A DNA stretch of 20,000 bases, taken from IMG/VR virus record IMGVR_UViG_3300028591_000107, one strand, 5' to 3'. This document shows positions 1 to 20,000 of this stretch, piece after piece. The notes beneath the pieces are model-generated. The model had not been told where the DNA came from and searched no databases. It saw nothing but the letters and a program-made list of their open reading frames with translations. The DNA comes from an uncultured virus (IMG/VR IMGVR_UViG_3300028591_000107). Taxonomy: Duplodnaviria; Heunggongvirae; Uroviricota; Caudoviricetes. Within the stretch, counting starts at the first letter, position 1; each line of letters starts with the position of its first letter. The translations under genes and the position numbers were made by a program.

Positions 1-255
1 TATGATATATTAACTCATATATTTAAACCTAATTGGGATAGATATGGTAAACGCGCAGGATTTAAACGTAATGAAGATATTATTAAAAATTGTGATATAT
101 GTATAGCAATTTGGGATGGTAAATCTCCAGGTACAAAACATTCTATGGATTTATGTAAAGCTTATTTTAAAAGATTATATGTTTGGAATAATTCACCAGG
201 ACAAAAACGATTATATACATATAAATACGAAAACACTCAATTAGAATTGTTTTAA
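1..255 (+). CDS. SLOG-superfamily YspA/DUF2493-like protein, 5' partial (not in ORF track)
   Basis: Frame 1 is open from the window edge: YDILTHIFKPNWDRYGKRAGFKRNEDIIKNCDICIAIWDGKSPGTKHSMDLCK...TQLELF*. The W-x2-YGKRAG-x2-RN and WDGKS-x-GT motifs are typical of phage DUF2493/YspA SLOG proteins. Confidence 0.85.
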   Translation, partial: YDILTHIFKPNWDRYGKRAGFKRNEDIIKNCDICIAIWDGKSPGTKHSMDLCKAYFKRLYVWNNSPGQKRLYTYKYENTQLELF

Positions 256-281
256 GAGTTGAACTTAGGTTCAACTCTTTT
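254..281 (+). terminator. Intrinsic terminator
   Basis: AAGAGTTGAAC-TTAG-GTTCAACTCTT, a perfect 11-bp stem followed by a T-rich tail, directly after the stop at 255. Confidence 0.8.
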
Positions 282-311
282 CTATTTTATTAAAAATATA
301 TTAAAAATAGT

Positions 312-902
312 ATGTATTTTCAAGGACCATTCTTGTTATTGAATGAAAAAAATGGACATTATTTTGAAATTGATAAAATAAATATAACTACAGAATTTGA
401 TCAAGTATGTAAAATAGACTTTTATTTATGTCAAAATCATAATAATGAACATGAATTAAATGATATGTTTTATAAAGATAAATTATTTGAATCTATTGAT
501 GGTGGACAAGGTTTTTCTAAAAGTTTTTTGGCTGATTATATATTATATGAATTAATTAAAGTGGATAAAAAAACTTATAGAAAGAAAAAATCATTAGAAT
601 TAAAAGTTGGATTACTTATTTCTCATAATTTTAAAGAATCATATTGTACAGTTCATTTTGATTATTTTATTGTTAATTCAGATTCAAAATTACATTCTTA
701 TATAAATAAAGAACAAGCTTTATATAATCAAGAACGTCAACTTCGATTAGAAACAGCTAGACTTTTATTAAATCAAAATTTTTATAATTTTGAAGAATAT
801 GAAATAGACCAAAAAGAAAAGGAATTAGATGAAATACAAAATAGTTGGAGAAAATTTACTCCATGTGGTCTTTATAAATTATGGGTTAATGGGAGATTTT
901 AA
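312..902 (+). CDS. Hypothetical protein (196 aa)
   Basis: Long ORF in AT-rich DNA, ending 2 nt before the uvsW start. No recognised motif. Confidence 0.75.
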   Translation: MYFQGPFLLLNEKNGHYFEIDKINITTEFDQVCKIDFYLCQNHNNEHELNDMFYKDKLFESIDGGQGFSKSFLADYILYELIKVDKKTYRKKKSLELKVGLLISHNFKESYCTVHFDYFIVNSDSKLHSYINKEQALYNQERQLRLETARLLLNQNFYNFEEYEIDQKEKELDEIQNSWRKFTPCGLYKLWVNGRF

Positions 903-904
903 TT

Positions 905-2698
905 ATGATACATTTTATATTTACAGAAGATGATCCAAGATATTTGTTTTTAAAATTTGATAATTTAGAAGATGATTTAAATTTACAAAAATTAAAAGAA
1001 CATATTAATCTTGTAGATCCCATATGTTATTTAGCAACATATCAAGGAAGAGAACCATTTACTCAAGATTTTTTATACGAATATATTCAACCAACAGGTA
1101 CAAAAATATATTATTGTTCTATTGGTTTATGGCAAGAGATTTATATATTTTTTAGAGATAATAATATTCCATTTGATGGTCTTTTGGATCACCAACAATT
1201 CTTTAAAAGAAAAATGCAACATTCATTTGAGGAATTTAAAGAAATTGTTGATAGTTGGGGTATGTCAAGAACACCAAGACCTTATCAATATGAGTCAGCA
1301 TATAAAATTTTGACATGGAAACAATCTATAAGTGAACTAGCTACACGTGCCGGTAAAACACTTATAGCATATATGGTGTTTAGATATTGTGTAGAATATC
1401 TTGGTGCAAAAAGAATGTTAATGATAGTTCCATCAATTGACTTGGTAACACAAGGTTTTAATGACTTTAATGAATATAAAGAATTTTTCAAAACTGAATG
1501 TATTTGGGCAGGAGGTAAATTAGTAGAATCTGCAAATTTGACAATAGGCACTTTTCAATCTCTTATAAAATTCTTGGAGAAAAAAGATGCAAAAGGAAAA
1601 CCTAATAAAAAATATAATCCGCATTTTTTTGATGGTTATGACATAGTATTTGTTGATGAAACACATAGAGCTACAGCCGAACAAATGAAAACAATTATTA
1701 GTCAGCCTTTTATGAAAAGTGTAAAAATAGCCTATGGAATGACAGGTACAATTCCACCAAAAAACACTATTCCATATTTTTGTCTTAAATCGTTATTAGG
1801 CGCAACCATACAAATTATAAAACCTTATCAATTGATGGAACAAGGTTATATATCAAAGGTTAAGATAAAACAAATAAGATTACATTATAAAGATAAAAAT
1901 TTAGAAAAAAATGCATATATGAAATGTGCAGAATATGCCATTGGGGATTTCAAATTAGAACCAGATCCTAAAAAACCTGGTAAGATGAAAAAAATACCTT
2001 TAGAAAATCCAATTCATCAATTAAAGTTTGAAAAGAATATACCTGGTGGTGTATTAGATACTAAACATTTAATATTTGGTGATAAGAAAGAAGATGATTT
2101 AATGTATAATGAAATGAGAGATGCATATATAAAAGCATTAAAAACATTATTAGCAGAATCGAAAAATTCAAATGCGTTGGTTGTTGAAAGATATACAACC
2201 CATTTTATGAATGCTCGTATAGATTATTTATGTAATAATGTTTTACCAATATGTGTTAATAATACATTAATACTTGGACATCATACAACTTATTTACAAT
2301 ATTTGACTGAAATAATTAAGCAACGTTTTCCAACTAGAAATGTTGTAACAATTACTGGAAGTGTAAATAAAAAGAAGAGAGATGAAATAAAGGAGTTATT
2401 AAAAGAAAATAATAATTGTATATTGATTGCTTCATATGGTGTTATGTCTACTGGTATTACACTTTCAAATCTTTGTTTTGGTGTATTGTTTGAATCTTTT
2501 AAATCAAATGTAGTTAATATGCAATCAATAGGACGTGGATTAGGATTATCTGATCTTAAAGAAGAATATGTATTATTTGATTTTATAGATTGTTTCGATA
2601 AAGTATGTACAAATAAAATTTATCAACAAGGATTAAGAAAAATAGAAATATATGAAGACAATCATTATCCTTACGAAATTATAAATGTTAGGGTTTAA
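905..2698 (+). CDS. uvsW: UvsW-like SF2 DNA helicase
   Basis: Q motif PRPYQ, Walker A ATRAGKT, Walker B VDETH, motif III GMTGT, motif V ASYGVMSTGI and motif VI QSIGRGL, matching the T4 UvsW pattern. Confidence 0.92.
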   Translation: MIHFIFTEDDPRYLFLKFDNLEDDLNLQKLKEHINLVDPICYLATYQGREPFTQDFLYEYIQPTGTKIYYCSIGLWQEIYIFFRDNNIPFDGLLDHQQFFKRKMQHSFEEFKEIVDSWGMSRTPRPYQYESAYKILTWKQSISELATRAGKTLIAYMVFRYCVEYLGAKRMLMIVPSIDLVTQGFNDFNEYKEFFKTECIWAGGKLVESANLTIGTFQSLIKFLEKKDAKGKPNKKYNPHFFDGYDIVFVDETHRATAEQMKTIISQPFMKSVKIAYGMTGTIPPKNTIPYFCLKSLLGATIQIIKPYQLMEQGYISKVKIKQIRLHYKDKNLEKNAYMKCAEYAIGDFKLEPDPKKPGKMKKIPLENPIHQLKFEKNIPGGVLDTKHLIFGDKKEDDLMYNEMRDAYIKALKTLLAESKNSNALVVERYTTHFMNARIDYLCNNVLPICVNNTLILGHHTTYLQYLTEIIKQRFPTRNVVTITGSVNKKKRDEIKELLKENNNCILIASYGVMSTGITLSNLCFGVLFESFKSNVVNMQSIGRGLGLSDLKEEYVLFDFIDCFDKVCTNKIYQQGLRKIEIYEDNHYPYEIINVRV

Positions 2699-2732
2699 TG
2701 TCTATTTTAATTATAATTTATAGTTATTAATA

Positions 2733-3074
2733 ATGGAAATTAATGAATATCAAAATCAAACAAAAAACTATTTACCATATCCTCCAGAATTAGGACCATT
2801 TTATAATACTATATGTTTACAAAATGACATAGGTAATTTAAGTAATAAAGTTAAAGAACTTATGGATAATCCTGAGCAAAAAATAGATAAACAATATGCA
2901 TTAAAAATGGCTATTAATTTAGGAGATATTATGGGTCATGTTTCAAATTTGGCAAATGATATTGGGATGACATTGGAAGAATTATGTGCATTAAATTTAA
3001 GAAAGCTTCAAATGGAAAGAGATAAATTCCATTTAAAACAAAATCAAAATGTAAATACATATGAAAATAAGTAA
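2733..3074 (+). CDS. MazG-like NTP pyrophosphohydrolase fold protein with degenerate active site
   Basis: N-terminal INEYQ and LGDIMGHVSNLANDIGMTLEELCALNLRKL match the phage MazG-like pattern. The canonical ExxE/ELGD acidic residues are largely replaced. Confidence 0.75.
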   Translation: MEINEYQNQTKNYLPYPPELGPFYNTICLQNDIGNLSNKVKELMDNPEQKIDKQYALKMAINLGDIMGHVSNLANDIGMTLEELCALNLRKLQMERDKFHLKQNQNVNTYENK

Positions 3075-4005
3075 AACACCTTTTATTAAGTGGACAGGTA
3101 GTAAAAGGAAACAAGCACCATATATAGTAAATCAATTTCCTAAAGAAATAAATACATATTATGAATGTTTTTTAGGTGGAGGTTCAGTTTTACATGAATT
3201 ATTAAATAGAATATCTATAGGAGAATATAAAGTTAATAAAATAATATGTTCAGATTTAAATAGAGATTTAATTGATATATTTAATATATTCAAAAATAAA
3301 GATACTAGAAAAAAATTATTTGATTATTATTCAAACTTACATTATCAATTAATAGATAGAGCAGATATTCCAAACACACCAGATACTATTGAACAAATTA
3401 AAAAATGTCAAACATTATATTATGAAATGAGAAATAAATATAATGAATATATTGAAAATAATATTTATAATGATGAACGATCAATGTTATTTTATTGGAT
3501 AACAAGGACATGTTTTAATGGTCTTATAAGATATAATCCAAAATCTGGAAAATTTAATTCACCATTTCATGTAGGTGGTCGTTTTGGTATTAAACCCGAT
3601 GAACTTCAAAATGTATTTGATAGTTGGGGTTATGTAATGGATAATGTTGACATAGAATTTGTATGTAAATCATATGATGAAGTAATTAAAAATGCTAAAA
3701 AGGGTGATGTAGTATATATGGATCCACCTTATGAAAATACTGGTGGAATGTATTTTTGTACAACATTTGATGTAGAACACATGTATGATGTTATTGAAAA
3801 CATATCTAATAATGGGGCTAAAGTATTATTAAGTTATGATGGATTTAGTGGAGATAAAGATGATAGAACAGCAGATGTACGAAAATGGTATGTACGTCAT
3901 GAATATGTAAATAGTGGGCATTCATCATTTAAGAAACTTAAATCTAAATCATGTGGAACTGCTTCTAAAGATTTGATACGTGATTCGTTATATATGAACT
4001 TTTAA
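3061..4005 (+). CDS. dam: DNA adenine methyltransferase (Dam/D12 class)
   Basis: FIKWTGSK, motif I YYECFLGGGSV, TRD-like FNGLIRYN...FNSPF and catalytic YMDPPY. Overlaps the upstream gene by 14 nt. Confidence 0.92.
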   Translation: MKISKTPFIKWTGSKRKQAPYIVNQFPKEINTYYECFLGGGSVLHELLNRISIGEYKVNKIICSDLNRDLIDIFNIFKNKDTRKKLFDYYSNLHYQLIDRADIPNTPDTIEQIKKCQTLYYEMRNKYNEYIENNIYNDERSMLFYWITRTCFNGLIRYNPKSGKFNSPFHVGGRFGIKPDELQNVFDSWGYVMDNVDIEFVCKSYDEVIKNAKKGDVVYMDPPYENTGGMYFCTTFDVEHMYDVIENISNNGAKVLLSYDGFSGDKDDRTADVRKWYVRHEYVNSGHSSFKKLKSKSCGTASKDLIRDSLYMNF

Positions 4006-4032
4006 ATAAATAAAAATATAAAATTAAATATT

Positions 4033-4182
4033 ATGAATAAATCTATAACTGTTAATGAGCTTAAACAAATTTTAAATAAATTTAATGATAGTGATATTGT
4101 TAAACTTGAAATAAATGAATTATATTGGGATATCACAAATATAGAGTATAAAGATAATATTATAATTTTAAAATATGACTAA
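4033..4182 (+). CDS. Small hypothetical phage protein (49 aa; not in ORF track)
   Basis: MNKSITVNELKQILNKFNDSDIVKLEINELYWDITNIEYKDNIIILKYD*. It fills the gap between genes and has the TVxELxxxLxxF N-terminus common among small phage proteins. Confidence 0.65.
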   Translation: MNKSITVNELKQILNKFNDSDIVKLEINELYWDITNIEYKDNIIILKYD

Positions 4183-4253
4183 AGAAGAATTAACCTAAAG
4201 AATAAATTATATTTAGATAAAAAATTAGAAATATAAAATAAATTAAATATAAT

Positions 4254-5078
4254 ATGAAGAATATTGGATTGGTATATATGGCGACATCAGTTTATAAAAA
4301 TTATTTTCCTAATTTTTTGGAATCGATTAAATTTTTATTTCCTGACGATAATAAAACATTATTAATTATTAGTGATGGTTTACAAGAATACAATAATCAA
4401 ATAATTAATAATACAAAAATATATGTTAAAGACGTAGTAGATCTTCCATATCCATTTTTACCTTGTTGTAAATTTAGATTTGTAACAAGATATACAAAGG
4501 AATTTAATTTTGATTTTATTATGAATTTTGATTCAGATACAATCATATTAGAAAAACCTAAAGAGTTTTGGGAATCGCTCAAAATAAAAATGGAAAGTGG
4601 AAAATTATTAATGACATTACACCCACATTATTTATATACACCATATAGAGATTTTTATGAACCATTTATTGTTTCTAATAAAGATAGTATAGGATATATT
4701 GATGCAAATTATATTAATGAACATCGATCTTATATAATGACTAGTTTCTTTGGAGGAAAATATGATATTATAAAATATTTTGATGATAAAATTTATTATA
4801 TGCTTGGTAGAGATATGGATAATCTTAGATGGATTCCACGTTTTCCTGATGAAGCATATATGAATAAATTATATATTGAAGAAAATGTTTTAAACAATAA
4901 TGATAATATTTTATTAGAAAGATATGTAACAATTAATCCTTATATTTATGGAGATTTTCCTGAAAGAAATAATGGAGATATACATACAAATAATTTTCCT
5001 GAATATGATGATACAATTTTTATGAATCAAAAATATGATATATCATTAAAAGAAGATAAAAAAAATAATAATATTTAA
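4254..5078 (+). CDS. Family 6 glycosyltransferase (GT6, ABO/alpha-1,3-Gal(NAc) transferase-like)
   Basis: IGLVYMATSVYKNYFPNFLES, LLIISD, DxD motif (FDSDT), LHP, SFFGG and DEAYMNK follow the order of conserved GT6 blocks. Confidence 0.8.
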   Translation: MKNIGLVYMATSVYKNYFPNFLESIKFLFPDDNKTLLIISDGLQEYNNQIINNTKIYVKDVVDLPYPFLPCCKFRFVTRYTKEFNFDFIMNFDSDTIILEKPKEFWESLKIKMESGKLLMTLHPHYLYTPYRDFYEPFIVSNKDSIGYIDANYINEHRSYIMTSFFGGKYDIIKYFDDKIYYMLGRDMDNLRWIPRFPDEAYMNKLYIEENVLNNNDNILLERYVTINPYIYGDFPERNNGDIHTNNFPEYDDTIFMNQKYDISLKEDKKNNNI

Positions 5079-5087
5079 ATTAATGAT

Positions 5088-5213
5088 ATGGATATAATAA
5101 ATTTTATAGAAAATTATTGTTGTATAAAAACGAATAATGGGTATAAACATATTAAGCTTAAAAAATATCAAATAGAATTAATTAAATATTTAGAAAATCA
5201 TAAAAAATTATAA
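5088..5213 (+). CDS. 41-aa microprotein resembling the N-terminal Q-motif segment of T4-type large terminase (not in ORF track)
   Basis: MDIINFIENYCCIKTNNGYKHIKLKKYQIELIKYLENHKKL*. It starts 9 nt after the GT6 stop and ends 4 nt before the next ATG. Confidence 0.7.
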   Translation: MDIINFIENYCCIKTNNGYKHIKLKKYQIELIKYLENHKKL

Positions 5214-5217
5214 AGAT

Positions 5218-5580
5218 ATGGGATTAGATAATTTTACAAGATGTATTTATGGGTGGAAAGTTGAAGACCGTAAAAATGTTAAAAAGTTTGAAGATAAACT
5301 TGAAAAAGTAAATGAAAATTATTATGATGATTATTGCGATTTTTTAGTAACAGATACAATGTGTGGAGAATATATTTTCTTTGGTGCACATTTAGTCTAT
5401 TATGATGCTGATGAAGGTGGTGAAGTTATAGTTGATGATAAACTTATTAAACAAGTTACTAATAAATATAAAAACTTTTTAAAAGAACACCCAGAATTAG
5501 ATGAATTTTTAACCGAGCAAATAGGTAAATTAACAACAAGTAAAAAACCCCAATTATATATATTTCAACAAATTTGGTAA
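5218..5580 (+). CDS. Hypothetical protein (120 aa)
   Basis: ORF tightly packed with neighbours and showing phage-like codon usage. Confidence 0.8.
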   Translation: MGLDNFTRCIYGWKVEDRKNVKKFEDKLEKVNENYYDDYCDFLVTDTMCGEYIFFGAHLVYYDADEGGEVIVDDKLIKQVTNKYKNFLKEHPELDEFLTEQIGKLTTSKKPQLYIFQQIW

Positions 5581-5583
5581 GTT

Positions 5584-5859
5584 ATGAGCATATTAATAAA
5601 TAAATTAAAAGAATATATTAATAACATCAGAGATATTCGTAAAGAAACGATTAAATCTGATGAAATGAATGAAGAGCAATTATATTATCTGCAAGAAGGT
5701 TTTAGGGAAGGATTATGTATGGCTGCTATGATGTTAGCTGATGAACTTGATGCAGAAATAGGTTATGAAAAATATTTAAATATTGAAGAGAATTGGTGGC
5801 ATACTCACACAGACGAGAACGGTGATATTGGTACCGATGAACGTTTAATTATAAATTAA
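5584..5859 (+). CDS. Hypothetical acidic protein (91 aa)
   Basis: ORF with 3-nt and 2-nt gaps to its flanking genes. Confidence 0.78.
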   Translation: MSILINKLKEYINNIRDIRKETIKSDEMNEEQLYYLQEGFREGLCMAAMMLADELDAEIGYEKYLNIEENWWHTHTDENGDIGTDERLIIN

Positions 5860-5861
5860 TT

Positions 5862-6356
5862 ATGGATATAGGAAGTGGAAATGGTTATCCAAATGCAGCA
5901 TTATCAAATTTTGCTCCGCATCCATTTGAAATAGATGGAGTAGAATGTGCATCTATGGAGGGATTTTTGCAAAGTCTTAAATTTGAATCCGTAGATATGC
6001 AAAGATATGTTTGCACATTAGTTGGTAAAGCTGCAAAGAAAAAAGGTCGAAAAAAGAATTGGCAACAAAAACAAGAATTATATTGGAATGGAAAAACATA
6101 TAAACGAGATTCAGAAGAATACCAAAATCTCCTTAATAGAGCCTACAATAGACTTTACAAAAATGCGGGCTTCTATAAAGCTTTGCAAGCTACAAATGGA
6201 GCTACTTTGGAGCATTCTTTGGGAAAAAACAAGAGTTCCGAAACTGTACTTACACGACAAGAGTTCTGCTCTCGACTTACTCATTTGCGAGACAGAGGAG
6301 AACTTCCGGAATACAATAAACCAAAGCAACCGAAGCAAATGGAACTTGGAATATAA
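5862..6356 (+). CDS. 30.3: NADAR-family ADP-ribosylhydrolase, T4 gp30.3/AdfN-like
   Basis: ALSNFAPHPFEIDG...EGFLQSLK, LYWNG, YKRDSEEYQ, ALQATNG..LEHS and TVLTRQEF..L..LRD parallel T4 gp30.3 (ALSNFAQWPFVMDG..EGFLQGCK..LFWLG..LKHS..TILTEAEF), as recalled. Confidence 0.88.
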   Translation: MDIGSGNGYPNAALSNFAPHPFEIDGVECASMEGFLQSLKFESVDMQRYVCTLVGKAAKKKGRKKNWQQKQELYWNGKTYKRDSEEYQNLLNRAYNRLYKNAGFYKALQATNGATLEHSLGKNKSSETVLTRQEFCSRLTHLRDRGELPEYNKPKQPKQMELGI

Positions 6357-6384
6357 TGCAACATATTTAAACACTAAATTATAA
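6088..6384 (+). CDS. Putative overlapping +1-frame gene inside the NADAR gene (30.3'-like arrangement); alternative TTG start at 6022
   Basis: The +1 frame is open over 6022-6384, with an ATG at 6088. NADAR codon choice avoids +1 stops, and the stop lies 5 nt before the next ATG at 6390. Confidence 0.5.
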   Translation: MEKHINEIQKNTKISLIEPTIDFTKMRASIKLCKLQMELLWSILWEKTRVPKLYLHDKSSALDLLICETEENFRNTINQSNRSKWNLEYNATYLNTKL

Positions 6385-6389
6385 AATTG

Positions 6390-6515
6390 ATGGAGAATTG
6401 GAATTTGGAAGAGAGTAATATGTGCAAATTTGATCATTGTGTATATTATGATTGGGAAGAAAATAAATGTATTAGAAATATTTGTATTAAATTGGATAAT
6501 AATAATGGAAAATAA
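6390..6515 (+). CDS. Cys-rich microprotein (41 aa; not in ORF track)
   Basis: MENWNLEESNMCKFDHCVYYDWEENKCIRNICIKLDNNNGK*, with a C-x4-C-x9-C-x4-C pattern. It overlaps the next start at 6505. Confidence 0.6.
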   Translation: MENWNLEESNMCKFDHCVYYDWEENKCIRNICIKLDNNNGK

Positions 6516-6825
6516 ATATGTACCTAATAATGTTTGGAAATTTAGAATTGATTTAAAAAATAGTTATATAGAAAAAACTATTTATACAAAACCATTTCCT
6601 AATTTTCCTCTTGGTGAATATAAATCTGCGGAACAAGTTCAAAAATTTTATGATAATCAAGAAGATTTGGTTCAAGAAAAATATTTTACAAATAAACGTA
6701 TTCAAGAACTAAAAGATTATTTTTGCAAATTAATTCAAGAAGATGAAAATCCATTTTATATTTGTTGTGTAGATAAAGATAGTGGATATAATATAACAGA
6801 AGATCAATTATTTAAATTAGACTAA
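6505..6825 (+). CDS. Hypothetical protein (106 aa; start revised from 6430 TTG to ATG 6505)
   Basis: MENKYVPNNVWKFRID... The upstream extension overlaps the Cys-rich ORF and looks like off-frame sequence. Confidence 0.72.
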   Translation: MENKYVPNNVWKFRIDLKNSYIEKTIYTKPFPNFPLGEYKSAEQVQKFYDNQEDLVQEKYFTNKRIQELKDYFCKLIQEDENPFYICCVDKDSGYNITEDQLFKLD

Positions 6826-6857
6826 TAATTGATATAAAAATATTTATTAGTTAATCG

Positions 6858-7070
6858 ATGAAAAATAATGATGAAATTTCTATTTATAAATATGCTATAT
6901 TATATTATGGGAATATTTTAACTCCTAATGAATGGAAAATATTAGAAGTACCATTATCATCAATTAAATCATTAATACCTTCATATAATGGTTATGATAA
7001 AATTGAGGTTGAATGGAATGATGGAGAAGAATATCAAATAGATATGTTTAATAAAATAGAATTTAAATAA
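6858..7070 (+). CDS. Hypothetical protein (70 aa)
   Basis: ORF in the operon direction, ending 8 nt before the next gene. Confidence 0.65.
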   Translation: MKNNDEISIYKYAILYYGNILTPNEWKILEVPLSSIKSLIPSYNGYDKIEVEWNDGEEYQIDMFNKIEFK

Positions 7071-7078
7071 TTTTAATT

Positions 7079-7906
7079 ATGGTAAAGAAAAAGAAATTAA
7101 CACCAGAAGCAGAAAAAGAATTAAAGTTGCGTAAATTAAAGAAAGTTTATGATTTAATTGATGAAGAACTTAAATTAAAGGATCTTCCAGTAATTGAGCA
7201 AGTACATAAGTTAATAGATGCAGCTAATGAATTACAAGGTGAAATATGTCAAAAGTCTGATGATATAAAGATTAATGATTATGAAAAGGCTAAAGAAATT
7301 ACGCCTATTGATAAAAAAACATATCTTGATTTTGTAAATATATGTTCATTAAAGAATAACGATAATCTTAAAGAAAAGGCTATAGATAAATTTGAGGAAG
7401 ATTTTAATAATAGATTGTTTATCACAAATTTAAGACATTCTTTCTTAATGTCATATATGGATGATAAAGATCTTAAAATTACTGATGAAGATAAACAAGA
7501 ATATGTGCCTTATTCTGATTATAATTCTGATGAGTTTGCTAAGTTAATGGAAGAATCAGCAACTAAACGTGAATATATAAATTTGGTATTATGGAGAAGA
7601 TATAAAAATTATGCTAAAGCTGCTGAGTATATTACTAAAGGTGAATTAGAATATAAAGATTTTAAAAATTTGGTTGATTGGGAACATTATAAAGAAGGTG
7701 GTTATCCTACACCAAATTCACCATCAAAAATATGGGCTATATTTGATAGGTTTAATTATGCTCATCGTTTATTGACAAAATGGGAATATAATGACACTTC
7801 TAATAAACTTAAACATGAATTTGGATTAAATATAGAAGAAGTAGAACCACATCCAGTTAAACACCCATGGATGAAAGATGAAGATGACGAAAAGGAAGAT
7901 GAATAA
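7079..7906 (+). CDS. Helical protein, possibly with two T4 DsbA/GapR-like DNA-binding repeats
   Basis: Clear ORF with a basic N-terminus and acidic C-terminus. The segments VHKLIDAANELQGEI..IK...AKEITPIDKKTY and DEFAKLMEESATKREYI...LEYKDFKNLV resemble T4 DsbA by eye. The product call is tentative. Confidence 0.55.
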   Translation: MVKKKKLTPEAEKELKLRKLKKVYDLIDEELKLKDLPVIEQVHKLIDAANELQGEICQKSDDIKINDYEKAKEITPIDKKTYLDFVNICSLKNNDNLKEKAIDKFEEDFNNRLFITNLRHSFLMSYMDDKDLKITDEDKQEYVPYSDYNSDEFAKLMEESATKREYINLVLWRRYKNYAKAAEYITKGELEYKDFKNLVDWEHYKEGGYPTPNSPSKIWAIFDRFNYAHRLLTKWEYNDTSNKLKHEFGLNIEEVEPHPVKHPWMKDEDDEKEDE

Positions 7907-7910
7907 ATAT

Positions 7911-7940
7911 AAAAGGCAATCTTAAATTTAAGGTTGCCTT
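7911..7940. terminator. Hairpin terminator at convergence of + and - gene blocks (probably bidirectional)
   Basis: AAGGCAATCTTAAA/TTTAAGGTTGCCTT near-perfect inverted repeat (7913-7940). It has a T-tract on the minus strand and a G-U pair on the plus strand. Confidence 0.75.
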
Positions 7941-8053
7941 AGTTATTTAAAATATTCACACGGCAGTATCTAGAATACACTCTAGTGAACAATAATTATT
8001 AAAATAATAAACTATATTATTGATAGTATTATAGTATCTCGGTGTGTCTCTAT

Positions 8054-8419
8054 TTAAATTATTGTATTATATAATTCTTCAAAATTAATGTTTGTTTTTT
8101 CTTTGGCGTCATTTTGTACAAAAAATCTAAATAATGTTAAATATGTGTTTGCATCAATTAAATATACTTTATCTTGCCAATTAAATTTAAATTTATTAAT
8201 ATCATCGTAACAATAGCATTTTATTTCATTTATTGATGGTATACTAAAATAATATGCATTTTCTAATATATATGTACTTTGATCAATATTTTCTGATATT
8301 AATAAATCTTTAATTGAGAATATATAATATACTTCGTAATTATTTATATTTCTTTTTACAAGCATTTTTTTACCAATATTATCTTCTGATATCCACAATT
8401 GTTCATCTAATTCTTTCAT
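8054..8419 (-). CDS. Hypothetical protein (121 aa)
   Basis: ATG-started ORF downstream of the tail-tube terminator. No motif recognised. Confidence 0.7.
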   Translation of the reverse strand: MKELDEQLWISEDNIGKKMLVKRNINNYEVYYIFSIKDLLISENIDQSTYILENAYYFSIPSINEIKCYCYDDINKFKFNWQDKVYLIDANTYLTLFRFFVQNDAKEKTNINFEELYNTII

Positions 8420-8440
8420 ATTTTATAATATATATATTTT

Positions 8441-8475
8441 AAAAATAGAGGTACTTAAATATATAAGCACCTCTA
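8441..8475 (-). terminator. Intrinsic terminator after tail tube gene
   Basis: Minus strand reads TAGAGGTGCTTA-TATATT-TAAGTACCTCTA-TTTTT, a 12-bp stem with one G-U pair. Confidence 0.85.
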
Positions 8476-8501
8476 AATTTATATAAAAATAAACAATTTT
8501 A

Positions 8502-9092
8502 TTATGCCATTTCATCATCCCAGTAATCACAACGGAAAGTAATTTCTAATTTACGGGCATCTGTTCCTGAATAATCAAGATCGTTCAATCCACTAACGTT
8601 TGTCAACATATTATTGTGGAATATATATGATCTCCATATTTTACCATTACGATTTGCTTCGGCAATACGTAAGTTATCACTAATATAATCAGTTTTAATA
8701 CCACGTGCACCTGTTTGTAAATCATAAGAAAGATCTTCCCAAGCACGGAATATTTTAAGCACATAGTTATCTGTTACATTACGTAAGTTAAGATTTAAAC
8801 TCATTGTAATTTCAGCAGCTGTTGTATCAAGAACTGGTTGTAAGAATGATACTGTAGCTCCATAGAACTTTTGTTCGCCTGCAGCTGTAGTCTTTTGAAG
8901 TGCATCCAAACCACCAACATTTGTAACTTGTTGTGTAAGAATAACGCTATCTTGTTGAAATACACTAATTTCTTGTAATGCTTGTGGTAAAGTAAAATAT
9001 ACTTCAAATACTGAGTTATGCACTGGATCCCACTTATTAATGCCGGCTTGCATATTTTTTATATGTGGTAAGTGATTTAATTCTTGTTGCAT
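8502..9092 (-). CDS. gp19: Tail tube protein (T4 gp19-like)
   Basis: 196 aa, immediately downstream of the sheath gene. IFRAWEDLSYDLQTG..G...DY, an L-D-Y-S motif and C-terminal ITFRCDYW are typical of contractile tail tubes. Confidence 0.85.
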   Translation of the reverse strand: MQQELNHLPHIKNMQAGINKWDPVHNSVFEVYFTLPQALQEISVFQQDSVILTQQVTNVGGLDALQKTTAAGEQKFYGATVSFLQPVLDTTAAEITMSLNLNLRNVTDNYVLKIFRAWEDLSYDLQTGARGIKTDYISDNLRIAEANRNGKIWRSYIFHNNMLTNVSGLNDLDYSGTDARKLEITFRCDYWDDEMA

Positions 9093-9130
9093 ATTTCAAT
9101 TTATTACTATATTTTTATTATTTCTCTTTT

Positions 9131-9140
9131 TTAAAAATAA
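9131..9140 (-). promoter_or_regulatory. Putative late promoter motif TTATTTTTAA (tail tube)
   Basis: The identical 10-mer is found upstream of five consecutive minus-strand genes. Confidence 0.45.
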
Positions 9141-9153
9141 ATAACATTTATAT

Positions 9154-9179
9154 AAAGTAGGAGGAATTCCTCCTACTTT
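9154..9179 (-). terminator. Terminator/hairpin after tail sheath gene
   Basis: Perfect 26-bp palindrome AAAGTAGGAGGAATTCCTCCTACTTT, 5 nt after the sheath stop. Confidence 0.8.
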
Positions 9180-9184
9180 GTTAT

Positions 9185-12100
9185 TTATTCTGCAATAGAA
9201 GCTTTCATTTGACCTGTTCTATAGATATGTAATTCATGAACCATCTTACCCATTCCACGACCTGGTTCGATATGAGTAGAAAGAATAGCCATTTCATTAT
9301 CGATAATTTCTGGTGTGTTGTTAGATTCATCCATAATATTAACATAATCTATAAGACCACCATTAGCTTTAACTAATTCACATATGTTATTAGCACAATC
9401 AAGAATAGCATTACGTGTACGTTGGTTATTGAATTCCCATTGGTATCTTTGAAGTACCTTTTCAACTTCGTCTTGTAAGTATATAACAAGTTCACGAACA
9501 TGTACTTTAGAAAGTGCTGAAACTGGTGTTTGTTTAGCTGTTTGGTTAGCATTAATAAATGTTCCAAAGTTAGGACGATATACCATACAGTTTACACCAA
9601 ATGGTTCAATAATGTTAAGCTCTTCTTGTGAATACTTATGATCAGGACCAACAAGACCAGCAGCAACAATATTTCCATAATTAGGACCAGCAACAATGTT
9701 ATACGGTTGACGTGTAACATATTTTTCAATAAATAAGTTAGATACAAGACCTGCTGAAGGTATAACTGAATCTATATAACCATCAGAGAATTTAAGTGGT
9801 GTATAGAATCCAACAAATGAAGCACCTTCCGAATCTGTAGGAAGACTAAACTTGATAGATGCACTCTTTTTATAATTAGCGCCATCAACTATATATTGAA
9901 TATTAAATAATCCCTTATTATCAGTAAATGATGCATATGGACATTTAATGAATGTTTTAATTGATGGGAAGTTAGCAATACAGAATGCTGATTGTTTTTC
10001 TTTACATAAGTAAGAAAGTACATTCTTAAGATTATTATCAGGGAATGATTCGAATGTATCAATTACATAACGATAATTAATTTCTGATTTATTAAGAAGT
10101 GCTGTACGAAGACCTTTATAGTCTGTTAATGCACTAAGTAAAGAATTTTGCCATTGAAGTTTAGCATACATTCCAGTTCCTTTTGGTTTGTCATTCTTAT
10201 AAACATAACCTTCAAGATATTGTGGAATCATAGTACCAATTTCTTGATTAAGAGAATTCTCAATACGAATTAATCTATATGTAGTTAATAATGCTTCATC
10301 ACCAGAATCAGGAGTTTCTTTATCACCAGCTGGAGTTAACAATGGTTCTCCAGTTAATAATACATAATGGAATTTGAATTCACCGGCTACTTTTGTACCA
10401 GCTTTAACTTCATTATCATTTTTTTTATAATATTCTGTGCCAATATCTTGTACGTATACATTATCAAAGAAATTATCTTTATCAGCATCATCATTAATTT
10501 TTCCATCACCATTAAAGTCATTTGTACCATCATTTGCAAGAAGAGTATCGCCTTTATGAAGGATAGATAATAATGAATTATCTGTATAATCGTCAGATAT
10601 TAATGCAATAAGACCATCTTGTCCATTAATTGTTTTGGTATTATCAATCTTCCATGAACTTTGAAGATTTATAAATGATACAGAAGGACCGTAAACACCA
10701 TCTTTAAGATTTTCATTACAATATTTTGGTTCTGATAATACTATTTTGTTAATAAAAGTAAATTTTATAATATTATCTATATCATAACTAATATCATGTT
10801 TTATATCTACATCATCTAAACGTGTAATAGAACTAATGATTGTTTCTGGACCATTTAAAGGATTATTTTTATTTAAAAATGCTGAGACTGTATTTTTCTT
10901 ATCTGAATAATATGTTCCATGACCAGAAGTTTTATCAAATGTAACACCACCATCTTGTCCATAAGGTTTAGTTAATAATCCTAATTTTTTTCCAAAATTA
11001 ATAACCTTTTCATACCATTTTGAACCATCAGTATCATTTATACTATCATTATCTTTACTTAAATGTATTGTTACCTTTGTTTCTGGATCACCAACTTGTG
11101 AAAGTACGAATTTTACTCTTTCACTAAGTTTAATATCTTCTATATTTTCATCACCCAAATTTATTTCAGAAACATAAAGTGTACCATATATATTTTTACC
11201 TGATATACTATAAGGTATTAATGGTTTTTCAGTTTCAATATCATAAATATTTGTTTTGAATGAAATTTCATCAGCAATAACAGGAGCATTAACATTTCCA
11301 AGAACTGTTGTTAATGCGTCACCTTTATAAATTTTTGTTAATGAAAGTGTTGAATTTGAAACAAGTTTATGTTGTAATGCATAAGATGTTGGAATTGCAA
11401 GACGTCCAGAAAGATCAATATTTGTACCTTCACCCTCATCAAGCATATCAGTATTAAATGACATCATCATATGATGAATATCTGCATCTGAATTAAATAA
11501 TACATTAAGAGCTGCATATTGACCTAATTTATTTTTAAAATCAGGAATAAGACAACCAATCCAATGACCAATTGCATTAGATGTATTATCATTATAAAGT
11601 GCATCAAGAGTATCAATTGATTCACCAAAAGGATCTATAACTTTATCGCGAAGTTTAATGATTTTTTGACCATCTTCATCTTCTACATCTGTAATGACAA
11701 AGTAATTCTTAAGTGTTTCAGAAGCTAAAATTTGTTTAGCAGTAAACTTACCTTTAAATACATAAATTTCTGCAAAATAATCTGAAATTAAATTATTTTC
11801 ATGACCTTCAAGATATTCAGGTATTTCTTCGGCTTTATCACTATACCAATCATTTACAGTAATATTATATTGTGATACTTTAGTTCCATTTGCTTTACGA
11901 ATAAAATATGTTCCAGAAGAAGCTTTATTATCAGTAATTGCTATGTTGATATATTGATCTAATACATTACCTTCAACAGAGCGTAATCCATTTAATTGAT
12001 TTTCATCAAGTTCCCAAAAACGGTTAGTATCATAAATGTCCTCAACGTTTAGATGAACAGTATCAATTGGATTAAATTTAGGGTTGAAATCAGTTGAAAT

Positions 12101-12415
12101 AGATGCACCCATTACTGTTTCACCATCAAATTTCTTCAAATTCAAACAAAGAATAGGACTTACTTGAAGCATTTGAAGAGCAAGACGATGGAAGTAAATA
12201 CCACGCTTTTCTAATTTTCTACTTGGTTCACCGAAAATTTGCTTAAATTCAGTAGGATCTTTAATATAAACAGGTATATTAAATGGACCCTTTTCTGAAT
12301 ATCCAACAACTAATCTAAGCATTTGAGTATCTTGATTTAAAACAGTAGATTTATCAAAAACAACACGATAAATACCAGCTGCTTTAAATTGTTGCAAATA
12401 TACAGGAATTGCCAT
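9185..12415 (-). CDS. gp18: Tail sheath protein (T4 gp18-like, enlarged, 1076 aa)
   Basis: N-terminal AGIYRVVFDKS..VGYSEKGPFNIPVYI...FKQIFGEP. C-terminal QTAKQTPVSALSKVHVRELVIYL..WEFNNQRTR..MDESNNTPEIIDNE..IEPGRG is the sheath core. Confidence 0.95.
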   Translation of the reverse strand: MAIPVYLQQFKAAGIYRVVFDKSTVLNQDTQMLRLVVGYSEKGPFNIPVYIKDPTEFKQIFGEPSRKLEKRGIYFHRLALQMLQVSPILCLNLKKFDGETVMGASISTDFNPKFNPIDTVHLNVEDIYDTNRFWELDENQLNGLRSVEGNVLDQYINIAITDNKASSGTYFIRKANGTKVSQYNITVNDWYSDKAEEIPEYLEGHENNLISDYFAEIYVFKGKFTAKQILASETLKNYFVITDVEDEDGQKIIKLRDKVIDPFGESIDTLDALYNDNTSNAIGHWIGCLIPDFKNKLGQYAALNVLFNSDADIHHMMMSFNTDMLDEGEGTNIDLSGRLAIPTSYALQHKLVSNSTLSLTKIYKGDALTTVLGNVNAPVIADEISFKTNIYDIETEKPLIPYSISGKNIYGTLYVSEINLGDENIEDIKLSERVKFVLSQVGDPETKVTIHLSKDNDSINDTDGSKWYEKVINFGKKLGLLTKPYGQDGGVTFDKTSGHGTYYSDKKNTVSAFLNKNNPLNGPETIISSITRLDDVDIKHDISYDIDNIIKFTFINKIVLSEPKYCNENLKDGVYGPSVSFINLQSSWKIDNTKTINGQDGLIALISDDYTDNSLLSILHKGDTLLANDGTNDFNGDGKINDDADKDNFFDNVYVQDIGTEYYKKNDNEVKAGTKVAGEFKFHYVLLTGEPLLTPAGDKETPDSGDEALLTTYRLIRIENSLNQEIGTMIPQYLEGYVYKNDKPKGTGMYAKLQWQNSLLSALTDYKGLRTALLNKSEINYRYVIDTFESFPDNNLKNVLSYLCKEKQSAFCIANFPSIKTFIKCPYASFTDNKGLFNIQYIVDGANYKKSASIKFSLPTDSEGASFVGFYTPLKFSDGYIDSVIPSAGLVSNLFIEKYVTRQPYNIVAGPNYGNIVAAGLVGPDHKYSQEELNIIEPFGVNCMVYRPNFGTFINANQTAKQTPVSALSKVHVRELVIYLQDEVEKVLQRYQWEFNNQRTRNAILDCANNICELVKANGGLIDYVNIMDESNNTPEIIDNEMAILSTHIEPGRGMGKMVHELHIYRTGQMKASIAE

Positions 12416-12459
12416 ACTTATATTTTATATATATTTTTATTATTATTAATGTTAATTTA

Positions 12460-12469
12460 TTAAAAATAA
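12460..12469 (-). promoter_or_regulatory. Putative late promoter motif TTATTTTTAA (sheath)
   Basis: Recurring 10-mer about 45 nt upstream of the ATG and downstream of the MCP terminator. Confidence 0.45.
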
Positions 12470-12523
12470 TATTTTTTAATTGTATTGGAATTTAATATTA
12501 TAAATGATTTTAAAAAAATGAAT

Positions 12524-12557
12524 AAAAAACAAGAGACTTATCACTAAGTCTCTTGTT
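12524..12557 (-). terminator. Intrinsic terminator after major capsid gene
   Basis: Minus strand reads AACAAGAGACTTA-GTGA-TAAGTCTCTTGTT-TTTT, a 13-bp stem with a GNRA tetraloop. Confidence 0.9.
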
Positions 12558-12616
12558 GGTTGTGTAGAATAAACTACACAGATAATATATAGAGGCGAGA
12601 ATTGTCTCTACAAAGA

Positions 12617-14389
12617 TTATACTAAACCAAATTCGTTGTTGATAGCAAATGTCAAATATTGTAATTCTGGATAGAAACCAGCTTCAACAATAGCATAACG
12701 GCTATTAACAAGCATCTTTGGAGCCATTGTACCTTCTGCAGTAATAGATACTGTATCAGCAAGGATATAAGGCATAAAGATAACACCAGGAGAGTTACCA
12801 TCACCTTTACGTCCTACACAAACACGTGTATCGTTCCAAGGCATATATGGATCAACATAAACTTTAAGACCTGCAAGAGAACCTGCTAAGAATAAGTTTT
12901 GAGAACCATCTTGTGCCATGTTGTTAGTCATAGGAGCAACAACATATTGAGCTACATCTTGAAGTGCAGTTGCAACTTGAGCATTTGTAACTACCCATGT
13001 AGCACGACCACGACGACCAACTGTTTGTATGATATTAGCAGCTGCTAAGATACGAGAAGAAATACGACGTTGACGTGTATGAGTGTTTTCAGCAGAAGTT
13101 AATGTTTCAACATTAGGAACTGCATTAAAGATACCTTTACGATCAATACCACGGTTATCAATAAAGTCACCAATACCTTCGAAGTCTGCAAGAGCCTTAG
13201 AAGTAGCTGATTTACCCATGTAAAGGTTAAGATCTAAGTTTTGGAACATCTTTTGTTGTACTGCGTTAGTAACACCAAGAGCAAATACTCTTTCAAGAAT
13301 TCTTTGGTTAATAGTTTGAGTAATTTCATTTTGCATAGCTTCCATGATCTTACTTACAGCATCTACACCAAATAATGGAAGATCTTGAAGTTGTTGACGT
13401 GTTACAGCACCAGTAACTTCGTAAGAACCAACTTGTACCCACTTGTTGAATAAACGAAGACCAACAGCATTACCTGTACCTGTTTCATTTTCAGCACGTG
13501 TCATAGGTCTCTTACCACCATCTACGAAGTTAGCGAAACCATCGATAAAGTCAGCAGAAGTTTGAACGAAGTCAGCTTTAGCACCTGCAAGAGCAGTAGC
13601 TTCACCATTACCAATCTTAATAGTTACATCACCATTAAATACTTCAGTAATAGCAGCAGGAGTAGTACCTTTTACACAAGAAATAGTTTCAAGTAAGATA
13701 CCACCATCATTACGTCCAATTCCTTTGAATTGACCTGTATAAGTTGTTCCATCTTCACCAGCAACAACAACTTCTACAATTTCACCAGGAGCAGCAGCTT
13801 TAGCAGCGTCTTTAGCAGCTTTAGCAGCAGCAGCTAATGATTCAAGTTCACCAAGAATCTTAACATAGATAGGTTTGTTTTCTCTACCTTCACCTTTACC
13901 ATCAAATGATGTTAAGTTACCAGTAACGTTCATCTTACCACCAGCATATGGGAAGTCCATATAAGTAAGAACTGTGAAAGGACCTTTAGTTGGGATAACT
14001 GGTACCAATTCAAGACCAATAGTTAACAATGCAACGTTAAGAGCCATTGGAAGAGTTGATACTGGAAGGTCACCAGAACCAGGAAGTTGGTTATGGAAGT
14101 CTGAACCCATAACACCCATATTTTGTGTAGGTAATTGTGATGGTACAGTCATATTACCCATACCCATTGTACCAAGTGGAGTAGCATAAATATTACCCAT
14201 TGTACCAACTTGAGTTGAAGGAACATTATAAGTTGTACCAGCTACACCTTGAATACCCATTTGAGATTCGTGAATTTCGTGGACAGCTGCATATTGAGAA
14301 ACCCATTCAAGTTTTTCTTTATCATCTACATGAAAATTCTCAGTAAGCATTTGCTTCCATTGATTTACACCTTGTTCATTAATAAACAT
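12617..14389 (-). CDS. gp23: Major capsid protein (T4 gp23-like)
   Basis: WKQMLTE N-terminus, LVPVIPTKGP, QLQDL..FGVDA..IMEAMQNEITQTINQRI, GRRGRATWVV, AGSLAGLKVYVDPY, VIFMPY, and GTMAPKMLVNSRY. Confidence 0.95.
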   Translation of the reverse strand: MFINEQGVNQWKQMLTENFHVDDKEKLEWVSQYAAVHEIHESQMGIQGVAGTTYNVPSTQVGTMGNIYATPLGTMGMGNMTVPSQLPTQNMGVMGSDFHNQLPGSGDLPVSTLPMALNVALLTIGLELVPVIPTKGPFTVLTYMDFPYAGGKMNVTGNLTSFDGKGEGRENKPIYVKILGELESLAAAAKAAKDAAKAAAPGEIVEVVVAGEDGTTYTGQFKGIGRNDGGILLETISCVKGTTPAAITEVFNGDVTIKIGNGEATALAGAKADFVQTSADFIDGFANFVDGGKRPMTRAENETGTGNAVGLRLFNKWVQVGSYEVTGAVTRQQLQDLPLFGVDAVSKIMEAMQNEITQTINQRILERVFALGVTNAVQQKMFQNLDLNLYMGKSATSKALADFEGIGDFIDNRGIDRKGIFNAVPNVETLTSAENTHTRQRRISSRILAAANIIQTVGRRGRATWVVTNAQVATALQDVAQYVVAPMTNNMAQDGSQNLFLAGSLAGLKVYVDPYMPWNDTRVCVGRKGDGNSPGVIFMPYILADTVSITAEGTMAPKMLVNSRYAIVEAGFYPELQYLTFAINNEFGLV

Positions 14390-14468
14390 ACGTTTTTATT
14401 CTATAATTTATTTGTTATATTTCATTTTGTATTTTTTTAAAAGTTAATAAATTGAATTTTTAACTTTA

Positions 14469-14478
14469 TTAAAAATAA
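14469..14478 (-). promoter_or_regulatory. Putative late promoter motif TTATTTTTAA (MCP)
   Basis: Recurring 10-mer about 80 nt upstream of the MCP ATG. Confidence 0.4.
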
Positions 14479-14504
14479 TTCATTTTAATGTACTTGGTAA
14501 AAAA

Positions 14505-16244
14505 TTACCATTTTCCCATTTTACGCATTTGATTTGCAATAGTATTATGATAAGCTTGTACTGGATCTACATTCTCATCAATTTGTTTTTCATCTTTCTT
14601 GCTAAAATCTACATTAGCCCAGAATGATTCAAGAACACCAGCTTTTGTAAAATCATAAAGTTTAGAACTTCTTACAATTTCGTCTTGACGAGTTTCATCA
14701 AGTAATTCCCAAGATGGTTTGTATTGGGCAGGCATACTTTCTACTACATATACACCTTTCCATTTTGATGCTTCTTTATCTTCTTTAACAATATCTTCTA
14801 ATGGAGTATTATTGTTAGAAATAGTTTCAAGAAGTGAATCAATTTCCTCAAGACGACCAGCTTTATTTTCGGCTAAGAATGCAGATACATTAGCATTAAC
14901 TGATTCTTCAATTTGTGTCTTATGTTCAGGACCAAATTCTTCTGTAATCCAACCTTCTAATGTTGGAGCAAACTCTTCAGTAATCCATCCTTGGATTTCT
15001 GGTGAATATTCTTCTGTAATCCAATTTTGAATAACAGGGGCAAACTCTTCGGTAATCCATCCTTGTACTTCAGGAGCGAATTCTTCACATACCCAGTTTT
15101 GTACTTCTGGAGCAAATTCTTCAACAACCCAATCTTGAACTTCAGGAGCAAATTCTTCAACTATCCAGTTTTGAACACCTTCAGAAATAGTTTCGATAGA
15201 TTCATTAACCTTATTATTAATTGTTTCATTAACTGATTCATTAACTTCTGCTAATTTTTCATCAATTAATTTAACAATTGACTCCTTAAACTCAGGTCCA
15301 TATTGTTCAGTTACCCATTGCTCAATTGCATCATAATTAACAGGCTTTTGACTATCTAAAGATTCTTTTGCTACATGAAGTTCTGCTTCGATAGATGTTA
15401 CTTTATCAGTAAGCTTATCAATAGCTTCTTTTAAATCTTTCATATCAATGTTGTCATTATTATTATTTTTGTTATTGTCTTTGTCTTTGTCATCTTTTTC
15501 ATCTTTAGAATCCTTTTCATCTTTAGAATCTTTTTCATCTTTAGAATCTTTTTCATCTTTAGAATCTGATGAGTCATCACCATTCTTAGAGTCTTTATCC
15601 TTATCTTTGTCTTTATCCTTATCATCGGTATCTTCACCATCTAATAAGTCATCATCACCTTCGACAATAGCATACATAACATTACCATCATCTGCAGATT
15701 CATTAAGACATTCAAGGGTTTGATTTTCTTTTAATGAAGTAAGTTTAGCTTGACTAAAACCTGGTGTACCAACTAAATCATAAGTTTTAATTGTAGATAA
15801 AGTTACATGAGCAACACCACTTTCATTGGTTATGGTACCTGCACCACGAGAAGAAATATATAATGGAAGACCTCCTTCAACAATTGCCTTAGCAATTTGT
15901 CCTTTTGGAGTATTCAAAAGACATATAGTACCAGTAATAGTACCATCTTCATTCATTTGAATATCTTCAATTTTATGTGATACATTTTCTAGTGTAATAT
16001 TCATTGAGTTTGGATGTTCAAGTTCTCCAGGACAACCTCCATCTTTCTTGATTACATCTTGTAAAGCTTCAACCATTTTACCGTAATTTTCTTTATCATA
16101 AATACGATTATTTTGATTCTTTACACCACATACTCCGAATACTCCATGTAAACGCATTAAACCATCACCATTGTTAGATTCGAATACTTCCAAATTCTTT
16201 ATCTGACCAAGTGTTTCGTAAACTAAACAACGTTTATTTGTCAT
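14505..16244 (-). CDS. gp21: Prohead core protease (gp21-like) fused to scaffold/core (gp22-like) region
   Basis: KNQNNRIY, GELEHP, VSHKI, LNTPKGQIAK, ISSRGAG and YDLVGTPGF are gp21 motifs in roughly the first 170 aa. These are followed by an acidic linker and a helical, repeat-rich C-terminus, directly upstream of the MCP. Confidence 0.9.
   Translation of the reverse strand: MTNKRCLVYETLGQIKNLEVFESNNGDGLMRLHGVFGVCGVKNQNNRIYDKENYGKMVEALQDVIKKDGGCPGELEHPNSMNITLENVSHKIEDIQMNEDGTITGTICLLNTPKGQIAKAIVEGGLPLYISSRGAGTITNESGVAHVTLSTIKTYDLVGTPGFSQAKLTSLKENQTLECLNESADDGNVMYAIVEGDDDLLDGEDTDDKDKDKDKDKDSKNGDDSSDSKDEKDSKDEKDSKDEKDSKDEKDDKDKDNNKNNNNDNIDMKDLKEAIDKLTDKVTSIEAELHVAKESLDSQKPVNYDAIEQWVTEQYGPEFKESIVKLIDEKLAEVNESVNETINNKVNESIETISEGVQNWIVEEFAPEVQDWVVEEFAPEVQNWVCEEFAPEVQGWITEEFAPVIQNWITEEYSPEIQGWITEEFAPTLEGWITEEFGPEHKTQIEESVNANVSAFLAENKAGRLEEIDSLLETISNNNTPLEDIVKEDKEASKWKGVYVVESMPAQYKPSWELLDETRQDEIVRSSKLYDFTKAGVLESFWANVDFSKKDEKQIDENVDPVQAYHNTIANQMRKMGKW
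14928..15179 (-). repeat. 7 x 36-nt (12-aa) coding tandem repeat, consensus EVQxWIxEEFAP
   Basis: Read directly from the translation and DNA. A degenerate eighth copy (AIEQWVTEQYGP) lies at 15294-15329. Confidence 0.95.
15495..15566 (-). repeat. 4 x 18-nt coding tandem repeat (DSKDEK)
   Basis: Plus-strand unit TTTTTCATCTTTAGAATC repeated four times with a single synonymous change. Confidence 0.95.
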
Positions 16245-16280
16245 ACATTATGTGTAACATATTTTTGGTATATAATATAA

Positions 16281-16290
16281 TTAAAAATAA
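16281..16290 (-). promoter_or_regulatory. Putative late promoter motif TTATTTTTAA (protease/scaffold)
   Basis: Recurring 10-mer about 37 nt upstream of the ATG. Confidence 0.45.
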
Positions 16291-16355
16291 ATAATTATCT
16301 TAAATAAGGATTATATTTTAATAAAAATAAACAATATTTTAGAAAATAATTAAAA

Positions 16356-17000
16356 TTAATTATCTGTTCCTGTTTTTTCTATAATAGTGTTTATTACATC
16401 TACAGTTTTCCCACTGTTAATCATATCATCAATTTCTTTAATGAAGTCACGTGAACCAAGAACAACTTTAGATCCATCTTCATTATCTTGTTCTTTAGCT
16501 TTTTCTTCAAATGTTTCTTCACAATTAGCTTGCATTTCTTTAAAGATATTTTCAAGATTTGCTGTTAATTGATTTAATTGTGTTTGCATTGAAAGCATAG
16601 AGTTTTGTAAAGATGTTAATGAACCATATAACGTTCCTTTACCCGCATTCATTGTTATAGATGTTATTAATGTATCTTGTGCCTTTTCATTAACAGTAAG
16701 CATTTTTAATAATCGTCTTATGTTATCAACTTCTTGTGCAATTTTGTTTTTAATATAAGGATGATTTTCTATATATCTTTGATCGAAATAATAATCCGAT
16801 AATCTTTCAACTATTTTTTTAGCTCTATCACTAGTTTTTTTATCTACATCATTAAGATCAATAACTAAAAGTGGTGTTGAAAGGGTATCATCTACATCAG
16901 TTAAATCAGGAGTTTCTGATGTTAAAAATAAATTTTCTAATACATCTTTATGATTTTCTTCTGGTTCAATTGTACCATATTTTCCATCATAATTTTTCAT
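16356..17000 (-). CDS. Coiled-coil protein, possible terminase small subunit (T4 gp16-like)
   Basis: NAGKGTLYGSLTSLQNSMLSMQTQLNQL..LENI and VVLGSRDFIKEI resemble gp16 NADSPRHMEVFATLMGQM..ILKL..MKDI and VFMGSPTELMDEI. It lies adjacent to the head genes. Confidence 0.5.
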   Translation of the reverse strand: MKNYDGKYGTIEPEENHKDVLENLFLTSETPDLTDVDDTLSTPLLVIDLNDVDKKTSDRAKKIVERLSDYYFDQRYIENHPYIKNKIAQEVDNIRRLLKMLTVNEKAQDTLITSITMNAGKGTLYGSLTSLQNSMLSMQTQLNQLTANLENIFKEMQANCEETFEEKAKEQDNEDGSKVVLGSRDFIKEIDDMINSGKTVDVINTIIEKTGTDN

Positions 17001-17031
17001 TTTTGCCTCTTTATCTTTTTATTTATTATAT

Positions 17032-17041
17032 TTAAAAATAA
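17032..17041 (-). promoter_or_regulatory. Putative late promoter motif TTATTTTTAA (16356-17000 gene)
   Basis: Recurring 10-mer about 32 nt upstream of the ATG, just downstream of a terminator. Confidence 0.45.
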
Positions 17042-17062
17042 TATTTAAAAGTTATAAAAAAT

Positions 17063-17091
17063 AAAAAAGGATGATTTATAAAAATCATCCT
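17063..17091 (-). terminator. Intrinsic terminator after fimbrillin-like gene
   Basis: AGGATGATTT-ATAA-AAATCATCCT 10-bp stem with a T-tract on the minus strand. Confidence 0.85.
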
Positions 17092-17119
17092 CTAATATTA
17101 TATAATATTATTTTAATGT

Positions 17120-18883
17120 TTATAAACTAAATGTCCAAACTTCTCCTTCTGTATATGTATCAATATTTGTTGGAGTTGTATTAACTATAATTGGAAATTC
17201 TTCTTCAATTTTTGGATCTGTTGGGTCGGCTTGTGAAGGATCAACTTTACCATGTTTGGTATCATTAACACTAATTACATAATCATACCATTTTCCTGGT
17301 TGCCAATTACATTTAAAGGCAGGTACAAATACTCTTGCATCATATCTTGTTACACCATTTAATGTGTATGAAAATTTAATAGTAAATCCAAAGTTAGATT
17401 CATGTACTACTGGGAATGTATACCAGTTAGTTGGAGAATATACTGAATAATTAATTATTCCAGGTTTTGTGAATACAATTTCTTGTTTAGTAGTATTAAC
17501 ATTATAAGTAACATCATTCAAACCAACATTTGATGTAACTTTCTCTGGGAATGTCACCAATACAGCATCTTTACCATCTTGTTGTTGTGAAGTCACAGGA
17601 AGAACAACGATACCATTTTTTCCTGTTGCTGGTTGATATGGTATTTCAGGAGAACCACCAGTTACTTCACAAACCTGTGTAGAAGCTTCAATATTGCTTG
17701 AAAGGAATACAAGAACTTGATTATGGTTTGTGTCACTTACATTAATACGAATAACTCTCCATCCTTGTGCATATGCTTGTTCAAATATTGACCAAAATGA
17801 ACCTGCTGGTGTACCACCAACCCAATCGGTTTGATGCGCCTTTAATGCAGTTGAAAATGCATCATTACCGGCGGCAAATTCAGCTTTATCTACACCATCA
17901 GCAAGTTTCATCATAAAGATATTCTTATTACTTGCAGCACTTTCCCAATCTTCAGTAGTTTCAGTTTTTGATGTACTATTATTTACTTCATTAAGTCTAT
18001 AATATACAAATTGAGAATTTACAACATCTTTAATTGAAAGAAGCCAATCTTTAGAAAGCCAAGCACCATTGTTAGTACCTACATAAAGAGGATTAGGATT
18101 ATTTGCAGTTAACTTAGGTGAGCTAGCTCCATAAAAACCAATAGCAACTTGTACTTCATGACCAGCTACAAGTTCATTAATAAACTTAGTAGTTTTCTTT
18201 GTATAAGTTTCAGTACCAGGTACTGCAGGTTGATATGGTACTTCAGGTGTATAAGGAGTAAAATCAAGAATTTCTAAATTATTACCAGTATTAGTTTCAA
18301 ATTTAATTCTTACTATAGAGTTTTGATGTTCAAAGTTTAATGTAGCACCTTGTGCATAATTTTGTTTTTCTGCAGTAGTTTGTGCAATAATAAATTCTTT
18401 GTTATATTTTTCATCATTAGGATTAACATTTTCTGTTTTAAAATCCTCTAAATTAACATCTATTGTATTATCATTTTTTAATGTTAATAAATCATTAAAT
18501 GGAATAATACCTATAAAATTATATTTTGAAACATTATTATCAAAATATTTTTGATTTTCTTTATAACCCCAAGTATATGTTTGATTATTAATTACACCAT
18601 TATAATTATTCATGACAGCTGAATCTGCTGTCCAAGAAAATAAACTAAAACCAGAATAATTATCTATAATATCATTTGTTTGAATTGAATATGCTCTAGT
18701 ACCAGCAGAATATGTATTAACTGGACCACCCATAGGATATTGACCATTTGCATTCATTTGATATGGTTGCCAATATAATCCTGATACTGGAGGATAATAA
18801 GTATTACTATTATCAATACTACAATTAATAAATGAAAGAGAAATTAATAATATAATAATAAAAATTTTTAAATAATTTTTCAT
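17120..18883 (-). CDS. Fimbrillin-like (Mfa/type V pilin family) lipoprotein with internal inserted domain
   Basis: Signal peptide with a lipobox-like Cys (MKNYLKIFIIILLISLSFINC), the pilin processing-type motif GTRA, TLNFEHQNSIVRIKF and WQPGKWYDYVISV. These are hallmark blocks of Bacteroidota fimbrillin-like proteins. Confidence 0.78.
   Translation of the reverse strand: MKNYLKIFIIILLISLSFINCSIDNSNTYYPPVSGLYWQPYQMNANGQYPMGGPVNTYSAGTRAYSIQTNDIIDNYSGFSLFSWTADSAVMNNYNGVINNQTYTWGYKENQKYFDNNVSKYNFIGIIPFNDLLTLKNDNTIDVNLEDFKTENVNPNDEKYNKEFIIAQTTAEKQNYAQGATLNFEHQNSIVRIKFETNTGNNLEILDFTPYTPEVPYQPAVPGTETYTKKTTKFINELVAGHEVQVAIGFYGASSPKLTANNPNPLYVGTNNGAWLSKDWLLSIKDVVNSQFVYYRLNEVNNSTSKTETTEDWESAASNKNIFMMKLADGVDKAEFAAGNDAFSTALKAHQTDWVGGTPAGSFWSIFEQAYAQGWRVIRINVSDTNHNQVLVFLSSNIEASTQVCEVTGGSPEIPYQPATGKNGIVVLPVTSQQQDGKDAVLVTFPEKVTSNVGLNDVTYNVNTTKQEIVFTKPGIINYSVYSPTNWYTFPVVHESNFGFTIKFSYTLNGVTRYDARVFVPAFKCNWQPGKWYDYVISVNDTKHGKVDPSQADPTDPKIEEEFPIIVNTTPTNIDTYTEGEVWTFSL
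17627..18247 (-). repeat. Pair of 24-nt direct repeats (17627-17650 and 18224-18247; 22/24 identical) encoding PE[V/I]PYQPA
   Basis: Plus strand TGCTGGTTGATATGGTATTTCAGG versus TGCAGGTTGATATGGTACTTCAGG, 597 nt apart. Confidence 0.9.
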
Positions 18884-19023
18884 TGTTTTAATAAATATTT
18901 TTATTAAGGTTATTCCTATTTATTTAAAATAATTGTTTATTATCGAAATATATTATTTTTATATTAGTTTTTATTTTAATTATTTAATTTATTAACTTAA
19001 GTCAATTTGGTAACATATATAAC

Positions 19024-19055
19024 AAAAAAGGGAATATACATATGTATATTCCCTT
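19024..19055 (-). terminator. Intrinsic terminator after flotillin-like gene
   Basis: Perfect 28-bp palindrome AAGGGAATATACATATGTATATTCCCTT (19028-19055) with a T-tract on the minus strand. Confidence 0.88.
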
Positions 19056-19078
19056 CTAATTATAATATAAGTGAAGTA

Positions 19079-19999
19079 TTATTCTACATTCTCAAAGTCC
19101 TTTTTATTAGACTTTTTAACTGTCTTAGATTTATCTTCAATAATCATTTGATCATTATTTTCTGATGTTTTTGATTCTCCATTCAAACCAAGAAGATTTT
19201 TAATAGGATCTTTCATACCATTTGATATCATATCAATAGCTGGAGTAACATTTGCCATGAGATCCTTAACAAATTTACCACCTGTTGAAGTATCTCCATA
19301 AACTGTAACTGATCCAAGACTAATTCGAGATAATGCTTCAGCTTGAGCACTAGCAATACCTTCAAGATGATCTACGGTTTTCCATTGTACAGCCAAATCA
19401 GGACGACCACCGGCAACTTCAACCATCTTCTCAAATGCCATAGCAGGTGCCAATTCTTTTTGCTGAAGTGCTTCTGCTTCAGCCATAAGAGATGCACGTT
19501 TACCTTCAGCTTCTGCCATTAACTTATTCTTAGTACCTTCAGCCTCTGCATTTAACTTCATACGAGTTGCTTCTGCTTCTGCCTCAGCTTTTCTCAATAC
19601 CTGAGCTTTAATAGCTTCTGCTTCAAGTTCAGCCTTACGCTTAATAGCTTCTGCTTCAATAACTGCCTTCTCCTTAGCTTTCTGTGCAGGTACAATTTCG
19701 GTTGCATTCAATTGCTCTTCTGCGGCCTTAGCTTGTGCCTTATTAACTTCTAACTGACGTTCCTGCTTTGTCTTTGCAACTGAAAGTTCAGCCTCAACCT
19801 TAGCAGTCTCTGCAACCTTTAATGAATCAGCTTCTGCTTGACCGGCCTTAGCTCGTGCTTGTGCCACTTCAATCTTAGCCATCTGCTCTGCCACACCTGC
19901 TTTCTTATCAGCTTCTGCTTTACGCTTACGCTTCTCAGATTCATATTCGGCTGCTTTAGATTCCTTTTCTTGAGTAGCCTTTACAATTTCAGCTTCCTT
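19079..19999 (-). CDS. Flotillin/SPFH-family protein, 5' partial (extends beyond window)
   Basis: The frame stays open from the window edge (KEAEIVKATQEKESK...). It has an A/E/K-rich AEA coiled coil, IVPAQKAKEK..IEAEA, and the C-terminal EGIASAQAEALSRISLGSVTVYG typical of bacterial flotillins. Confidence 0.85.
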   Translation of the reverse strand, partial: KEAEIVKATQEKESKAAEYESEKRKRKAEADKKAGVAEQMAKIEVAQARAKAGQAEADSLKVAETAKVEAELSVAKTKQERQLEVNKAQAKAAEEQLNATEIVPAQKAKEKAVIEAEAIKRKAELEAEAIKAQVLRKAEAEAEATRMKLNAEAEGTKNKLMAEAEGKRASLMAEAEALQQKELAPAMAFEKMVEVAGGRPDLAVQWKTVDHLEGIASAQAEALSRISLGSVTVYGDTSTGGKFVKDLMANVTPAIDMISNGMKDPIKNLLGLNGESKTSENNDQMIIEDKSKTVKKSNKKDFENVE

Positions 20000-20000
20000 A

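Follow-up and report, generated by a model that had tools for sequence, protein, structure and literature searches.

A stand-alone 41-residue phage protein resembling the Q-motif segment of the large terminase, and its putative mini-protein family

Among the proteins of tailed phages the large terminase subunit (TerL) is the most conserved, and it is a main target of bacterial pattern-recognition immunity, the sensors of which, on one view, read several TerL features at once. Contacts of Avs3 on TerL have reportedly been described by Gao et al. in 2022. In phage lambda the N-terminus of TerL binds the small terminase (TerS), and phage satellites block the TerS of their helper; the satellite proteins Ppi and Rpp interfere with packaging by binding the helper's small terminase. 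In eukaryotes, microProteins, which derive from multi-domain proteins and keep a single domain, titrate the partners of these ancestors. Direct binding is the means by which Avs sensors detect terminases (PMC11564622, PMC13581612, bioRxiv 10.1101/2025.06.06.658234).

Phage type and habitat are also relevant to the locus described here. Similar genomes are described for the 'Jug' jumbo phages of the gut, which measure 360-402 kb at a GC content of 27-30 % and for which Bacteroides or Phocaeicola are the predicted hosts. Their terL is often interrupted by group I introns of about 200 nt, which leave it in 2-3 pieces; horizontal exchange of terL also occurs, with alleles only 38-57 % identical between genomes >90 % identical overall (PMC12880540). 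A split or relic terL is therefore the rival explanation which had to be tested here.

The subject of this study is a 41-residue micro-ORF in the window, by which we mean the whole 20-kb stretch of viral DNA that was analysed. It resembles the Q-motif segment of T4 gp17 in its predicted fold and in the conserved F, E, Y, L and Y-Q residues, and the profile of its family aligns with gp17 chains 2o0h, 3ezk and 3cpe at E-values of 5e-9 to 8e-9, on the same adenine-binding YQ segment to which the original prediction had aligned it. Unlike gp17, the micro-ORF is encoded away from any terL, carries family-specific substitutions and comprises ~40 residues without the N-terminal region, Walker A and B, catalytic residues or nuclease domain, and its product therefore cannot be an enzyme.

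The likeness to Ppi and Rpp may lie in possible action only, that of a small protein diverting or blocking a terminase component; these proteins belong to satellites and not to the phage itself, they are no fragments of a terminase, and a relationship in sequence is not expected. Similarly, eukaryotic microProteins are comparable as stand-alone interaction modules from larger proteins, however, belonging to another kingdom and derived from other proteins, they offer an analogy and nothing beyond it. The anti-Avs proteins ORF55, a DNA ligase, and ORF83, a Rossmann-fold Smf/DprA-like protein, may share a target pathway with the micro-ORF, namely Avs sensors detecting terminase and portal, however, neither imitates the sensed protein (bioRxiv 10.1101/2025.06.06.658234). 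Split terL genes in Jug and T4-like phages likewise include short ORFs with sequence of the TerL N-terminus, and both phage type and habitat are the same (PMC12880540), however, such pieces keep the TerL N-terminus and usually Walker A, with the remainder within 1-2 kb, whereas no remainder lies close to the micro-ORFs and two relatives, G001 and G013, have a complete terL besides the short copy.

Within the available text of the anti-Avs and terminase-sensing literature searched, no terminase-fragment decoy is described. Searches of the literature on terminase decoys, truncated terL, anti-Avs proteins and terL fragments, which covered available main text, similarly found no description of stand-alone Q-segment mini-proteins. 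The micro-ORF product is a TerL homologue of unprecedented minimal architecture, forming a new family.

The locus and its likeness to TerL

Judging from its gene content, the window derives from an AT-rich myovirus with T4-like genes, and the stretch occurs in sequencing runs on gut samples of sheep, cattle and goats. Genes for a tail tube, a 1076-aa sheath, a gp23-like major capsid protein and a gp21-like prohead protease lie on the minus strand and begin ~3 kb further along. The block that holds the micro-ORF is co-directional on the plus strand and tightly packed, with gaps of 9, 4, 3 and 2 nt. The TAA of the upstream glycosyltransferase lies 9 nt before the micro-ORF ATG and in the same frame, and the micro-ORF ends with a TAA at 5211-5213 (Table 1). 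Other plus-strand neighbours are a helicase, a MazG-like protein, a Dam methyltransferase and a gp30.3 homologue, and no terL is present in the window. The original prediction had pointed to an overlooked ORF with its own ATG and TAA, packed behind the glycosyltransferase and placed among accessory and not packaging genes, and its coordinates, its 41 residues and its setting all agree with what was found here.

Table 1. Position of the micro-ORF, its TerL-like part and its neighbours in the window
Feature	Position	Strand	Remarks
Micro-ORF, 41 aa, ATG..TAA	5088..5213	+	phrog_5989, E = 7.1e-8; stand-alone TerL Q-segment mini-protein family
TerL-aligned stretch, residues 2-39	5091..5204	+	Aligns to residues 81-117 of the G001 TerL
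Glycosyltransferase, upstream neighbour	4254..5078	+	phrog_3317, E = 4e-13
120-aa protein without assigned function, downstream neighbour	5218..5580	+	Starts 4 nt after the micro-ORF
Homology boundary of the cassette	5086..5316	+	Contigs from two other gut samples

The open frame alone proves nothing, since at the 28 % GC found here 41 consecutive sense codons have a probability of ~0.04 per position and such a frame is not rare. The micro-ORF has no Shine-Dalgarno-like site, which is normal here as only 2 of 19 genes have one. Promoter-like sites occurred at chance level (24 found against 24.9 expected), a scan for terminator-like sites found none, and megablast of the window against phage records gave no match. 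In an RNA-library run (X6), the next gene is represented by contigs that agree with the window in every position over 5230-5461 and 5438-5591; over the micro-ORF only AT-rich pieces of 36-41 nt were obtained, and contigs cannot show absence.

Residues 2-38 of the micro-ORF product matched the PHROGs profile phrog_5989, annotated as 'terminase large subunit', at profile positions 120-156 of 347 (E-value in Table 1), so that the lack of a TerL profile match, which had been named beforehand as grounds for doubt, does not apply. Pfam gave no match at E<=1. By tblastn, 185 phage records matched, and of the 40 matches listed 33 lay under an annotated large terminase and 7 under an unannotated or 'hypothetical' feature. 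Residues Y27-Q28 align with the TerL Y-Q, that is, with the Q-motif or adenine-binding segment. In terL frames from viral contigs the aligned segment continues into a strand and the RQxGK(T/S/C) Walker A loop in 22 of 22 cases, and the micro-ORF ends before this strand, as had been proposed. The Walker A P-loop, Walker B and the rest of the ATPase core are absent, with nothing terL-like following the micro-ORF in any frame. The C-terminal RNase H-like nuclease domain is likewise absent: when the 652-aa TerL of G001 was searched against the 20-kb window with tblastn, the micro-ORF was the sole terL-like match (Table 1), covering only 37 TerL residues, and the rest was noise.

An AlphaFold2 model computed from an alignment of short members only reached a pLDDT of 93.7, with a helix at 3-10, a β-hairpin at 12-15/18-21 and a second helix at 26-38. 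The best four Foldseek matches in the PDB were all T4 gp17 (TMq 0.70-0.74, rmsd 1.2-1.4 Å over 35-37 columns), although at this length their E-values of 0.8-1.2 are not significant. Of the top 9 rows from BFVD, 7 bear the name of a terminase or DNA packaging protein and 2 bear none, the best matches being mostly terminases or terminase pieces of 123-238 aa; neither the PDB nor the BFVD comparison gave an alternative fold scoring above gp17. On sequence grounds the micro-ORF is a true homologue of the TerL Q-motif segment, and its peptide is predicted to take the same helix/hairpin/helix fold on its own.

The mini-protein family and its genomic settings

The main new result is that the micro-ORF, as its sequence relatives indicate, is one member of a large, previously uncatalogued mini-protein family, which the original prediction had not foreseen. 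A word-indexed search found a 41-aa protein 93 % identical to the window ORF (P0001), and another entry (P0082), on a contig of 143,636 bp, is identical to it; identity to other family members is 45-61 %. A family profile built from three copy types was searched against 1.84 billion representatives with a cut-off of E<=1e-3 and matched 76 of them, 58 of which are only 35-95 aa long and rank above full-length TerLs. Of the 19 top-ranked matches 18 are short, and five TerL-sized proteins (550-798 aa) appear only from E ~7e-5. All 59 short proteins retrieved start with Met, 21 of them exactly 5 residues before F-I-E as in the window ORF. The family can be described by the core F-I-E-x-Y-C ... I-K-L-x-x-Y-Q-x-x-[FL]-I, a length of 35-95 aa, a Met start and an end before Walker A, and the window ORF has every core residue.

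The family has no Pfam, PHROGs or NCBIfam entry of its own. Its members had no meaningful match in Pfam or NCBIfam; in PHROGs, 39 of 60 match the TerL profile phrog_5989 and 6 of 60 match phrog_36964. The ESM Atlas returned 30 feature matches, the best three being clusters of viral sequences named 'hypothetical protein', 55-59 aa long, each holding 54-79 members and scoring 0.96-0.97. Family members lie on contigs up to 468 kb. As protein databases hold called ORFs only, broken copies are invisible there. Scans at the DNA level found further copies in G002 (47 aa), G001, G013, L087, L088, L089, L110 and the MAG contigs L115 and L116. Although detection was by DNA or six-frame search with no requirement for an ORF, a Met start and an unbroken core were present in all 10 DNA-level copies, the window included. 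A start and stop not conserved in relatives had been set down in the original prediction as evidence against it; the copies compared are intact and have a conserved Met start. A metagenome scan with a narrow alignment gave one match, 40 % identical and at a contig end.

Family-specific residues were sought by comparing 29 Met-start and 32 N-extended members with 29 TerLs in an HMM-anchored alignment. At column 26 the short ORFs have Lys or Thr, and Arg, found in 17 of the 29 TerLs, occurs in only 4 of 61 and is not among their four commonest residues. Column 32 is Phe in 24/29 Met-start and 17/32 N-extended members, against Ile, Tyr or Met in TerLs. At column 7, Ile is present in 29/29 and 24/32 of these two classes, and TerLs have Ile in 13 and Ala in 12. 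The Tyr of column 5, present in 24/29 TerLs, is lost in the Met-start class. The window ORF has Lys at column 26, Ile at column 7 and Leu instead of Phe at column 32, where its variant P0081 has Phe. The nearest likeness is short-to-short for 56 of the 61 short members and TerL-to-TerL for 27 of 28 TerLs, and F6, E8, Y10, I22, L24 and Q28 are nearly invariant in the family, with the reservation that short proteins were found by a short-protein profile, which inflates both their mutual likeness and the apparent invariance of Q28. Derived residues common to short members and absent from TerLs point to one long-lived lineage rather than repeated debris.

The set is heterogeneous, as some N-extended members keep the TerL motif 'KCxxD..YF'; by their sequence, some of these may be first exons or contig-end pieces of a real terL. 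A second TerL type has a segment near its N-terminus (...FIEKYCL.PEG...FQK.FI...ARKNGKT) which also resembles the family. A search by 5-residue words, a weak one, found no longer or fused form of the window peptide among catalogued proteins; since no catalogued longer protein has such words in common with it, a recent donor is not indicated.

In its 90 % cluster the window peptide has 6 variants, with changes at positions 2, 5, 12, 31 and 36-41 and the six core residues untouched; two of the six lack the last two residues. The 90 % cluster of P0019 has 11 variants. Between the window and G002, dN/dS over codons 1-34 was 0.53 on 16 synonymous sites, and 0.165 for the neighbouring 120-aa gene. 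The value of 0.53 is compatible with relaxed or diversifying constraint; it indicates weak constraint at best and is too noisy to decide. The original prediction had proposed looking for conserved short ORFs with dN/dS below 1: the conservation is borne out, and the ratio, although below 1, comes from this one pair. Other signs of selection are indirect, namely that frames have stayed intact while the family diverged deeply. Taken as a whole, it is probable that these micro-ORFs are a real, selected gene family.

The genomic settings of the short copies vary, and their neighbours differ in every independent context. In G001, other genes follow the glycosyltransferase ortholog (89 %), and the ortholog of the 120-aa gene (85/120 identical) is preceded by two small hydrophobic ORFs and no micro-ORF. 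In G004, which is nearest to the window when capsid proteins are compared (88 %), Dam and gp30.3 are separated by three unrelated ORFs. DNA homology between the window and the G002 copy is confined to 5076-5179, beginning at about the ATG. A contig of 289 nt (X2 record 1) is homologous to the window from 5086 through the micro-ORF into the next gene, with 18 differences over 5086-5316 (92 % identical), and one of 399 nt (X4 record 22) from 5086 into the next gene, with 38 differences over 5086-5438 (89 % identical); the upstream 58 and 43 nt of these two contigs are unlike the window. Other contigs carry the next gene alone, from about 5185 or 5217. A joint of 5041 to 5216 in an X2 contig would correspond to an allele without the micro-ORF, however, its shorter side is only 24 nt, which is too weak. 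No flanking repeats were found at the cassette ends, and a search of viral contigs found no relative of the 120-aa neighbour. To judge by these comparisons, each short copy is a cassette of one gene, and the accessory or early-type blocks that hold the copies differ among these AT-rich jumbo phages, the relatives reaching 376 kb (G001) and 410 kb (G013).

Alternative origins and roles

The alternative that survives best, though we consider it unlikely, is a neutral relic, i.e. a piece of terL DNA left by terL turnover, without function and with its frame open only because it is short. It could have arisen by breakage at an intron or intein hot spot by Walker A, by ectopic capture of the 5' side or by replacement of terL with a foreign allele. 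Related gut jumbo phages do have intron-split terL and divergent alleles, as described in PMC12880540, and G013, L008, P0020, P0056 and P0060 have insertions at Walker A or directly behind it, a short way downstream of the point at which the micro-ORFs stop. The chance of the open frame (~0.04) and the dN/dS of 0.53, which is not strong constraint, are also compatible with a relic, and broken copies would escape protein databases. However, the 58 short representatives, at 50 % clustering or below, keep the Met start and the core motif, and they have derived residues in common which TerLs lack. All 10 copies found at the DNA level are intact, homology between copies begins at the ATG, and no catalogued longer protein contains 5-residue words of the window peptide.

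The surroundings of the copies also speak against a relic. Searches with 12 TerLs of several types at the 10 short-copy loci found nothing terL-like beyond the short copies themselves, the flanks covered being +-6 kb at most loci, less for the shorter L088, ~+-1.5 kb at two loci and the whole 20-kb window. In controls searched in the same manner, terL resumes after a 1.7-kb insertion at Walker A in L008 and after 1 kb in L018, and L081 has one continuous terL with a single in-frame stop. Among the neighbours scanned (7 in the window and 11 in L028, L067, L004 and four other loci), none has an endonuclease or intein domain. Rfam found no intron-like RNA in the window, in 4000-7200 at E<=1 or in five related loci; L008 and L081 gave no match either, and because L008 bears an insertion this silence is weak evidence on small introns. 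A broken or split terL was rejected as the identity of the micro-ORF, there being no terL remainder at the 10 loci when controls show one within 1-2 kb. The claim of a stand-alone ORF with no frameshifted terL downstream, made in the original prediction, holds for the window and for these loci.

An intact terL elsewhere in the genome, which had also been anticipated, was seen alongside the short copy in the two near-complete relatives examined, G001 and G013. G001 has an intact 652-aa terL with its own Q segment and a 59-aa short copy 200 kb away. The terL of G013 occupies a frame of 831 aa, into which ~200 aa are inserted in frame at Walker A, and this genome too has a short copy, of 50 aa. 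Of 31 aligned positions, only 11 agree between the short copy of G001 and the TerL of that genome; the two TerLs are identical to each other at 17 of 21.

Rather improbable, in our judgement, is that the peptide is functional but not a terminase mimic, the small fold being reused, for example, to bind another phage or host protein or nucleic acid, or as an adaptor module. The family signature does depart from TerL at several otherwise conserved positions, and the tails of its members are variable and often basic. In P0028 (184 aa) the module is fused to an unrelated C-terminal region without Walker A, and P0038 has two copies of the strand-Q-helix part. A conserved phrog_25460 / phrog_5839 module occurs 0.6-3 kb downstream in 5 of the 10 short-copy loci, however, it is absent from the window and was rejected as a partner of the window copy. 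Moreover, the six nearly invariant positions, including the Q of the Q motif, have the same residues as are conserved in TerLs, and no fold match was better than gp17.

A split terminase, in which a terL product without the Q-motif element would obtain it from the peptide, either in trans or through splicing, is highly improbable: the adenine-contacting Q is near-invariant and split terL is common in related phages (PMC12880540) and in cultured phages, BFVD holding 'terminase large subunit' pieces of the 123-238 aa noted above, however, neither the 20-kb window nor the flanks of the 10 copies hold another terL piece within the distance typical of real splits, the terL genes of G001 and G013 have their own complete Q segment besides the short copy, and Rfam gave no sign of an intron, weak as that is.

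A possible mimic of TerL

The reading we prefer is that the micro-ORF product is a TerL mimic competing for a protein that recognises the Q-motif element, to which we assign a probability of roughly 45 %. The micro-ORF would encode a domesticated TerL sub-domain consisting only of the helix/β-hairpin/helix Q-motif element that precedes Walker A. The peptide would be made together with the co-directional early or accessory genes, would present the N-terminal element of TerL without enzyme activity, and would thereby compete with full-length TerL for the protein recognising this element. Two leading candidates for that protein appear about equally likely. It may be a host immune sensor detecting TerL, the peptide then being a decoy or blocker, or it may be a partner in packaging, for example the small terminase of a rival phage, whether co-infecting or resident, in which case the peptide would act as an interferer with packaging or its regulator. 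The original prediction had likewise suggested a decoy for Avs sensing, a dominant-negative packaging regulator or an inhibitor of rivals.

A conflict-related role is favoured by the placement of the copies among accessory and DNA-modification genes, their presence or absence between close relatives, their varied neighbourhoods and their divergence from the resident TerL. We also consider, as a doubtful extension of the mimic reading, a mobile family of 'sub-domain decoys' in jumbo phages, i.e. copies, 40-60 residues long, of the surface element that is most conserved in TerL, made early, which would blind host pattern-recognition receptors of TerL or sequester the small terminase of rivals.

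ORFs of this kind fall below the usual gene-calling lengths and, if called, risk the label 'terminase large subunit'. Mini-proteins mislabelled in this manner can confuse terL-based phage taxonomy and completeness checks. If the peptide is a mimic, it would represent a new class of proteins, very small in size, which counter defence or mediate interference between phages, and would pinpoint the TerL surface which partners or sensors read. If the decoy reading is true, a phage would here for the first time be seen to copy part of its own hallmark protein and use it as a weapon, be it in counter-defence or against other phages.

Genomic surroundings of the micro-ORF

The interval between the Dam methyltransferase and gp30.3 genes, in which the 41-aa micro-ORF resembling the TerL Q-motif segment lies, is a replaceable island in the comparison of the window with the relative G004 (see table). 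The TAA stop codon of the glycosyltransferase in this island (5076-5078) is in frame with the micro-ORF at a spacing of 9 nt, and read-through of this codon would fuse the two products. This shared frame is probably a coincidence, because the sequence upstream of the micro-ORF differs in other samples. In the 376-kb relative G001, the protein adjoining the 59-aa short copy is similar in its C-terminal half to the glycosyltransferase of the window; a glycosyltransferase adjoining a micro-ORF has therefore been seen twice, with different orientation.

Considering all 10 loci found at the DNA level, window included, five of them, constituting three independent groups, carry a conserved module of ~75 aa (phrog_25460 / phrog_5839; motif '...SDYSKHxIQPW...WDADIVKRILR...') located 0.6-3 kb 3' of the micro-ORF. 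This module was not found in the window.

Coordinates of the features discussed (window positions unless a locus or genome is named)
Feature	Position	Strand	Description
Island, window	4005-5862		49-aa ORF, glycosyltransferase, micro-ORF, ORFs of 120 and 91 aa
Same interval, G004	L064, G004:C1:141300-144400		three ORFs (124, 281 and 298 aa), none related to those of the window
Two-part glycosyltransferase-like protein	L004:3-1328	-	442+ aa; divergent from the adjoining 59-aa short copy of G001
phrog_25460 / phrog_5839 module	L028:10440-10760; L115:6708-7046; L116:6573-7040; L088:3714-3938; L089:6560-7030
terL, 410-kb relative G013	L085/L086, G013:C1:48195-50651	-	single 831-aa open frame
terL, split	L008:9788-13293		1.7-kb insertion
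terL, split	L018:9932-12472		~1-kb insertion
terL, in-frame stop	L081:5827-7626		frame end 6078
Tail sheath	9185-12415	-	1076 aa, unusually long
Prohead protease ORF	14505-16244	-	579 aa

Interrupted and possibly deviant terminase genes, and composite proteins

L008, whose insertion lies at Walker A, and L018 were the positive controls for a split terL. The terL gene of G013 contains an in-frame insert of ~200 aa exactly at Walker A, an intein-like position, and its 'RQIGKC...' junction also occurs in three fragments (P0020, P0056 and P0060). The terL of L081 aligned continuously in a single frame with full-length TerLs, with one in-frame stop directly after '...NLRQY'; an error in sequencing, decay to a pseudogene, or recoding might explain this stop.

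TerL-like ATPase pieces or genes lacking Lys at the Walker A position (e.g. RQxGxS, RQAGIT) were also observed (P0045, P0049, P0067, P0069, P0076, L072 and L076); they possibly represent paralogues of terminase that are deviant or have been inactivated. In P0028 (184 aa) the mini-protein module is followed by a fused, unrelated C-terminal region for which Pfam gave no match, and in P0038 (268 aa) the strand-Q-helix part ('RIKLxPWQKRMI') is present twice.

Structural genes and start sites of the window

Family matches of the tail sheath are confined to its C-terminal ~320 residues, and the protease domain of the prohead protease ORF is limited to the first ~180 residues. Across all start sites of the window, a Shine-Dalgarno-like sequence precedes only 2 of the 19 genes, and A/T-rich regions are found upstream of the starts. 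Such a pattern would be expected for a host with weak Shine-Dalgarno use, such as Bacteroidota.

Follow-up and report, generated by a model that had tools for sequence, protein, structure and literature searches.

An open +1 frame retained beyond neutral expectation in the gp30.3/AdfN-type NADAR genes of one ruminant-gut phage clade: a candidate overprinted ORF

Lambda Rz1 inside Rz and phiX174 E inside D are embedded +1 phage genes born by overprinting. In T4, gene 30.3 holds an embedded +1 gene of its own, 30.3', whose expression was reportedly described by Zajanckauskaite et al. in 1994. The sequence-only reading of the DNA analysed here had pointed to this gene, and it is indeed annotated (X53848.1, MT984581.1) as an internal translation with its own ribosome binding site, the latter marked in record X53848.1. 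According to the accessible part of PMC11825919, T4 AdfN removes ADP-ribose from DNA guanine and counters DarT1, which is shown there for T4 AdfN only, and a further T-even phage factor is reported to be needed for its full activity. We found no account in the literature of an alternative frame in gp30.3/AdfN, and the terms 'overlapping' and 'reading frame' do not occur in the accessible part of PMC11825919. Candidate overlapping genes elsewhere have been argued from the same kinds of evidence that we use here, namely ORF length under codon permutation, ORF conservation and alternative-frame dN/dS, as far as the accessible parts of those studies go (PMC6188560, PMC4316641).

The locus studied here lies in a 20,000-nucleotide stretch of an uncultured virus (IMGVR_UViG_3300028591_000107), which we call the window. 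Frame 0 encodes an unremarkable NADAR of the gp30.3/AdfN type under strong constraint (dN/dS 0.21). The product of 5862-6356 matches Pfam PF08010 Phage_30_3 over the full profile (1-138 of 138, E 1.8e-57, 193.4 bits against a cut-off of 36), a family with relatives in 1,506 phage records, and is 39% identical in amino acids to T4 gp30.3 (E 9e-32). Its E33, K40 and H118 align with T4 E36, K43 and H123; the catalytic Glu and Lys (T4 E36, K43) are named in the accessible part of PMC11825919 and the phage-type His in the last strand in that of PMC11125620. By homology to T4 AdfN, the product is predicted to be a DNA ADP-ribosyl-glycohydrolase that reverses DarT-type ADP-ribosylation. Other comparisons were less informative: TIGR02464 matched weakly and below its cut-off (E 3e-4), the PDB sequence search gave no match, and an AF2 model from 12 close sequences was of low confidence (pLDDT only 56.6), its top Foldseek match being a weak one to E. 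coli YbiA (2b3w, E 0.18, TM 0.26). Like the AdfN/gp30.3 phage NADARs, the window gene has a full-length PF08010 domain, the catalytic Glu and Lys and the family-specific His, and its genome context is T4-like as well. It differs in coming from an uncultivated ruminant-gut phage of 28% GC, in having an activity that is a prediction, and in a variable 20-residue C-terminal tail.

The sequence-only reading had drawn attention to a +1 frame open for 120 codons within this gene, and everything that it described in the letters is there. The frame runs from a stop at 6019 to one at 6382, with in-frame starts at TTG 6022 and ATG 6088, 6163 and 6196. None of the 11 NADAR Leu codons over 6088-6356 is TTA (one CTC, six CTT and four TTG), against 250 of 459 Leu codons in the other genes of the window; CTT precedes A-starting codons at Leu91, Leu130 and Leu139, and TTG is followed only by C or G. 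GC rises locally to 0.32-0.39 over 5700-6399 from 0.14-0.25 on either side, and the TAA at 6382-6384 ends the frame 5 nt before the next gene's ATG at 6390. With 20,000 draws each, the probability of a +1 frame open for at least 120 codons was 0.014 when synonymous codons were permuted within the gene and 0.003 with the codon usage of the window. The other genes carry 0.068 +1 stops per codon, and in their 5,772 codons no +1 run stays open for longer than 92, in a census of off-frame ORFs that covers the 20-kb window. Since a phage genome of jumbo size (several hundred kb) should contain about one ORF of this kind by chance alone, the observation in this single sequence is not significant genome-wide. 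The +1 coding log-odds of region B, the 3' part, is -0.27 and is higher than in any of the 399 +1 windows from other genes, whose mean is -1.08 and whose maximum is -0.46. An antisense ORF at 6111-6437 was rejected as a gene; it is specific to the window and a chance by-product of missing TTA, CTA and TCA codons.

The evidence that carries our argument comes from the relatives. We tested codons 55-150 in a clade of 21 distinct close homologues from ruminant-gut phages (77-91% amino acid identity), for which metagenome relatives were taken from the best 80 of 184 matches, and both the clade limits and the segment bounds were set post hoc, after the data had been seen. No +1 stop occurs in this segment in 19 of the 21 sequences. 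Neutral simulations constrained by frame 0 only, run on the clade/region tree from three root sequences, left 2-8 of 21 open (means 2.5-6.7), and at least 19 open were reached in 0/400, 0/400 and 2/400 runs. Simulations from a GC-rich ancestor (GC3 0.69) left 4-8 of 21 open, with at least 19 open in 0/300 for each of four variants. Retention thus exceeds the neutral expectation at P 0 to 0.005, a value that stands for one clade and about four sites, and the result is stable to root choice, allowed-residue set and GC-rich ancestor. The neutral model reproduces codon-position distances and GC3, and it also matches mean stop counts for region A of +1 and for frames +2, -0, -1 and -2. Its single failure is +1 region B, where it gives 2.1 stops per tip against 0.15 observed. 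Other frames in the same clade have 2-19 stops per sequence, and third-position divergence between subgroups reaches 0.41-0.45. Parsimony counts 3 stop gains in region B against 11.7 expected; the corresponding counts for two control clades are 4 (expected 3.1) and 5 (expected 10.5). The sequence-only reading held that the frame is protected by codon choice, and the clade-wide depletion of stops (19/21 against 2-8 simulated) bears this out beyond the single sequence; conservation of the +1 protein does not follow it. Across the family as a whole, the +1 core (codons 86-143) contains 1-9 stops in 201 of 221 distinct sequences, and cores with zero stops belong only to this clade (18) and to two genes with a GC3 of 0.75-0.83. 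Among these 221 sequences, an AT-rich gene lacking a +1 core stop is therefore confined to one ruminant-gut phage clade.

The sites at which a +1 stop could readily arise are given in Table 1. At matched safe sites the codons TTA, ATA and AGA (after TTR) are common, and at the risk sites they are absent except for TTA in 1 of 20 sequences at codon 116. TTA makes up 50-100% of TTR codons at sites 14, 36, 53, 73, 108 and 142, and in contrast to codon 120, ATA is found at Ile3 in 20/20 and at Ile24 in 15/20; elsewhere in the NADAR gene, TTG/TTA, ATT/ATA and CGA/AGA interchange freely. The simulated stop frequency at codon 116 depends on the root, being 0.52-0.56 of tips with the TTG roots (the window and relative L057) and 0.08 with the CTC root (L047). 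At codons 142/143 the broken relative L049 has TTA-AGG, which makes the same +1 TAA, and L060 has CTA-A. The retention signal rests mainly on codons 116, 120 and 142/143, and when 116, 120 and 142 are ignored the probability of at least 17 open sequences rises to 0.19.

Table 1. Positions in the window of the NADAR gene, the +1 ORF, its risk sites and neighbouring features.
Feature	Position	Strand	Observation
gp30.3/AdfN-type NADAR gene, 164 aa, frame 0	5862..6356	+	PF08010 match, T4 gp30.3 similarity
+1 ORF as first reported, 120 codons, TTG start	6022..6384	+	Stop at 6019 to stop 6382-6384
ATG-initiated +1 version, 98 aa, MEKHINEIQK...	6088..6384	+	ATG in 20/21 clade sequences
Shortest +1 candidate, 62 aa, covers protected sites 116-143 (91 upstream of it)	6196..6384	+	Putative
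Leu91, CTT before AAT; TTA, TTG or CTA would give a +1 stop	6132..6134	+	CTT 19, CTC 1 of 20; TTA in recombinant L049
Leu116, TTG before GAG, main 'fast' risk site	6207..6209	+	TTG 15, CTC 4, TTA 1 of 20
Codon 120, before GGA: Leu TTG in window, Ile ATT in 19 relatives	6219..6221	+	ATA 0/19
Leu130, CTT before ACA, risk site	6249..6251	+	CTT 19, CTC 1 of 20
Leu139, CTT before ACT, risk site	6276..6278	+	CTT 18, CTC 2 of 20
Leu142-Arg143 pair	6285..6290	+	TTR-CGR in 14, CTY-AGA in 6, never TTR-AGA (coordinated switch)
Codons 135-158, reduced synonymous diversity, window's subgroup only (15 sequences)	6264..6335	+	Observed/expected 0.42
33-nt spacer read through by +1 ORF	6357..6389	+	First ~13 nt and last AAATTAT(A/G)A conserved
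Downstream 41-aa Cys-rich ORF, outside overlap	6390..6515	+	Homologue abuts NADAR stop (TAATG) in L057 subgroup
Antisense ORF, 108 codons	6111..6437	-	Open only in window and L054; 1-8 stops in other relatives

The intact frame is missing in five close relatives. L004 has a +1 stop at codon 78 and L046 has stops at 108 and 116, and in L049, L058 and L065 intragenic recombination has swapped region B for a closed allele with 5-6 stops. In the genes of the open clade GC3 stands at 0.27 for region B against 0.14 for region A, closed alleles have 0.12-0.15, and the codon states at Leu116 and Leu142 suggest a CTG-type ancestor. A higher-GC patch was tried as the cause of the codon bias and set aside: GC3 is indeed raised, but the simulations from the GC-rich ancestor described above do not reach the observed retention, and the patch survives only as one element of a rival explanation. 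Polarised counts of W/S substitutions were of little help here, as parsimony is too biased to tell whether GC3 decays.

Retention of the frame is not matched by conservation of what it would encode. The synonymous-site constraint that the sequence-only reading led us to look for is absent when the clade and the overlap are each taken as a whole (observed/expected 0.96, with z never below -1.5 in any window). Alternative-frame dNN/dNS is 0.80 (CI 0.54-1.25) against 0.78 +/- 0.12 under the frame-0-only null, and +1 amino acid identity between subgroups is 0.49 against a neutral 0.44 +/- 0.04 in one comparison and 0.41 against 0.42 in another. The +1 product evolves neutrally, and its sequence is not conserved clade-wide. 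Accepted overlapping genes, to judge from the accessible parts of the literature, usually show both ORF conservation and a reduced synonymous rate, whereas here only ORF conservation is seen clade-wide. The one local departure is at codons 135-158 in the window's subgroup (z -4.6, 0/400 simulations as low), with no reduction in the other subgroup (ratio 1.04). Within codons 135-150 of that subgroup, pi at position 3 is 0.074 against 0.25-0.29 elsewhere and position 1 is unchanged at 0.092, so that the variation falls at the first frame-0 codon position, the wobble position of +1; the null gives a dSN of 0.387 where 0.107 is observed, and dNN/dNS is 0.12. Synonymous constraint is not significant (ratio 0.90) over codons 112-134, which include sites 116, 120 and 130.

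Searches with the +1 product gave little to go on. There was no match in Pfam, PHROGs or NCBIfam (Imm9 at E 0.085 was disregarded), a search of 5.8 billion proteins returned only two near-identical called proteins, and neither a signal nor a TM segment was found. AlphaFold gives one long helix and no fold (pLDDT 70.5, pTM 0.29). The suggestion that the product is a partner or regulator of NADAR gained no support; a complex prediction with NADAR scored 0.00, in a run without controls that is evidence neither way. Lambda Rz1 and phiX174 E resemble the window ORF in being small, nested in +1, lineage-restricted and without relatives elsewhere, and differ in having proven expression and functional features (a lipoprotein signal, a transmembrane helix) of a kind that the window product does not have.

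ATG is found at codons 76, 101 and 112 in 20, 18 and 20 of 21 sequences, each time imposed by frame-0 codons, and the one at 6088 is forced by the frame-0 Asn-Gly (AAT GGA). The MEKHINE start fares poorly, with a stop two codons later in the 91%-identical relative L004; the version from ATG 6196 would be intact in L004 and not in L046. A Shine-Dalgarno motif precedes none of 20 genes of the phage, and because no phage gene shows one, the initiation signal of the +1 ORF cannot be scored. Beyond the overlap, the spacer varies without third-position bias and the genes 3' of it differ among relatives. The non-overlapping 9-codon +1 tail, NLEYNATYL, is encoded by no other frame; it has no third-position bias either, and two of three changes in an RNA-library allele are synonymous, too few to count. 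The +1 stop overlaps the next ATG or sits 5-10 nt from it in several relatives, with an ATGA overlap in L054, L040, L041, L050, L053 and L004; translational coupling to the next gene was considered and judged not significant, as the downstream genes differ among relatives, a terminator-like hairpin takes the place of this arrangement in one subgroup, and another has the next ATG overlapped by the NADAR stop. The 41-aa Cys-rich ORF downstream has no Pfam or NCBIfam match. Public runs contain the locus in small shares in animal-gut metagenomes and metatranscriptomes, and two contigs from RNA libraries of one sample (X6, X8) span 5870-6503 at ~95% identity with no new +1 stop, which does not amount to proof of transcription.

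We observe an ORF with clade-wide retention beyond a calibrated neutral model and without protein-level constraint. Our preferred reading, to which we give a probability of roughly 0.4, is a lineage-specific candidate overprinted +1 ORF that is translated and held open by selection against stops. The 3' two-thirds of NADAR (codons ~55-164) behave as an exchangeable recombination module. AT-rich T4-like or jumbo phages from ruminant guts carry one of its allele lineages, in which six Leu, Ile or Arg positions that are +1 stops in most other AT-rich relatives switched to non-stop codons (CTT at 91, 130 and 139, TTG or CTC at 116, ATT at 120, and TTR-CGA or CTY-AGA at 142/143); purifying selection against stop codons would have kept the frame open since. 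We infer translation, the start codon and any function: a young, accessory ORF might be translated from an internal ATG (6088, 6163 or 6196) into a product of 62-98 aa, predicted to be helical, without relatives and almost unconstrained except at codons 135-158 in the window's subgroup. Its origin is independent of that of T4 30.3'.

The chances are close to even that the +1 frame is not a functional gene at all. It may have opened once by chance, never been translated, and been kept by synonymous-site constraints unrelated to it, whether a promoter or RNA structure at the 3' end serving downstream genes or slow Leu paths (CTT to TTA); we consider this possible, though doubtful. It would explain why the constraint is limited to codons 135-158 in the spacer-bearing subgroup and missing where the next gene abuts the NADAR stop, and it fits the neutral +1 product, the CTT equally invariant at safe site 148 and the annotation of the T4 middle promoter PM30.2 within the 3' end of 30.3. 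Positions 6289-6317 contain a sigma-70-like match (GAGACA-17-TACAAT), but the promoter scan gave 3 hits against 4.3 expected from shuffles; a weak 7-bp hairpin at 6265-6296 is kept via wobble changes, but it has no compensatory pair or covariation and no Rfam match. Freezing codons 115-150 in the simulation brings the retention P to 0.03-0.33, whereas freezing only 135-150 leaves it at 0-0.03, and codons 112-134 lack significant synonymous constraint. A nucleotide-level element should also have reduced position 1 in codons 135-150, which it has not, and the raised GC3 across all of region B is left unexplained. Pure chance with phylogenetic inertia, in which the neutral model overstates turnover and the ORF is an ordinary off-frame one, seems unlikely to us. 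The modest single-sequence P values, the very few sites that carry the signal, the parsimony controls (observed/expected only 0.5 in two places), the five broken relatives, the neutral +1 sequence and the post hoc choices of analysis all speak for it. However, the model fits every other frame and region and is robust to the variations tried, and the subgroups have diverged widely at third positions while synonymous toggling is free at other sites.

The sequence-only reading had proposed that the dual-coding architecture may be shared with T4 30.3/30.3', implying a functional partner or regulator of NADAR; taken as common inheritance, this now appears largely refuted by the family comparisons and very improbable. 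The two embedded ORFs do share a host gene family and the +1 phase, their open stretches overlap at window codons ~54-116, and the extra T-even factor reported for AdfN activity in the accessible part of PMC11825919 could be taken to point the same way. The bounds are nevertheless different, 30.3' being 75 aa over T4 codons 46-121 of 152 and the window frame covering codons 54-173 and running past the NADAR stop. The products show no similarity (BLASTP E 1.9), T4 has +1 stops at window-equivalent codons 116, 123, 130, 139 and 142, inside the window's protected core, and the broken family cores leave no continuity between the two. Even among T-even phages, 30.3' is interrupted in 5/10 relatives sampled (including Mosigvirus-type ones), with a further 3 showing an altered or displaced ATG. 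As far as the accessible part of PMC11825919 goes, ectopic adfN constructs would include the embedded DNA and the extra factor is still needed, and E36A and K43A, upstream of the 30.3' start, already lower rescue. Frameshifting or slippage in the A-rich Lys stretch (codons 58-65, A_AAA_AAG at 6047-6053), which would join the NADAR N-terminus to an alternative C-terminus, has equally little to recommend it. The frame does open shortly before the A-runs, after a stop at codon 53/54. However, the A-runs and heptamer are not conserved (AAG TTT AAA in 9/20 clade sequences, 10/22 rows, and CAT AAG AAA in others), A_AAA_AAG promotes a -1 shift into the +2 frame, which is closed at codon 80, and the alternative C-terminus is unconstrained.

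The use of AdfN-type NADARs by phages to counter DarT toxins has been recognised only recently, and a second product from such a gene, if real, would affect how anti-defence genes are read, deleted and complemented. A broader idea, improbable in our judgement, is that adfN-type NADAR genes repeatedly give rise to embedded +1 genes, with T4 30.3' and the window-clade ORF arising independently, both translated, and with a product that would act with or on NADAR (for example as an AdfN helper) or have a second anti-defence function. If the frame is not a gene, the locus offers a calibration example of clade-wide ORF retention beyond a neutral model while the 'protein' drifts freely; because an ORF can be retained in this way, ORF conservation alone is not proof of dual coding. 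If the preferred reading of a selected, translated ORF is true, this would be a clean case, from uncultivated jumbo-type phages, of a gene born by overprinting, and a warning that adfN deletions remove another ORF too.

The sequence-only reading had proposed that a +1 gene, protected by codon choice, is embedded in the gp30.3-type NADAR gene, and the features from which it started were borne out. The +1 frame is open for 120 codons between a stop at 6019 and a stop at 6382-6384, which is followed after 5 nt by the next ATG (6390). None of the 11 Leu codons after 6088 is TTA, the Leu codon used before A-starting codons is CTT and never TTG, and GC rises locally to 0.32-0.39 against 0.14-0.25 in the flanks. 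An open run of this length has a probability of 0.014 when synonymous codons are permuted within the gene, and of 0.003 when codons are drawn from the usage of the window. The other window genes have 0.068 +1 stops per codon, and their longest open +1 runs reach 92 and 85 codons (5,772 codons); at these values, chance alone should supply one ORF of this kind per large phage genome. No +1 window of the other genes reaches the +1 coding score of region B, the 3' part of the NADAR gene (about codons 55-150), although region B owes its score in part to having no stops.

The in-frame +1 ATGs are forced by frame-0 codons. The product has no family match in Pfam, PHROGs or NCBIfam, is found in a large protein database as only two near-identical called proteins, and is predicted to fold as one long helix (pLDDT 70.5, pTM 0.29). 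An antisense ORF of 108 codons in the same stretch is open only in the window and one relative. An SD-like motif precedes none of the 20 listed gene starts in the window, leaders are almost pure A/T and in several gene pairs the stop codon of one overlaps or touches the start codon of the next, which suggests a host with SD-independent initiation.

Features of the NADAR locus and its surroundings
Feature	Position	Strand	Remarks
Superfamily-2 helicase	905-2698		upstream neighbour
Dam-type N6-adenine methyltransferase	3061-4005		upstream neighbour
Glycosyltransferase-like gene	4254-5078		upstream neighbour, PHROG 3317
NADAR gene	5862-6356	+	164 aa; Pfam PF08010 (Phage_30_3) over whole profile, E 1.8e-57
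+1 ORF	6022-6384		overlaps NADAR and continues past its stop
A_AAA_AAG heptamer	6047-6053	+	-1 frameshift phase
Codons 135-158	6264-6335		low synonymous diversity in window subgroup
Promoter-like GAGACA-17-TACAAT	6289-6317		candidate only
Spacer	6357-6389		variable genes follow it in relatives
Cys-rich 41-aa ORF (MENWNLEESNMCKFDHC...)	6390-6515	+	homologue in L057 subgroup, ATG overlapping NADAR stop (TAATG)

The frame-0 protein is 39% identical to T4 gp30.3 (E 9e-32), with E33 and K40 aligned to T4 E36 and K43, and H118 to H123. The T4 protein, AdfN, is described as a DNA ADP-ribosyl-glycohydrolase of the NADAR type that acts against DarTG1 (PMC11825919), and this histidine as characteristic of phage NADARs (PMC11125620). 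The fold model has a low pLDDT (56.6) and its best Foldseek match, YbiA, is weak (E 0.18). Besides the helicase and the Dam-type methyltransferase, the fragment (28% GC) encodes a T4-type major capsid protein, a prohead protease and a 1,076-aa tail sheath. Close relatives lie on viral contigs of 158 kb and 376 kb (loci L004 and L135) and on contigs that were binned with ruminant-gut MAGs; the whole stretch occurs in one sheep-gut run, which may be its source, with small shares in other animal-gut runs. These occurrences suggest a large T4-like or jumbo phage that infects a gut host. The three upstream neighbours are possibly further anti-restriction or DNA-modification functions beside the anti-DarT gene.

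Downstream, the genes vary between relatives (L004, L040-L054, L135) and are separated from NADAR by a conserved AT-rich spacer of 24-27 nt (GCAACATATTTA...AAATTAT), which in three of them (L047, L048, L052) leads into a terminator-like hairpin, GGCAGTAC-TTAA-GTACTGCC, and a T-rich run. The Cys-rich ORF in the window has no match in Pfam or NCBIfam and is probably a real small gene.

We gathered gp30.3 genes from contigs of viruses, metagenomes and genomes. In 221 distinct sequences, the core (codons 86-143) holds between 0 and 9 +1 stops, most often 5. They recur at Leu/Ile codons 91, 108, 116, 120, 130, 139 and 142 of the other sequences. Only 20 cores have none, 18 of them in one clade and the other two in genes of GC3 0.75 and 0.83, so an open frame does not characterize the family. 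The clade is monophyletic, its sequences being 77-91% identical to the window in amino acids, and comprises subgroups of 15 (with the window) and six (around L057). Codons 55-150 lack a +1 stop in 19 of its 21 sequences; the exceptions are L004, with a stop at codon 78, two codons past the equivalent of the ATG at 6088, and L046, with stops at 108 and 116. The four remaining alternative frames have 2-19 stops in every member.

Retention was compared with evolution simulated along the clade tree, where only frame 0 was constrained; the model took single-nucleotide steps, used the codon usage of the clade and allowed an amino-acid change only to residues that occur in the family or in the clade. 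It reproduces the distances per codon position (for example, 0.18/0.11/0.39 observed and 0.19/0.11/0.39 simulated), GC3, mean stops in +1 region A (the 5' part) and all other frames, whereas region B has 2.1 +1 stops per simulated tip and 0.15 per observed one. At least 19 open tips arose in 0/400, 0/400 and 2/400 runs on the region's own tree (three roots), and in 0/300 runs of each of four variants with a GC-rich ancestor. Parsimony gives three stop gains in region B against 11.7 expected, and in control clades 4 against 3.1 and 5 against 10.5.

This signal comes from few sites. Simulated stops fall mainly at 116, 120, 142/143 and 108, the last inflated because the clade-only residue set takes Lys109 solely from the broken L046. 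Stop-prone codons are frequent at matched sites of this gene and missing from the risk sites. Among TTR codons, TTA has a share of 50-100% at six other Leu sites and of 1/16 at site 116; ATA stands in 20/20 and 15/20 sequences at two other Ile sites and in 0/19 at site 120. Arg is written as either CGA or AGA at codons 48, 82 and 138, and Leu142-Arg143 is written TTR|CGR (n=14) or CTY|AGA (n=6), never TTR|AGA. Retention ceases to be unusual when 116, 120 and 142 are ignored (P 0.19) or codons 115-150 are frozen (P 0.03-0.33).

Over the whole clade the +1 protein is not under selection. The ratio of observed to expected synonymous diversity is 1.00 for region A and 0.96 for region B, and no window falls below z -1.5; the constraint expected of a dual-coding region was not seen at this scale. 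The OLGenie-type alternate-frame dNN/dNS is 0.80 (CI 0.54-1.25) against 0.78 +/- 0.12 for a frame-0-only null, frame 0 has a dN/dS of 0.21, and +1 identities between subgroups equal the neutral expectation. Within the window subgroup, synonymous diversity at codons 135-158 is 0.42 of expectation (0/400 simulations as low); at codons 135-150 diversity at the third position is 0.074, compared with 0.25-0.29 elsewhere, and the first position is unchanged. Three of the segment's four common polymorphisms are synonymous in +1, two of them altering NADAR, and dSN is 0.107 against 0.387 with dNN/dNS 0.12. No comparable constraint was seen in the other subgroup. This pattern may fit +1 coding, but it may also reflect a nucleotide-level element: there is a promoter-like match and a weak hairpin in the segment, and by analogy T4 has a middle promoter within the 3' end of 30.3. 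However, the promoter-like matches are not above those in shuffles and the hairpin lacks covariation.

T4 does have an annotated 30.3': records MT984581.1 and X53848.1 show an ORF of 75 aa that lies in the +1 phase of 30.3, spans T4 codons 46-121 and has a ribosome-binding site. Among ten other T-even sequences sampled, five have an internal stop, at codon 80 in four Mosigvirus-type sequences and at 59 in L125; one starts with GTG instead of ATG, and in two the ATG is displaced by a codon. Conservation in T-even phages (L001, L125, L128-L134) lends little support to 30.3' as a functional gene. The suggestion that T4 and the window share a dual-coding architecture is not supported, since the two products show no relationship (E 1.9), T4 is closed in +1 at window-equivalent codons 116, 123, 130, 139 and 142, and the frame is broken in most of the family; homology is very improbable. 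A frameshift fusion is as remote: the heptamer, which lies inside the Lys-rich stretch KAAKKKGRKK, is not kept in relatives, and the frame that it would enter closes at codon 80.

The idea of a codon-protected frame is supported as a lineage-specific feature: its retention in one clade goes well beyond what a calibrated neutral model predicts, but the signal stems from about four codon sites and the encoded sequence shows no general constraint. Chance, which could supply one such ORF in a large phage genome, is improbable. Synonymous or nucleotide-level constraints unrelated to the +1 frame, plus legacy, are the strongest rival explanation. NADAR GC3 is the window maximum (0.23; other genes typically 0.06-0.15), Arg CGA has a share of 32% in clade NADARs against 5% in other window genes, and CTC and TTG are also used for Leu. 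In the open clade, GC3 is 0.27 in region B but 0.14 in region A, and closed alleles have 0.12-0.15; the excess is found only within codons 55-150 of open-frame alleles. We tentatively favor, at a probability of about 0.4, a young, accessory, translated overprinted ORF.

Within-clade topologies differ between the two gene halves. Three sequences (L049, L058, L065) fall inside the clade for codons 1-53 and far outside it, with a distant lineage, for codons 86-142; they carry 5-6 +1 stops. They are intragenic recombinants that took up a closed allele, and the different grouping of their halves places a breakpoint between about codon 54 and codon 86. Region B can therefore be exchanged as a module, and at least these three phages can dispense with the open frame.
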